A stretch of 64,000 nt of DNA from Candidatus Latescibacterota bacterium (lineage in GTDB: Bacteria > Latescibacterota > UBA2968 > SICM01). The stretch is taken from contig CBDCJO010000002.1 of the NCBI GenBank assembly GCA_965217865.1, positions 4,288,001 to 4,352,000 of the forward strand, given 5' to 3'. The position numbers were made by a program, and so were the translations under genes. Positions 1 to 64,000 of this stretch are shown piece by piece. Under the pieces are notes generated by a model. That model did no database searches and was not told where the DNA came from. It saw only the letters and a program-made list of their open reading frames with translations. The first letter of the stretch is position 1, and every line of letters begins with the position of its first letter.

Positions 1-528
1 TACGCCTACCACGGCAGCCTTTCCAACCGGACCTCGACCGGCGTGTAGTTTCTTGCCGGAATGTTTGTTTTTCTCCTTCCCTCCGATATAGGTTTCATCC
101 ACTTCGACAGGACCGGAGAACATTCCGTTTCCTTCCGTCCATGCCGCCCGTATACGATGGGCCAGGTACCATGCGCTTTTCTGTGTTATTCCGAGATCCC
201 GATGCAACTTCATGCTTGACGTACCCTTCATTCCAGTTGCAAAAAGATAAATTTCTATGGCCCATTTCTGATACCCGAGATTTGATCCTTGCATCAACGT
301 TCCCGTTTTCATGGAGAAATCCTTGCGGCATTTCCGGCATCGGTAAGGTTGAGGCTTTCTTTTTGGACGTGATTGAACGTCGCTGGACTTGCATGCCGGA
401 CATCGAACACCATTAGGCCAACGGATTCGAACGAACCAATCTTCCGCCATGCCGTCGTTCGGAAAACGTTTTGTCAGGTCCAATAACGAAATCCCCTTCC
501 TGTAATACTTTCCAGGCCCTTTTCCCAT
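1..528 (-). CDS. IS1595-family transposase, N-terminal part (runs off window start; not in ORF track)
   Basis: Manual translation from ATG at 528: MGKGPGKYYRKGISLLDL...CPAC...CRKC...SSMKLHRDLGITQKSAW...GPVEVDETYIGGKEKNKH. Zn ribbon plus start of the DDE domain; clearly homologous to 8488-9432. Confidence 0.9.
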   Translation of the reverse strand, partial: MGKGPGKYYRKGISLLDLTKRFPNDGMAEDWFVRIRWPNGVRCPACKSSDVQSRPKRKPQPYRCRKCRKDFSMKTGTLMQGSNLGYQKWAIEIYLFATGMKGTSSMKLHRDLGITQKSAWYLAHRIRAAWTEGNGMFSGPVEVDETYIGGKEKNKHSGKKLHAGRGPVGKAAVVGV

Positions 529-606
529 AACATAACCTCCTTTATTTACATATAAATATAAGCAATTTCAGGCGGCATGTCAAGGGTAAAATAATATATA
601 ATTCCC
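1..606 (-). mobile_element. IS1595-family element, left end
   Basis: Minus strand from 606 reads GGGAATTATATATT...TTGACA, similar to the left TIR GGGAATTACATATT of the IS1595 at 8392. Confidence 0.8.
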
Positions 607-1299
607 ATAGTTTTCCGTATCATCTTGAGCGGCACCTGCATTTTGCAAATATAGTCTCCTGGTTATATGAATTCCTTTCTGATTTCAGGCGGAGTGCTGA
701 AATAAAAAGATATCAAACCATATATCAAATCACGTAGAAACAAGCAAATACCGAGCCTTATGATGGAACCGGGGTTTCGGCGGTTTTCCAGTTCTTGAAA
801 CTACCAAAATGGTATAATGGAAGGAAAAATATTCCAAGAATCCGGCGAAAAGCCCCGGCCTAATCTCTGTAACAAACAAGGCCCAGGATCCTCACCGAAT
901 TCCCGTATAACGGGTAGGAGGATCGTTGAGCCCCGAAATGAAACATTTAACAAGATGAATATAAACACTTGAGAACAGAAAATCAATTGGAAGACATACG
1001 GTTTTTTGCGAAAAAACCTCCCTATTGTATAGGGTATTTTACCCTATTATGCCATTGGTATATATACCTACTTGTGACGTATATCACACCCTTTCATGTA
1101 GGATATATTCTAATTCGTGCCCAGGATAAATTCGGGTTCATACCTGTTTTGGAGCCCAATTTTCCCCCATTATCCATTAGGTGTTTCTCCCTATCCGTGA
1201 TCGATATCACAACGGCATTATAAGAACCTTTCCCCTGTGATCTAGCCCCTCCTCAACCCGCCGATCCCCCGCTTTCGATCAACCTCAATCCGCCAACCT

Positions 1300-1343
1300 C
1301 ACAAAAAAAACCCGCCAGGCGACATCTTGGTCCGCCTTGCGGG
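1300..1343 (-). terminator. Intrinsic terminator downstream of response regulator genes
   Basis: Minus strand ACCCGCAAGGCG...CGCCTGGCGGGT hairpin followed by a T run. Confidence 0.6.
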
Positions 1344-1554
1344 TCCCCGACCTGAATCGATAGTTCCTTGTTTACACGCTAAAACCATAAAATGGGGTAT
1401 TCAAATAGAATGGTCTTAACAGTTAAAATATAAACATTTGAGGGTTTAAGATCAATTGGAAGAACTCCGCATTTTTCAAAAAAAATTTCCCCTATTAGGA
1501 GGAGGAATGATTCCTATTCGGATTGGGTAATATTCCACGAATTTAAGCCGAATT

Positions 1555-2259
1555 TTATGAAGACCCCCGCTGGTTATTTTCCCCAACCCGCTTTTCGTGG
1601 AGCTTGACAGCCCGTGCAACGACATCCCGAATCTCATCCACCCCTTTCAGGGGTTTCCGCAGGAAGAAATCAAAGGGAGAAAATTTGGGGTCCTTCTCCT
1701 GGATTTGCCAGCCGGTCATCAGAATGATTCCAACCGTTGGGTCGATCTGACGAAACTCAAAGGCCAACCGTTCTCCAGGAATATCCGGTATATCCAGGTC
1801 GATCATGGCCACATCATAACCTTTTCCGAATTCTTCCAGGGCTTCACCACCCCTGAGAACAGCTGTCGTATCGTGGCTTCCCCGAAAAACCTCCGCCAGG
1901 GTCAGACCGACGGCCTCCATATCGTCCACGACGAGGATCCTCGCCCTATCCACCGGGGTGGAACCCACATCGCTTACAACCGGATTCGCGTCCCCCACAT
2001 CCTCATCCTGAGAAATCACTTGAAGACGGCTGACCAGTTCCTGAGCCTGCATCGCCGAAGAATGAATCAGCTCGAATTTTCGGAGATTCTGCGAATCGAC
2101 ATTCTCTTCTTTCAGGAGCTGGGCGTTCACGACGATCCCCATCAACAGATTGTTGAGGTTGTGATAAACTCGTCCAACATCTTCACCCGATTCAAACTCG
2201 ATCCCCCGGGTCGACGCCCCTTCCTCATCTGAAAGAATCTTGCCGGATTTTTCTCCCAT
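1555..2259 (-). CDS. Response regulator receiver protein with N-terminal HisKA-like helix pair
   Basis: HNLNNLLMGIVVNAQLL (H-box-like), then REC motifs RILVVDD, DVAMIDLDIP, ILMTG, FLRKP. Confidence 0.75.
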   Translation of the reverse strand: MGEKSGKILSDEEGASTRGIEFESGEDVGRVYHNLNNLLMGIVVNAQLLKEENVDSQNLRKFELIHSSAMQAQELVSRLQVISQDEDVGDANPVVSDVGSTPVDRARILVVDDMEAVGLTLAEVFRGSHDTTAVLRGGEALEEFGKGYDVAMIDLDIPDIPGERLAFEFRQIDPTVGIILMTGWQIQEKDPKFSPFDFFLRKPLKGVDEIRDVVARAVKLHEKRVGENNQRGSS

Positions 2260-2470
2260 ATCGAAATCCGTGGATCGTGATTCGTGAATCGGGGTTCGGA
2301 GAACTCTGCGAGATGCGCTTCACTAGCTACGAGATACGGCATTTCTCCCGGGTACCGGGAGAGGGGAAGTTCGGATGAATGTCACATCCAATCCGCGCGG
2401 AAATGAATTCCCGCGCTACGGATATAAAGTCCGCCAACAGGCGGACTCCCCACCCAGGCTCATCTCCGTC

Positions 2471-2573
2471 CCCTTCGACTACACTTCGTTCCGCTCAGGA
2501 CCGAGGCTTCGATTGCGTTCCGCAAAAAACACGGAACGGAGTTTATCCTGAGCTTGTCGAAGGGCTCAGGATG
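2471..2573. repeat. REP/MITE-like palindromic repeat family A (CCTTCGAC...GCTCAGG)
   Basis: CCCTTCGACTACACTTCGTTCCGCTCAGG and CCTGAGCTTGTCGAAGG; related sequence at 32632-32839 and 38999-39335. Confidence 0.7.
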
Positions 2574-2711
2574 TTCTCATTATGGTTTATGATTCCCCTA
2601 ACAATCGAGGCCTCGCTTCTTCCACTGCTACTCCTTTGCCTTTCCTGCAACTGCTACCTGCTACTGCCACTGCTTTTCCCTGACCTCCGACCTCTGACCC
2701 CTGACCTCTGT

Positions 2712-3377
2712 TTAACCTTGGTCCGCCTCATCCACATCAATCAACGCTGATCGAATCGCGTACCGTATCAGTTGGGAAATGTTCTCCAACCCGAGTTTTC
2801 GCATGACCCTTCCCCGATGGGCCGCGACCGTCTTCTCGGAAAGATTGAGAAGTTCGGCAATCTTCTTGTTTGTGCTTCCCTGGGCGACCAGTTTCAGCAC
2901 TTCCCTTTCCCTTTCGGATAGGACCTGACCATCTTCTTCTCCATCGGATTCGGCAGCGGCCTCCACATATCGATCGATAACCACTTTGGATACCGCAGTG
3001 CTCAGATACATCTCGTCCCGCATCACGGCCTCCACGGCGTTGATAAGCCCCTGGAAATCCGTACTCTTGGCCACATACCCTGATGCTCCGGCTTTCAGGG
3101 ATTCCCGGACATACTTTTCCTGCAAGTACATGCTCAGGACGATGACCTTTACGTGGGGAAATGATTTCTTGATCTCACGCGTAGCCTCAATACCGTCCAG
3201 GCCGGGCATGACAAGATCGATGATCACCACATCAGGGAGAAGCTCGCTTGTTAAGGCCACGGTCGACTGGCCGTCATCTGTCTCACCCACCACTTCGATC
3301 TTTCCCGTGGCCTCCAGGAGGCTCCGAAGACCTTCCCGGACGATTGCGTGGTCATCTGAAAGAATAACTCGAGTCAT
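2712..3377 (-). CDS. NarL/FixJ-family response regulator (REC + LuxR HTH)
   Basis: DDHAIVREGL, PDVVIIDLVMP, LSEREREVL...NKKIAELLNLSEKTV. Confidence 0.95.
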   Translation of the reverse strand: MTRVILSDDHAIVREGLRSLLEATGKIEVVGETDDGQSTVALTSELLPDVVIIDLVMPGLDGIEATREIKKSFPHVKVIVLSMYLQEKYVRESLKAGASGYVAKSTDFQGLINAVEAVMRDEMYLSTAVSKVVIDRYVEAAAESDGEEDGQVLSEREREVLKLVAQGSTNKKIAELLNLSEKTVAAHRGRVMRKLGLENISQLIRYAIRSALIDVDEADQG

Positions 3378-3588
3378 TTCAATCTCTTAGGGTTTTGGTT
3401 GAATGCCAATCAACCTTCTTCTTCAGAAAGATATTAAATATATCGGTGGAATGGAAATAAATATATATTATGAAATTAACTTACGCAACAAATGTTTGTA
3501 ACGAATTACCAGAAAGATTTCCCTGCCGGAGAAACACAAGAGTAAAGTATAGTTTTTTTCGGACCCCTCTTACAACAAATTCCTGATT

Positions 3589-4329
3589 ATGGGAGAAATG
3601 CCAATGGTTCTGAAGAATATGCGCCCTTATCAACTAAAGGAGGCGGTGGCTCTGGGGCATCCCCTGATGCTGCCCGCCGGCTGCATCGAAACCCACGGCC
3701 CCCACATGGCCATCGGCCACGATACCATCATCGTCGAAGAAATCTGCGCCCGCGTCGCCGAACGAACTCCGATCGTCATCGCCCCGTCGTTTGACTACGG
3801 CATGACCGGCTTCGCCCTGGGCGGACCGGCGGACGGAACCATCGAACCGAACCATCGGGGGTTCGAGCTGTTCAGCAAAAGCATTCTCGACAACTTCCTC
3901 GAGATGGGCTTCAGGAAGATCTACGTCAACATCATGCATCAAGGCATGGAAGGGCACCTGGCGCTGACCCTCAAGAAGGCCGCTGTCGAGCTATTCAACG
4001 ATGGCGTGTTAAAGGCCGGATACCCCCCGGGGTGGTGGGGAGATAAAACGTTGCGGGAGGAAGTCACCCCCCGCATCGAAGTCCTGCCGATGATCTTGCC
4101 GGATGCGAGTCCGCCGGCCCGCGCAGACCACGCCGCCTACAACGAAACCTCCTTCCTGCTCGCCACCCGGCCCGAACTGGTGGAGCAGGACCGCCTGGAC
4201 GACGACGCCCCGTGGTATTGCAGAAAGAACGAGGAGCTCAACAGCTGGACGGCCAATGCCGAGCACGGTAAGATCATGGTGGATGCCGTGGTCGACGCCT
4301 GGGTGAAAAAGATCGATAGCGAACGTTAA
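3589..4329 (+). CDS. Creatininase-family amidohydrolase
   Basis: PAGCIETHGPHMAIGHD and DHAAYNETS motifs. Confidence 0.85.
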   Translation: MGEMPMVLKNMRPYQLKEAVALGHPLMLPAGCIETHGPHMAIGHDTIIVEEICARVAERTPIVIAPSFDYGMTGFALGGPADGTIEPNHRGFELFSKSILDNFLEMGFRKIYVNIMHQGMEGHLALTLKKAAVELFNDGVLKAGYPPGWWGDKTLREEVTPRIEVLPMILPDASPPARADHAAYNETSFLLATRPELVEQDRLDDDAPWYCRKNEELNSWTANAEHGKIMVDAVVDAWVKKIDSER

Positions 4330-4370
4330 GAAGGAAATAGTAGAGTGAGACGGGTGTCGAGGAGGAAATC

Positions 4371-5561
4371 GTGAACAGCAGGGAATATGTGATGTCGTTG
4401 AATCTCGAGACGGCGACACACGATGCGATAGAGGCAATACTCGGAGCTCGCGAAAGATTCAGACAATGGATAGAAACGATCCGACCGGAGAAACCACCTT
4501 TGGGAAGGTTCCACTGGGCACTGGAACACACCCGGGATGCAAGCATCCCGAGCACGGGATATGCCCTTGCCGGATTAAGTATGATGGGGCTGTTCGACGA
4601 GATCATAACCGACCAGGATAGAAGCGAGGGGACTGAGTGGGTAATGAGCCGCTACGTGGGCAACGGACAGTTCCGCGATCCCGCGCTGCTTAACAGAGTC
4701 AGTGCGGACTGGCCGAAGGATAAGGAGTGGCCTTCCCCCCCGATGCTCGAATCCGCGAACGGGTACGCGTATGGGTCACTGACGAAATACGGCGCAAAAG
4801 ACATTCCGGTTCGTCAACCGGCGAAGGGTTTACTCGATACGGACGGCTGGCAGGGTATGCTCAAGTTCATTACAACCAGAGACATTGATGAGAGTCCCTG
4901 GGGTGAAGGAAGCCACGCCGGGAGGATGTGCCTCTATCTGGTACGGGAGTATAGAGATGGAAAGGCCCCGATTGAGGCGGTCGTTAAGGCTGTGGAGTAT
5001 CTGTTGGGAAAACAGGATCCGGAGACAGGCCTGTGGGGCAAACCCGGACTGCCCCTCAACCAGAGGCTTAACGGAGCCTACAAGCTGTTCGGCTTCTTGC
5101 GGTGCACACTGGATCTGCCGCTCCCTTATGCCGACAGGTTGCTGGACAGTGGATTCGAATATTTCTACCGGCCTGATCACGATGAGAAAATCGATTCGTG
5201 CAGCGAGTGGGACGCCCTTATGGTGATGAGGGAATTGCAGCCTCTGGTAGGCGATTACAGGGAAGAGGAACTCAAGAAACTTGCGGCATACCGTATTGCG
5301 AGAATCGTGGACCTCGTGCAACAGCCGGACGGGGGATTCAGCGGATCGCGGACCTGCTGTACCACGAGCTTTGTCGGCTTCGATATGGCGCCGCCCATTC
5401 TGCAGGGTGATGTGCACGCCGTGATTTTCTCGCAAGCGATCGGCGAATGCGTTGATATGCTTGGAATCCAGGAACGATCGAAAACACCCGGTATGGGACG
5501 GCAGCGAGCAGAAGAAGACGTGGAACTGAGAAAACGCGTACGGGATGCCGTATTCGGATAG
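4371..5561 (+). CDS. Hypothetical protein, prenyltransferase/squalene-cyclase-like alpha-barrel repeats
   Basis: QDPETGLWG and QQPDGGFS QW-like repeats. Confidence 0.55.
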   Translation: MNSREYVMSLNLETATHDAIEAILGARERFRQWIETIRPEKPPLGRFHWALEHTRDASIPSTGYALAGLSMMGLFDEIITDQDRSEGTEWVMSRYVGNGQFRDPALLNRVSADWPKDKEWPSPPMLESANGYAYGSLTKYGAKDIPVRQPAKGLLDTDGWQGMLKFITTRDIDESPWGEGSHAGRMCLYLVREYRDGKAPIEAVVKAVEYLLGKQDPETGLWGKPGLPLNQRLNGAYKLFGFLRCTLDLPLPYADRLLDSGFEYFYRPDHDEKIDSCSEWDALMVMRELQPLVGDYREEELKKLAAYRIARIVDLVQQPDGGFSGSRTCCTTSFVGFDMAPPILQGDVHAVIFSQAIGECVDMLGIQERSKTPGMGRQRAEEDVELRKRVRDAVFG

Positions 5562-5795
5562 TCTACTTATCTTACCCACTACCAGATAAGGCCGTTTATG
5601 GAATCGCCGAGGGGTTGTCAAATTAAATATTGTTTTCTTCTATAAGAAGACATTTATGGTGGGGTGCGGTTTCCGCTTTCCGGCGTAAATACATAAACAT
5701 TAGACATAAGCGCAGCTTAACCCCACACACAAATGGGGACGTCTCCTCCATAGGCCGCCATAGACACCGCACGGTGAATTGTTTATATTTGAACA

Positions 5796-6299
5796 GTGGG
5801 AGAAATTCTCTTGGATGCAGAGCCTAAACCGAAAGTCTATTTGGAAACGAGCGTGGTGGGATATTACGCGAGCCCACCGAGTCGCAATATTGTAACAGCC
5901 GCTCGTCAAGAACTCACTCGCGATTGGTGGGCAGAGAGCCTTCCACACTTTGACACATACATTTCTGCTTTGGTGTTACGTGAAGTCAGTGAAGGACACG
6001 AAAGTGCGGTGGAGGGACGTCGACAAGCAATTTCTGGAATCAAAGTATTGGAGATCAATGAAAACGCGGAAACTCTAGCCGAAACGCTCATGACTTCTGG
6101 CGCGATTCCGCAAGAGCATCCCGAAGATGCGCTGCATATTGCACTTGCAACCGTTCATGGAATGGATTTCCTTGTCACATGGAACTTCGCGCACATAAAT
6201 AATGCGGTCATGAAGCGGAGAATCGAGGACGTGTGTGAATCCAAAGATTATGGGTGTCCAGTTATCTGTTCTCCCGAGGAGCTTGGAGGCCAATCATGA
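5796..6299 (+). CDS. PIN-domain (VapC-like) toxin
   Basis: VYLETSVVGY, EDALHIALA, FLVTWNFAHI. Confidence 0.9.
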   Translation: MGEILLDAEPKPKVYLETSVVGYYASPPSRNIVTAARQELTRDWWAESLPHFDTYISALVLREVSEGHESAVEGRRQAISGIKVLEINENAETLAETLMTSGAIPQEHPEDALHIALATVHGMDFLVTWNFAHINNAVMKRRIEDVCESKDYGCPVICSPEELGGQS

Positions 6300-6463
6300 A
6301 GTTCGACCCAATCGTCGATGAGATTCGGCGAATCCGTAACACCCACGCGGCTCGCTTGAACTACAATCTGAAGGCCATTTGTGCAGATCTAAAGAAGATA
6401 GAGAAAGAGTACGGTCAACCCGTGGTGTCTCTTCCCCCCAAGCGGTTGGAGAAGAGAAGATAA
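6296..6463 (+). CDS. Small putative antitoxin partner of the PIN protein
   Basis: ATGA overlap with PIN stop; MKFDPIVDEIRRIR..., a type commonly found downstream of this PIN subfamily. Confidence 0.7.
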   Translation: MKFDPIVDEIRRIRNTHAARLNYNLKAICADLKKIEKEYGQPVVSLPPKRLEKRR

Positions 6464-6569
6464 TTACTTAATCGAGTTGACGCCCAACCGAATATATTCC
6501 TCTCTTTTCCATCCTGACGGCCTTGCCTTCTCTTATTTAGGCCGCATCCTATCCCAAGCTGTACCAAAC

Positions 6570-6710
6570 GCATAACACCCGCACCCCCGGCTCCGGCCCT
6601 TTCGGCAGAAACCCAACCAGCCTTCACGGTTACGGCGCTTCATGATTTTCTGAAACCCGTGATGCAAGCGACGCGCCCACGGCAGGTTCGGGGGTGCCAA
6701 AACGTTATTT
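6570..6710 (+). other. attC-like site (141 bp)
   Basis: GCATAAC...GTTATTT cores; inner arms GCACCCCCG/CGGGGGTGC; CAGGTTCG motif. Confidence 0.7.
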
Positions 6711-6792
6711 AAAACTGGCGCAAAGACAAACCCCAACACCCCACTCCGGCAAATCGCGTACAAGAAGCAACGACTATCTCATCTTGAGTTTT
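6701..6792 (+). repeat. About 92-bp direct repeat, copy 1 (copy 2 at 8239-8330)
   Basis: AACGTTATTYAAAACTGGCGCAAAGACAAACCCCAACACCCCACYCCGGCAAATCGCGYACAARAAGCAAC is shared by both copies. Confidence 0.9.
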
Positions 6793-6840
6793 CTACCGCA
6801 AACGAACTTACATCATATTTCACTAGGAGGCTATTGAGAC

Positions 6841-8154
6841 ATGAGCCCGACGGCCCAGGACCGGACAAGGGTTCTGGCGGCGCTAATGCGATCATCTCGT
6901 CCAAACACTTTCTCGAGAGTATGCTTCTTTCTAGGGGCCGGAGCACCTAGAGGCGCAGGCGTGCCGCTTGCCGATGAGCTTAAGGATACGGTTGCGAACT
7001 CCATTTTTGGAGCAGACGTGCCATCTGCAATAGCTGAAGGACGTCTTGAGGACGCGCTCGAACTTTTCCAGGCAATGGGAGGACGAGATGGCTATGAGCT
7101 TGTGGCAGCGGAGATCAGGCGATATTCAACTCAGCCAGAGGCCTACCCTCTCCTTGCTGATCTGATCGCTCGAGGATTTGTGGAGGCAATTCTGACGACG
7201 AACTTCGATCTCTTGCTCGACCTGCTGCCTGCGATTCGCGCTGTGGACTTCGCTCTGTTTGCGACAGATGAAGACTTCGACAGTCGCCAAGTGCCAACCA
7301 ACCAAACCTTAGTAGCCAAGCTACATGGATGCTCGTCTGATCCGGCTTCTATGCGTGGATCTTGGACGGACACGAAAGAACTGCCCACCGCTCGTAGCAC
7401 TGTCTTGTCGCACTATGTGTCAACCTACCCGATGGTCTTCGTCGGTTGGGCCGGCCTCGACGCAGATATTGTCCCTATACTCGAATCGATCTCAGCAAAA
7501 TCGGATCACCCAAAGATCTTCTGGGTTAACCCTTCGGACGGGGCCCCCCCTGCCGCAATTGTGAATCTCCTCGCAAAATTCGACTCGATAGAGAATTACA
7601 TCTCCCTGCCTGCAGACGAATTCTTCGCCCTCTTGCATGCCGAGCTGTTCCCTGAGGCCGCTGCGGGCAGCTCAGATGTGGACGTGGCACGCGCGATCCT
7701 AAAGAGGCTGTCCCGGTCCACTGCGAGGAGAGACTTGGAGACGGCAGCGAAGATACGGAAGGATCGAGAGGAGTTTCGACATCGTCTCGATGCTCTGATT
7801 AGGAAGTTCGTGGCGTCATTGAAGACAACCCTCGCGCCAGAATCTGATCTGGTGATCGCCGGTGGCAGGAAGCTTGAGGTCCGGACCGGTGGTCCGGTCT
7901 TGATTCTCCGCCACGAGGTGGAGTACACTGACACGGGCTCCGATCTAACAGTACGTGCTGGACTTGAGTTCTATGAACGGTCGAAGCCGGGAATCGGTGC
8001 TCCCCTTCCGCCTGCTATTGATCGGGGAACTCGATCGATCGTTGTAGAGTGGGGAAGTGAGGCAGGCCTCGTAAACCTTCGACTCTGGCTGGACAGCGAA
8101 GTAACGGCCCTCCTCACGGAGGTTCTTACAGAGATGGAAGGAAACACCAGCTAG
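6841..8154 (+). CDS. SIR2-family (SIR2_2-like) protein with uncharacterised C-terminal domain
   Basis: FFLGAGA, ILTTNFD, AKLHGC, VFVGWAGLD, IFWVNP motifs; RBS AGGAGG upstream. Confidence 0.9.
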   Translation: MSPTAQDRTRVLAALMRSSRPNTFSRVCFFLGAGAPRGAGVPLADELKDTVANSIFGADVPSAIAEGRLEDALELFQAMGGRDGYELVAAEIRRYSTQPEAYPLLADLIARGFVEAILTTNFDLLLDLLPAIRAVDFALFATDEDFDSRQVPTNQTLVAKLHGCSSDPASMRGSWTDTKELPTARSTVLSHYVSTYPMVFVGWAGLDADIVPILESISAKSDHPKIFWVNPSDGAPPAAIVNLLAKFDSIENYISLPADEFFALLHAELFPEAAAGSSDVDVARAILKRLSRSTARRDLETAAKIRKDREEFRHRLDALIRKFVASLKTTLAPESDLVIAGGRKLEVRTGGPVLILRHEVEYTDTGSDLTVRAGLEFYERSKPGIGAPLPPAIDRGTRSIVVEWGSEAGLVNLRLWLDSEVTALLTEVLTEMEGNTS

Positions 8155-8176
8155 TCGGAATACACCTTCTGTAGCT

Positions 8177-8248
8177 CTCTAACAACGGTATGAAACAGAC
8201 TCCCACTTTCGCTCCACTCCGCCAGGCTCGCATCCGGGAACGTTATTC
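8177..8248 (+). other. attC-like site (72 bp)
   Basis: CTCTAAC...GTTATTC cores; arms CGG(T)ATG/CATCCG with one extrahelical base; lies 22 bp after the SIR2 stop. Confidence 0.65.
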
Positions 8249-8330
8249 AAAACTGGCGCAAAGACAAACCCCAACACCCCACCCCGGCAAATCGCGCACA
8301 AAAAGCAACAACCACTCCATTTGAGTTTTT
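8239..8330 (+). repeat. About 92-bp direct repeat, copy 2
   Basis: Matches 6701-6792. Confidence 0.9.
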
Positions 8331-8409
8331 CCACAACGAATGGACCTTCATCTAGTCTAGTTGCCGATTTTTTGGGTATAACCAATAGTTGGGGAATTAC
8401 ATATTTAAC

Positions 8410-8438
8410 TTGACAAACGCAAGGCAATTGTTTATATT
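8410..8438 (+). promoter_or_regulatory. sigma70-like promoter of the IS1595 transposase
   Basis: TTGACA-17 bp-TATATT; the -35 lies inside the left TIR. Confidence 0.65.
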
Positions 8439-8487
8439 TAAAATTGTTTGTTAGAACAGAGAGTAAACAACAAAAAGGACAATTGCC

Positions 8488-9432
8488 ATGTCACAGAAAG
8501 CGCCTGGAAAGTCTCACCGCAAGGGAATTTCGATTCTCGAATTGGCCGACATGTTTCCAGATGAAGCGGCCGCGGTGATTTGGTTTGAAAAGCAGCTCTG
8601 GAATGGGGATCGTTGCTGTGGTCATTGTGGAAGCGTCAAGACGCGCGAGGTACCCAATACCAAGCCCATGCCTTACTGGTGCACGGATTGCCGGTCTTAC
8701 TTCAGCGTCAAGACTGGCACTGTCATAGAGAAATCTCGCCTGCCACTTCGCAAGTGGGTCTTTGCGATTTACATCTGTGTCACACATCTCAAAGGTGTTT
8801 CCAGTATGAAGCTCCATCGGGATTTGAAGGTGACGCAAAAGACCGCATGGTTCATGCTCCACCGCCTACGTGAAACATGGGGGACGGATATGGCGGTAAA
8901 GTTCGAGGGTCCCGTTGAGGTTGATGAGACCTATATCGGTGGCAGGGAAAAGAACAAGCATGCAAATAAGAAGTTGCACGCGGGGCGAGGCACAGTAGGC
9001 AAGGTTGCCGTGGCGGGTGCGAAGGATCGTAAGACGCGAAAAGTAAGAACTCAAGTAGTTGAACACACGGACGGCGCGACCCTTCAGGGTTTTGTCCACA
9101 ACAATGTGAAGGATGGCGCAACGGTCTATACGGATGATGCAACGGCCTATCAGAACATGTACGGCTTTGATCACAAATCCGTGAAGCACAGCGTTGGCGA
9201 GTTTGTAAGAAAAAAGGCTCACACGAACGGTATGGAAAGCTTTTGGGCATTGCTGAAGCGTGGCTATTATGGCACCTATCACAAAATGAGCCTCAAGCAT
9301 CTGCAGCGTTACGTCAATGAATTCGCTGGACGTTGCAGTATTCGGGACGTGGATACCGTGAAGCAGATGCAATCCGTTGTTGCGGGGATGATCGGAAAAC
9401 GGTTGATGTATAAGGAACTGATTCAAAGTTAG
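8488..9432 (+). CDS. IS1595-family transposase
   Basis: CGHC/CTDC Zn ribbon, VEVDETYIGG, VYTDD, HTNGMESFW, YHKMSLKHLQRYVNEF. Confidence 0.95.
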   Translation: MSQKAPGKSHRKGISILELADMFPDEAAAVIWFEKQLWNGDRCCGHCGSVKTREVPNTKPMPYWCTDCRSYFSVKTGTVIEKSRLPLRKWVFAIYICVTHLKGVSSMKLHRDLKVTQKTAWFMLHRLRETWGTDMAVKFEGPVEVDETYIGGREKNKHANKKLHAGRGTVGKVAVAGAKDRKTRKVRTQVVEHTDGATLQGFVHNNVKDGATVYTDDATAYQNMYGFDHKSVKHSVGEFVRKKAHTNGMESFWALLKRGYYGTYHKMSLKHLQRYVNEFAGRCSIRDVDTVKQMQSVVAGMIGKRLMYKELIQS

Positions 9433-9447
9433 AAGGGAGAGAAGATC

Positions 9448-9957
9448 ATGCCGTACTTGGCCGAAGCAGTCGCTAATAGTTTCCTGGATATCGCTAAGTC
9501 TTCAGGCGAAACGGTAGACGCGATGAAAATCCAGAAACTGGTGTACTTCAGTCACGGGTGGCACCTCGGATTCGATAAGGGGGCCTTGAGCGCCGAGAAC
9601 GCACAGGCTTGGAGATGGGGACCGGTTTTTCCAGATCTTTACCAAGTAGTGAAAGTCTGGGGGAGTAGGCCCATCATGGGGCCCTTAGAAACTATGGATG
9701 TCGGTGAGCACAGAAGGTTACAGTGGAACACGCCGCGCGTCCCTCCCGAGGATACTTTCGCGATGGAACTCATCGAACGAGCGTGGGAGGTCTATGGTCA
9801 CATGCCTGGGCTGTCGCTATCGCAACTCACACACGAACCTGGGGGGCCTTGGGATACAATAAGGAAAAAGAATCCCTATGGCTATAACTTGGTGATTCCG
9901 AATAACATCATCAAGAAACACTTTGCACAGAAGATCTCGGCAAATGCCGGAACTTAA
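9448..9957 (+). CDS. Panacea (SocA/DUF4065/GepA-like) antitoxin
   Basis: VANSFL, MKIQKLVYFSHG, AQAWRWGPVFPDLY, LSQLTHEPGGPW. Confidence 0.9.
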   Translation: MPYLAEAVANSFLDIAKSSGETVDAMKIQKLVYFSHGWHLGFDKGALSAENAQAWRWGPVFPDLYQVVKVWGSRPIMGPLETMDVGEHRRLQWNTPRVPPEDTFAMELIERAWEVYGHMPGLSLSQLTHEPGGPWDTIRKKNPYGYNLVIPNNIIKKHFAQKISANAGT

Positions 9958-10321
9958 AGACCTTCGCACCGTCCGGACTGATAAGCTTCCAGAACCTGAT
10001 CAGCAAGACGTCAGTCTGTTCGATGACGAGAAAAAAGAACTTGATAACCAACGGCTTCGACTTTATAACCAACGACTTGAAGCCGAAATCAACGATCTCA
10101 CTCAGGACCGCGATCAACGTAAAACGTACGCAAACCGCTTATATTGGCTCATTGTCGGTTGGCTCATTGTTGTTGGCTTAATCATGCTTCTGCACGGATT
10201 AAGTCCCATCTCATTCAAACTCTCCGTCACTGTGCTCACTACTCTAATCGGCTCAACCACAATTTCGGTTCTGGGGTTGTTCGTCATCGTCGCAAATTAT
10301 CTTTTTCCCAAGAGGCCTTAA
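9944..10321 (+). CDS. Putative membrane toxin partner of Panacea (coiled coil + 2 TM)
   Basis: Overlaps the antitoxin stop by 14 nt; charged helical N-half, then two hydrophobic segments (LYWLIVGWLIVVGLIMLL; VLTTLIGSTTISVLGLFVIVANYLF). Confidence 0.7.
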   Translation: MPELKDLRTVRTDKLPEPDQQDVSLFDDEKKELDNQRLRLYNQRLEAEINDLTQDRDQRKTYANRLYWLIVGWLIVVGLIMLLHGLSPISFKLSVTVLTTLIGSTTISVLGLFVIVANYLFPKRP

Positions 10322-10428
10322 AATCCCCCTAACTACTTTCACGCGATTGCAGGCACCGTAAAGGAGTTGCAGGTTACTCAACGGGGCGTGAAACTGGCGC
10401 CCCCCCTTGTATGTTTGAGGAGGCGTGT

Positions 10429-10581
10429 ATGCCACGTTACGAGTTTAAAGGCGCGACACCCGAAGCGCTAGCCCGAGCCTTACGCCGACGGCCGTCGGGC
10501 CAAGTGGACAGACAAGAGAAACATTCAGCAGACCATCAGAAAGAGCAGCAGAAAGGCACTCAACGAAACAATCCTAAATGA
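10429..10581 (+). CDS. Small 50-aa ORF near the IS1595 right end
   Basis: RBS GAGGAGG; MPRYEFKGATPEALARALRRRP...; below the ORF-track cutoff. Confidence 0.5.
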   Translation: MPRYEFKGATPEALARALRRRPSGQVDRQEKHSADHQKEQQKGTQRNNPK

Positions 10582-10651
10582 TTTCTCGACTTTTGTCAAG
10601 TTAAATATGTAATCCCCAATAGTTGGGCATCACTGAGAAAGGAAGGAAGTT

Positions 10652-11056
10652 ATGAAACCAGGAACGAATGACCGGCAGTTTAGAGCGACCGCACCCTACT
10701 TCGTAGTGCGAGATCTAAAGGAGTCCGTGGAGTATTATCACCGGGTTCTCGGTTTCAATATGCCTAAGCTTTGGGGAGATCCACCTGAGTTTGCGATGCC
10801 GTCACGTGACGGGTTCATATTCATGCTCAAGCAGGCCGATCAAGGCGCCGACATAACCACCAGTCGTGATCAGAGTGGATTCTGGGATGCTTACGTTTGG
10901 ATAAACGACGCGGAGTTACTTTTTTCGAAGTTCAAAGAAGATGGAGCCATAATCGAGTATGAGCCGTGCATACGGAAAGACTACGATATGAAGGAGTTCG
11001 CGGTTCGTGATCTGGACGGTCACGTCATTGCATTCGGCCAGCATTACGAAGCATGA
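10652..11056 (+). CDS. VOC/glyoxalase family protein
   Basis: PYFVVRDLKESVEYY, MKEFAVRDLDGHVIAFG. Confidence 0.9.
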   Translation: MKPGTNDRQFRATAPYFVVRDLKESVEYYHRVLGFNMPKLWGDPPEFAMPSRDGFIFMLKQADQGADITTSRDQSGFWDAYVWINDAELLFSKFKEDGAIIEYEPCIRKDYDMKEFAVRDLDGHVIAFGQHYEA

Positions 11057-11136
11057 AGGCCCCACCAAACCGCCTTAAAATATCATGGCGGCTTCGGCAG
11101 TTGTGAGATTTAGCGATCCTTCTGAGGAGAATTGAA

Positions 11137-12453
11137 ATGGCGGAGAGCCAGAAATCAGAAACGACCTTCCTCCAGGATTCGTCGCTTGATCAACTCGAGG
11201 CAGCTGTCGCGTGGAACCATTATACGTGGATGACGACGAAGGCTCGTGCCGGGGGAGGAGAAATACACGAGGAAAATGGTGTGACCTGGGTATTCATGCC
11301 CGGTCGAGAAAGTGAGGGGATGATCCTCTTTCCTCGACTTACAGAGGCGAGTGCGGCCGACCAACTCGACCGTATCATACAATTCTACCAGAATCTTCAA
11401 CCTGCCAAATCAGTCATATGTTGGTCGTTGGACCCGTTCCAGCCGCAGGATTTAGGGGTTCGACTACTCGCTCGCGGATTTCAGCAGGGATGGCGTCCTT
11501 GCTGGATGTGGCTCGACTTTCAGAAGATGACGACCGATTTTCCTCAACCGGACGGTCTTCGCATCGAAATAGTAGAGGACGCGACTGGTTGGGATGTTGA
11601 CAACCTTCCATACTACGACGCGGTGACGGAGGCCATCCGTCACGCTGCAGTCTGCACGCGACCCCAACGAGTATGGCACTTTGCCGCATGGCTAAATGGC
11701 AAGCCGGTTGCCCACAGTGTAATGTTCTTGACGACGGGCGACTTGGGCATTGCAGGGATCTACGACGTTGGTGTTGTTCCTGATGCCCGCAATCAGGGGA
11801 TTGGCAAAGCGGTCACGATCGCAGCCTGCTTGCAAGGCCAGAAGATGGGATGCTGCCACGCCATGCTGAACGGCACCGGAGAACGGATGTATGTGCAAAC
11901 CGGCTTCGAGCGGATCGGCTATGGAATGACGTGGTGGTTAAACGTAGCAAGGCTGGGGACCCATCCCTCCCCTTCAATGCGGATTGCCTTTGCCGAAGCC
12001 ATCGGAAGAGGGGACATCGATGCGTTGGACAGGCTTGAGAAGCAGATTGAGAAGGAAGACTACGCCGCACCCTTGACCAACGGTATGACGCCTATGGAAC
12101 TTGCGGTCGAGTTGCGCAAGACCACTTCAGCCCAGTGGCTCTTCGATCGTGGCGCCCAGCTTGACGTGTTGTCGGCATGGGACCTCGGCTGGAAGGACCG
12201 CGCAACGGCTCTTCTGGCTAAGAATCCTGAACTGGTTAACCGGCGTTCAGGTGAATGGCTGATGACGCCCCTGCACACTGCCGCGCAGCGCGGCGATGTC
12301 GAACTGGCTCGTCTTATCCTCACCGCCAACCCCGACCTGGACATCAAAGATGAAGAGAACGGCGGCACTCCGCTCGGTTGGGCACACCACTTTCAGCGCA
12401 CCGACATCATTGAACTCATCGAAAAGCATCAGGCGGACAAGTCCGGTAGCTGA
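11137..12453 (+). CDS. GNAT acetyltransferase fused to C-terminal ankyrin repeats
   Basis: VGVVPDARNQGIG; TPLHTAAQRGDVELARLIL; GGTPLGWA. Confidence 0.85.
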   Translation: MAESQKSETTFLQDSSLDQLEAAVAWNHYTWMTTKARAGGGEIHEENGVTWVFMPGRESEGMILFPRLTEASAADQLDRIIQFYQNLQPAKSVICWSLDPFQPQDLGVRLLARGFQQGWRPCWMWLDFQKMTTDFPQPDGLRIEIVEDATGWDVDNLPYYDAVTEAIRHAAVCTRPQRVWHFAAWLNGKPVAHSVMFLTTGDLGIAGIYDVGVVPDARNQGIGKAVTIAACLQGQKMGCCHAMLNGTGERMYVQTGFERIGYGMTWWLNVARLGTHPSPSMRIAFAEAIGRGDIDALDRLEKQIEKEDYAAPLTNGMTPMELAVELRKTTSAQWLFDRGAQLDVLSAWDLGWKDRATALLAKNPELVNRRSGEWLMTPLHTAAQRGDVELARLILTANPDLDIKDEENGGTPLGWAHHFQRTDIIELIEKHQADKSGS

Positions 12454-12539
12454 AGTATGCCAATCTGTGTGCGCAGCAACAGCCGAATCGTCGCCGGACC
12501 TTAGGACGGAGCGCAACTCACATCAAGGAGGTTTTGGCC

Positions 12540-12921
12540 ATGGCACAAGCTTACCCGTGTCTCAGAATCGACAGCTACGACGAAGCAATGCCCTACTATT
12601 TGGATTTCCTCGGATTTAAGGTCGAATTTGAGTATAGACATGAAGAAGCTTTCTCCTGTCTACATGGGTATCTCAAGGGGAGAAAGTTGCGGCATCTCGC
12701 GAGGAGAGTTGGCTCTCCACCTCACAGAGCATACCGAGCAACCTTCTCGGATCGGCGTAATGTTTGATGTCGAAAGCGTCCACGACCTCTACACAGAGCT
12801 GAAGTCAAAGAATCCTTCTATATCTGAAGAGTTGGTTGACAAGCCGTGGGGGAAAACCGAACTACACCTGCGCGACCCTTTTGGAAGTCTGCTCATCTTC
12901 ACGAGTCCTGCACCAAAATAA
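12540..12921 (+). pseudogene. VOC/bleomycin-resistance family gene with frameshift near 12650
   Basis: N-half MAQAYPCLRI...FLGFKVEFEYRH in one frame; PVYMGISRG...PWGKTELHLRDPFG in another. Confidence 0.75.
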
Positions 12922-12957
12922 CTGCGCAAAGGACATCTGATGCGACGGTGTACCAGG

Positions 12958-13842
12958 ATGAGAGAATCTACTCGGCTTACAAAACACAATGTCCATACTT
13001 TTCTGCGAAGGTTTGCCAAGCAAATACCGCTTGATGAGCTGGAACTTATCCCCACTGGACAATTTAGTGACAGCTTCACCTTCTACTACGGCAATGACAA
13101 GATACTTAAAGTGAACAAGGTCAATACCAGACCAGCACTCCTAAAAGAAGCCAAGCTGGCGGAATACTTGTACACACAGAAACTTCCGGTCACTTTTGCT
13201 AAACCCCTCTTTGTTCACGCCAAGGGATTCTACGCTGTTTTTTCCCGAATCGATTACCGCAGACTGACCCCAGAGACAGTTGGGGAGCTCGAACCTGATG
13301 AGCTTGAATCGTTTACCCAGTCTCTTGGAACCTTCCTCTCCTTTCTTCACGGTCACAAATTTCCGGATAACGTCCTGGATCATATCCCACGTCCATCGGA
13401 AGATCTCACAGCCGAAAACAGGCAAGCGAGACGCAGGATCGAGTTCATCAAAGAGCACGGACCAGAAGTCGACACCACCCGGTTTGAGGAGAACCTCGAT
13501 AGGCTTCAGGGCTCCCTGGATCAGGTGTGGGCGGTAACACACCAAGATTTCACTTCGAGTAATGTCCTCTTGGGCCGAGGAAATTCCGAGCGACTTGCCA
13601 TCATCGATTTCACGGACGCAGAGATATTGGATCCCTCCGTGGATTTAGCTTATTTTGCCGAGGATCTCGCTGGCGAAGGGATTCAGCCTGGACCGATTAT
13701 CGAATCGATGCTCAAACACTACGAAACGGACGATGAGTTGATTGAGAAGAAGATGGAGTTCAGACTCCTTGTGCGCGAGATCACTTTCGCTTTCTGGAGG
13801 GTCAGGGATTCGGTGCGACGGTCCGAAGCTAAGCCTAATTGA
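12958..13842 (+). CDS. Aminoglycoside phosphotransferase (APH)-family kinase
   Basis: THQDFTSSNVL, IIDFTDA, DPSVDLA. Confidence 0.85.
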   Translation: MRESTRLTKHNVHTFLRRFAKQIPLDELELIPTGQFSDSFTFYYGNDKILKVNKVNTRPALLKEAKLAEYLYTQKLPVTFAKPLFVHAKGFYAVFSRIDYRRLTPETVGELEPDELESFTQSLGTFLSFLHGHKFPDNVLDHIPRPSEDLTAENRQARRRIEFIKEHGPEVDTTRFEENLDRLQGSLDQVWAVTHQDFTSSNVLLGRGNSERLAIIDFTDAEILDPSVDLAYFAEDLAGEGIQPGPIIESMLKHYETDDELIEKKMEFRLLVREITFAFWRVRDSVRRSEAKPN

Positions 13843-13957
13843 TCCCATCAGACGGAATGAACCCGGCAAATGGATATGGCATCCCTCACGGAGTCCATTT
13901 CGTTTGTTGCACCAGCGCTTAACAGGCCACACAGAGGATAGCAGAACTGGAGGAACA

Positions 13958-14761
13958 ATGAGCAGAAAGTTGCCAACTTCCGAATATGACAACCACGGTG
14001 ACTTTTACTACGACTGCATAAAGAGGAGGCTCGCCGACGAGGACTCTTTCCTCAAATTGACGATGGATGTCGTATTGAGATTATTGGGCAACGTCGAAGG
14101 CTTGAAAATTTGTGATCTCGCTTGCGGAGAAGGGCATCTTTCTCGGAAGCTGGCAGGGTTGGGTGCACAGGTCATGGGAGTAGATCTGTCCGAGAACCTA
14201 CTCCTTCACGCTCAGGAGGACTCGTCCGCGTCCGAAATCAGATTCGTTCGAGACGATGCCCAAGAGTTGGCAAGTTTCTCAGATGATTCTTTCGATATAG
14301 TCGTCTGCAACATGTCTCTGATGGATATTGAAGATCTGAATGGAACCTTTCGTGCGGTCGCAAGAACACTGAAACCCTATGGCCGGTTCGTCTTTTCTGT
14401 ACTCCACCCCTGTTTCGCGTCCCCATTTACAGTTGAGGATGGCAGCCCCTTAGAAACGGACGAAAAGGGAGAGTTCGTCGCTTGGAGGACCTTCAATTAC
14501 ACTAACGAAGGGAAGTGGTATTCTAGTGGATCAGGACTGCGCGGAACGTTCGGCTCAATCCACCGCAAGATTTCAACATATGTCAATGCGCTCCCAGAAG
14601 CCAAACTCAACCTTCGTAGGGTTGAGGAACCAACTCTTCCCGGCCCAAAGTATGACACTGCCGCCAAGCAGCTCTCTAGCAAGATCCCAAGGACAATAAT
14701 AGTAGAGGCTCAAAAACCAGGGAGTGATCTCTGCTCAATCACAACGAACACACGCGTATAA
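13958..14761 (+). CDS. Class I SAM-dependent methyltransferase
   Basis: CDLACGEG, VLHPCF; RBS GGAGG before ATG 13958. Confidence 0.9.
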   Translation: MSRKLPTSEYDNHGDFYYDCIKRRLADEDSFLKLTMDVVLRLLGNVEGLKICDLACGEGHLSRKLAGLGAQVMGVDLSENLLLHAQEDSSASEIRFVRDDAQELASFSDDSFDIVVCNMSLMDIEDLNGTFRAVARTLKPYGRFVFSVLHPCFASPFTVEDGSPLETDEKGEFVAWRTFNYTNEGKWYSSGSGLRGTFGSIHRKISTYVNALPEAKLNLRRVEEPTLPGPKYDTAAKQLSSKIPRTIIVEAQKPGSDLCSITTNTRV

Positions 14762-14799
14762 CACGGCACGGTCAGGGTCGGGGCTGTAAGACGTTACAC
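14756..14799 (+). other. Short/degenerate attC-like site
   Basis: GCGTATAAC...GTTACACGC inverted cores, overlapping the upstream stop codon; only 44 bp. Confidence 0.5.
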
Positions 14800-14841
14800 G
14801 CAAGCTGCCAGATTGGATAACGCACGCACAGAGAGAATAAG

Positions 14842-15573
14842 ATGAACCAAAAAGATGATATACCTATCGGTCTAAAATCTTATGTTAGTTGGGCAGAACG
14901 CTATGCCGCGGCTGTAGACTCTAAACCTTATAATGCACACTCTGAACGTCCTGCTATGCTGTCATTGCTTCCAGAAGTCAAGGGCAAGCAAGTGCTTGAT
15001 GCCGGATGTGGTCCAGGTTGGTATTCTGAGCATTTAGTGTCCAGCGGCGCCAAAGTTACGGCCATTGATGTCACACCAAAAATGGTTGAGATTACAAAAG
15101 AGAGATTGGGCACGTCCGTAGAAGTGTACGAAGCAGATCTGAGTAAACCTCTCGACTTCCTGGAGGATGAATCTTTCGACTGCATCGTTTGCTCTCTAAC
15201 GCTGCACTACATCGAAGATTGGGCAAATGTCTTCGAGGAGATGTACCGTATTCTCAGGAAATCGGGCCATTTGGTGTTTTCCACGCATCATCCCTTCAAC
15301 CCCTCAGTATTGGAACAAAGCAAGTATTTTGAGACAGAGCTGGTTGAAGAAGAATGGGGCAGTTTTGGAAAGCCGAAAGTCAAGGTGCAGTTTTTTAATC
15401 GTCCCCTGAGTGAGATGATTCTACCCCTACATAATATGTGTTTTCTTGTCGAACAGATTATCGAACCACGCCTTACTGAAGAAGGCAAAGAACAGTATCC
15501 AGAGTTTTACGAGCGATTGTCACAATATCCCTGGCTTCTTTGTGTTCGAGCAAAAAAGAAGTTGAAGGCATAA
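14842..15573 (+). CDS. Class I SAM-dependent methyltransferase
   Basis: VLDAGCGPG, SLTLHYIEDW, FSTHHP. Confidence 0.92.
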   Translation: MNQKDDIPIGLKSYVSWAERYAAAVDSKPYNAHSERPAMLSLLPEVKGKQVLDAGCGPGWYSEHLVSSGAKVTAIDVTPKMVEITKERLGTSVEVYEADLSKPLDFLEDESFDCIVCSLTLHYIEDWANVFEEMYRILRKSGHLVFSTHHPFNPSVLEQSKYFETELVEEEWGSFGKPKVKVQFFNRPLSEMILPLHNMCFLVEQIIEPRLTEEGKEQYPEFYERLSQYPWLLCVRAKKKLKA

Positions 15574-15855
15574 GGCAATGGTGCGGGCTATCGCTATGCG
15601 AGTCTTTTCGACCACGACTGAGATGAATCAAATCATAGAGACTGCCAAAGCGATTTCTGAGGTAGACGCCGCAGATTCGAAGAGAAGAATGATTATCTTG
15701 ATTGGTAGCGAATTACGCCTACAAGTGCGCCCATGGGAGCACCATGATCTTCTTGTTTACACTCACGGATAATGCTATCTTTCTTAGGGTTCAGACTGGA
15801 AGAAACTGTATGACCATTCAGTCACGACGCACGCGGGCCAATTGAAAGGATATCA

Positions 15856-16152
15856 ATGGATTTGGAAGAAATCAAGAGTGTTGCAGGTCCTGCTTGCAAG
15901 GAGTTCATGGTCAAAAGACTGGATATTTTCGGGTCGCTGACTCGTGGCGAAGGGACAGCTGAAAGTGATGTAGACCTGCTTGTTGAATTTGAAGAGCCGG
16001 ATCTGCATCCCTCCAAGAGATTCTTCGGGTTGCTTCATTATCTTGAAGATACCTTGGAGTGCGAGGTTGATCTCCTCACAGTTAGCGGACTCAGAAATCC
16101 CTATTTCCGTCGCAGGGTCCTCAAGGAAAGGGTAAACATCTATGGAGGATGA
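15856..16152 (+). CDS. Minimal nucleotidyltransferase (MNT/MntA-like antitoxin)
   Basis: IFGSLTRGE, SDVDLLVEF. Confidence 0.9.
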   Translation: MDLEEIKSVAGPACKEFMVKRLDIFGSLTRGEGTAESDVDLLVEFEEPDLHPSKRFFGLLHYLEDTLECEVDLLTVSGLRNPYFRRRVLKERVNIYGG

Positions 16153-16243
16153 ACTCCTCAAACAGTTCTATGATATCAAAGAAGCCGCTTCGGCGATTCT
16201 CCGATTTGAGGTCGATCGAATGGATGATCCACCTGAGCAGTGA
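16142..16243 (+). pseudogene. Truncated HEPN/DUF86 toxin (N-terminal remnant)
   Basis: Overlaps the MNT stop; MEDELLKQFYDIKEAASAILRF resembles a DUF86 N-terminus, then similarity ends and a stop follows. Confidence 0.6.
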
Positions 16244-16607
16244 TCCGGTCAGATACATTTGCTGGCCTGTGGCCTTCTTTATTTATGTTCCCGCCGGACA
16301 ACCTGTTTGGCGGGATTTCTGCAGGTGTTATGGTTCAATCAGATAGCGGCCTTGCTCAAAAGGAATGATGTAATGAATATTAAGTTCAGCGAAGCCACAA
16401 TCACCGCAATGTTCCCTACGATGTAGCCGAAACTCTGAGGCGATTCGAGGAAACCGATTATGTGACCTTTGCTGGGCCTATCGGACGACTGATGGTCAGG
16501 GGGATAGCCACGAGCACGAATCAAATAATGCCGTTTCTCTCCTGGTACAGGTCGGGATCCATGGAGGACGGATTGTCTGAGGCGGTCGATAAGTTTCTAA
16601 CTCTCTA

Positions 16608-17327
16608 TTGAGGGAAGATTTGGTGTCCGATTGGTTTGGGACCCTGGACGACACGCTCTGGTTGAAGTCGGATGAATCAGGAGAAGATGAAGCGCGGTTC
16701 ATCAAAAGATCGTTACACTTGCGCAAGGGACAGGCAGTACTTGATGCGCCGTGTGGGGCCGGACGGATTGGTTTCCACCTCGCCCTTGCCGGGTGCCAGG
16801 TAACAGGCGTGGATCTCCGCAGGGACTTCATCAATCGTGCGCGTCGAAGGTTCCGCAAAGCAGGGCTTCGAGGCAGTTTCGTGGTGCAGGACCTGCGGGA
16901 GATCGATTTTGATAATCAATTTGATGGTATATTCAACTGGTCCGGCAGTTTCGGCTATTTCCCGGAGGAAGACAACTTCGGTTTGCTCAGCCGCTATGCA
17001 CGCGCTCTTCGCTCTGGACGTCGTCTGCTCATCGATCAACCGAATCGGGAGTACATCCTCCGGCAATTCATACCTGAGCGACCCACCGAAACGGTAGTCT
17101 TCAGGAATTCCTGGGACAGCTCCAAGCAGAGGATCTTCTCACACTGGATCATTGACGGAAAGAACGATCCGAGGAACATATCCTCCATCCGACTCTACAC
17201 GCCCGGACAGATGAACCTTCTGTTCGAGCAGGCTGACCTGAAGGTGGAGAGCGTTTATGGATCATTCGGGGGCAACGTCTATCGGAAGTCGAGCCGGCGC
17301 ATGATCACCGTAGGAAGAAAATCGTAG
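16608..17327 (+). CDS. Class I SAM-dependent methyltransferase
   Basis: VLDAPCGAGR, SFGYF, IRLYT. Confidence 0.9.
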   Translation: MREDLVSDWFGTLDDTLWLKSDESGEDEARFIKRSLHLRKGQAVLDAPCGAGRIGFHLALAGCQVTGVDLRRDFINRARRRFRKAGLRGSFVVQDLREIDFDNQFDGIFNWSGSFGYFPEEDNFGLLSRYARALRSGRRLLIDQPNREYILRQFIPERPTETVVFRNSWDSSKQRIFSHWIIDGKNDPRNISSIRLYTPGQMNLLFEQADLKVESVYGSFGGNVYRKSSRRMITVGRKS

Positions 17328-17425
17328 ACTAAAGTTCGGACGACGATTCGCCGGAACAATACGTCGTGTTATGCGGGCACCGGCAAATCACTGACTCAGA
17401 GACGTGGCAACTGAGGACTGTTGAA

Positions 17426-18199
17426 ATGACGCTGCGTGAAGAATATGACGAAAAGGGCTATTGTATTGTCCGGAACGCGATCGATGCGGACCTGGCTGAG
17501 GAGACGGTGAAACACGTTCACTGGCTGGTCGAAAATCATCCGGATGTACGGCCCGAACGGCTGCACCACAACCTGCTGGTGAATGAACCGTTCATGCATC
17601 GACTGGTCTGCGACGATCGGTTGGTCGATATCGCGGCACAATTCATCGGCCCGAATGTCGCGTTGTTCGCCGCGCACTACATCGCCAAGGAGCCAGACAC
17701 CGGTCAGGCCGTTCAGTGGCACCAGGACGGATCCTACTGGCCGCTCGAACCGATGAAAGTCACCACACTCTGGGTTGCGGGCACGGACTCCACCGTCGAG
17801 ACCGGCTGTATGCGGGTGCTGCCCGGCACTCAGAACAATCGTTTGCTGAAACGCAGCGAAATGGCCGACCTGGACACGGACAAGTATGTCCTCTCCGTCG
17901 GAATTCCCCTCGACAAAATAGACGACTCCGACGCTGTGGACTTCGAGCTAAAGGCCGGCGACATATCGATCCACAATCCGACGATCATCCACGGGTCGAA
18001 TGCCAACACCTCCGATCGATGGCGGGTTGGTCTCACCCTCCGGTACATCCCGACGACCACAAAGGTCACCCAAGGTGGCCACAAGAACATCCTGTGCCGT
18101 GGTAATATCGTCCCGGAAGTCGAGAACGTCTATGTGAAACGGCCGGCGTATGTCGAAGGGAAGCACATGCGGTTTTCTGGATGTGAAGCGTGGAAGTAA
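17426..18199 (+). CDS. Phytanoyl-CoA dioxygenase (PhyH) family Fe/2OG enzyme
   Basis: WHQDGSYW, IIHGSNAN, R at RWRVGL. Confidence 0.92.
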   Translation: MTLREEYDEKGYCIVRNAIDADLAEETVKHVHWLVENHPDVRPERLHHNLLVNEPFMHRLVCDDRLVDIAAQFIGPNVALFAAHYIAKEPDTGQAVQWHQDGSYWPLEPMKVTTLWVAGTDSTVETGCMRVLPGTQNNRLLKRSEMADLDTDKYVLSVGIPLDKIDDSDAVDFELKAGDISIHNPTIIHGSNANTSDRWRVGLTLRYIPTTTKVTQGGHKNILCRGNIVPEVENVYVKRPAYVEGKHMRFSGCEAWK

Positions 18200-18262
18200 G
18201 GCTCATATGTCAGACCCCCAAGGCCCCGCATCCTGATTTATCTGGTGTTCCGCACAAAAGAT

Positions 18263-18378
18263 CGTAATCCGGATCGCGGACCGTTGGCCCGCTCGATTCA
18301 CCCACATTCAAACCCAGCCCGTCGGGCTGGGCCAAGGAATAGCGGGCCGTTGGCCCGCATATGCGTCGCCTCACACAG
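18263..18378 (-). repeat. REP/MITE-like family B, partial inverted copy
   Basis: Reverse complement matches about 52421-52532 (GCGGGCCAACGGCCC...CCCAGCCC...GGTCCGCGATCCGGAT). Confidence 0.85.
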
Positions 18379-18393
18379 ACAGGAAGAGATCTC

Positions 18394-19287
18394 ATGAATA
18401 CTTCTGAGCGTGTTCCGGCAAAATACGATCTACACCTCCATACCTTTTGGAGCTACGATGCCACAGCCCATATCGAAAATCATTTCAAACGGGCGCGTGA
18501 ACTGGGGGTGCGCTGTATCGCCATCACCGAACATCACGTTCTGGACTCAATGGCCGATGTGCTGGAATGCGCCAAGGACTATCCGGAAGTGAAATCGATC
18601 CCCTCAGCGGAACTTTCAGTTACCACATCGATCGGCGCCGTCGATCTACTATGCTATGGATTCCCGCTTGAGTTTACGGGAGAATTGCAAGGACTTCTGG
18701 AAAACTACCACGCCTGGCTGCAAGCAGCCGGTTCTGCCAGGTCCAAAGCACTGCAGGCATTGGGACATAAATTCAGCGATACCGATCGAATGGAACTGCT
18801 CGAGACGTACAGACCTCCTCAGGCGATAGCTGTACAAGGAAACACCCACCTGAAGAACGATCTGCTGCGCAAATATTGCGTCGACCGTGGATTTATCTCC
18901 AACCCCGAGGATTACACCGACCTGATTGCCCGCGCCCATGAGCAAGTTCCCTTTCCCCCCTACCCGCGGGTAGAGGATGTTGTACCGGTCGTCAAGGGAG
19001 TGGGTGCCAGGGTTGCCATTGCCCACCCGCACGGTTATTTCAAGAGCGGCGATAGAGCGAGGATGGATGCTCTGCGTCAGGAGTGTCAACTCGACGGAGT
19101 CGAATGTGCCCACCGCAGAATTCCGCCCGAATTTACACCGATCTATCGCGAATATTGTGTTGAGCACGGACTCTTTTCGGTGGGGGGATCGGATTCACAC
19201 AGCGATGAAGATATTCAGGAATCCTTTGCCGGCCACGGGGGGGCCGACGTGTGGCTCGATGAGTTTTTGGCCTGCCTGACTCGGTGA
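18394..19287 (+). CDS. PHP-domain metal-dependent phosphoesterase
   Basis: DLHLHT, IAITEH, IAHP, GGSDSH. Confidence 0.9.
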   Translation: MNTSERVPAKYDLHLHTFWSYDATAHIENHFKRARELGVRCIAITEHHVLDSMADVLECAKDYPEVKSIPSAELSVTTSIGAVDLLCYGFPLEFTGELQGLLENYHAWLQAAGSARSKALQALGHKFSDTDRMELLETYRPPQAIAVQGNTHLKNDLLRKYCVDRGFISNPEDYTDLIARAHEQVPFPPYPRVEDVVPVVKGVGARVAIAHPHGYFKSGDRARMDALRQECQLDGVECAHRRIPPEFTPIYREYCVEHGLFSVGGSDSHSDEDIQESFAGHGGADVWLDEFLACLTR

Positions 19288-19342
19288 GGGACGAAAGCCG
19301 TGCTGTCGAGGATTGATCGAACGATACCTGAATGGACTAACA

Positions 19343-19861
19343 ATGCCCTTGGTACGAGTGGTTGAAGCAGATGATTTGCCGAAGATCGTTGAGACTTACC
19401 CGAAGTCCATTGGGGCGCCTGTAAATCGGCATATCGAGCGTTTCGACCTACAGCAGAATGGAGACGTTACCTGTTTTGCTGCGTGGGATGGGACTCGTCC
19501 AGTCGGTTATGTGTTCGTGCTCTGGCCCGGCGGGAGCGGGGACGTCACAGAACAGGGTGTGGCTCTGGGATGCGCGGAGATCTCCGACCTCTCCGTCTCA
19601 CAAGATGCCCGCGGTCAAGGAATTGGGCGAATGTTGATGGAAACGGCAGAAGCGCTTGTTAAGTCGCGAGGCGTGCGCATCCTGGGCCTTGAAGTCACTG
19701 CGACCAACCCGTACCAAGACGTCGCCCGCAAGCTGTACAAGAACCTGGACTATGAGGATGCCGGCTTCGGCGAGTTCATGTCAGGATATACCTACTGGGA
19801 TGCCGACGGGAATCCCCATCGAGACGAAGAGCCGTACCGTTACCTCATAAAGAGGCTTTAA
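19343..19861 (+). CDS. GNAT acetyltransferase
   Basis: VSQDARGQGIG, ARKLYKNLDY. Confidence 0.88.
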   Translation: MPLVRVVEADDLPKIVETYPKSIGAPVNRHIERFDLQQNGDVTCFAAWDGTRPVGYVFVLWPGGSGDVTEQGVALGCAEISDLSVSQDARGQGIGRMLMETAEALVKSRGVRILGLEVTATNPYQDVARKLYKNLDYEDAGFGEFMSGYTYWDADGNPHRDEEPYRYLIKRL

Positions 19862-19906
19862 CCCGTTATTCCTATTAGTTATTCCTATTGAACAGAGAAA
19901 TTCGAG

Positions 19907-20323
19907 ATGAACTTGATATCAACGTTAGCTCTCTTGAGAACAGATATATCTACATCGAGCAGGTTTATTGTGCATGTATTCTTGATTTTGACACTATCTA
20001 TATGTGGAGGCTGCTCCAAAAAAGAAATCGATAGCAGCGTAAATATCGGAGAACCTGCTTTGACACTCTCACCAGGGGGCACTCTGACGGTTGGAGTTTC
20101 GACAAAGATTGAAAGAAGTGGGAATTACAACCTGACAAGTGGCACTGCTCGACTTAGTTGGCGTTGCACTGGAAGTGTCACGATAAGTGTTCAGTCACAG
20201 AGTGGTAATTCTTCACAACGGTGTCTTAACTCCGGGCAAAGCGTATCGGCCGTGGGTCCAGGAACTATCACAGTTCAACTCGCAGAGGGAGCTTCAGTCG
20301 TGGTCCTGGCAGCTTCAAGCTGA
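19907..20323 (+). CDS. Hypothetical small lipoprotein (beta-rich)
   Basis: Hydrophobic segment then ICGGC-SKK lipobox-like; S/T/G-rich mature part. Confidence 0.55.
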   Translation: MNLISTLALLRTDISTSSRFIVHVFLILTLSICGGCSKKEIDSSVNIGEPALTLSPGGTLTVGVSTKIERSGNYNLTSGTARLSWRCTGSVTISVQSQSGNSSQRCLNSGQSVSAVGPGTITVQLAEGASVVVLAASS

Positions 20324-20415
20324 GAAGGCATTGTGGCATACGGACAAAGTGAACGAACTCAACACGGAGCCTCCATTGAAGAGGCCATATTGACACGATG
20401 CTGCAAAATATTCCC

Positions 20416-20444
20416 TTGACATTGGTCATGAGGAGATATAACTT
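20416..20444 (+). promoter_or_regulatory. sigma70-like promoter
   Basis: TTGACA-17 bp-TAACTT upstream of 20570. Confidence 0.55.
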
Positions 20445-20569
20445 AGAGTCAGTGCTTCAAGAAAGCCCCCCGCCCGCGGCAAGGGTTAAACCCATCTCCT
20501 TCCAAATCTCCGCACCTTCTTTCTGCCTGGCTAAGCGGGCAACAGGCCTATTCAAGAAAGAGGGCTGCC

Positions 20570-21889
20570 ATGTCTGTACACCTTCCTGCCAATCCCAGCC
20601 TCGAATATCTCCGAAAACAAGCCAAATCACTCCTCAAATCCTACCAAGCCGGCGATTCTCAAGTTTTATCCAGAATTACGGAATGGCATCCGAGCTTTTC
20701 CAGTCTTTCCAAGTTTGGTCTGCGCGATGCACAGGTTGTCATCGCCCGTGAATATGGCTTTGACAACTGGTCCGAACTGAAAAAGCATGTCCAGTCACTG
20801 CAGCCGCCCGCAGACGAGGGCGCGTTGCGTGACCACGGTGATGCGATCGTCCACTCCGTCATATTCTACGAGAGAGAGGTTCGCAAGCTCAGCATCGCAC
20901 TAACTGAAGACTGGCCGCAAGTTACCGAACGGATTCGCTCACACCTCTCAAGATCCTCCCAGATGACCGACGACCAAATCCGTACGCAGTTAACGGAGGA
21001 CGACTTGCATCAAGTCATCGCGTCTGAAACTGGATTTCATAACTGGGAGACTCTTCGAAGCGCTGTCGAATCCCGTGACAATGAGCCACAATGGGTGGAC
21101 AAGTTTCTTGATCTTGCCTGCCTCAGTTATGACCCGGTATATGACGAGGTTGAGCGAATCAAACAGGCCAGATCGATACTCGAAGAACATCCAGAAATCA
21201 CAACCCACAGCATCCACGCTGCGGCTGCAGTTGGTGAGTCGAGCACGGTTGAACGATTTCTTAGAAAGGATCCAACGCTGGTCCATGCAAAAGGTGGGCC
21301 GCGTTATTGGGAGCCTCTGCTTTATACATGTTATTCCCGGATAAACAGCACATTGCCGGGCCAGAACACATTGGAAGCGGCAAGCGTTCTAATCGCGAAT
21401 GCAGCTGAGCCAAATACTTTCTGGAATGATCCATGGGGCAACAAATTCACCGCGCTGACGGGTGCCATCGGCGAAGGTGAACAAGGACTTCAACGATGCC
21501 CTCCTCACCAATATGCCAATGATATGGCGATACTGTTGTTGGACGCCGGAACAAACCCGAACGACAGCCAAGGACTCTATAACAGCATGTTCACACCCGG
21601 CAACGAATGGCTTGAACTGTTACTTCGTTACGGACTGAAGCATACTGATCCTGGCAACTGGAACGATAGGGAACCTTCCACGATGAATTTTCAGTTGGCT
21701 TATGCAGTGAAGGTAGGATTCATCGACAGGGTGGCCTTGCTTCTCAAGCACGGGGCGGATCCGAACTTTCAGAGCGACCATAAGAACCTACCAACCCACC
21801 TCTTGGAATCTGCAAGAAACGATGGTTATGTGGGAATTGCCGAATTGATTGTGAAGCACAGAGCTACTTCGCCTGACGAAGTTGAGTAG
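20570..21889 (+). CDS. Ankyrin-repeat-like protein with duplicated N-terminal helical domain
   Basis: LPANPSLEYLRKQAKSLL; AQVVIAREYGFDNW repeated as QVIASETGFHNW; LLLDAGTNPND, LLKHGADPN. Confidence 0.8.
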   Translation: MSVHLPANPSLEYLRKQAKSLLKSYQAGDSQVLSRITEWHPSFSSLSKFGLRDAQVVIAREYGFDNWSELKKHVQSLQPPADEGALRDHGDAIVHSVIFYEREVRKLSIALTEDWPQVTERIRSHLSRSSQMTDDQIRTQLTEDDLHQVIASETGFHNWETLRSAVESRDNEPQWVDKFLDLACLSYDPVYDEVERIKQARSILEEHPEITTHSIHAAAAVGESSTVERFLRKDPTLVHAKGGPRYWEPLLYTCYSRINSTLPGQNTLEAASVLIANAAEPNTFWNDPWGNKFTALTGAIGEGEQGLQRCPPHQYANDMAILLLDAGTNPNDSQGLYNSMFTPGNEWLELLLRYGLKHTDPGNWNDREPSTMNFQLAYAVKVGFIDRVALLLKHGADPNFQSDHKNLPTHLLESARNDGYVGIAELIVKHRATSPDEVE

Positions 21890-22102
21890 AACCACATCCT
21901 GGGACTTGCGCTACGTCCTTACTGTCGTCTCGAACATCGTGCAGAAAAGTAGGCCTCCTTCGGTTACACTGCAAAAAACCGCCACTGCACTCAGGAGGTA
22001 CCTTCGACAGGTCTCGTGGGTTTACTGGGCCTGGGTGGAACGATCAAAAGAAAAGGCACGGTCGCGCCGATTGACGTGTCATTCTGTGCTGGTTTCGCAG
22101 AC

Positions 22103-22783
22103 CTACCTGAAATGGTGATCTGCATTGTACAGAATCAATCCTGCCCTACGCGCAACACCCTGTGATGCCACATTGTCCAATCCGGTGCTGTAGATAGGGA
22201 TTTGTCCCAGCTCCATTACTGCGGCTCCCCATTCAACGGCGACCGCGGTCGCGTACCCCCTGCGGCGATAGCCTTCTAATGTCTCCACGCCGGCGACGTG
22301 CGCTTCTTGTGAGATGTACGGGCTGTGACACTGCGAAACCAACCGGCTGTCCTCGACAACTGCGACACACGGCTGACATTCCTTAAATTCCTCTAAGAGC
22401 CAGGGGAAAGAGGTTCTGGCCAGGTGGACGTTATCCTGGTTGACTCTGACCACGTCCGGAAAGCGCTGCAGCTTCTCAGGGTACCGATACCCAAGTCCCA
22501 TCGTTACTTGCTGAACCGGCTCGTGCTTACCGAGTATACGTTTGTACTCTTCAAAAAGAGTGAGTCCTCGGGATAGATCCGTGACGATTGGCTCCTCATC
22601 GATAACATCCTCGAGATCTTTGATTACTTGAAGGGGTAGATCGTACCGGAACCTCCTGACGTTGCCGTCTCTGGTTTGCCCCAGAAATAGTCGCGGAGAG
22701 CGATCACTCTTGAAATGCCCGTGTTCGTCCACCGGATTTGAAGCTTCAACTTCTATCTCTAGCAATCGGTAGTCGTCGAGCAT
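22103..22783 (-). CDS. GNAT acetyltransferase
   Basis: GVETLEGYRRRGYA, NVASQGVARRAG. Confidence 0.88.
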   Translation of the reverse strand: MLDDYRLLEIEVEASNPVDEHGHFKSDRSPRLFLGQTRDGNVRRFRYDLPLQVIKDLEDVIDEEPIVTDLSRGLTLFEEYKRILGKHEPVQQVTMGLGYRYPEKLQRFPDVVRVNQDNVHLARTSFPWLLEEFKECQPCVAVVEDSRLVSQCHSPYISQEAHVAGVETLEGYRRRGYATAVAVEWGAAVMELGQIPIYSTGLDNVASQGVARRAGLILYNADHHFR

Positions 22784-23066
22784 AGTGGCGTTTCCTCTGA
22801 GATATCAAGTGTAGAGGTGTACAATACTCGTGTAAGGATGCACAAATTGGTTTTTTTTGTCCTCTGCTATGGATGTATGCTCTATATGAATTCAGCTGTC
22901 TATCGTATGTTGTCGTTTCAGGGATTGTCCTTTATCGACCTATTCGGCTTTCCTTTTCAAAATCATCATGAAGGAGGTCATCGGAGGCAACAGTTTTGGG
23001 AGTCATTTTCCTAGCAATATTATATAGCCTTATTTTAGACTTGGCGGAACTTTCATGAAAGTATTT

Positions 23067-23286
23067 GAACTTGGATACCCCTTCCTTTGGAAGGGGAGGA
23101 AAAGTTTAGCTTGCTGAGGGTAAGCTAAAAGGCTGTTTTGTCCGTACCGTAGTCGAAAAGGTAACTTCTAAAGTGATCAGAGGATATATTCGGTTTCATC
23201 TTCAAGAGCAGAAAGGGCCCCTACAGTTGGATCTGTTTGGGGAGGGGAGTGGTTAATGCCCCGCCCTTTGGGCGGGGTGATTTACT
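23067..23286 (+). mobile_element. IS200-derived miniature element (internally deleted)
   Basis: Subterminal hairpins CCCCTTCC-TTT-GGAAGGGG (23078-23096) and GCCCCGCCC-TTT-GGGCGGGGT (23258-23278); 23131-23256 translates to GCFVRTVVEKVTSKVIRGYIRFH...QLDLF, resembling a TnpA C-terminus. Confidence 0.75.
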
Positions 23287-23992
23287 TGCACAGAATGGGA
23301 TTTCTCAGTCACGACAAAGATTGATCGCCAAAATGATTGCTGACGCTAGGCTTAAAAATCCAGATGAGAAAATTCGACAAATTCTGCAGAATTATCGAAT
23401 TTTCAAGGAAATTTCTATAGGTCCAAAGGAAATCCAAGTTGCGAGATTCTTTATCGAAAAAACATGGGTCGGTCCACAGCATGGTAGTGACTGGCGATTC
23501 AGATTGATGGTCACGGACGCTGTCGTGATTGGAAAAGTGGATAAGATTATTGATCTGCCAACCTCCTGCGGCTATAACACCGCTATTCAAATTTCTGTAG
23601 AGAGATTTCTAAAAGGCCATTCTCCAGAAAAAACTATTACAGTTAAATTGATAAGTGGAAAGGTCGCCGACGGAATCAACTTTGTCCGCGTAACCTCTGA
23701 ACCCAAATTTCAAATAGGTGAGAGGATACTCATATTTCTAGGAAAGACCCCTTCTCGCCTTCATCGGGAACTATCAAGTCACCCCCGTCCTGACAACATT
23801 GAACTATGGTATAAAACCGAAACAGATAACTATTTTGAGCCTGGGTATGTCAAGTATACAATTGATAGTGAAGAGAAACTAGATTGGCCTTTTCTTCAAA
23901 GCGGAGGATATGATTGGTATGCTGGAAAAAAGGATTTATCTTTCGCCATAGAAGAAATTCAGAAAGCTATGGACGCAGAACTAACCTGGTAG
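23237..23992 (+). CDS. Hypothetical protein (AT-rich, probably secreted; 5' end disrupted by IS200 MITE)
   Basis: 251-aa ORF; its first 16 codons derive from the MITE. Confidence 0.6.
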   Translation: MGRGVVNAPPFGRGDLLAQNGISQSRQRLIAKMIADARLKNPDEKIRQILQNYRIFKEISIGPKEIQVARFFIEKTWVGPQHGSDWRFRLMVTDAVVIGKVDKIIDLPTSCGYNTAIQISVERFLKGHSPEKTITVKLISGKVADGINFVRVTSEPKFQIGERILIFLGKTPSRLHRELSSHPRPDNIELWYKTETDNYFEPGYVKYTIDSEEKLDWPFLQSGGYDWYAGKKDLSFAIEEIQKAMDAELTW

Positions 23993-24022
23993 CGCCGCGC
24001 CCACGGCAGGTTCGGGGGTGAC
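23991..24022 (+). other. attC remnant (3' arm only)
   Basis: AGCGCCGCGCCCACGGCAGGTTCGGGGGTG is nearly identical to 6667-6696 of the first attC; the GTT core is absent. Confidence 0.55.
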
Positions 24023-24055
24023 AAACCTAATGTCCACCGATATAGGAGATCCCCA

Positions 24056-24701
24056 ATGCAGAAACTGGTTTTACTGGGCATCGGGGGCAACGCCTCGGAT
24101 ATTTTCGATGCGGTTGTGGAAATCAACCGGGTGAAACCCACCTATGAGGTGCTCGGCTATGTTACGGCCGACGGCAAGCCCAGAGAAAAGGGAGGCCTCA
24201 CCTTTCTGGGCGGCTTAAAAGACGTGCGTTCCCTGCCGGAGGACGTTCAGATTGCCGGGTTTATCTTCAGTCCGGGGGTCCTATCGCACCTGGCCGGATA
24301 CGGTGGCGGGACTGGGCCTGCCGCCGGAACGCTTTGCCACAATTGTCCATCCCCGGGCGTTTGTCTCCGGGCAGAGCAGGGTGGGCCGGGGATCGGTGAT
24401 CTTAGCGGGAACTACGGTGGGGGCGTTTGTGACCATTGGCGACCACGTGATAATCCTGCAGAACGTGGGCCTCTCCCACGATGATGTGATCGACGATTAC
24501 TCCTGCCTTGCGGTAGGTGTGAGTTTCTCGGGGAGCGTGCGGGTGGAGCGGAACTGTTTTCTGGGGACGAATTCGACGATTATCGGGGCGACAATCGGCG
24601 AGGGGAGTATGGTGGGGGCGGGGACGCTGATCCGGCACGATGTGCCCCCGGGCGAGGTGTGGGTAGGCAATCCCGGGCGTTTCTTGAAAAAGGTGGGGTG
24701 A
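24056..24701 (+). pseudogene. NeuD/PglD-family sugar O-acetyltransferase, frameshift in G run near 24275
   Basis: N-term KLVLLGIGGNA; C-term FATIVHP and hexapeptide repeats, VWVGNPGR, in another frame. Confidence 0.8.
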
Positions 24702-24908
24702 TTGAGGGGAGAATCTGATTCGTCGTTCGTGTCTCGTGATTCGAAAAGGTTTGTCCCCGCTGCCTTTCCGATCCCTGAGTCACGAATCACGATCCACGAC
24801 CCTCTTCCCTTCCTGCCTGTCGTCGGGCTTATACGCGACACCGGTTTTTGTGATTCTTTCAACAAGAAGGGCGCAAAGAAGATCCCAACCCAAAGGAGGT
24901 TGCTGAAT

Positions 24909-25059
24909 ATGAGCAAGTTAGCTGGAAAAATAGCTGTAATAACAGGTGGCAACAGCGGCATTGGATATGCATCGGCCAAAGAATTTAAAGAGAAAGGAGC
25001 AACAGTTGTAATTACTGGGCGTAATGAAGAAAAAGTCAAAAAAGCGGCTTCCGAACTAG
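24909..25059 (+). pseudogene. SDR oxidoreductase, N-terminal fragment interrupted by IS
   Basis: MSKLAGKIAVITGGNSGIG...; remainder not found after the IS. Confidence 0.85.
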
Positions 25060-26585
25060 CAGCCCGTTGAAGAACTACCTTTCAACGCACATAAACGGAA
25101 AAGACGCCTGGAGTGCGGGTCAGATAAATCAAGGTAAGGAGATTGAGCAGGAGACGCTGATAAGAGGTTAAAAAGGTGACCGAGGGCAGCAAACGTGATT
25201 GTAGGACGAGCAGTAGACGCTGCAAGGCCTTGGCCAGGTCCTGGAGGGCCTTCGGAGTACCTACGCCCATCACTTTGCGCATGAGCAGAGCCAGGTTGCA
25301 GCCCCCGATGTGGATCAGCAAACGCTTGAGGATATTGCCGCGGTCTCTCAAGTGCAACCTGCGCATGCCACCGGTATCATATGTGTGAGCGATGGTTCTT
25401 TCCACCCGTTCTGCACGACTTCGGCGCAAGGCCTTGCCGCGATCTCCCTTGATCCGGCGTCGATTCGCATATACCGCGGCCTGCTCATCTCGTCGGCCGT
25501 TCCACTTGCGGCGTCCCCGATCCGGTTCTGAAATGTAACTCCGGATGCCGCCTTGCTTCAGACTGGTCAATACATCGTTGCTATGATATCCTTTGTCCGC
25601 AACCACCTCCCGTATACGCTGTCTGTGCAAACGTTTGGCAGCTTTTTCGTCCTTCGCGACCTGCTTGAGATTGAGCGGCGCCTCGAGCAGCGTCCAGGGC
25701 AACGACTCGGTATCTCCTTCATCTGCTCCCGACAACGCCACTGCCACAATGGCATTGGTGTCCAGATCCACCGCGTGCTCCACCTTGTGCGCCATGTGCG
25801 TGCGACCGTCCTTCATCTTAGCGATCTTGGCATCCGGGTCGTGCGGGTGCTCCCAGTCCTGGTTCGATCCCTTCTTCGGTCGCTTCTTATCGATCTTGGA
25901 CAAGTCCTCGCGGGTAGGCGTTTCAATGCCCGAGGCCTTGGCCAGATTCTCAAGGAATGCCTGGTAGCCTTCACCCGTGTCACGGCGTACAATGCTGCGC
26001 ATCGCGGCGTTGGCCTCCAGTGTCGTAGCATCCACGCCCAACGTCTTCCCCTTCACCAGACCCGCTTTGCACAAGACCCTCAGGATCCACTTGAAAACCG
26101 CTTCGTGAACTTCCAAGGGAAGCCGATGCCGGATGCGAGACAGGCTGGAATGATCCGGGGTCTGTTCGTCAAGGGCATACCCCAAAAACCGGCGCAACGT
26201 CAGCGAGTCAGATACACGCCATTCGATCCCACGTTCCGAATCAAGTCCCTCGAAATACCCAATCAAAAGCATCCGAAAATAAACCCCGGGCGGAATGCCC
26301 TTGCGACCCATATGAGGAGCGTAATACCGCTGGCAAAGCCCCTCGACGAACTCGTCGAAGCCGTTCGCCCCCAATACCTGATTCAGCTTCTCGTAGAACG
26401 GATGACCCGGAGATTTCACCAAAGTGTTCGATGCGATGAACAGGTTTTCCTGTCTCTGTCGTCCTCGTTTTCCCATTGCCATTTGCTCGTCCTCCCTTCT
26501 CAGTTTGAACCTGATATATCATAGGACCAAACCACAAGGAAAGACAACAGTCATCTTGGCATAAACGCACTTTTTCAACAGGCTG
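25060..26585 (-). mobile_element. IS1182/IS5-like insertion sequence
   Basis: TIRs CAGCCCGTTGAAGAACT / ACTTTTTCAACAGGCTG; CTAG duplicated at 25056-25059 and 26586-26589. Confidence 0.88.
25082..26482 (-). CDS. DDE transposase (IS1182/IS5-like)
   Basis: GRKGIPPGVYFRMLL, PDHSSLSRIR, GVDATTLEANA, VVADKGY, ERTIAH. Confidence 0.9.
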   Translation of the reverse strand: MAMGKRGRQRQENLFIASNTLVKSPGHPFYEKLNQVLGANGFDEFVEGLCQRYYAPHMGRKGIPPGVYFRMLLIGYFEGLDSERGIEWRVSDSLTLRRFLGYALDEQTPDHSSLSRIRHRLPLEVHEAVFKWILRVLCKAGLVKGKTLGVDATTLEANAAMRSIVRRDTGEGYQAFLENLAKASGIETPTREDLSKIDKKRPKKGSNQDWEHPHDPDAKIAKMKDGRTHMAHKVEHAVDLDTNAIVAVALSGADEGDTESLPWTLLEAPLNLKQVAKDEKAAKRLHRQRIREVVADKGYHSNDVLTSLKQGGIRSYISEPDRGRRKWNGRRDEQAAVYANRRRIKGDRGKALRRSRAERVERTIAHTYDTGGMRRLHLRDRGNILKRLLIHIGGCNLALLMRKVMGVGTPKALQDLAKALQRLLLVLQSRLLPSVTFLTSYQRLLLNLLTLIYLTRTPGVFSVYVR

Positions 26586-26617
26586 CTAGGGGCGCTAGTT
26601 TCTTCACCGCATACGTC

Positions 26618-26695
26618 AGTTAACACCGAGTGCCCGCCTCCGCTTCGCTCCGGAGAAACCTGCTTCGCAGGTTCGGGCACTCTTGAACGTTAGTG
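26618..26695 (+). other. attC-like site
   Basis: AGTTAAC...GTTAGTG; perfect arms GAGTGCCCG/CGGGCACTC; AACCTGC-TTC-GCAGGTT sub-hairpin. Confidence 0.8.
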
Positions 26696-26763
26696 GCCAT
26701 TGGGGTTTGACGACATCGATCCAAGGCGAATGAGGACAAACCCAACATCCAAGATCAGAGGCA

Positions 26764-27546
26764 TTGTTGCCTGAGATGAAGTTCGCAGTCGAGGAAGCTA
26801 GAGGTATTGTCGAGGCAGTGGCCGACGTCTACCAGTCCCACATGAAGGAATGGTTCGTTGGTCTGATTGTATTCGGTTCTGCCGTCAAGGGAGGCTTCAT
26901 CCCAAGATGTAGTGACATCGACTTTCAACTCTTCCTGAAAGGTGCTGCCTTTGATTCAGATGGATGTCTGTCCCTGGCCTTAGGTTTGGCGATACACCGT
27001 GATCTTTCGAAGGTCGATCCAGAGCCATTCCGATACATCCAATGCACCCCATTTTCCACCCAACGACTCGCAAGGGAGAACTTCGGTCCAGTCCCCGAAA
27101 CCTACCTGGTGGTTCGCGGTCATCTTCCAGTATCGGAGGCTACGGCTGAACAGCTGGTTGAATCTGCTAAACATGAATTGTCGGCACTCGATCCGTCGCC
27201 TGATTTCATACGGAAAGGTCTTCTTGACCATGGGGCAGGACGACTTGAGAGGGATTTGAGACTGCTTTGTACGAAAGTCTGGCCGGTTTTTTTTCACGTT
27301 CTGAGTATACACTCGGACGATCCGATATGGGCCTGGCAACTCCCAAAGGATCGAGCTTCCGATGAACTCCCGGAAGACCTTGGACTCAGACGAGGAATGC
27401 GTGAGTTTTATGAGTCAGTCCTAAAGTATTATCCTGAAGAAAGAACTGGCCCAGAGGCCTTGGACTTGATCGAAAAAGGGGTCGTGTTCCTATCTGCGGC
27501 GAAGACTTGGTGGGAAATCAAAGGGGAAAAACAGGAAAAGGGTTGA
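26764..27546 (+). CDS. Nucleotidyltransferase-domain protein (cassette)
   Basis: VFGSAVKGGF...SDIDFQL. Confidence 0.75.
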   Translation: MLPEMKFAVEEARGIVEAVADVYQSHMKEWFVGLIVFGSAVKGGFIPRCSDIDFQLFLKGAAFDSDGCLSLALGLAIHRDLSKVDPEPFRYIQCTPFSTQRLARENFGPVPETYLVVRGHLPVSEATAEQLVESAKHELSALDPSPDFIRKGLLDHGAGRLERDLRLLCTKVWPVFFHVLSIHSDDPIWAWQLPKDRASDELPEDLGLRRGMREFYESVLKYYPEERTGPEALDLIEKGVVFLSAAKTWWEIKGEKQEKG

Positions 27547-27588
27547 GAGTCCGATCACACCTTATTTGAGCTTAAATCCCTAACAGGC

Positions 27589-27670
27589 CACTAACACGAC
27601 CGTGCGCGGCTCGGTGCATCTGCACCTTCGCCCAACAAGCCGGCAGTTCGCGCACCCGAAATCGTTAGTG
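27589..27670 (+). other. attC-like site
   Basis: GGCCACTAAC...GTTAGTGGCC; arms GTGCGCG/CGCGCAC. Confidence 0.85.
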
Positions 27671-27697
27671 GCCATGCTCGAAAATTGAGGGTTGCAA

Positions 27698-28177
27698 ATG
27701 ACTGATGGCACGATTCCGGTAAGGCTGGCCGAAAGAGGAGACGTGACTTCCTTACTCGATGTCCTGCCTCAAATCAGTAGTCGACGCGATAGCCTCTCCG
27801 CAACAACTCTTGGAGTCGAGGAGTCAACGCGGATATTCGACCAGATGTGTTCTCACGGTAACGTCCACATCATCGTTGCACAGGAACGCCTCACGGAAAC
27901 TATCGTAGGTGCACTTACGATAGTGATCGTCCCAAATCTCACGTATGGTGGACGTCCTTGGTCCGTGATCGAGAATGTGGTTGTAAGGAGGGAGTGGAGA
28001 GGCAAGGGAATCGGCAAGCAGTTAATGGACTTCGCGGTAGACCTTGCGAAGGACAGGCACTGCTACAAGACGCAACTGCTGAGCGGAGCCAATGACAACC
28101 AAGTAGGCTTCTACAGAAGTGCGGGCTTCGATGACGCAAACAGTCGGGGATTCAAGAGGTATTTTGTTGACCGGTGA
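27698..28177 (+). CDS. GNAT acetyltransferase (cassette)
   Basis: IENVVVRREWRGKGIG, CYKTQL, FYRSAGF. Confidence 0.9.
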   Translation: MTDGTIPVRLAERGDVTSLLDVLPQISSRRDSLSATTLGVEESTRIFDQMCSHGNVHIIVAQERLTETIVGALTIVIVPNLTYGGRPWSVIENVVVRREWRGKGIGKQLMDFAVDLAKDRHCYKTQLLSGANDNQVGFYRSAGFDDANSRGFKRYFVDR

Positions 28178-28205
28178 GCACCGAAAGCAGAAGTGACTGC
28201 ACAGC

Positions 28206-28300
28206 CACTAACACCGTGCTCACGCTTCGGCGGCTTCGCCGCCTTGACCCTCCGGGCAACCTGGCTTGCGCCAGGTTCGTGAACACAGAAGACGTTATAC
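28206..28300 (+). other. attC-like site
   Basis: CACTAAC...GTTATAC; arms GTGCTCACG/CGTGAACAC; AACCTGGC...GCCAGGTT sub-hairpin. Confidence 0.85.
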
Positions 28301-28452
28301 GAGTATGGTTTCAGCTCGAGATTTCGTGACTTGGCTTTGGCTGACTTTCCAGAAAAAGGCAGTTATCAGGGTTCCATAGCCAATATTGGCTTATGAACGC
28401 GTAGTGAATTTACTCACATCGCGAAGATCTCAAACCACATAAGCGGCACGCC

Positions 28453-28538
28453 GTATAACATTGTGTGTGCGGTTCGGGGCTTTCACCCCTCACTGAAACC
28501 TCCTGACGGCAGGTTCGCACACACAAAGGACGTTATGG
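28453..28538 (+). other. attC-like site
   Basis: GTATAAC...GTTATGG; perfect 11-bp arms TTGTGTGTGCG/CGCACACACAA. Confidence 0.85.
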
Positions 28539-28725
28539 GCATGCCGGTTTCGTGAGTATTCTGAATCGTTTAAGAGGGCAAAAAATACCATTCCCAAAAC
28601 CTCGGAAGTCATACAGCCAACACAGTTTCACCCATCCCGATTCCACCCGTGATCGCCATCCAACACCCACTTCAGTGTCTCCCTTACGGTCCATAGCTGT
28701 CAGTCCAACCCAGGGGAAATAGAAC

Positions 28726-29238
28726 ATGGCTAAGATCATATCCAAGAGAGTGACGGCCGAAATAGAAGGTAATTTCGTTGTCTTTCTAATTGGCATGCGT
28801 ATCAACAAGCTGTGGAAGATACACAAGTGGTTGCCAGTTTTTCTCGCTATGCCACGTATGTTGGGCGAATTGGAAAGGCATCCTGAAAGTGGCTTTTTGG
28901 GACATATAATGGGTCTGCCGGTTATCGTTCAATACTGGCGTTCCTTCGAGGATCTGGAGGCCTATGCACGCAGTCAAGATCATGAACACTGGCCAGCCTG
29001 GGTTGCTTTCAACAAGCGGATTGGCAATGGCCGTGGAAATGTCGGGATTTGGCATGAGACATATTTGGTTCACGAAGGCGAATATGAGACGGTATACAGC
29101 GGAATGCCCCCTATTGGCTTAGGAAAAGCAGGAAATCTGGTTGCGGCTTCTGGTCGTCGCGAGTCTGCACGTGGACGCTTGGGTGTTGATGGTTCTTCTG
29201 AGAGGCCTACGGCAACATTGTCAAAGGAAGATAGATAA
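28726..29238 (+). CDS. DUF4188-family protein (monooxygenase-like)
   Basis: [29 protein letters not shown]. Confidence 0.88.
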
Positions 29239-29342
29239 GATGATCTTGGTCCTGCATCTTGAAACATCAGGGGTGAAGTCGCCGCCGTTTAACTTCACCT
29301 GGTGAAGATCGACTGCGTGTGCCATTTTAGAAGGGAAAGATC

Positions 29343-30329
29343 GTGCGGATTCTGATCATCGGTGGAACGAGCTTCATCGGTCCGGCCGTTGTCGAAAGGC
29401 TGATTCAAAAGGATCACGAAATCGCCCTGTTCCACCGTGGACAAACCGAAGCGGTCCTTCCGGACAGCGTTCGCCATATCAAGGGAGACCGTCTGAAGAT
29501 TTCGAAATTCAAACGCAAGTTCAAGAAATTTCGTCCTCAGGTGGTTCTGAATATGATCTCTTACTCTGAGGGAGACGCTCGGGACTTTATGAATACTTTC
29601 AGGGGGATCGTGGAGCGAGTTGTGGTCATCAGCAGCGGAGACGTCTACCGGGCTTTCGGGATCTTACGCCGCATCGAGCAGGGACAGGTGGAACCCGTTC
29701 CCTTGACCGAAGAAGCACCCCTGCGGGATAAGCTCTATCCGTTCGGAGGGGAATACGATAAGATCCTGGTGGAGCGAGAGATCATGAATGATCCGGAACT
29801 ACCGGGGACGAGCCTGCGCCTTCCGGGGGTTTATGGACCGGGGGACTATCAGCACCGCCTCTTCCCGTATTTCAAGAGGATGAAGGATGGGCGTCCGGTC
29901 GTTTTATTGGAGGAGGGGATCGCAGGGTGGCGATGGACCCGGGGATACGTTGAAAACGTTGCAGAAGCCATCGCCATTGCCGCCATCGATGAACGGGCAA
30001 GAGGGTGCATCTATAACGTGGGGGAACCTGTGGCTTTCTCCGAAGCAGAATGGGTCCGAAAGATCGGAGACGCGGTGGGGTGGGACGGAGAGGTTGTCAC
30101 CGTGCCCAAAGATCGGATGCCTGCCCACATGACAATGGGTATCAATACGGACCAGCACATGGTCATGGACACGGCGCGGATTCGGAAGGATTTGGGTTAT
30201 GCGGAACCGGTCTCTGAGGAGGAGAGGATCTCCCGGACAATTGCCTGGGAGCTTGAGAATCCGACCGACGTGATCGATCCGAACCAGTTTGACTATGAAG
30301 CTGAAGATGAGATCCTGTCGGAAGAATAG
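29343..30329 (+). CDS. NAD-dependent epimerase/dehydratase family
   Basis: ILIIGGTSFIG, ISSGDVY, LRLPGVYGPGD. Confidence 0.92.
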   Translation: MRILIIGGTSFIGPAVVERLIQKDHEIALFHRGQTEAVLPDSVRHIKGDRLKISKFKRKFKKFRPQVVLNMISYSEGDARDFMNTFRGIVERVVVISSGDVYRAFGILRRIEQGQVEPVPLTEEAPLRDKLYPFGGEYDKILVEREIMNDPELPGTSLRLPGVYGPGDYQHRLFPYFKRMKDGRPVVLLEEGIAGWRWTRGYVENVAEAIAIAAIDERARGCIYNVGEPVAFSEAEWVRKIGDAVGWDGEVVTVPKDRMPAHMTMGINTDQHMVMDTARIRKDLGYAEPVSEEERISRTIAWELENPTDVIDPNQFDYEAEDEILSEE

Positions 30330-30417
30330 CCGTTCGGTGACAAGCATCTGAGCAGGGAAGAAACGACGGCTCGAGATTCAGAATTGTGGGCGCACCTATG
30401 AACCTCGGATCGGCAGG

Positions 30418-30705
30418 TCAATCCTCCCTCCGATCTGAGTGTCCGAGATCTTTCCCGGGAGCCACACGATCCCTGAGGCGTTGCTTTAATTCTTTGATGT
30501 CCGGAAATCTTCCAACCTCTTCCCGCGACCAGATGGTATGATCGTCTACAAGCACATCGAAGACCCCCCCTGTCGCCGGGATCAGCGCGACTTCCCCAAG
30601 CTCCGCCTCGAAGGTGGTCAAGAGCTCCTGAGCCATCCACGCGGCACGTAACAGCCAACGGCACTGTTTGCAGTAATGGATCTCAACTCGGGGTTGGTTT
30701 TTCAT
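30418..30705 (-). CDS. SelT/SelW/SelH (Rdx) family redoxin, Cys form
   Basis: IHYCKQCRWLLRAAWMAQELL, GGVFDV, FPDIKELKQ. Confidence 0.92.
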   Translation of the reverse strand: MKNQPRVEIHYCKQCRWLLRAAWMAQELLTTFEAELGEVALIPATGGVFDVLVDDHTIWSREEVGRFPDIKELKQRLRDRVAPGKDLGHSDRRED

Positions 30706-31175
30706 CCCATTCCCTACAGAAGGGGGCGGAAAATAGCCATTTTGTGGTTGAATTTCAACCATTTTCTGGCGAATTATCGCCAGAAGGCTTCCATCACAGA
30801 AGGTCCGATCCCCCCTGCGAGAGACCAGGCCTCCGTTTTTGCTCCAAGCTGAAAGCTCGCATCTAGTCCTGCCGTGCTGTCTGAATTATTCACCGACCCC
30901 CAGAAGATCTGAACTCCGCCATGCACGACTCACGGCTGCCCGAGCACGTTCGCCTAGATCGCAGGTCGGGAACAAGGTGTATACCAAACAATGGTCACCA
31001 ATCCCCTCCCGGGAGGGGTCCCCCGAAGGGGTGGGTGGGTCATATCGCGAATTCAGTGGTCGGAGGCGGAGCCTGAACATGATGGGGTCAACCATCGCTC
31101 AGCAGCGGGATGATTCGGATCTCTTCAGGTTGACGAGCGCATCAAACGGATTCAGACTTAACAGGAGATTTGTCT

Positions 31176-31574
31176 ATGGCAACGGTGAGATTGATTTCCG
31201 AAGAGGAGGCCGCGGGTCGGGTTCAGGAAATCTACGAAGACATCAAGCAAACAAAGGAGGTGGATCGCGTTCCGGACTTCTGGAAGGCCCTGGCTAACAG
31301 CCCCGGACTATTGGATCAGGTGTGGGGGGAACTGAAGGCGGTCATGGCTCCGGGAAAACTCGATCCTCTGACCAAGGAGATGGTGGCCCTTGCAGTCAGC
31401 ATCACGAACAGCTGCGATTACTGAATAAACTCCCATACCGCCGCCGTGAAGCGGCTTGGGTTGGATGACGAAGCCTACGGAGAGTTCCTTGCAGTCGTTG
31501 GGCTGTTCAACAAAACCAATAAGCTCGCAGATGGATTCCAAATCGAGCCGGATGTCCGGCCGGAGATCGATTGA
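31176..31574 (+). CDS. AhpD/carboxymuconolactone-decarboxylase-like protein with in-frame TGA (probable selenocysteine, CxxU)
   Basis: ...KEMVALAVSITNSCDY-TGA(31422-31424)-INSHTAAVKRLG...LADGFQIEPD; frame stays open to TGA at 31572. Confidence 0.85.
31432..31460 (+). promoter_or_regulatory. Bacterial SECIS-like hairpin
   Basis: CCCA..GCCGC-CGTGAA-GCGGC.TGGG; apical loop starts 20 nt after the TGA, with G at loop position 2. Confidence 0.6.
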
Positions 31575-31612
31575 AAACATCGAATAGGATGAAAGCGGGG
31601 ATGGACGATGGG

Positions 31613-32611
31613 CTATTTTTCAAACGCCGCATCGAAGGCCACGCCGGACGCCTGGAATTCTTTCGCTTTCAGGAAATGACACGCTTCTCTGGCACCGTGT
31701 TCCCGATCCATTCCGCTGTCCTCCCACTCGACGGAGAGGGGCCCTTTGTATCCGATCTGATTCAGTCCCCTGATGATCTCTTCAAAGTCGATGCTCCCCC
31801 TGCCGACCGACCGGAAGTCCCAGAACCTGCGGGGATCGCCGAAGTCCAGGTGACCTCCGAAGACCCCGCTTCGACGGGGAACGGATGACCAGGTGACATC
31901 CTTCATGTGTGCGTGATAGATGCGGTCGCTGAACTCCCGGAGGAACGCCACATAATCGACGCCCTGGTAGCCCAAATGGCTCGGGTCGTAATTGAACCCA
32001 AATTCTTTCCGCCCGTGCAGGGATTTAACGGCGCGTTCGGCTGAGACGATGTCGAAGGCGATTTCAGTGGGATGGACTTCCAGGGCGAACCGTACCTTGC
32101 ACTTTTTAAACTCATCCAGAATCGGGTTCCAGCGATCCGCAAAGTCTGCAAACCCGGCGTCGATGGTCCCGGGTGACATCGGGGGAAAGGCATAGAGCAG
32201 GGGCCAAATCGACGACCCGGTGAACCCGTTAACCACCTTAACCCCGAGGGCTTGCGCCGCGCGGGCGGTGGCCTTCATCTCCTCAGCCGCCTTCCTTCGG
32301 ACTTTCTCCGGCTTTCCATCGCCGTAGATCCTCTTTGGCAGGATGGCCTGATGCCGCTCGTCGATCAGGTCACAGACCGCCTGTCCCACCAGATGATTGC
32401 TGATGGACCAGACCTTCAGGCCGTAGTTTGCGAGCAGATCGTGTCTTCCCTGACAATAGGCTTTGCTCCGGATCGCCTTTGGGACGTCGAAGTGATCTCC
32501 CCAGCAGGCCAGTTCGAGTCCGTCGTATCCCCAACTCGCGGCCTTCTTGCACAAATCCTCCAGGGGCAGGTCAGCCCACTGGCCGGTGAACAGGGTGACC
32601 GGTCGTGCCAT
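31613..32611 (-). CDS. Sugar phosphate isomerase/epimerase (AP-endonuclease-2 TIM barrel)
   Basis: [36 protein letters not shown]. Confidence 0.92.
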
Positions 32612-32631
32612 GAGTTCCTCCCGTCTTAGAG

Positions 32632-32839
32632 CATCCTTCGACTGCGTCCCCCAAAAACCGGGGGACTCCGCTCAGGATGTAGCCGAAATGTGCGATCAAG
32701 ATCAGACTTGAGGCGAATACCCGCGAGGACAAGATAACATCCTGAGCCCCCTTCGACTCCACTTCGTTCCGCTCAGGGCCGGGGCTTCGACAAGCTCATG
32801 ATAAAATCCGCGGCGTGCAGCGCCATGTAGTCGAAGGAT
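32632..32839. repeat. MITE-like family A copy
   Basis: Ends ATCCTTCGACT / AGTCGAAGGAT are inverted; internal homology with 38999-39335. Confidence 0.75.
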
Positions 32840-32857
32840 CCTTTCGGAATCCCATAA

Positions 32858-34033
32858 TCATAGTTCAGATATTTTTACCCATCGGCCCTGCTTGGCGGAC
32901 AGGGTAACGGCTTCAAGTACGGCCTGGCATCTTGTCCCATCTTTGAAGTCCGGATGCACCGACTTGCCCTTCGAAATGGCCGTCAATAGATCGTGGACTT
33001 CATGGATGAAGGTGTGCTCCCATCCGATGATGTGGCCTGGAGGCCACCAGGCTGAAATGTAAGGATGACTCCCTTCGTTGACGAGGATCTCCCGAAATCC
33101 CTGGACGTGGGATTCATCATCCCTAGAGTAGTATTGGAGTTCGTTCATCTTTTCAAGGTTGAACGCCAGGCTCCCCTTGCTTCCGTTGATCTCAAATCGA
33201 TTGTGATTTCGCCGGCCGGCCGCGAAACGGGTGGCCTCGAATGAACCGATCGCTCCTTTTGAGAATCGGGCGAGGAAAAGGGTCGTATCGTCCACGGTCA
33301 CCCGGCCCATTTTTCTACGGCCCCGGCTCGATTTCGTACCAAGGGAACCATCGATGGCCTCCGGCAGCGGTCTTTCTTTGATAAATGTCGCGTCCGCCCC
33401 GACCACCTCCGAAATATCGCCGACCAGGTAGTGTGCAAGGTCGATGATATGGGCGTTGAGATCCCCGTGGGGACCGGAACCGGCTCTCTTTCTTTCCATA
33501 CGCCAAACAAGCGGAAAAGTTGGATCTATGATCCAATCCTGCAGGTAGACCGCACGCCAGTGGAAGATCTTTCCGATTTTTCTTTCATCGATCAATTGCC
33601 TTGCCAGGACAACCGCCGGAACCCGCCGGTAATTGAAGGCGACCATATGGTTGACCTTCGCTTTCTGAACCGCATCCAGCATCTCCCGGGCTTCGGCCAA
33701 TGAGTTCGCAAGAGGTTTTTCGCAAAAGACGTGCTTCCCCGCATTCGCCGCCGCCACAGCGATATCCCTGTGGGAATCCCCGGGGGTTGAGATGTCTACC
33801 AGGTCGATGTCGTCCCGTTCGATCAACCGTTGCCAGGATGTCTCGTAGCTTTCCCAACCGAAGGTTTTTGCCGCGGCGGAAACCGCCTCCTCGTTCCGAC
33901 CACAGATGGCCTTCATCACGGGTACGGCGCCGGAGTCGAAGAACCTGGCAACATTCCGGTAGGCATGGCTGTGGACTTTACCCATAAATGAGTAACCCAC
34001 CATGCCCACGTTGATCTCTTTCGACATGCTCAC
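32858..34033 (-). CDS. Gfo/Idh/MocA oxidoreductase
   Basis: GMVGYSFMG, HVFCEKPLA, DLNAHIID. Confidence 0.95.
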   Translation of the reverse strand: MSMSKEINVGMVGYSFMGKVHSHAYRNVARFFDSGAVPVMKAICGRNEEAVSAAAKTFGWESYETSWQRLIERDDIDLVDISTPGDSHRDIAVAAANAGKHVFCEKPLANSLAEAREMLDAVQKAKVNHMVAFNYRRVPAVVLARQLIDERKIGKIFHWRAVYLQDWIIDPTFPLVWRMERKRAGSGPHGDLNAHIIDLAHYLVGDISEVVGADATFIKERPLPEAIDGSLGTKSSRGRRKMGRVTVDDTTLFLARFSKGAIGSFEATRFAAGRRNHNRFEINGSKGSLAFNLEKMNELQYYSRDDESHVQGFREILVNEGSHPYISAWWPPGHIIGWEHTFIHEVHDLLTAISKGKSVHPDFKDGTRCQAVLEAVTLSAKQGRWVKISEL

Positions 34034-34043
34034 TCCTTTTTTT

Positions 34044-34298
34044 TGGAAAGCGAGGTTCTGTGAGACGACGCATCAGCGGGCCAACGGTCCGCGATCCGGA
34101 TCAATCCCACACATACCTTTCACCGTAGGCCACTCGATATTGTCCCAACAATGAATCAGGATGCGGGCGTTGGGTCATTGCGATGTGAAATTGTCGCGGT
34201 CTTTCAGGCCGCTTCGACGCTATTGTATTTCACAACCCAGGGCGCAGACCCCGGGTTGAGGGACAAGCGCCGTTGGCGCTGAAAGAACGCCATGACTT
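34044..34298 (+). repeat. REP/MITE-like family B copy
   Basis: Collinear homology with 52408-52698. Confidence 0.85.
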
Positions 34299-34592
34299 TA
34301 GTCTCCGTCACTCGATTAGCTCGAAGGCCAGGGTGTCAATCACGAAGAGAAGGTCCACTATATTACCACGGAGAGCCCCTTTTTCATAGGGACAGGCGAT
34401 CCGTCATCGAGTTTCGGCGACGGAAGCGAAAAATATTGTGCCCATCAGGCTCCCGTAGATATCATTTTGATTTTGAAAAAGTTGGAGCGATCGGGAAGAT
34501 CGCCACACGTATATATCATATGAATCGCTTTGCCAAGTCAAGCAAAAAAAGGACACTGAAATTCAGGAAGATCAAATTTCCCTGGAATTTGC

Positions 34593-34619
34593 TAAAGTTT
34601 GAGCTTTTTCAGTCGATGA
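34593..34619 (+). promoter_or_regulatory. sigma28 (FliA)-like promoter
   Basis: TAAAGTTT-11 bp-GTCGATGA versus consensus TAAAGTTT-N11-GCCGATAA. Confidence 0.6.
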
Positions 34620-34692
34620 CTAAAAGAGAACCAACCGCCATCCCAGGCTCTCCGGGTGAAACCCCACCTGACCACCCCGGAGGAAAAACCAG

Positions 34693-35427
34693 ATGCCGAT
34701 TAACAGTTCGATTCAGAACCTTCAGTCTCAGAGTCTCCTCTTAAACGCCCAATATTCCTCTGTTCGGCAGACCCGGTCCGCCGAAATTACAGCGGTCAAT
34801 GGGGAAAGGGGACGATCTTTCCAAGCCCAGGCGACGTATGAAGCTAGCTACGCTGCTCTGGGCGTTCGTGTTTTTGAAGAGGACGGGAGCAGAACCACGG
34901 TTGTGGATTCGGTTCAGATCGACCTATCGATCAATCTGAGCATCGAGAGCGCCAATCAGATCCTGAACGATCGCATCGCAGAAAAGTTAAACGCAGCATT
35001 CGAGGAGGCCGGGGTTGACTTGGACATCCGGGAGATCCAGAACCAGAATCTGGATACCTCCCCGGAAGCAACGGCCAAACGAATCGTGAGCTTCGCCACC
35101 GGTTTCTTCGGCGCTTTTGTCCAGAATCAGGGGGAGGTCCAGGGGGAGGATCAGGACGAAACCGCCCGGCTTGAAGATTTCATGTCCCTCATAGGAGGGG
35201 CCATCGATGAAGGATTCGCCGAGGCCCTTGATATTCTGAAGGGGATCGCGGATATCAGCGGTAAAATTCAGGACAATGTCGACCGTACATACGAACTGGT
35301 TCAGAAAGGTCTCGAGGAATTTAGACAGAGACAGCTTGACCTCTTCTCGAAAAGAACCGCAGAGCCTTCCGCCACGCCGGCCTTGGCCCAACCCGCTCCG
35401 GAGTCATTCGAGGGGATCGTAATCTGA
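34693..35427 (+). CDS. DUF5610-like protein
   Basis: DTSPEATAKRIVSFATGFF, GAIDEGFAEALDIL, DRTYELVQKGL. Confidence 0.75.
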   Translation: MPINSSIQNLQSQSLLLNAQYSSVRQTRSAEITAVNGERGRSFQAQATYEASYAALGVRVFEEDGSRTTVVDSVQIDLSINLSIESANQILNDRIAEKLNAAFEEAGVDLDIREIQNQNLDTSPEATAKRIVSFATGFFGAFVQNQGEVQGEDQDETARLEDFMSLIGGAIDEGFAEALDILKGIADISGKIQDNVDRTYELVQKGLEEFRQRQLDLFSKRTAEPSATPALAQPAPESFEGIVI

Positions 35428-35516
35428 CCTACAGACAATCCGATGCGTGAGGGGCGACGGGCAGGAATCACCTGGATTCCTGCCCGTCGTGTTTTTGTGA
35501 GAACTGTGATTGACGC

Positions 35517-35545
35517 TTGACAATCCCTTATGTTCTCCATATAAT
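35517..35545 (+). promoter_or_regulatory. Consensus sigma70 promoter of the mpl operon
   Basis: Perfect TTGACA-17 bp-TATAAT. Confidence 0.75.
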
Positions 35546-35710
35546 CAGGTTAACTTAAAAGAAAATAGTGGCGTATGAAATAATGGCCTCTCCCTCTAGG
35601 TCTCACATTTCTCCATCCAGTTTTGTGCCCGATCCTGCATTTTACCGCCCCACCGGCAAGCTCTCCTTCCACAGATTTTTTTCGTCAACGACGGCACTCG
35701 AGGTTATAAG

Positions 35711-37147
35711 GTGATCGAAGGGGTCAGATCGGGTGGGCATGTTTACCTGATCGGTGTGTGCGGCACAGGCATGGCTGCGCTTGCGGGGTTGCTCAAAGCC
35801 CGAGGCTACCGGGTCACGGGGGCAGATGGTGGTGTCTATCCTCCGATGAGCACGTTCCTCGATGAGCAGGGGATCCCCGTTCACGACGGATATGACGCGA
35901 AGCACCTCGATCGAGAACCGGATCTGGTCATTATCGGCAATGCGTTATCGAGGGGGAATCCCGAAGTAGAACGCGTTCTGGATCGAAGGGTTCGATATAC
36001 CTCACTCCCGGAAGCCATGAAGGCTTTTTTCATCCGGGGGAAGACTTCAGTCGTTGTCACGGGCACCCACGGAAAGACGACGGTCTCTTCCTTGATCGCC
36101 TGGGCCCTTGAGTCGACGGGCAAGGATCCCGGATTTTTTATAGGCGGTATCCCGGAGAATTTCGGACAGGGTTACAAGGCCGGGAAAGGTCCGCACTTTG
36201 TTGTCGAAGGGGATGAATACGACACGGCCTTTTTTGATAAGGGACCAAAATTTCTGCATTATCTGCCGGAGATCGTCGTATTAAACGGAGTGGAATTCGA
36301 CCACGCGGACATTTACGGGGACCTGGAAGCGATCAAGGTGGCGTTTCGGCGTCTGGTCAACATCATACCCCGAAACGGATTGCTTGCAGTCTGCTCGGAC
36401 GACGATATTGCTGTGGAGATGGGGCGATCCGCTTTCTGTCCGGTGCAGAGCTTCGGGCTGGGTCCTGGTTCGCGCTGGACGGTGAATGACCTCCGGTTCG
36501 AGAGGGATCGGACGACATTTACCGCGGTCCGCCAAGGGAAAACATTCGGGTTTTTTTCGATCCCCCTTCGGGGAAATCACAATGTGAGGAATGTCCTCGG
36601 GGCGATTGCGGTCTGCGATCACCTCGGTTTGACGGCGTCTGAGATTCGGGATTCACTGTCGGAATTCAAGGGGATCCGGAGGCGCTTGACGGTACGGGGG
36701 ATGGTCGACGACGTGACAATATTCGACGACTTCGCACATCATCCCACAGAGGTTCGAGAGACTCTACACGGCCTCAGGCTCAGCTTTCCCGACCGGCGGA
36801 TCTGGGCCGTGTTCGAACCCAGGTCGGCGACCGCGATCCGGTCCGTTCTCCAGGAGGCTTATCCCCCGGCGTTTGATCCGGCGGACCGGGTGACCCTGGC
36901 CCCGGCCTTTCGGCCTGAAAAGGCCCCTGATGGTGAAGGGATCCAGATCGAACGGTTGGTGTCGGAGATCGCACAGCGGGGAAAACAGGTGGAACAGGCC
37001 CCCTCGATCGACGCCGTAGTCGCCGTTATCGCAGATCAGGCCCAGGCGGGGGATCTGGTTGTCTGTATGAGCAACGGGGGGTTTGGCGGAATTCACGAAA
37101 AGTTGCTCCACGCACTCAAAGGAAACCGTCATGCTTCTCAAGCCTGA
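35711..37147 (+). CDS. mpl: Murein peptide ligase Mpl
   Basis: GVCGTGMAALA, YPPMST, GTHGKTT, EGDEYDTAFFDKGPKF, DDFAHHPT, MSNGGFGGIH. Confidence 0.92.
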   Translation: MIEGVRSGGHVYLIGVCGTGMAALAGLLKARGYRVTGADGGVYPPMSTFLDEQGIPVHDGYDAKHLDREPDLVIIGNALSRGNPEVERVLDRRVRYTSLPEAMKAFFIRGKTSVVVTGTHGKTTVSSLIAWALESTGKDPGFFIGGIPENFGQGYKAGKGPHFVVEGDEYDTAFFDKGPKFLHYLPEIVVLNGVEFDHADIYGDLEAIKVAFRRLVNIIPRNGLLAVCSDDDIAVEMGRSAFCPVQSFGLGPGSRWTVNDLRFERDRTTFTAVRQGKTFGFFSIPLRGNHNVRNVLGAIAVCDHLGLTASEIRDSLSEFKGIRRRLTVRGMVDDVTIFDDFAHHPTEVRETLHGLRLSFPDRRIWAVFEPRSATAIRSVLQEAYPPAFDPADRVTLAPAFRPEKAPDGEGIQIERLVSEIAQRGKQVEQAPSIDAVVAVIADQAQAGDLVVCMSNGGFGGIHEKLLHALKGNRHASQA

Positions 37148-38042
37148 ACGATTGAGACCCGGCGATACGATCGGAATCGCTGCGCCGGCCGGGGTTTTTA
37201 AAGAGGCGGAGCTCTTGGAGGGAATCGCCTTCCTGGAGCAGTCCGGGTTCGGGGTTCGGGTCGGGGACCACGTTAACGACCGGAAGGGATACCTGGCCGG
37301 GGAGGATCCCGATCGGGCGAAGGACCTGCACGAACTCTTCGGCGCAACAGATGTGAAAGCCGTATTTGCGGCTAGGGGTGGGTACGGTTCGACGCGGCTG
37401 CTGGATCTTTTGGATTACGACCTGATTCGAAGAAACCCGAAGATCTTCCTGGGTCTCAGCGACACGACCGCCCTTCAGTTGGCATTTATTGAACACGCAG
37501 GTCTCATCTCTTACTCGGGGATCATCGTGGCGGGGGATCTTGGACCCGAACGGGACCCCTTTACCGAGGCTGCGATGTGGAAGACGCTTCGAGATGGGGC
37601 TGTCGGGCCCTTCGAAGGGCTGAAGGCCCTCCGGGGGGGGAAAGCGGAGGGACGTCTTGTCGGGGGATGCCTGTCCCTGATATGCGCCCTCCAGGGTACG
37701 CCCCACATGCCCGATCTCGATGGGGCGGTTCTTCTTGTGGAAGATATCGGGGAGGCCCTCTATCGCGTCGACAGGATGTTGACTCAACTCCGGCAGACCG
37801 GTCTTCTCAACAGGGTGGCAGGAATCGCTTTCGGTCAGTTCTATGGTTCGGATCCCGACGAGCGGGCAGGCTGGACCGTCGAGGAGGTTCTGGCTGAGCG
37901 GACCGCGGACCTCGGCGTGCCGGTGGTGTGCAGGCTTCCTTACGGACATCAACGCCGCCGTGCGGTCTTGCCGATCGGCGTCCGAGTCCTATTGGATGCG
38001 GACGCGGGAAAGCTATCTTTTGAAGAGGAGGCTGTGGCATAA
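37131..38042 (+). CDS. ldcA: LD-carboxypeptidase (peptidase S66)
   Basis: RGGYGS, GLSDTT, LVEDIGE, YGH; adjacent to mpl. Confidence 0.88.
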   Translation: MLLKPERLRPGDTIGIAAPAGVFKEAELLEGIAFLEQSGFGVRVGDHVNDRKGYLAGEDPDRAKDLHELFGATDVKAVFAARGGYGSTRLLDLLDYDLIRRNPKIFLGLSDTTALQLAFIEHAGLISYSGIIVAGDLGPERDPFTEAAMWKTLRDGAVGPFEGLKALRGGKAEGRLVGGCLSLICALQGTPHMPDLDGAVLLVEDIGEALYRVDRMLTQLRQTGLLNRVAGIAFGQFYGSDPDERAGWTVEEVLAERTADLGVPVVCRLPYGHQRRRAVLPIGVRVLLDADAGKLSFEEEAVA

Positions 38043-38046
38043 AGGT

Positions 38047-38880
38047 ATGTTTAAATCGATTCTTCCGCTTCTCTTACCTCTGGGTTTTTTAACCGGTTGT
38101 GCGACCATCAGCCACCTGAACCTGATCTCGACGGAACAGGAACTGGAGATGGGGAGACAGTTTTCAGAGGAGGTGGATCGAGAGATCGATCTTATTGGGG
38201 ACCGAACGGTCGTAACCTACATCGATCACCTCGGCCAGCTCCTTGCCTCGCATTCTCGCAGAGCTGACATCCCTTACACCTTCAAGGTCGTCGACACGGA
38301 CCAGGTGAACGCCTTCGCGCTGCCCGGCGGGTATCTCTATATCAACCGGGGATTGATTACCACGGCGGAAAATGAATCCGAGCTTGCAGGCGTGGTTGCC
38401 CACGAGATCGGACACGTGGTGGGGAGGCACGGTGCCAGGCAGATCAGCAAACAGGTCGGTCTCCAGGTTCTTCTTGCGGCCGTTGCAGGGGAGGCCCCGG
38501 GGTTAAGCCGTCAAGTGGCGTCGGAGGTGGCGGGACTGGGGGCCGGGCTCACGCTTCTCAAATACAGCCGTGAGGCGGAGAATGAGGCGGATGCCTATGC
38601 CGTCCAGGAGACCTATGACGCCGGGATCGATCCCGAAGGGGCGGCCTCTTTCTTCGAAAAACTGCTTGCACTGCACGAGAAGGAACCGGAAGCCAAGGGG
38701 TTCGCCCGATTGTTTTTGACTCATCCACCTACGCAAGAACGGATCGAAAATGTGCGGGCTGCGATTACGGGGTTTCCTCCCCAAAAGGGACTTTCAAAGG
38801 ACTCCAGGCGTTTTCAGAGGGTAAAGGCCTACCTCAAGAAGTGGTATCCTGAGAAGGAAGCCGAGAAAGGTAAAAAGTGA
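38047..38880 (+). CDS. M48 family metallopeptidase lipoprotein
   Basis: LTGC lipobox, NAFALPGG, AHEIGH, YSREAENEAD, THP. Confidence 0.92.
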   Translation: MFKSILPLLLPLGFLTGCATISHLNLISTEQELEMGRQFSEEVDREIDLIGDRTVVTYIDHLGQLLASHSRRADIPYTFKVVDTDQVNAFALPGGYLYINRGLITTAENESELAGVVAHEIGHVVGRHGARQISKQVGLQVLLAAVAGEAPGLSRQVASEVAGLGAGLTLLKYSREAENEADAYAVQETYDAGIDPEGAASFFEKLLALHEKEPEAKGFARLFLTHPPTQERIENVRAAITGFPPQKGLSKDSRRFQRVKAYLKKWYPEKEAEKGKK

Positions 38881-38998
38881 GAGCGTGTGGTAGGATAAGC
38901 CGATGGAGAAGGTCGGCCAGCTGCCCAATGAGCGATCCAGGGTAGATCCTGCGGCAACGTAAGCCCCCCGGAGTCGAAGGATGGCTTAATACGCTCGT

Positions 38999-39335
38999 GC
39001 ATCCTTCGACTGCGTCCCCCAAACACCGGGAGACTCCGCTCAGGATGTTTTGAACTCTTCCTGTGAATGGCCGATTTCCACCCTGCCAGTTCTTATGTTT
39101 GGCCGGTTAACCCGATGGAGACGATCGGCCCGCTGCCAACGAGAGATCCGGGGTAGACCTTTCGCGGATACCTCAGAGCACCGGATAACATCATTCGACT
39201 GCTTCCTCCCAAGCAGGGGTACTCCGCTCAAGCTGTAGTCGAAATGAGCGATTATGGTACACCTGTTACGAATACCCGCAAGCACTGGATAACATCCTGA
39301 GCGGAGCGGCGGTTTTTGCCGCGTAGTCGAAGGAC
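38999..39335. repeat. MITE-like family A copy
   Basis: GCATCCTTCGACTGCGTCCCCC...CTCCGCTCAGGATGT and GAATACCCGC...GATAACATCCTGAGC shared with 32632-32839. Confidence 0.75.
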
Positions 39336-39380
39336 GGCTCAGGATATTTCAGTCTGCAATGCCGATCAAGGTTATTTGTC

Positions 39381-41765
39381 ATGCCCGAATCCGCAAAACA
39401 GATATCCAGCACACCGCTCCTGACCCGGGCGGAGATGGCCAGAGGTCTTCGGCTCTGGCTGTATAAGACATCCGCCTGGGGGGTCTACGACCGGGTGGGT
39501 ATGTTGACCGGCCCGATCTTCGTGGGATTCGCGCTATATCTGGGTGCGACAGATGCCCAGATCGGGATGATGGCCTCGGTATTCAGCGGAGTGGGACTCA
39601 TCCAGGTCCTCCTGGTTCTGTTCGTCAGCCGGGTCCGCAAAAAAAAGCGGTTCGTGATTCTGGTCGGCCTTGTCGAGGTCCTCGTGATGCCCTCCATCGT
39701 GTTTATTCCCCTCCTTCTTTCCCGGGGATGGTGGATCCCGGCGGTCTTCGTCTGTCTTGTGGTCGCCTCGGTCTCGGTCAGCACCATGTTGCCGCTCTAT
39801 AACAGCTGGCTCGCGTCTCTCCTTCCCTCGACCTCCCGCGCGCGCTACCTCAGCCGGTTCACGATCGTAAACACTCTTACGGCCATCGTGGGGGGCTATG
39901 CCCTGGGTCGATTCATCGATCTGTTCGAAGAGGCCGAACGATACCAGGGATTCTTCGTTGTTTTCCTGATCGGATTGTTGGCAGGGGTCGTCGGATACGT
40001 TATCCTCACCCGCTGTCCCTATCCGAGGGCCGACGTGACCGATAAAGAGATCAACCCCGGGCGGCACCTCTTCACCGTTCCGCTTCGAAATTCCGTATTC
40101 ATGCGCTTTCTGGTCTGCCGCTTGTCGTGGGTATTCGCGATCAGTATCGCCCAGCCGTTCTATTCCGTGTTCATGATCAAGACTTTGCAAATCAGCTACT
40201 CGACGATCGCCATTTTTACCAATCTGTCCCTGGTCATGCAGGTTGTCGGATACAGGGTCTGGTCCGGCCTCGTGGACAGGTATGGGAGCAAACCGATTCT
40301 CCAGCTTCTAACAGTCCCCTTTGCCTTCATCCCCCTCCTCTGGGTTTTCAACCGGAGCGATTCCTACTATCTCATACCTTTCATCATGTTGGCCGGGGGT
40401 ACCTTGATATCCGGGATCCAGATGGCAGCGGGTTCGATGTTTTACGATCTTATCCCCACGGGGTCGGAACAGCCGGTCTACTTCGCCTTTCGGGCTACGG
40501 TGATGCGGCTGGTGATGGCCGTTGCGCCTCTTTTGGGTGGTTCGCTCGTGGCTTTATTTCAGGACTTTCGGATCGAGATCGCGGGATTTCCGGTAGGGAA
40601 CCTGCAAGTCGTTTTCGTTCTGAGTGGAGTCCTTATCGTCGTGCCGATCCTGCTGCTCCGCGGGGTAACCGAAACGAGGTCCAAGGACCCCGGTGTGCTG
40701 GTCGACGATCTGCGTCAGGGTAATTTTTTGAGATTCGCTTACAGCCAGTTCCGGCTCTCCCGTGCCAAGGAAGAGGGGCAGCGGGGAAGGGCCATGCGAT
40801 CTATGGGACGGTCCAGGAGCCCGATGGCCCTCGAGCAGTTGACCGGGGCTCTGGATGATGTGAGCCCCTTCGTCCGATCGCAGGCGGCCGCGGCCTTGGG
40901 AGAAGTTGGCGACCCGCGAGCCCTCGACTCCCTGCTGGAAGAGCTCTCGGACCGGGATTCAGACATCCGGCCGCAAGTTGTAGAGGCGCTCGGCAAACTG
41001 GGGCACCCCCGGGGTCTGGATCCGTTGATCGAATCCCTGCACGACGCGGATCCCCGTGTTCGGATCAGCGCGATACGTGCCCTGTCCGCGATGGGAGGCG
41101 ATGAGGCCCGGGAACTTTTGTTCTGGTCTTTTTGTGATCCGTTCGACCGTTCGACTTTTCCCACCCTTGTTGAGGTCTTGAGTGACCCCGGGGATACGCG
41201 AATCGTCAAACCGACTCTGGACAAGATTTCTGAGTACCGTTCCCCCGTAATCCGGCTACAACTTCTGAACGGGGCTTGCCGCGCCATGGGGGCGGGTAAC
41301 TTGTTCTATCGCATGCTCTCCCTTGACGATTACGAGCGAGCGGACAGGATCGGGGGGCTCGTTGAACGAGCCAGGACTTCTCTGGCATCCTCCCGGTTTT
41401 TGAGCTCGAAGGCCAGGGGCGAAGTTACCCAGAAGATTCGAGATGCCATTCTCGCCTACGAGGGTGAGGATCAACCGGGGATGGGAAAGGCCCTGAGGGC
41501 CGGGATAGACCTCCTCAGCGCAGATCTCGCGGCGTCGGACGGCCGGCGCAGGTTGAATCCGGAAGCCCTTGAACGGACCCAGGTGGGAACCATCGCGATT
41601 CGGACTTTCTTGGATCGTGATCTGGGTTCGGGCCTTGTTGCGGCTTCTGAGATCTTTCCTGTGGTCTGTCTTTACAGAATCGCCCAGATCCTAAAAAGGG
41701 GACGGATCCAGGAGTGGCATCCTTTATTCAGATGGATTTTTAAATACGCGAAGCATGACGCGTGA
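39381..41765 (+). CDS. MFS transporter fused to C-terminal HEAT repeats
   Basis: About 12 hydrophobic segments, LVDRYGSKP; HEAT repeats VRSQAAAALGEVGDPRA, IRPQVVEALGKLG, VRISAIRAL. Confidence 0.85.
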   Translation: MPESAKQISSTPLLTRAEMARGLRLWLYKTSAWGVYDRVGMLTGPIFVGFALYLGATDAQIGMMASVFSGVGLIQVLLVLFVSRVRKKKRFVILVGLVEVLVMPSIVFIPLLLSRGWWIPAVFVCLVVASVSVSTMLPLYNSWLASLLPSTSRARYLSRFTIVNTLTAIVGGYALGRFIDLFEEAERYQGFFVVFLIGLLAGVVGYVILTRCPYPRADVTDKEINPGRHLFTVPLRNSVFMRFLVCRLSWVFAISIAQPFYSVFMIKTLQISYSTIAIFTNLSLVMQVVGYRVWSGLVDRYGSKPILQLLTVPFAFIPLLWVFNRSDSYYLIPFIMLAGGTLISGIQMAAGSMFYDLIPTGSEQPVYFAFRATVMRLVMAVAPLLGGSLVALFQDFRIEIAGFPVGNLQVVFVLSGVLIVVPILLLRGVTETRSKDPGVLVDDLRQGNFLRFAYSQFRLSRAKEEGQRGRAMRSMGRSRSPMALEQLTGALDDVSPFVRSQAAAALGEVGDPRALDSLLEELSDRDSDIRPQVVEALGKLGHPRGLDPLIESLHDADPRVRISAIRALSAMGGDEARELLFWSFCDPFDRSTFPTLVEVLSDPGDTRIVKPTLDKISEYRSPVIRLQLLNGACRAMGAGNLFYRMLSLDDYERADRIGGLVERARTSLASSRFLSSKARGEVTQKIRDAILAYEGEDQPGMGKALRAGIDLLSADLAASDGRRRLNPEALERTQVGTIAIRTFLDRDLGSGLVAASEIFPVVCLYRIAQILKRGRIQEWHPLFRWIFKYAKHDA

Positions 41766-43188
41766 AACGCGCTCTTTCCGAGAGGTAGCCGGAGAGGTTT
41801 TCTCAACCCCCGTTGTCGGATCCGCGGAGCTGGTTGTGGACTTTTCGGGGCGGGACTATGAACTGATCCTCTATGCCCTGAAGACCGAGGAGGACACATC
41901 TAAAACATTCGCGTTTTCGGTCACTCCACCCGGGGCTGCGAAGATCGCATTCTCCCGAGCTTTCGTCCCGCTGAGCGCGGATGGCCGGGATCAAGCCGAA
42001 TGGAAATTGCGGGTCGAAGAGCAGCGGATTGCGGAAATGCTTCGCATGAATCCGTTAACCGCGCCAAAGCCGAGTGCAGCTCAGCTTCCGTCAATCGGGA
42101 GCCAGAGGCAGTTCGTCTTCGGAAAGTTTGGCGGGGTCGAGAAGGATGTCACTGTCACGGCCACCCTCGTCGCTTCCAGCAGCAAGGCCCTGGCCTATAT
42201 GGACACAGGGAACCAGACCGCGCTGGAGGAAACCCCGGTGACGACCGAGCAGATCCAGGCCATGGTGGATGAATTCTCCGGGACCACCTATCCCCAGGTC
42301 ACTTCCGTCTTCGGGTCCGAATCGGACGTGGACGGAGACGGGAGCGTCCTGTTTCTATTCACGCCCCTTGTCAATCAGGTTGGGGGTGTCGCCGGGTTCT
42401 ACTCGTCGTCGTCCGCCATACCCGAGAACAATGGGGGCAACGGCAATTTGAGCGACATGATGTACATCTCCCCGGACCAAGGGTTGAACTTCTACCGTTC
42501 GCTCCTGGCGCACGAGTTCCAGCATCTGATCAGTTTTAACCAGCACGTCCTCCTCCGTCCGGGCGGGGATTCCGAGGCATCCTGGTTGAACGAAGGCATG
42601 TCCCACGTGACCGAGGATCTGGTCGGGGAACACACGGCAGGGGGGAACGCCGACCTGGTCGAGACCTATCTGGCCCATCCCGAGCGATTTTCCCTGACGG
42701 GAGATGCCCTCCTGAACCATGGCATCCGCGGTGCAGCCTATCTGTTTCTCCGTGGGCTGGTCGAAGTGAACGGTCAGGGGGTCCTGACCGACCTGAGCCA
42801 GACGGATCAGATCGGTACTGCGAACGTTGAGGCCGCGACAGGCCAGACGTTTGCCGATCTCTACCAACAGTGGGTGTCACGGCTTTTTCTGAGCGGGACG
42901 AAGCTCAACGCGGATCCGGCCCTGAACTATACGTTCTCGTTTTTCACGGAGACGACGACGGGCTTGAGGGCGATCCGTCCACCTCGAGAAGATGCCCTGA
43001 TGCCGGGGGGGACTCCCCTTTCCGGATCGCTTCGGCAGACCGGCGCGACCTTTATTCGATTGACAGGTTCCGGGGCTTCTTCGAGGTTTCAGATCTCTGC
43101 CGATTCCGAGGGGGATGTCCACGCACTCGTGGTCCCCGTCCCCAAGGCCTTTCGGCCGCAGCTCGTGGCCCCTTGTCGATTTCTTTGA
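41755..43188 (+). CDS. Zn-metallopeptidase domain (M30/hyicolysin-like); probably N-part of one gene with 43115-46078
   Basis: LAHEFQHLI, WLNEGMSH, DVDGDG. Confidence 0.75.
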   Translation: MTRETRSFREVAGEVFSTPVVGSAELVVDFSGRDYELILYALKTEEDTSKTFAFSVTPPGAAKIAFSRAFVPLSADGRDQAEWKLRVEEQRIAEMLRMNPLTAPKPSAAQLPSIGSQRQFVFGKFGGVEKDVTVTATLVASSSKALAYMDTGNQTALEETPVTTEQIQAMVDEFSGTTYPQVTSVFGSESDVDGDGSVLFLFTPLVNQVGGVAGFYSSSSAIPENNGGNGNLSDMMYISPDQGLNFYRSLLAHEFQHLISFNQHVLLRPGGDSEASWLNEGMSHVTEDLVGEHTAGGNADLVETYLAHPERFSLTGDALLNHGIRGAAYLFLRGLVEVNGQGVLTDLSQTDQIGTANVEAATGQTFADLYQQWVSRLFLSGTKLNADPALNYTFSFFTETTTGLRAIRPPREDALMPGGTPLSGSLRQTGATFIRLTGSGASSRFQISADSEGDVHALVVPVPKAFRPQLVAPCRFL

Positions 43189-46078
43189 ATCGCTCGTACT
43201 CGACGAACCGTTATCCTCAAATCAGACGGTCGGAGCCGGGTTCACGATCTCCGGCGAGGTTACGGATCCATCCGTCTCCAGGCTTCTCCTGAGCTTCGCA
43301 CGTACCGATGGCGCAGACACACTCAAGCTTGAGGCGGAAGTCGCCGGGGGTCGATTTTCCCGTCCGGTTGTGTTCGCCCCTTCGCAATCGGGGACCTATG
43401 TGCTGTCCCCATTCCTGTTTCGAGAGGGTCCGTTGTTCGATGGGACAAACGCCTTCGGTCCCATCGTCCTGGGACCGAACCCCACAGGTGAAGTGGTTCT
43501 ACCGGCAGATTTTTTCGCGGGCTTGAAATTCGACAATCCGCTCTCCGCCAGGCAGGTCTCGGGAGAAGGTTTTACGATATCGGGGGTGGCGGAGGATCCT
43601 TCGATTCAGGAGGTGCTTTTCAGGTTTGTCCGAGTCGGTTCTTCCGACACTCTCCGATTCACCGCCACGATCGAATCGGGGCGTTTCCGGAGGCCGATCA
43701 TATTTACCCCGACGCAGGCCGCGACCTATCAACTCGAGGTCTTCGGACTGAGGAGCGGAGCTTCGTTTGACATTATCGACGAGTTCTCCGAGTTCGTTGT
43801 GGAGAGGGGATTGACAGACGACATTATTCTTCCCCCCGATTTTTTCGCGAGTTTGAAACTCGACAACCCGCTCTCGGCCAGGCAGGTCTCGGGAGAAGGT
43901 TTTACGATATCGGGGGTGGCGGAGGATCCTTCGATTCAGGAGGTGCTGTTCAGGTTTGTCCGAGTCGGTCCAGCCGACACACTCAAATTCTTCGCCACGA
44001 TCGAATCGGGGCGTTTCCGGAGGCCGATCATATTTACCCCGACGCAGGCCGCGACCTACCAACTCGAAGTCTTCGGACTGAGGAGCGGACCGTTATTCGA
44101 TTTTATCGACGGGTTCCCCGAGTTCGTTGTGGAGAGGGGATTGACAGACGACCTTATCCTTCCCCCCGATTTTTTCAAGGGGATCACCTTCGATGCCCCA
44201 TTTCCGGCCACGATCACAGCGGGATTGGGTCTCAGGCTCTCGGGCAACGTATCAGACGGGGCGGCCACCGAGATGCTGATTCAGTTTGCCCCGGTGCAGG
44301 GATCGCCGATCCAGTTCGTGCTGGACATTGATAACGGGGGCTTCATTCAAGACATCGTTTTCGCCCCTGATCAGGCGGGAACTTATACAGCCAATTTTTT
44401 CCTAAGCTCAGGACAATCTTTCACCTTCGTCGATGGGTTTGAGCCCGTGACTATACAGGTCGTACCTGGTGTAAAAGTCTCAATTCCCGTCGGATTTTTC
44501 TCTGGCCTGACCCTGGATGCGCCTTTCCAGGCCGATCAGTTCGTGGGGAGGAGCGCTCCCTTTTCCGGATCGGTTGCGGACCCTGCCAACACACAACTGG
44601 CCGTCCAGTTCCAGTCCCTAGACGGGGGGGAGGACATTCCGACCGTCTTTTTCGATGTCACCAACAGCATCTTCAGCCAGGATCTTTCTTTCTCGCAGGC
44701 CGGCAAATTTCAAATGGTGGTGTTTGCGGGGGTGAAGGGCGAGCAGATCTCCTCCATCGGCAATTTCGACGGGATCCAGGTCCGCACGGGTCAACCCGAT
44801 CTCGCGCTCACGGCCATCAGGCTGGACTTCGGGGAGGTTCCGGCCGGGGGTTCTGCTGAAAGATCCCTCACGATTCACAATCGCGGAACCCAGACGCTGT
44901 CCGTCACCGATGTGGTGGCCTCCTCCTCCCTCCTGACCGTTTCCCCACGCACAGCATCCATCGCAGCGGGTGACAGCTCCGGATTCCTGGTGGTTTTCCA
45001 GCCGACCGAAGAAGGGGATCTCTCCGCTACCCTGACCGTGATGAGCAACGATCCGGACGAAGGGAGTCTGTCCGTGTCTGCCGTTGCAAGGGCCACAGCG
45101 CGGATCGCTTCCCCTCCAACTCTCGTTGTCTCCCCGGTTCAGCTCGTCTTCGGAGAAGTCGAGGTTGGAACCTCATCCGATCAGGTGGCGATCCTTCGTA
45201 ACACCGGTGACGATACGTTAATAGTAACCGGCATTCAGTTCAGCGGTCCCTTCGAAGCCTTCTTCCCCGCGATTTTTCCACTTTTCCAAATGGCTTCCGG
45301 TGAGAGTGTTTCTGTCCTGGTGACGTTCACGCCTACCGCCCCGGGGGAGGCAACCGGGGTTATGACAGTGTCGAACAACGATCCAGACCGGAGTGAACTC
45401 GGGGTATCGCTTAGCGGGACAGGTGTTGCGGTTTCTGAGCCTCCGGTTTCCCTGACCCCAAAGGACGGAGATGGGACTGCGAGCCTGGGCATCGAGGACC
45501 TTGAGACGAAGTCGCTGGGTGAAGTGAAACCCGGACAGGAGATCGACATTTCGATTGCGTTCAACCAGGAAGTGGAAGCGTCCACGGGGTTTGGTGTGGT
45601 TCTGACGTTTGATCCTGAAAAGCTTTCCGTGGATTCCGGTGTGGGAGATGGCGTTTTTGCCGCGGCTATCACACTTCCCCCTCAGGTCGAAGACAGCACC
45701 GTTGAGTTCGGCGGTTCATTTTTGGGCCAATCCACGACCGCGGCAGGGCCCGTGGCCGTGTTGACCTTCGTGGCGGTCGAGGGCTTTTCCGGGGAGACGG
45801 AGATCGAGTTAACGGAACTGTCGATCAAGTTCTCCGGGGGGAGCAGCGACTTTACACCGGGTGCGTCAGTGGTGCTCAGCAGCGAGGTTTTGGGCGGAGG
45901 TGAACCGTCGGCGGACTTTACCGGAGATGGAAAGGTAGACTTCGATGACTTCTTCGAGTTTGCCGCTGCGTTCGGACAATCGGCGACCGGGGCGTTCTCC
46001 AGGTTCGACCTGGACGGGGCGGGAGAGACGATCGATTTCAACGACTTCTTTGTGTTTGCAGCGGCGTTTGGAAAATGA
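43115..46078 (+). CDS. Surface protein: repeated PxDFF beta domains, two ASH/Ig-like domains, cohesin-like domain, dockerin/EF-hand C-terminus
   Basis: LDFGEV...SNDPDE twice; LTFDPEKL; DFTGDGKVDFDDFFEFAAAFG / DLDG...IDFNDFFVFAAAFGK. Confidence 0.8.
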   Translation: MSTHSWSPSPRPFGRSSWPLVDFFESLVLDEPLSSNQTVGAGFTISGEVTDPSVSRLLLSFARTDGADTLKLEAEVAGGRFSRPVVFAPSQSGTYVLSPFLFREGPLFDGTNAFGPIVLGPNPTGEVVLPADFFAGLKFDNPLSARQVSGEGFTISGVAEDPSIQEVLFRFVRVGSSDTLRFTATIESGRFRRPIIFTPTQAATYQLEVFGLRSGASFDIIDEFSEFVVERGLTDDIILPPDFFASLKLDNPLSARQVSGEGFTISGVAEDPSIQEVLFRFVRVGPADTLKFFATIESGRFRRPIIFTPTQAATYQLEVFGLRSGPLFDFIDGFPEFVVERGLTDDLILPPDFFKGITFDAPFPATITAGLGLRLSGNVSDGAATEMLIQFAPVQGSPIQFVLDIDNGGFIQDIVFAPDQAGTYTANFFLSSGQSFTFVDGFEPVTIQVVPGVKVSIPVGFFSGLTLDAPFQADQFVGRSAPFSGSVADPANTQLAVQFQSLDGGEDIPTVFFDVTNSIFSQDLSFSQAGKFQMVVFAGVKGEQISSIGNFDGIQVRTGQPDLALTAIRLDFGEVPAGGSAERSLTIHNRGTQTLSVTDVVASSSLLTVSPRTASIAAGDSSGFLVVFQPTEEGDLSATLTVMSNDPDEGSLSVSAVARATARIASPPTLVVSPVQLVFGEVEVGTSSDQVAILRNTGDDTLIVTGIQFSGPFEAFFPAIFPLFQMASGESVSVLVTFTPTAPGEATGVMTVSNNDPDRSELGVSLSGTGVAVSEPPVSLTPKDGDGTASLGIEDLETKSLGEVKPGQEIDISIAFNQEVEASTGFGVVLTFDPEKLSVDSGVGDGVFAAAITLPPQVEDSTVEFGGSFLGQSTTAAGPVAVLTFVAVEGFSGETEIELTELSIKFSGGSSDFTPGASVVLSSEVLGGGEPSADFTGDGKVDFDDFFEFAAAFGQSATGAFSRFDLDGAGETIDFNDFFVFAAAFGK
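43508..44175 (+). repeat. 330-bp intragenic tandem duplication (110 aa)
   Basis: GGGAGAAGGT... at 43561 and 43891; the two units are nearly identical. Confidence 0.9.
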
Positions 46079-46104
46079 CGAGAACGGAAAATGGAAAGTG
46101 CTAA

Positions 46105-47121
46105 GTGGATATTGGAAAATTCTCTCGAGCCCTCATCATCCGATCCGGCTCCCTCGGGGACTTCATCCTGACCCTTCCGGCGATTCATGCCTTGCGGGAG
46201 GCCTGTCCGGGGGCGCACATCGAGATCATCGGAAGGCCTTCGGTGATCGAGATCGCTCACAAGCGTCACTATGCTGACGAGATCCGATCAATGGACCGGT
46301 CGGACTTCGCTCCGCTGTTTGCCCAGGACGGCGAACCCTCTCGAAAGGTTTCCGCCTATCTGGCCGGTTTCGATATGCTCCTTTCTTATCTCCCGGACGG
46401 AGATCGGGTGTTTCAGCGCTCCCTTCAACGGATCGGGATTCAGCGCCTCCTCTGGGGAGATGCGGATCCGGGAGCGAAGAATGGTCGGCACGTTGTCGAT
46501 ATTTTATCAGAGCCGGTATCGAACGCCGGAATCGCGATTCGGGATCGTACCCCTCGGTTGTACACGAATAACGACGACCGTCGAGAGGCGGAAAGTTTCC
46601 TTGTGGGGAACGGTATCGGGACTTCGGACCCATTCTTCGTCGTCCACCCCGGCAGCGGAGGGTTAAGAAAATGTTGGTCCCCCCATCGGTTTGCTCAAAC
46701 CGCAGACGAGTTGGCTCGGGATACCGGCTCGAAAGTCGTTATCCCGACCGGTCCAGCGGATGATGATGCAACAGAGCGGATGGTTTCGGCCATGGAGACG
46801 AAACCCGTTGTCGCCGCGGGTCTATCGCTTCCGGTTCTGTCCGGATTGCTCGGACGCTGTCGTGTCTACATCGGGAACGACTCCGGGGTCTCACACCTGG
46901 CAGCGGCTTCTGGGGCGCCCGTGGTCGCGTTGTTCGGACCGACCGATCCCCGGGTCTGGGGGCCGAGGGGGATCTGTGTCCGGATCGTTCAGGGGGATCC
47001 AGATCTTCTTCCGGAAAGGAGGCTGATGGGGATCCGGACGGAAGAGGTCGTTCGGGCCGTATTGGAAGTTTGGAAATCCACTGAAAATGAGGATGCGATC
47101 CAACATGGATCAAGATCATAA
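46105..47121 (+). CDS. Glycosyltransferase family 9 (heptosyltransferase-like)
   Basis: GSLGDFIL, HPGSGG, GNDSGVSHLAAA, LFGPTDP. Confidence 0.92.
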   Translation: MDIGKFSRALIIRSGSLGDFILTLPAIHALREACPGAHIEIIGRPSVIEIAHKRHYADEIRSMDRSDFAPLFAQDGEPSRKVSAYLAGFDMLLSYLPDGDRVFQRSLQRIGIQRLLWGDADPGAKNGRHVVDILSEPVSNAGIAIRDRTPRLYTNNDDRREAESFLVGNGIGTSDPFFVVHPGSGGLRKCWSPHRFAQTADELARDTGSKVVIPTGPADDDATERMVSAMETKPVVAAGLSLPVLSGLLGRCRVYIGNDSGVSHLAAASGAPVVALFGPTDPRVWGPRGICVRIVQGDPDLLPERRLMGIRTEEVVRAVLEVWKSTENEDAIQHGSRS

Positions 47122-47443
47122 GGGTCATCTTCGTCACATCTCAGATGCCATCCAACAGATCGAAGAATATTTAAAGGATGCATCCCTGGATCAGTTTTTG
47201 CGCGACCGACTTCTCCAGGACGGTGTCGTCCGCCAGTTGGAAATCATGGATGAAGCCAGTCGAAAACTTCCGGATGACTTTCGCAATCATCATTCCGAAG
47301 TTTCCTGGAGTTTGATTATCGGTGTTAAAGATAGAATCGTTCACGAATACTTCGACCTGAACCTGCGGGTTGTGTGGGAGTTTGTGCAGAACCATCTTCC
47401 GTCTCTGAAGCAGAATGTGGCGCGCATCTCTGAATCTTCATAA
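47105..47443 (+). CDS. HEPN/DUF86 (HepT-like) protein, no adjacent MNT
   Basis: LQDGVVRQLEI, KDRIVHEYF, VVWE. Confidence 0.85.
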   Translation: MDQDHKGHLRHISDAIQQIEEYLKDASLDQFLRDRLLQDGVVRQLEIMDEASRKLPDDFRNHHSEVSWSLIIGVKDRIVHEYFDLNLRVVWEFVQNHLPSLKQNVARISESS

Positions 47444-47448
47444 TAGGA

Positions 47449-48363
47449 TTGGAAACTACCGTGGGAAACCTGGGCTTGGACGAAATTCGCGCAAGGATTA
47501 AAGGGCCCGTCTGTTCTTTTGCGACGCCGTTTACCCGAAAAGGTGACATCGATGAAGAGGCGGCACGCCGGATCGTCGATCGCGCGATTTCAGGCGGGTC
47601 GGACATCGTGCTGCTAACCCTGGGGGACAGCCTTTTCACCATCCTGTCGGATGATGAGATCTTCCGGCTCACCAAGCTTGTGGTGGAACACGTCGCCGGT
47701 CGTGCGCTGGTCGTGGCTGCTGACAATATGTGGTGGACGGGGAAGCTTCTGGAATTTGCGGGTTATTGCCGTGAGCTTGGTGTAGATATCCTGATGATCC
47801 GCCCCCCGGACTGGGGAAAACCCACACCGGAGAGCCTTGCCGCACACTACGCCGCAGCCGCGGAGGTGATGCCTGTCATGCTCGTAGGGATGCCGCCGAT
47901 TAAAACCCTCGAAATTCTTGCGAACAGCAGTCCGGGGGTGGTCGCGTTCAAGGAGGACATGGATCTCCCTTACTCCTCTCGGGTCTCCAGGACGTACGGG
48001 GACCGATGGCCGATGATCGGTGGGGGGAGTAAGGAACGGCACTTGATGCTCTGGCCGGCAGGGGTGAAGGCGAATTTCTCCTTATTTATCCTGTGGGCGC
48101 CGGAAGTGACGCAAACCTACTGGAAGGCCCTGGATCAGGAGGACTTGAAGGAGGCCAACCGAATCGTCGACACGTACGAGGCCCCGTTCTTCCGGATGGG
48201 GGGGACGTTTCCCGGCGGATTGGACGGCCAAATTCACTGCGCGAATGAGCTGTTTGGTGCTTCAGAGAGATGGCGCAGGCCTCCTTACATCAGTGCGGAG
48301 GGCGAGGCCTTCGAGAATTTGCGGGGATTCTTTCAAGACCTGGGTCTGCTGAAAGGGAAATGA
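47449..48363 (+). CDS. DapA/NanA-like class I aldolase family
   Basis: ATPFTRKGDID, VVAFKED Schiff-base Lys. Confidence 0.8.
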   Translation: METTVGNLGLDEIRARIKGPVCSFATPFTRKGDIDEEAARRIVDRAISGGSDIVLLTLGDSLFTILSDDEIFRLTKLVVEHVAGRALVVAADNMWWTGKLLEFAGYCRELGVDILMIRPPDWGKPTPESLAAHYAAAAEVMPVMLVGMPPIKTLEILANSSPGVVAFKEDMDLPYSSRVSRTYGDRWPMIGGGSKERHLMLWPAGVKANFSLFILWAPEVTQTYWKALDQEDLKEANRIVDTYEAPFFRMGGTFPGGLDGQIHCANELFGASERWRRPPYISAEGEAFENLRGFFQDLGLLKGK

Positions 48364-48463
48364 GAAGGGCCGGTGCCGAGAGTGCCGATTTATTGAACCG
48401 GTGAAGGGGAGCGGTAAATAGATTGCCGCTCCCTTTCTCCGGTTCTTTTATTCAGAGGCGTTC

Positions 48464-49866
48464 GTGTTTTTATTCCGAAGAGAATCGTGGACCCGGGAGG
48501 GGGGATACCGGGAGGTGCTCAAGATCGCCCTGCCCATGGTCATTGGGACTGGGTCGTGGAGTTTTCAGCAATTCATCGAGCGGGTGTTCCTCACATGGCA
48601 TTCTCCCGAGGCTGTCGCGGCGGCCATGCCCTCGGCTTTGGTCAGTTTTATGTTTATAAGCCTGTTTCTGGGCACAGTAACCTACGCCAATACCTTCGTA
48701 GCGCAGTACAAGGGGGCATCCCAGGAACACCGTGTCGGGGCTTCAGTCTGGCAGGCGATCCATTTGTCGATTTTCGCGGGAATCCTGATGATTTGTCTGA
48801 TTCCCCTTGGAGAAACGATATTTGAATTTGCCGGACACGACCCCGGCGTCCGGCGAATGGAGGTCGTATATTTCCAGATTCTCTGCATCGGTGCGGCCCC
48901 CACGCTCGTCAGTTCCGCCGCTTCGACTCTATTCACCGGCCTAGGGAGGACCAAAGTCGTGATGTGGGTCAATCTCTTCTTCGCGGGCGTGTTCAACACC
49001 ATTCTGAGCTGGGCGTGGATATTTGGGAAATGGGGTCTCCCGGAATGGGGAATCCGGGGCGCAGGATGGGCGACGGTCTCATCCCACGTCGCCTCTTCGG
49101 TCGTATTTCTTGCCCTGATGTCAATGCCGCATTACAGGAAGACCTACCATACCTTGAAGGCGTGGCGCCCAGACCCAGCACTTTTCCGCCGCCTGTTGCG
49201 TTTCGGACTCCCGAGCGGGGTGCAGTTCAGTCTGGACATCGGGGCCTTTTCGATTTTCCTCCTGATGGTCGGTCGGTTCGGGACCGCCTCCCTGGCCGCG
49301 ACGAATATCGCGTTCAACATCAGTGCCCTCTCCTTTATGCCGATGCTTGGCCTGGCATCGCCATCTCCACACTGGTCGGTCAGCGCCTGGGACAGAACCA
49401 GCCGGACGTGGCGGAGAGGAGCGCGATATCGGGAGTCCGCGTGGCCTATTTCTACATGGGAAGCCTCGCCGCAGCTTATGTGACGCTTCCGGATCTTTTT
49501 CTCTTTCCATTCGCAATGGGTGCAGATCCGGAGGCCTTTGAAAGCGTTCGCGAACTTACTGTTATCCTACTCCGGTTCGTCGCGATCTACTGCCTGTTCG
49601 ATGCGATGTTCCTGACCTACGCATCCGCGATCAAGGGGGCAGGCGATACCCGGTTCGTCCTGATCGTCACCCTGGCCCTCGGATGGGGAGTCATGGCGAT
49701 ACCATCCTATGCGGCGTGGCAGTTGGGTTTCGGGTTGTATGCGATCTGGGGGGCCTTGACTGTCTATATCGTGGCGGCCGGAACGGTCTGTATGTTAAGA
49801 TTCCGGGGGGGGAAATGGAAGTCGATGCGCGTGATCGAGGAGGTGCCGATGGAAATGTCAAAGTGA
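48464..49866 (+). pseudogene. MATE efflux transporter with frameshift near 49355
   Basis: WGIRGAGWAT, RFGLPSG, then IAISTLVGQRLG, KGAGDTRF in another frame. Confidence 0.85.
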
Positions 49867-49894
49867 AAAATAGAAGATGGAAATTGCAAAGTCA

Positions 49895-50869
49895 TCACGC
49901 TGAAGTGGCGCACAGGATGCGCCAGATGCCATCCTCGCCGCTGGCCTCATAGAACATCTTGTAACGTTCGTCCCTAAGGCGCGCGATGCATGGCTCCGAG
50001 CACTTGATGCGATCCCAACGGCCTCCGAAGACGATGTTGGGCTCCCGGTCCTTGGTCCAGTCCAGTCCATTTTCAGATACCGCGCTGAAGATTCGACCGC
50101 GGACGGGGTCCGAACTCCACCCTGCATAGTAGATACGATAGGTTCCGTCACCCAGGCGCAAGACCTCGGGGGCGTAGACTGAATAGGACTCCAGATCGCT
50201 TTCCTGGGCGATTCGCACTCCGCCCTCTCGCTCGAAATGAAGGCCATCTTCCGAGATGGCACTGATGATGTGATTGCTGGAGGAGACCCCGGGCTTCATG
50301 GGGAACGAGTAACTGTGAAAATAGAGGCGGTATTGAAAGCTTCGATCATCCGACATTGAATCAAGATACACGCAACGCGGTGATCCATAGGCATTCACCC
50401 CGTCTCCATATCGCACACCACCCTCAGGTTCCCAGACAAGCCCATCCTCCGATATCGCACTAAGGACTGCACTTGGACCGTTGAAGGGTTGCCCCTCGAA
50501 GTACATCCGTAGGCCACCCCCTGGCAGCGGAACTACATCAGGGCAAACGACCCTTAGGCCCGCGTGAGGCGGATGGGGTTCAAGGCGAAATCCCGGCTCT
50601 TGTTCCCATACATCCCCGTCGTCTGAATAAGCGCTCAAGATGCGGCCAGGGGAATCTCCGTAGTCCATTCCGGGTCCGGACTCTGTGTAGTAGATTCTGA
50701 ATCCGCCACCCGATCGTTCGACGACGTTAGGGGTTATGATTCTCCACATTCCTGAAGGCTCTCGGACGTCGATCACGATATCCGGATTCTTCAACCACTT
50801 GGTGCCGGGATCCATAGGCTGGTAATGAACGGATTTCCAGCCGATGAAGTTTTTGGGAGGGCAAGCCAT
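49895..50869 (-). CDS. Five-bladed beta-propeller (GH32/GH43-like) protein
   Basis: Repeated SAxSxDGxxW motifs and (Y/L)RxYx strands. Confidence 0.7.
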   Translation of the reverse strand: MACPPKNFIGWKSVHYQPMDPGTKWLKNPDIVIDVREPSGMWRIITPNVVERSGGGFRIYYTESGPGMDYGDSPGRILSAYSDDGDVWEQEPGFRLEPHPPHAGLRVVCPDVVPLPGGGLRMYFEGQPFNGPSAVLSAISEDGLVWEPEGGVRYGDGVNAYGSPRCVYLDSMSDDRSFQYRLYFHSYSFPMKPGVSSSNHIISAISEDGLHFEREGGVRIAQESDLESYSVYAPEVLRLGDGTYRIYYAGWSSDPVRGRIFSAVSENGLDWTKDREPNIVFGGRWDRIKCSEPCIARLRDERYKMFYEASGEDGIWRILCATSA

Positions 50870-51243
50870 AACAGTTTGAGTACTTCTAATAGGCCCTCGA
50901 CGTCTGGTGACGTGTAAAAGAATTAGCCTTGACGAAGGCCTCGATAGGTAATGGGATAGTCCCTTAGATTTGTGGGACCCGACTCCAGTCGGGGAATAAG
51001 GGCATCAACCAAAGGAAAGTCCATTGTTGAATGGATCCTGGCCCTACAGAGCCAAGTTCCCGGTCTGGAGACCGGTCCCACAACTTGTGGCCATATAAGG
51101 CCAAGGGGTTTTGGGGCTGAGCGTAGTGAGCCTTTGAATTATGACACTCAACCGATCTTCCCCTCTCCCGGCACCCGGGAGAGGGGTGGCCGAGCTTGCG
51201 AGGTGGGGTGAGGGAGCACGACGGCGTTCCATAGCGATGTGGT

Positions 51244-52317
51244 TCACTCCTTTTCGCTAAACGCCTTCTTGATCGATGACATTCTCCCCTCCTTCAAGGC
51301 ATGTCCCAGACTGAAGACGATTACGCCGGTGGATCCTCTGGCTTCGACCGCTGTTTTCAAAGCCGTGTCGAACTCCGCTTCGGATAGACTGTCAGGTTCG
51401 TTCACGGCCTGGATCACAGGCCATATCGGACGTCCAGTCGTCCCGGAGAGGTCCGCGGTGACCTCCTCGATCCAGGCCACGCTCCGGTCGCACATCCTGT
51501 GATACAGCATCGGAGAGAAGACGTCCACAAAGCGGGATAGGGCTTCATAGTCCTGTCCGATGATTCGTGTGATTGCCCCGTCATAATCATCCCTCCACGG
51601 CACCCCAAAGAGGCCTAGGATTTTATCCTCTCCGAAGTCCTTGACAACATTCCGTGCGTCTTCCACAAATGTCGTGATCTGGTCGCACTTGAAGGCCGTC
51701 CAATCGTCGGGGTGGTTCGACAGAATCCAATCCGCGATTTCCTCCGGTTTGGAAAGCGCAAAGGGGATGCGGATGCCGGTTGACGACTGAAACTTTGATA
51801 CGGTGATCGGGTCGAACGAAGTCTGTTCGATCCTTGGGCGGTGTTCCTCCCAATGACACGGCCAGCGGATGAAGTCGAGCCAGATCCCGTCTAGATCGTG
51901 ATTCGCCATGAGATCACGGATCGCCTTCAACCTTTCAGAACGAACCGCATCGATCGTGGGGGTTACCCCCGCATACCATTTGTCTTTCAGAATGTTAGAT
52001 CCCAATGAAGTGATGGGTCGGCTCTCCGGATATCGCTTCCAGTTCCGTTCGCCGACGAAGATTCCGATCTCCGCGAAGACTTTCATCCCCGCTCGATGGG
52101 CGGCCTTCACGAAATCGGGGTCCTCGTGTCCGCCGAAGATGATGTTCGAGCCCCAACTCTTCAGGATCTCTACGCTTTCTTCGGAGGACTTTCCCTTGAA
52201 TTGAGGAAGTGATTTCGAAAATCCATAAATCGAGCGTGCGCGTTCGGGAATGTCCATGCCGGCAGGAATCCTGGGTAAGATCAGGATGAGAATAATCAGG
52301 AGAGCGATCGCGTTCAT
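51244..52317 (-). CDS. Secreted glycoside-hydrolase-like TIM barrel (GHL10/DUF187-like)
   Basis: Signal peptide; LDGIWLDFIRWP, IGQDY, VFSPMLYH. Confidence 0.7.
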   Translation of the reverse strand: MNAIALLIILILILPRIPAGMDIPERARSIYGFSKSLPQFKGKSSEESVEILKSWGSNIIFGGHEDPDFVKAAHRAGMKVFAEIGIFVGERNWKRYPESRPITSLGSNILKDKWYAGVTPTIDAVRSERLKAIRDLMANHDLDGIWLDFIRWPCHWEEHRPRIEQTSFDPITVSKFQSSTGIRIPFALSKPEEIADWILSNHPDDWTAFKCDQITTFVEDARNVVKDFGEDKILGLFGVPWRDDYDGAITRIIGQDYEALSRFVDVFSPMLYHRMCDRSVAWIEEVTADLSGTTGRPIWPVIQAVNEPDSLSEAEFDTALKTAVEARGSTGVIVFSLGHALKEGRMSSIKKAFSEKE

Positions 52318-52407
52318 GGAAATGCAAAATTCAAAATGGAAAAAGAAATGAAAAAAAATGTCTGCTAACATCCCTATCTACAGGATCAAGACCTTCCTGG
52401 TTTTTGG

Positions 52408-52698
52408 TGGAAAGCGAGATTCTGTGAGGCGACGCATCAGCGGGCCAACGGCCCGTGATTCCTTGGCCCAGCCCAACGGGCTGGGTTTGAATGTGGGCGA
52501 GTCGAGCGGGCCAATGGTCCGCGATCCGGATCAATCCCACCCAACCCGTAGAATGAACTAGGATGTGGGACAGAGATTGGGGGATGTGAAGCTATCGCGG
52601 CCTTTCAGGCCGCACGAAGCTCTTGTATTCTACACCGAGGGGGATGCCCTGGGTTGAGGGATAACGCGCCGTTGGCGCTGAAAAGAAGACGCTGACTT
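52408..52698 (+). repeat. REP/MITE-like family B, longest copy
   Basis: Homologous to 34044-34298 and to 18263-18378 (inverted). Confidence 0.85.
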
Positions 52699-52754
52699 CT
52701 GACATCCTTCCCCTGAAAGAGGCACCAAGTGCAAGGCTGATTCTGTAACAAGAT

Positions 52755-54149
52755 CTAGAGATTGGAAGATTCGCCCAACTCGAAGGCGGGCGGACCCGGC
52801 CGGGTTAGAAAAAAGGAAGCCCGGGCCGTTTCACCAGGGTGAAGATCCGCATATTTCTGAGACCACCTTTCCAAGAAGGTCGCTTTGTCAGCGTTTTCCA
52901 CCATTGCCCACACACTACCCCCGAACCCGGCTCCAAAAGCGGAAGCCGCAACGGCCCCGCATTCCCGCGCTGTACGGGCAAGCGCAACGGTCTGAGGCAC
53001 CTGATTGCACAAAAGGGTTTCTGTCAATTCCTGGGAGCGATCGACCAACCGGCCAAAGCGGTCCATATCCCCCGCGTTCAAGGCGTCTCCCGCCGGCCCG
53101 ATTATTTCTTCGTTCTCGGCGATGAAGTGATCGAGGCGCTGGATCAGGTCCTCGGAGCTGTGGGGCCCGTCCGAAACCTCCTCGAGAATCTGACGCAGAT
53201 TAACGAGCGCGCCGGGACCGCTTGATATGATGTCGGCCAGATAGATGTCTTCTCTCCCGGTTTTTTGCCTCCAGGCCTCGACGACGGCCGAAACCTTTGA
53301 CGATGCCCGGTTGTAGTGTTCCAGGGCAGCTCCGGTCTTTTCGGCCACCACTCCGCTGACCCCGACAGCGAAGACATAACCCGCCGGCATCTCGATGTAG
53401 CGTTCCAGCCGGGTGGGACAATATGCGAACTGTCCCAATCTACCCGACTCAGAACAGAGGATCGCGGTGTGGTCCTCGCTCCCCCCGAAAGTCCCCACGC
53501 CTCTGTCTCCTTCCAGATCCGCGAAGCTCTGACCGTTTTCGATGGTGCCCAGATAAGCGGCTAATGAGAGGAGATCGGATATATTTCTTCTGTAGGATTT
53601 ATCGACACTCAGGTCGTTGACACCGGCCAGGACCAGATAGGCAGCCACGATCAACGCGCTTGAGCTGCTCATACCCGTAGCGGGCGGAAGATCGCTCATA
53701 AAAGCAATATCCGCCCCACGACGACACGCCGGGAAATTTCTGGCCAGACGCCTTGCGACCGTCATGGGGTAGTTGGACCAGTGTCCCCGGGGGACCACGA
53801 GCTCGGGATCGAGTGAGAAACTCGCCCTTTCTCCTGTGTCCGCGGCAACGACATTGACGGATGAATCGGTCCTCGGAACCGCGACAAGACAGAATCCCTG
53901 TTCGACTGCGGTGACGATGCTGCGGCCGCCCCCATAATCCGTGTGTTTGCCGAGCACCTCGATTCGTCCAGGGATTAGAAATGCCCGAACTCCTGTTCTT
54001 TGACCATGTCCGAACTGGGCCAATCCCTTTGCCGCTTCTCCCAGGAAAGGGGCCTTGGCGGTTGCGGTCTCGGGGTGCAAACCGCCGCTCTGGAGAACCC
54101 CTTTCAGATTCTCTGCGTCTTCCATTTCTTTAAAAGTCAAATCGCTCAC
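52755..54149 (-). CDS. Galactokinase-like GHMP kinase
   Basis: PGRIEVLGKHTDY, GMSSSSA, GAGFGG. Confidence 0.88.
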   Translation of the reverse strand: MSDLTFKEMEDAENLKGVLQSGGLHPETATAKAPFLGEAAKGLAQFGHGQRTGVRAFLIPGRIEVLGKHTDYGGGRSIVTAVEQGFCLVAVPRTDSSVNVVAADTGERASFSLDPELVVPRGHWSNYPMTVARRLARNFPACRRGADIAFMSDLPPATGMSSSSALIVAAYLVLAGVNDLSVDKSYRRNISDLLSLAAYLGTIENGQSFADLEGDRGVGTFGGSEDHTAILCSESGRLGQFAYCPTRLERYIEMPAGYVFAVGVSGVVAEKTGAALEHYNRASSKVSAVVEAWRQKTGREDIYLADIISSGPGALVNLRQILEEVSDGPHSSEDLIQRLDHFIAENEEIIGPAGDALNAGDMDRFGRLVDRSQELTETLLCNQVPQTVALARTARECGAVAASAFGAGFGGSVWAMVENADKATFLERWSQKYADLHPGETARASFFLTRPGPPAFELGESSNL

Positions 54150-54955
54150 AGATGAACCTCCGAACCGGACAAACGCTCGGTAACAGGCCCGATATCCTCA
54201 CGGTAGGACAGATCAAGTACCGCAGCCCGGGTGGGCAACACCCTGAATTTTTGATTAAGTCGGACGATGGCGTACTGAACCGCATCTGGAATCTCCAGCT
54301 CTCCCCTGAACGACGGAGAGATTGCACGGCAGGCGGGGAAGATTTCGCTGTGGAAACGCCAACAGTTCATACTCAAAGTTATGGGACCCGGCCAGTTCTT
54401 GAGGACTTCGGGTTCGGGCTTTTCCACGATGCCTTTCAGGTATCCGCACCCATCCATATCCACGACGGCGAACTGGGACAGCCGCTGGGACGGGATATTG
54501 CTTTGGGCGAGCATGATATCGCGATCAAAACCCGCCAGGCCGGGTCCGTCCAGGTCGCGAAGGGCCTTCAGAGCCTCCAAAGGGTAGTGGTTGTCGGAGT
54601 TGATCATCAGGAAGGGTTCCCCGGAGACAAAGTCCTGGGCAGCGACCACAGCATCCGCAGTTCCGCGCGGTTCATTCTGGACGGCAAAGCCGATCTCCAG
54701 ACGTTTTGGTTTGATCTTTTTGCCATAGTAATCCCGGATGTCGTCGTGCTCCGGACCTATGACAAGGCAGACTTGTCGATAACCGGCGTCGGCCAGGGTG
54801 CTGAGGACATAGTCCAGGAAGGGTCGTTCTATGGGAATAAGCGCTTTGACTCCGGTTTCCGCCACTTCGTGCTGTTTCCCAGACAGTTTAACCCCGTCGG
54901 CTTTCCTGCGCATACGGGTTCCCAATCCACGCGCGAGGACAACGACTTTGTCCAT
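54146..54955 (-). CDS. Sugar-1-phosphate nucleotidyltransferase
   Basis: VLARGLGTRMR, PRGTADAV, IVEKP, RGELEI. Confidence 0.88.
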   Translation of the reverse strand: MDKVVVLARGLGTRMRRKADGVKLSGKQHEVAETGVKALIPIERPFLDYVLSTLADAGYRQVCLVIGPEHDDIRDYYGKKIKPKRLEIGFAVQNEPRGTADAVVAAQDFVSGEPFLMINSDNHYPLEALKALRDLDGPGLAGFDRDIMLAQSNIPSQRLSQFAVVDMDGCGYLKGIVEKPEPEVLKNWPGPITLSMNCWRFHSEIFPACRAISPSFRGELEIPDAVQYAIVRLNQKFRVLPTRAAVLDLSYREDIGPVTERLSGSEVHL

Positions 54956-55154
54956 AGTATCAACTCCCGTTTTAATGGCCGTTCGAGAAAGTCCCCCGTC
55001 CACAGGGATTGAGTGAAAGATATGCATCCATAGGGATGCAGGCAAGTCTCGGGATGACATTTTTGTGTCTTCGTGTTATATTTAAAGACAGTCCCAGATT
55101 TTGGTTCCAAGGTGAAGGCAATGGCATGGATATGGCTGTGGAGGGAAATAAGAT

Positions 55155-57260
55155 ATGAAAACAGGCGAATGGTTTGAGTCCGCGGTGGCTGAAGATCCGG
55201 GGTATCGAGAAGCGATCGCCAGCACATTGCTTTCTCGCCGAAAGAAGCCGGCATCTTTGGAGCAGGAGGGGCCGGGTCATGTTGTGGAATTCCTGAAAGG
55301 GGGGAAGCACAAATGTGGGGTTCTGTTGACGAAGAAAGCCCACTTGCGTCACCTGCACCGGATTCTGGACATGGACGATAAGGAGAACTTTTTACATTCC
55401 TCAAAGATCATCGACATCTCGTCCGCGTTCATCGGCACCCGACTTCCGAGGCCCGAGATCGTAAACTCGCTCCGGGCAATTGACCGTGAACGCGACCGAC
55501 TAAAAACAGCGATAAACGTGAATGAGCTATGGGAAGTCGTCCAGCCGGAAGGGGAGGAGTGGTCGCTGGAGGATCTGGCGAATCTTTACTTCGCTCAAGA
55601 TCCGGGGCGCCACGGTACCGCCGCGCTTTTCCGGGCGTTGGAGGATCATTCCATATTCGAGAGGCACGGAAAAATATTTGTACCCCTCCAGCCGGATGAG
55701 GTCGCAGAGCGCAGAGCGACCGATGAACGCGCTGCTCAAGCCGACTTATTTTTTCATCACGCCGCGAGATGGTTGAGGGATGCGGCCAAGACAAGGGTGG
55801 AAGCAGGGTTTCCTCCTCAAGAAGCGGACCGCGCGGTTGCGCTCCTCGCGGCCAAGGTCCTGTTCGGGACTCAACACCGCCACGCCGAACAGGCAAACGA
55901 ATTGGCCAGGCTTGCCCACTTCCACACAAGGGAAGCGATCTTCAATGCGCTGGTTAAAATAGGCCACTGGAAGGCGGATGAGAACCTTGACCTCATTCGT
56001 CACGATATCCCGACTGAGTTCGAGCAAGGGGTATTCACCGAGGCTGGGGAAGCGCAGCGGTCTCAACCTCGAAAGAGGGTGCCTCGCCTGTGGCTGAGGA
56101 GGGTCTACTCTTTTTCCGGTCCCAATGGCCGGCACGAGCGTGCTATCAGTATCAGGCATGGCTTGTTCGGTTTCACCGTAGGCCTCCACCTGGCTTCTCC
56201 GGCATTCCTCCTGCACGGTGAAGGGTTGGTTCAACAAGCCGCAGAGGACCGTGGCACCGGGCTTCACCTTCCGGACCGGTTCATTCCGATGCTGCCTGGA
56301 CCGATTTGCGAGAAGGCCGCACTATCAGAGAACGAACTCAATCCGACTCTTTCGATCCAACTTCGATTCGACTCCGATTTCAACCTGAAAAAGTATTGCT
56401 TTGAAATCCGCCGTGCGCGGGTGACATCTCCGGTCACTGTTGAAGAGGCAAACATAAGGGGGGAGAAGGATCCGGGTCTGCGGAAGCTTCTGAACCTGGC
56501 GAGGCATCTTAGGGGAAAGCGAGTTGCTGCAGGGGCGATTATCGTCGATGAACCCAGGGTGGAGGCTCGTGTCAAGAATGACGAAATTAGGCTGCGCCGT
56601 ACCGATCCGAATTCCCCCGCACTGCTGATCGAACAGGAATTCTCCATCCTGGCCAACACATTGGCGGGACAATGGTTCAAGGAGAAAGGCCTGCCGGCCA
56701 TTTATCGGACGGAGGACCCTCCCGCCGAAGTGTTCGTCGGTGCAAGAGGTTATGATCCCGTGGCTGCCCATCATCAGAAGAAATTTATGCCGAAGGCCAT
56801 CCTCCAAACCCATCCGGGGCCGCATCACGGTCTTGGCTCGGAGGTTTATGCGCCGATCACAAGACCGTTTATGAGATATACCGATCTATTGATGCACCAA
56901 CAACTTGTGGGATTCCTTGAAGGCGGCGGCGCAGTGTTCTCAAACGCCGACTTGAGGGAAGCCCTATTACGCACGGCATCCGCGCGGATGACCGCGAGGA
57001 AAATTGAAAACGCTTCAAACCGTTATTGGATCCTCCGGTATCTTGACAGCAGGATTGGGGCGGCATTGGACGCAGTCGTCCTGGAGCGGATTGGAAGCGG
57101 ATGCCTGGTGGAACTGAACGAAACCCGCATGAGCGGGATCTGCCCCGGGGGGATTGGGACGATATTAGAGACCGGGGACGGAGTTCAGGTACGGCTTGTG
57201 AAAGTATCCGCCCGGGCTGATGTCATCCGGTTACAGCTCATCGAAAAAGTGAAACGGTAA
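55155..57260 (+). CDS. RNB-domain (RNase II/R-like) protein
   Basis: RGTGLHLP..IPMLP, HHGLG..YAPITRPFMRYTDLLMHQQL, C-terminal S1-like region. Confidence 0.85.
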   Translation: MKTGEWFESAVAEDPGYREAIASTLLSRRKKPASLEQEGPGHVVEFLKGGKHKCGVLLTKKAHLRHLHRILDMDDKENFLHSSKIIDISSAFIGTRLPRPEIVNSLRAIDRERDRLKTAINVNELWEVVQPEGEEWSLEDLANLYFAQDPGRHGTAALFRALEDHSIFERHGKIFVPLQPDEVAERRATDERAAQADLFFHHAARWLRDAAKTRVEAGFPPQEADRAVALLAAKVLFGTQHRHAEQANELARLAHFHTREAIFNALVKIGHWKADENLDLIRHDIPTEFEQGVFTEAGEAQRSQPRKRVPRLWLRRVYSFSGPNGRHERAISIRHGLFGFTVGLHLASPAFLLHGEGLVQQAAEDRGTGLHLPDRFIPMLPGPICEKAALSENELNPTLSIQLRFDSDFNLKKYCFEIRRARVTSPVTVEEANIRGEKDPGLRKLLNLARHLRGKRVAAGAIIVDEPRVEARVKNDEIRLRRTDPNSPALLIEQEFSILANTLAGQWFKEKGLPAIYRTEDPPAEVFVGARGYDPVAAHHQKKFMPKAILQTHPGPHHGLGSEVYAPITRPFMRYTDLLMHQQLVGFLEGGGAVFSNADLREALLRTASARMTARKIENASNRYWILRYLDSRIGAALDAVVLERIGSGCLVELNETRMSGICPGGIGTILETGDGVQVRLVKVSARADVIRLQLIEKVKR

Positions 57261-57297
57261 GGGAGGGGTCGAGGGAGGGTCACGAGTCGGGAAAGTT

Positions 57298-58182
57298 ATG
57301 TCCGATCCTTTCGAATCCATTCCGGCGAAAGATTGGCCGGATATCGACAGACTGATCGACACCGCACTCGAAGAGGACGTGGGGACGGGAGACGCGACCA
57401 CGCTCTGGGCCGTGCGAGAGAACCAGATGGCGAAGGCCGATCTGATCTCCAGGGGAGAGGCGGTGGGGGCAGGACTCCAGGTCGCCTCCCGGGTTTTCCA
57501 GCGAGTCGATCCACGTACTGTGTTTACCCCACACGTTCAGGACGGGGACGCAGTCGGGATCGATCGTCTCATCGCTGAAGTCTCTGGGCCTGCGAGAGGC
57601 ATCCTTACGGCCGAACGCACGGCCCTTAATTTTCTACAGCGGATGTCAGGGATCGCCACGGCCACTTCCGCGTGCGTCAAGGCGGTGGCTGGCACACGCA
57701 CGAAGATCCTGGATACGAGGAAAACCGCACCGGGATTACGAACCCTGGACAAATACGCCGTGCGGGCTGGAGGTGGGGTAAATCATCGGGTGGGGCTATT
57801 CGACATGGTATTGATCAAGGACAATCACATCGAGGCCGCGGACGGCATCGCTTCCGCGATCCATCGGGTCCGCGCCGGAATGGCCGAGGACAATCGCACC
57901 CTCAAAATCGAGGTGGAGGTCAAGGACCTGGATGAACTTCGCGAAGCCCTGGGTTGTCAGGTGGATCGGGTCATGCTCGACAATGTTGATCCGGATACGA
58001 TCCAGCAGGCTGTTGACTTGGTCCACGATATCCAAGAACGGCCGGAAATAGAGGTTTCCGGCGGGATCACCCTCGATTCCATCGGGATGATCGCCCGGAC
58101 CGGGGTTGACTTCATATCGGTCGGGGCCTTAACTCATTCCGTCCCCGCCCTGGACATCAGCCTTCAGTTCAGATCTCGATGA
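57298..58182 (+). CDS. nadC: Nicotinate-nucleotide diphosphorylase (quinolinate phosphoribosyltransferase)
   Basis: ERTALNF, DTRKTAPG, LIKDNH, SVGALTHS. Confidence 0.97.
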   Translation: MSDPFESIPAKDWPDIDRLIDTALEEDVGTGDATTLWAVRENQMAKADLISRGEAVGAGLQVASRVFQRVDPRTVFTPHVQDGDAVGIDRLIAEVSGPARGILTAERTALNFLQRMSGIATATSACVKAVAGTRTKILDTRKTAPGLRTLDKYAVRAGGGVNHRVGLFDMVLIKDNHIEAADGIASAIHRVRAGMAEDNRTLKIEVEVKDLDELREALGCQVDRVMLDNVDPDTIQQAVDLVHDIQERPEIEVSGGITLDSIGMIARTGVDFISVGALTHSVPALDISLQFRSR

Positions 58183-58979
58183 ACGCTCTTCTCGGGGTCC
58201 TCCGCGACAGCACGGATTATGTTGTCGCGACGGACCTGGCCAGGATGGCGGACATATCCCTGGATGAGTTTCGACACTCACTGGTATCCCTTCGGAAACA
58301 GGGATATGAGGTTGAAGACCATCCCGACCTAGGATATCGTCTCATCGGAACACCGGACGCGATCCTCGCGGAAGAGATCCGATATGGTCTTTGTACAAGA
58401 TCGATCGGCCGGCATCTCCACTGTCAGGAGGTGGTCGGCTCCACAAACGACCTTGCCGGAGACCTTGCGGCAGACGGGGCTCCTGAGGGAACGATCGTCC
58501 TGGCCGAACAACAGACCGCAGGAAGGGGGCGACGGGGTCGGATCTGGCATTCGCCGCCTCTCGTGGGAATCTATCTCTCCTGTATCCTCCGGCCTCCCCT
58601 CGATCCCCCAGCTTTCTGGTTGGTCACGGCCTGCGCCTCGGTGGCGGTTTGTTATGCCATCACCTCGGCTTCAGGCCTGAAGCCTTCGGTCAAAAAACCC
58701 AACGATGTACTCCTGGCCGGTCGCAAAGTGTGCGGCATCCTGACGGAAGCCAGACGAGACACGGTCATTCTGGGTGTCGGGGTGAGTGTCAACCATGTGA
58801 TTGCGGACTTCCCGGAAGAACTGCATCAGGTGGCCACGTCGATCAGGATCGAATCGGGAAGGAAGATCGACCGGATCGGACTGCTGCGGAATATTTTGGA
58901 GGAACTCGATGAAGGATATGATCAGCTTAAAAGAGATGGCGGGAAATCCGCCGCCGAGAAATGGGAGGTGCTTTTCTGA
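58179..58979 (+). CDS. birA: Biotin-protein ligase with N-terminal HTH (C-terminal domain apparently absent)
   Basis: STND, QTAGRGRRGRIW, PND, KVCGILTE. Confidence 0.9.
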   Translation: MNALLGVLRDSTDYVVATDLARMADISLDEFRHSLVSLRKQGYEVEDHPDLGYRLIGTPDAILAEEIRYGLCTRSIGRHLHCQEVVGSTNDLAGDLAADGAPEGTIVLAEQQTAGRGRRGRIWHSPPLVGIYLSCILRPPLDPPAFWLVTACASVAVCYAITSASGLKPSVKKPNDVLLAGRKVCGILTEARRDTVILGVGVSVNHVIADFPEELHQVATSIRIESGRKIDRIGLLRNILEELDEGYDQLKRDGGKSAAEKWEVLF

Positions 58980-58987
58980 AATAAAAA

Positions 58988-59776
58988 ATGGAAAGTGAAA
59001 AAATCGTGATGCTTTTGACCGTAGATATCGGAAACACCAACATCTCTTACGGAATCTTCCAGGACGACAGGCTGGCTGCCCACGGAAAGATTCCCACCGA
59101 ACCGGAACAGTCTCCCCGTTTCTACTCGGAGGCCTTTTGTGAAGTCCTGAAAAGTTCCTCCATCACCCCTTCAGATCTCCAGGGTGCAATCGTCGGGTCG
59201 GTGGTCAAGGACATGGCCGATACACTTCACGAGGCGATCATGGATTTCTCGGGTCTTGAGGCCATCGAGGCGCACGCAAGCGGAGACCTCGGCATCCGCG
59301 TCGATGTCCCGGCGCCCGAGCGAGTCGGCATCGACAGGCTTCTATCTGCCGCTGTTGCTTTCAAGGAGGGTGGAGGGCCCGTCGTGATCGTCGATCTCGG
59401 ATCAGCCCTGACCGTGGATCTGGTGTCAGGTGACGGGGTCTTCATGGGCGGGACGATTTCCCCCGGGCTCCACTCCAGTCTGGATGCCCTCCACCTCAAG
59501 ACAAGCCTCCTTCCCCGCGTCGATCTTTCCCCCCCAAAAAATATACTGGGGGTTGACACTGAAGCGTGCATCCTGTCCGGCGTCGTGTACGGCGTTGCGG
59601 GAACGGTGGAGGGGCTGGTCCGCCGTATCGCGTCGTGTGCTGCGGGTCCATCCCGGACGATTTTGACCGGGGGAGATTCCGCCTTTCTTTCTCCTTATCT
59701 AGACCTCCTGCACGATCTCGATCCCCACCTCCTTCTTCGCGGTTTAAGGCTCACATATCAGCGCAGCCGCCATTAA
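58988..59776 (+). CDS. coaX: Type III pantothenate kinase
   Basis: VDIGNT, VGIDR, VDLGSALT, GGTISPG, LTGGD. Confidence 0.95.
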   Translation: MESEKIVMLLTVDIGNTNISYGIFQDDRLAAHGKIPTEPEQSPRFYSEAFCEVLKSSSITPSDLQGAIVGSVVKDMADTLHEAIMDFSGLEAIEAHASGDLGIRVDVPAPERVGIDRLLSAAVAFKEGGGPVVIVDLGSALTVDLVSGDGVFMGGTISPGLHSSLDALHLKTSLLPRVDLSPPKNILGVDTEACILSGVVYGVAGTVEGLVRRIASCAAGPSRTILTGGDSAFLSPYLDLLHDLDPHLLLRGLRLTYQRSRH

Positions 59777-60094
59777 CACTATCCTGGAAGTCCACATCTT
59801 TTGCAACTTGCGAAAGCACCCGCAAAATTTGCATTTTGCAAAAACTCTATAATTGCTTAATTTAAAGATTAGTAAGTCAATTTAAGAAACTCCCGGATCA
59901 TAAGGGGATTTCTCATTTTGCAAAAATCCGATCTGGGGCAGGCATGTCCATCCGGTCGATGATAAGATATAACATACTGTAATTGAGAAATTTGCAAAGA
60001 ATATAGCCTCAGCTCGTCGGCATCTGGCATACCTGTTGCAATCAGACATGGTGAAATCGTGAGAAACCGAATTTCCAAAAGGGAGGTCTAAACC

Positions 60095-61255
60095 ATGTCT
60101 GAAAAAATCAACAGATCGCTAACGCCATTGGCCTGGACGGCCTATTTGCTGATCGGAGTCGAGATTTTATATATGATCAGTCCCTTCGCGCTTTATTATT
60201 ATGGAACATATGGACCGAGCCTGAATTTTCTGCATCAATGGCCTGCCACCGCCTGGCTCACAGGGTTTTTCCTTCCTCATTATGTGCAAACATCTTCTTC
60301 GATTTTGAATTCGCTTCACGGGTTCGGCGGGGTTCTCTTTGTGGCCGGTCTCGGAATGTTTCTGGTGGGGGCCGGACAGGTCTATTATGCGAAGTTTTCC
60401 GGAAAAGGGGCCGTGACCAACGGGCTTTATAGATTCGTCCGGAACCCGCAGTACACGGCCTTAGGGGTGATGGGACTGGGTCTATTGCTGGTCTGGCCGC
60501 GGTTCACCGTGCTGATCATGTACTCGATGATGTTGTTCGTGTATTACTTCCTGGCGAAGCAGGAAGAGAGAGAGTGCGAAGGAAAATTTGGTGACGCATT
60601 CAGGGGTTATGCAGAAAGAACCCCGATGTTTTTTCCGTGGAGAATTTCGATCATCCAGCAACTGCCCGCGTTGCCAAAATCCGGGATTAAGCGCGTTGTG
60701 GCGAATCTTGCCCTGTTCTTTGGGGTATTGGTTTTTTTCCTCGTCGTGGGATTCTGGGTGAGGGAGATTTCCGTACGAAATCTTTCGGCATTGAACACCT
60801 CAGATTCCGCTACGATTTCTACCGTCCGGATGCTACCCGAAAAGATTGAAAAAATCATGGAGGTCGCACTGGACGTTCCTGAAGTGCAAGACAGGCTTGC
60901 CCAGGCGGGATTTGGCGCCGGGGAAAAATTCCTGAACTATGTGGTTCCGCTGACATGGTTTCTGCCGGATCTCCCGTTAGAGGTCATTCCGGAAGGCGTT
61001 TACGGCCATCATCAGCCGGACAATTTCAACCGGGATGAATTTAAGGTTCTGTTTACGAAGGCCAGGTTATTCAGGTGGGGCCCTGTCCCGGGCCTGACCT
61101 GCAATCTGGTAACAGGCCCAGACATCATCAAAAGGACATTCGGGAGAGTCCCAATCATTGTCGTAAAATTGAACGTCGCGACCAGAGAAATATTGGGTGT
61201 GGAGACACCGCCTTCCCACGTCCGGTGGGGGGATATACCCACGCCGTTATTCTAG
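60095..61255 (+). CDS. Isoprenylcysteine carboxyl methyltransferase (ICMT/PEMT)-family membrane protein
   Basis: GLYRFVRNPQY, EERECEGKFG...TPMFFP. Confidence 0.8.
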   Translation: MSEKINRSLTPLAWTAYLLIGVEILYMISPFALYYYGTYGPSLNFLHQWPATAWLTGFFLPHYVQTSSSILNSLHGFGGVLFVAGLGMFLVGAGQVYYAKFSGKGAVTNGLYRFVRNPQYTALGVMGLGLLLVWPRFTVLIMYSMMLFVYYFLAKQEERECEGKFGDAFRGYAERTPMFFPWRISIIQQLPALPKSGIKRVVANLALFFGVLVFFLVVGFWVREISVRNLSALNTSDSATISTVRMLPEKIEKIMEVALDVPEVQDRLAQAGFGAGEKFLNYVVPLTWFLPDLPLEVIPEGVYGHHQPDNFNRDEFKVLFTKARLFRWGPVPGLTCNLVTGPDIIKRTFGRVPIIVVKLNVATREILGVETPPSHVRWGDIPTPLF

Positions 61256-63090
61256 GCCCTATACAAGCGTGAATTTTTCTTGGTTTTAGTAGAAAAAAGT
61301 TGAAAATGCCCCAGTTTTCAGGCCTATAGTTGTAGTGTGAAAGACAAAAAGAGGCCATCAAAAGGGGCATTTCAGATGAGAGAATATAGGAAGATTCTTC
61401 GGAACAGGGAAGCACGAATTGTCCGTCGTTTGCGTCGGAAGCAGTGGTGCAGTCAGGTCAAGCCTATGATGTCTGGGGGAAACATCCACTACGAGATAAG
61501 TGGGAAGGCCGAGGCGATCACGTGTGGGGGGATCGGCGCGTTTCACCACATGGTCCGCAGGGTTGGGCTGGTGAAAGAGATTGACCGTCATCTTCATCTT
61601 TTGAAAGTGCATTTGCCCTGTCACGAATCAGACCACGTTCTGAACATCGCCTACAATGCGCTGGTTGGTGGTCAACGCCTTGAAGACATTGAGCTGCGCC
61701 GGCAGGATGCCACGTTCCTGAACGCTTTGGGCGCTCAGCGTCTCCCGGATCCGACCACAGCAGGCGACTTTACACGTCGTTTCCGGCCATCGGATATCGA
61801 GACGTTGATGGATTGCATCAACCGGGTGCGCACCCGGATCTGGAAAAAGCGCGCCAGGGGCGAACTCAAAGAAGCCCTCATCGACATCGACGGCACCCTG
61901 GCCACCACCCTCGGAGAACGCAAGCAGGGCATGGCCCTGTCATACAACGGTATCTGGGGATACCATCCTCTCGTGGTCTCTCTGGCGAACACCAGGGAGG
62001 TGTTGTTTCTTGTGAATCGACCCGGCAATGTGCCCAGCCACGACGGTGCCGTAAAGTGGATCGATCGCGCCATCGCGCTGGTCGCCCCTTTCGCCAAACG
62101 CATCTGCCTGCGCGGAGACACCGGCTTCTCACTCACCCGGCACTTCGATCGTTGGTCGGAAAAGGTCGACTTCGTCTTCGGCATGGATGCTTACCGGGGA
62201 TTGGTCAAGATCGCCAAATCCCTGTCACAGAGCGATTGGGAGCCCTTTGAACGACAACCCAAATACCAGGTCAAGACCTCCCAGAGACAGAAACGCGAGA
62301 ACGTGAAAGCCCGGATCATCCGGGAGCGCGGCTTCAAAAACATCCGACTTGCCAGTGAACGTGTTGCCGGGGTTTCGTATCGTCCTGCTCGATGCAGGAA
62401 GACCTGTCGACTCGTGATCCTCGAAAAGAACCTGAGCGTCGAACGCGGCGAAAACGCCCTGTTCGATGACAAGCGCTGTTTCTTCTACATTACCACCCGA
62501 AAAGATCTTACGGCCGCGGAAATCGTGAGGCTGGCCAATCGACGGTGCGATCAGGAAAACGTGATTGAACAACTCAAGAACGGGGTCAACGCCATGCGGA
62601 TGCCCGTCGACAACCTGATGAGCAACTGGGCTTACATGGTCATGACCGCCCTGGCGTGGAACCTCAAAGCCTGGTTCGCGTTGATGATCCGAAAGCGTGA
62701 GCGTCGCGATCAACTTCTGAGAATGGAGTTTCGCGCCTTCCTCCAGAATCTGATCTGGATCCCTTGCCAGATCGTGACCCGGGGAAGACAGATCATCTAT
62801 CGTGTCTTGGGCTACAACCGGTGGATGACTGACTTCTTCCCGGCCTGGAACAGAATCAGATGGCTCAAACCGGCCTGACTGCCATGTCAGCACCTGTCGT
62901 CGTAACATCACAGGGACAAGTCCGTCCACCCCGGCTAAAACACGTCCGCAAACTCAGTTAATTAGACAATCGCATGCCGAAACAATCACAAAAACAGCCC
63001 AGACATCATCTCGACCAAGTCACAAGTCTGAAATGCTCCGAAATCTTGTATAACACACCGCTCAACAAGCCTATTCGCTTATTTTAGGGC
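61256..63090 (+). mobile_element. IS1380-family insertion sequence
   Basis: Imperfect TIRs GCCCTATACAAGCGTGAAT / ATTCGCTTATTTTAGGGC; TAG on both flanks (61253-61255, 63091-63093). Confidence 0.8.
61337..62878 (+). CDS. IS1380-family transposase
   Basis: PDPTTAGDF, IDIDGT, GYHPL, LRGDTGF, RCDQENVIEQLKNG. Confidence 0.92.
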   Translation: MKDKKRPSKGAFQMREYRKILRNREARIVRRLRRKQWCSQVKPMMSGGNIHYEISGKAEAITCGGIGAFHHMVRRVGLVKEIDRHLHLLKVHLPCHESDHVLNIAYNALVGGQRLEDIELRRQDATFLNALGAQRLPDPTTAGDFTRRFRPSDIETLMDCINRVRTRIWKKRARGELKEALIDIDGTLATTLGERKQGMALSYNGIWGYHPLVVSLANTREVLFLVNRPGNVPSHDGAVKWIDRAIALVAPFAKRICLRGDTGFSLTRHFDRWSEKVDFVFGMDAYRGLVKIAKSLSQSDWEPFERQPKYQVKTSQRQKRENVKARIIRERGFKNIRLASERVAGVSYRPARCRKTCRLVILEKNLSVERGENALFDDKRCFFYITTRKDLTAAEIVRLANRRCDQENVIEQLKNGVNAMRMPVDNLMSNWAYMVMTALAWNLKAWFALMIRKRERRDQLLRMEFRAFLQNLIWIPCQIVTRGRQIIYRVLGYNRWMTDFFPAWNRIRWLKPA

Positions 63091-63106
63091 TAGCGGAGTG
63101 AATCTA

Positions 63107-64000
63107 ATGGACTGGCTGATTAGAGCTATCTTAACCCTGACATTCATAGCAACTGCCGCCCTGGGCGGATATGTGATCGCGAAAGACCCGAAAAACAAAG
63201 CCAACCGTCTTCACGGTTTGTTTGTGCTGGCCGCTCTGGGTTGGATGTCTATCGGTCTGATCCACGCATGGGACCCCGATCACCATATCCATACCCCTCA
63301 CCTTGGTTCTGGGCTCGGGGGATTCTTCGCGACGTTCATCATTCCGATTATAGCCCACTTCGCCCTTCACTTTCCTCGTCCTCTGCGCCCTATAAGGCGG
63401 TGGCACCTCGGACTCATCTACCTACCCTCTACCTTCTTCGCAATATCCTGGGCCGCAGGATGGGAGGTAACCTACCATCTGTTGGAAGGTGGGGGCTATG
63501 AAGAAATCCAAACCCCTTTGTTTACCTTTTTTCTGATCTGGATCGTCCTGAACATCCCTGCTGTCGTAGCTATCCTGATCTGGAAGCATAAGCATTTGAC
63601 TTCAAAGCTCGAGAGACAGCAGGTGAAATATATCCTCGTTGGGTTTTCGTGCACGGCGATACTGTGCGTCCTATTTGCGGTCGTGTTGCCATATTTTCTG
63701 ATCCATGATGCTACATTCATTAGCCCGGTCTTCTTTTTGATATGGGTGGGATTTAGTGCCTATGCAATTGCCCGATTCCGCCTGTTCGAGTCTGCGGTCG
63801 CGCGCGTGCGGATGATTCCGGTGATAAATAAGGTGCGTATGTCCGCGGCCTTTATCATCAGTACGATTACTTTCTGTATAGAATTCCCTGTGATCTTTTA
63901 CCTGGTTCAATCCGGTACGCCCAGGCTCTGGTGGAAGATCTTACTGGTGATCCTGGGCGGCCGGGCGCTTCAGGGGATTCTTATGTCTCTGGTTCTACGC
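63107..64000 (+). CDS. Membrane sensor with HisKA_7TM-like N-terminus (runs off window end; not in ORF track)
   Basis: Open frame MDWLIRAILTL...KDPKNKANRL...HFALHFP...ERQQVKYIL...AYAIARFRLF, with multiple TM segments. Confidence 0.75.
   Translation, partial: MDWLIRAILTLTFIATAALGGYVIAKDPKNKANRLHGLFVLAALGWMSIGLIHAWDPDHHIHTPHLGSGLGGFFATFIIPIIAHFALHFPRPLRPIRRWHLGLIYLPSTFFAISWAAGWEVTYHLLEGGGYEEIQTPLFTFFLIWIVLNIPAVVAILIWKHKHLTSKLERQQVKYILVGFSCTAILCVLFAVVLPYFLIHDATFISPVFFLIWVGFSAYAIARFRLFESAVARVRMIPVINKVRMSAAFIISTITFCIEFPVIFYLVQSGTPRLWWKILLVILGGRALQGILMSLVLR

Follow-up and report, generated by a model that had tools for sequence, protein, structure and literature searches.

P0001, a protein of 437 amino acids encoded on the forward strand at 6841..8154 of the window (the whole 64,000-nucleotide stretch of DNA that was analysed, C2:4288001-4352000), is likely a variant of the single-protein SIR2 defences in which the SIR2 domain is followed by a predicted regulatory tail of a new type. 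Its gene, located at C2:4294841 in a genome of 6.43 Mb that is 96% complete and 9.3% contaminated, is likely the cargo of a decayed integron cassette. To our knowledge, the on/off control of SIR2 NADases is known for only a few partners, these being SLOG, HAM1, HerA, Argonaute, STAND and the DSR2 solenoid. The SIR2 theme is a familiar one in defence, and the tail is the new element.

The SIR2 gene and its core domain

The gene has an AGGAGG ribosome-binding site at 6825-6830, and the region 6715-8278 was reproduced with 0 differences by single contigs from each of the runs X1, X2 and X4, one of which is possibly the origin of the assembly itself. The gene sequence is therefore not an assembly error, and the open reading frame is real and intact. 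Residues 1-271 (6841..7653, forward strand) make up a SIR2_2 domain, which matched the Pfam model PF13289 at 42.8 bits against a curated cut-off of 24.5 and carries the motifs GAGA at residue 32, TTNFD at residue 119 and KLHG at residue 160. The first-pass annotation, a set of notes made from the DNA letters, had described an intact core of this kind, and that description was borne out. An Rfam scan gave a single match, which was taken as chance.

TTN.D and HG motifs were present in all eight of the near-complete proteins of the family, and a CxxC motif was present in none of them, P0001 included. Zinc-binding CxxC motifs are a mark of the classical sirtuin deacylases (CobB type). The NCBIfam deacylase models gave no match to P0001, and P0007 scored 17.8 against a cut-off of 243. 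A classical sirtuin deacylase was rejected on the basis of the missing CxxC motifs and of this score, which is far under the cut-off. In an alignment, the Asn and His motifs of P0001 line up with those of the SPARSA Sir2 proteins, and by motif N121 and H162 appear to be the counterparts of N133 and H171 of DSR2. Both of those residues are required for the NADase activity and the defence provided by DSR2, according to the portions of the two reports available to us (PMC10981675; bioRxiv 10.1101/2021.12.14.472415).

An AlphaFold2 model of P0001 was built from seven sequences (pLDDT 81.4, pTM 0.59). The top VIA match of this model was ThsA (7uxt), with a Z of 21.0 and an rmsd of 3.1 over 248 aligned residues, ending at residue 270; ranks 2-6 were occupied by KomC (19.6 and 19.2), PsSIR2 (18.5) and Avs5 (18.1 and 16.6). 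Deacylases in the same list reached a Z of 16.1 at most, and the ADP-ribosylating SirTM a Z of 12.7. Foldseek agreed with VIA, its list being headed by KomC, SPARSA, ThsA and DSR2. As modelled, the SIR2 part belongs to the defence type and is predicted to cut NAD, with a fold nearest to those of the defence NADases. In a published phylogeny, in the part of it available, every documented antiphage SIR2 protein falls into a single clade, whose gene neighbourhoods are 12-fold enriched in defence genes (bioRxiv 10.1101/2024.09.18.613514).

Probable cassette setting

GTT cores at 6704 and 8242 enclose the SIR2 gene and no other; beyond the stop codon lies an inverse core, TAAC, at 8180, and from GTT core to GTT core the putative cassette is 1,538 bp in length (6705..8242, forward strand). 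A degenerate attC-like site is located on either side, both on the forward strand. The upstream site (6570..6710) would belong to the preceding unit, while the downstream site (8177..8248, with the ends CTCTAAC...GTTATTC) lies 22 nt past the stop codon. The earlier claim of attC-like sites flanking the gene held in part. Both sites are correctly placed and show the ends TAAC...GTT, and blastn detected three full-length relatives of the upstream site in the genome (E 1e-23 to 4e-10), but neither folding nor site grammar set the two apart from shuffled sequence. The upstream site pairs end to end with a folding z of -0.60 against shuffles, and the window copy folds at -26.6 kcal/mol compared with -41 to -45 kcal/mol for its relatives; the downstream site is single-copy and folds poorly (z +1.33 against shuffles). 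With a hand-written attC grammar the two flanking sites scored 7 and 9, and at a score of at least 9 the window contained 7 sites and eight shuffles contained 3 to 8. The attC-like hairpins are not above chance here.

The leader repeat is better evidence for a cassette than the hairpins. The 5' leader after the first GTT core (6705..6814, forward strand) is 81% identical to 8239-8352 over 114 nt, including 34 nt that are identical, and the second copy (8243..8391, forward strand) forms the start of the next unit, which is broken by an insertion sequence. A profile made from six leader copies detected three more in the genome at E below 0.01. One leader copy comes after a broken integron-integrase-like gene, and two of the three new copies sit before dfrA1-like genes, at C2:344954-345415 (L119) and C2:1986828-1987301 (L120), which scored 243.5 and 253.5 bits, respectively, with the NCBIfam model trim_DfrA1_like (cut-off 250). 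At the one of these two loci that was inspected, the core reads GTTAGGC and the stop codon is overlapped by a TAAC. Genes of the dfrA1 type are typical cassette genes. The two dfrA1-like genes, which share their type of leader with the SIR2 gene, sit in what is apparently an environmental genome.

No linked intact integron integrase was found, and the best candidate in the genome is the integrase-like gene at C2:1657172-1658351 (L115, L116), which lies at a distance of 2.6 Mb and is split into two pieces that score 117.7 and 105.4 bits against a cut-off of 265. After this gene, in the same direction, there are a GTT core, a leader and a gene; the stretch before that core recurs without an integrase at C2:1789440-1789600. 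Additional TAAC...GTT elements were located in the window at 14756-14799, 27589-27670 and 28206-28300, and the region from approximately 5.8 to 30 kb suggests a decayed cassette array without an integrase. An attC-like remnant is also present at 23987-24031, and many short genes on the same strand occur from approximately 5.8 to 30 kb, among them genes for a glyoxalase, a GNAT protein, a methyltransferase, a kinase and a nucleotidyltransferase.

Run X5 contains a 515-nt contig (depth 10.2) that passes directly from 6710 to 8249, leaving out 1,538 nt, while pieces of the SIR2 gene in this run have a depth of 2-5.4 and both ends of the gene are uncovered. No such joint was listed for the other seven of the eight runs. 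This contig hints at a mixed population in which an empty site is present, or at an assembler artefact, as the joint falls inside the 34-nt repeat.

Neighbouring genes

An IS1595-family element of 2,226 bp (8392..10617, forward strand), with inverted ends and an 8-bp target duplication, lies outside the SIR2 unit and has landed in the leader of the unit that follows the SIR2 cassette. It encodes a transposase (8488..9432, forward strand; PF12762, E 1.1e-40) and carries two passengers on the same strand, a Panacea antitoxin (9448-9957; PF13274, E 2.9e-13) and a 125-amino acid Panacea partner with two hydrophobic segments (9944-10321), which is found in the copies of the element. There are three identical copies in all, each with an 8-bp target duplication, the others being at C1:384767-386992 and C2:898860-901085. 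It had been proposed from the letters that 5.8-10.6 kb is a small defence cluster. That proposal had missed the transposase and has to be abandoned, the Panacea pair being cargo of the IS1595 element. The element has the appearance of a recently active transporter IS that spreads a toxin-antitoxin pair, the 125-amino acid partner being a two-helix membrane protein.

Upstream of the SIR2 gene, a PIN-domain gene and an overlapping 55-amino acid gene (5796..6463, forward strand) were previously read as a toxin-antitoxin pair. The pair is a possible one: the PIN gene fell just under the cut-off for PF01850 (23.5 compared with 23.6 bits), and its 55-amino acid neighbour had no significant Pfam family match. 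The pair has paralogues elsewhere in the genome, and may represent the preceding cassette since an attC-like site comes approximately 100 nt after it.

A Pfam scan of the 13 open reading frames between 3.6 and 16.2 kb revealed no known SIR2 partner, in agreement with the first-pass annotation; the neighbours include glyoxalase, GNAT, kinase and methyltransferase genes, and deaminase or HAM1-like genes, as in Kongming, were likewise absent from these 13. No Macro partner is adjacent to the gene. There is no Argonaute among the neighbours, and the genome, at 96% completeness, gave no match to Piwi. TIR matches were found at C2:362003, 383167, 605448 and 5203017, the nearest of them 0.91 Mb from the SIR2 gene, and the nearest HerA (DUF87) match is 0.74 Mb away. 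P0001 itself has no STAND NTPase domain, SIR2_2 being its only Pfam match and 437 amino acids leaving no room for one. This neighbourhood is not a defence island. In G037, a genome of the same family, an orthologue of the 396-amino acid upstream gene is followed by unrelated genes.

The C-terminal tail

After the SIR2 part, the model of P0001 predicts a long basic helix at residues 278-331 (7672..7833, forward strand) and then a beta-meander and helix domain at residues 338-434 (7852..8142, forward strand), in which five strands (338-403) are followed by a closing helix (407-434). The stretch 273-292, at the start of the long helix, is a low-confidence part of the model. The strands are predicted to form an antiparallel meander without helices in between. 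This order matches the helix and alpha/beta domain reported in the first-pass annotation. The tail of the homologue P0002, when folded alone, gave the same order with an extra strand-helix segment (pLDDT 85.1, pTM 0.78). The tail of P0001 is 29 residues shorter than that of most homologues, with the gap in the strand-helix segment, and P0011, which is 81% identical to P0001 over 180 residues, has the same 29-residue gap, indicating that this is a natural short variant of the tail. An assembly error was rejected as the cause of the gap on the basis of P0011 and of the contigs with 0 differences.

Sequence searches agreed with the earlier view that this domain cannot be assigned. Pfam gave three single-member matches for six tail sequences (E 0.017 or worse), PADLOC six single-member matches for 13 tail sequences (E 0.011-0.04), PHROGs 12 single-member matches for 13 tail sequences (E 0.019 or worse) and the PDB sequence search two matches (E 0.43 and 1.5), all of which were regarded as noise; NCBIfam gave no significant match. 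None of the six tail sequences matched SLOG, Macro or another ligand-binding family of Pfam at E up to 1. APAZ was checked separately: the PADLOC pAgo/Aga profiles match the SIR2 part, one of them extending weakly to residue 333, and a single tail homologue has a weak pAgo match (E 0.011). Foldseek, a check that the first-pass annotation had proposed, gave no match to the tail at E 0.001 or better in the PDB or BFVD. Levivirus coat proteins recurred in the Foldseek rows, and capsid mimicry was rejected because the best of these rows (E 0.0024, TM-score approximately 0.26) reflects a generic meander. The ESM Atlas returned only unnamed clusters for the tail, with scores of 0.78-0.90.

A wide VIA comparison of the P0002 tail recovered Med17C (Z 8.3, rmsd 3.7, 103 aligned), the CadC periplasmic domain (Z 7.3), CyaY/frataxin (Z 7.2, rmsd 3.0, 94 aligned), FP domains, capping protein and T3SS chaperones (Z 5.0-5.8), and the P0001 model also matches Med17C (Z 8.2); all of the tail matches are at a Z of 8.3 or less, and a Z under 8 may reflect a common arrangement. 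Chains of SLOG, Macro and APAZ were absent from the best 50 VIA rows, which leaves room for families outside those rows. The tail resembles TY-Chap2 of the TY-chaperones (T3SS chaperone / YbjN), with its five-strand meander and flanking helices, and the TY-chaperones are described, in the part of the source available, as predicted peptide-binding modules of conflict systems (PMC9503650). However, the tail has no sequence match to TY-chaperones or frataxin, and its VIA Z of 5.0-7.2 at 6-17% identity is no better than that for the unrelated Med17C (8.3) and CadC (7.3). We treat the TY-chaperone likeness as a lead from the model and make no assignment from it.

Gly, Pro and hydrophobic residues make up most of the tail positions that 75% or more of the members share, among them G350, G351, P352, L354, P388, P391, W416 and L417; the tail therefore shows no sign of a catalytic site. 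Across the family it is more variable than the SIR2 part.

Family and distribution

Of 7,997 proteins scored in a search of 5.8 billion, nine had an E of 0.001 or better, namely the query P0001, two distant SIR2 proteins and six close homologues with 38-53% identity. A tail profile run against 1.84 billion representatives gave 10 matches, nine of them at 1e-10 or better, while two further searches contributed P0018 alone and a metagenome scan contributed L023. The family totals 16 sequences or fragments when P0017 (1,882 amino acids, Ig-like repeats, E 5e-5) is left out; this protein was rejected as a member. The tail is present in 14 of the 16 and is a conserved feature of a family and no one-off. 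The earlier description of a stand-alone, defence-type SIR2 protein in a cassette-like setting is supported.

Ten of the tail-bearing sequences extend back into SIR2, and the remaining four (P0010, P0012, P0014 and P0015) have their first residue in or at the tail. These four may represent fragments, or a free-standing form in the case of P0015. P0015 (181 amino acids) is a divergent tail homologue, and the Atlas contains 30 unnamed clusters of similar size with scores up to 0.90. In none of the 14 was the tail joined to a non-SIR2 effector or another fused domain, and the domain swapping typical of sensors was thus not seen. P0006 and L023, both on contigs of approximately 1 kb, end within about 35 residues after SIR2. 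A quick tree of 109 SIR2 domains, made with IQ-TREE, placed the nine family rows that it included on one side of a branch with an SH-aLRT of 100 and a stem of 1.35, and gave no clear sister group. Judged from these sequences, the family is a rare, tight and well-separated clade.

The tail was found in one of 168 genomes of the phylum (52 of which have at least 90% completeness and at most 5% contamination), this being the genome that contains the window, as expected for mobile accessory genes. The scans yielded 22 loci from genomes, at least 76 from metagenomes (45 of 64 parts covered) and two from viral sequences, and among the matches listed the only close relative was L023. A phage search was without a match, and a plasmid search gave one distant SIR2. 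The genomic context known for the family comes from the window locus and one 1.1-kb contig. Among the other loci, L025, L027, L028, L030, L033 and L058 form a clade of SIR2-only proteins of approximately 285-310 amino acids with a second gene directly after, while L026, L041 and L043, close to that clade, are single long proteins; these could be fused and split versions of one pair.

Comparison with known systems

P0001 is similar to DSR1 and DSR2 in being one protein with an N-terminal SIR2 domain, including the Asn and His motifs, and no named domain in the C-terminal region. DSR2 chains matched the family profile at E 0.0055 and the P0001 model at a Foldseek E of approximately 1e-9, in the SIR2 part only. 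However, DSR2 has approximately 1,005 amino acids, and P0001 is less than half that length, in line with the earlier remark that it is far shorter than DSR1/2. DSR2 combines a middle domain with a C-terminal alpha-solenoid in the portion of its description available (PMC11850899), whereas P0001 has a single helix and a beta-meander. In the PADLOC check that had been suggested, no DSR1 or DSR2 profile was among the nine families matching P0001 at E up to 0.1. By analogy, P0001 would work like DSR1 and DSR2 without being a member of either.

ThsA (SIR2-SLOG) was the top structural match, and its SIR2-like size of 470-480 amino acids is near that of the homologues with 470-495 amino acids, but the match stops at residue 270 and the tail of P0001 has no Pfam SLOG or Macro match. 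The adjacent TIR gene of Thoeris (thsB) is absent here, with none within 0.9 Mb. KomC, the SPARSA Sir2-APAZ protein, SIR2-HerA (Nezha) and Avs5 share the defence-type SIR2 fold with P0001. Where each of these four relies on a STAND module or a partner, the P0001 gene has neither next to it. The PADLOC profiles PDC-S65 and PDC-S25 match P0001 at E 1.3e-10 and 2.2e-5, over residues 101-295 or less and against profiles 503-592 long, with the tail outside the match; no paper describing PDC-S65 was found in the literature. No description of the SIR2 and tail architecture was found in the abstracts and main-text passages of the available open-licence PMC and bioRxiv literature, PMC13434031 and bioRxiv 10.1101/2025.01.08.631966 included, and a word search showed that 'SIR2' is absent from the main text of three integron-cassette screen preprints. 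New SIR2 domain combinations are regularly reported (bioRxiv 10.1101/2025.01.08.631966).

Proposed mechanism and alternatives

A role in defence is quite probable for P0001, and defence by this one gene is somewhat favoured. The catalytic motifs, the defence-type fold, the conserved tail and the isolation from partners favour a one-gene NAD-depleting effector. Autonomy is also favoured by the preference of integron cassettes for small, self-contained systems, 783 of 789 of which are contained in one cassette according to the available part of a recent preprint (bioRxiv 10.1101/2024.07.02.601686). That the tail is the direct trigger of a predicted one-protein anti-phage NADase of the DSR kind is our tentative reading, which is slightly more doubtful than not and is made by analogy with DSR2, whose C-terminal part is the binding site for a phage protein and which has to form tetramers (PMC10981675, portion available). 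The P0001 enzyme would be off in uninfected cells. A phage protein would then bind the tail, a sandwich of helix, meander and helix like those of peptide-binding chaperones, and the long helix would pass this binding on to the SIR2 domains. These would assemble as an active oligomer that depletes NAD+, aborting the infection. Several observations count against this account: the absence of effector swapping, the two tail-less members, the generic fold of the tail, the 29 residues that P0001 lacks (a gap shared by P0011), the lack of a defence island, the status of the Panacea pair as IS cargo, the flanking attC-like sites, which fold at chance, and the broken integrase-like gene. With a genomic context that covers this locus and one 1.1-kb contig, autonomy is a prediction for the rest of the family. 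The phage-sensor role that the first-pass annotation gave to the tail is likewise a possible one: the tail occurred with SIR2 only, two family members end before it, and its fold is a scaffold common in protein interaction.

We consider it unlikely that P0001 provides no working phage defence, being instead an NAD-using enzyme with a different role (ADP-ribosyl transfer, stress response, or an anti-plasmid or addiction function) or the product of a stranded cassette that is silent or inactive. The neighbouring cassette-like genes do encode detoxification-type enzymes, the integrase-like gene is in pieces and the attC-like sites show decay, one X5 contig suggests unit loss, and the stretch from 6204 up to the SIR2 gene gave no match to a sigma-70-like promoter (5500-8500 has 3 such sites, where 2.0 are expected). 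However, there is no damage to the reading frame, the ribosome-binding site or either catalytic motif, the fold ranks with the defence NADases over the deacylases and far over SirTM, and the locus lacks an adjacent Macro partner.

Within a one-gene NAD-depleting defence, the tail could also be a mere dimerisation scaffold or brake, with the trigger being indirect (loss of a host factor, proteolysis or a metabolite change) or acting at the SIR2 domain or the long helix. We regard this as rather improbable. It is consistent with the fold neighbours of the tail, which are scaffolds and dimeric chaperones (Med17C, capping protein, the FP domain and T3SS chaperones), with the conserved Gly, Pro and hydrophobic core residues and few polar pocket residues, and with a strand-helix segment that can be missing, as in P0001 and P0011. 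Against this, the tail varies more than the SIR2 part, as would fit a surface under phage selection, and the C-terminal part of DSR2 binds the phage activator in the available account (PMC10981675).

The nearest structural matches of P0001 are effectors of multi-gene systems, ThsA needing ThsB and KomC needing KomA/B. An orphan effector that needs a signal or partner from another gene, encoded elsewhere or lost here, is nevertheless a poor prospect, even though the best PADLOC models include Argonaute-associated SIR2 proteins and the genome holds unlinked TIR and HerA genes, given that the two cores enclose no gene besides the SIR2 gene, which has a ribosome-binding site of its own, that the PADLOC matches are essentially limited to the SIR2 part, that Pfam assigns no SLOG, Macro or other ligand-binding family to the tail at E up to 1, and that whole systems are nearly always found in cassettes, at least in the portion of the survey available (bioRxiv 10.1101/2024.07.02.601686).

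Returning to P0001 as a one-gene NADase triggered through its tail, it is doubtful that the tail represents a new class of phage-recognition module, in which a chaperone-like peptide-binding fold is placed on a SIR2 NADase less than half the size of DSR2 and is spread by cassettes. If true, a single protein of 437 amino acids with a small and different regulatory domain would be a compact and easily tested addition, a chaperone-like fold would have been shown in phage recognition, and SIR2 effectors would join the integron-borne defences. The ecological weight would be small, the family being very rare, and the value would be mechanistic.

Other loci in the window and genome

A second SIR2_2 gene, encoding 1,307 amino acids without another Pfam domain, is present at C2:391337-395260 (L118:5338-9261), near a GmrSD gene and approximately 8 kb from a ThsB-like TIR match. 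Here, a DSR-sized protein appears to sit in a genuine defence island. Elsewhere in the window, 43484-44113 contains two tandem 300-nt copies that are 89% identical and 330 nt apart, and 25082-26482, on the reverse strand, contains a transposase-like gene of 466 amino acids. The same transposase-like sequence occurs on the other strand at C2:343378-344349 and C2:4220983-4221954, beside cassette-like sites.
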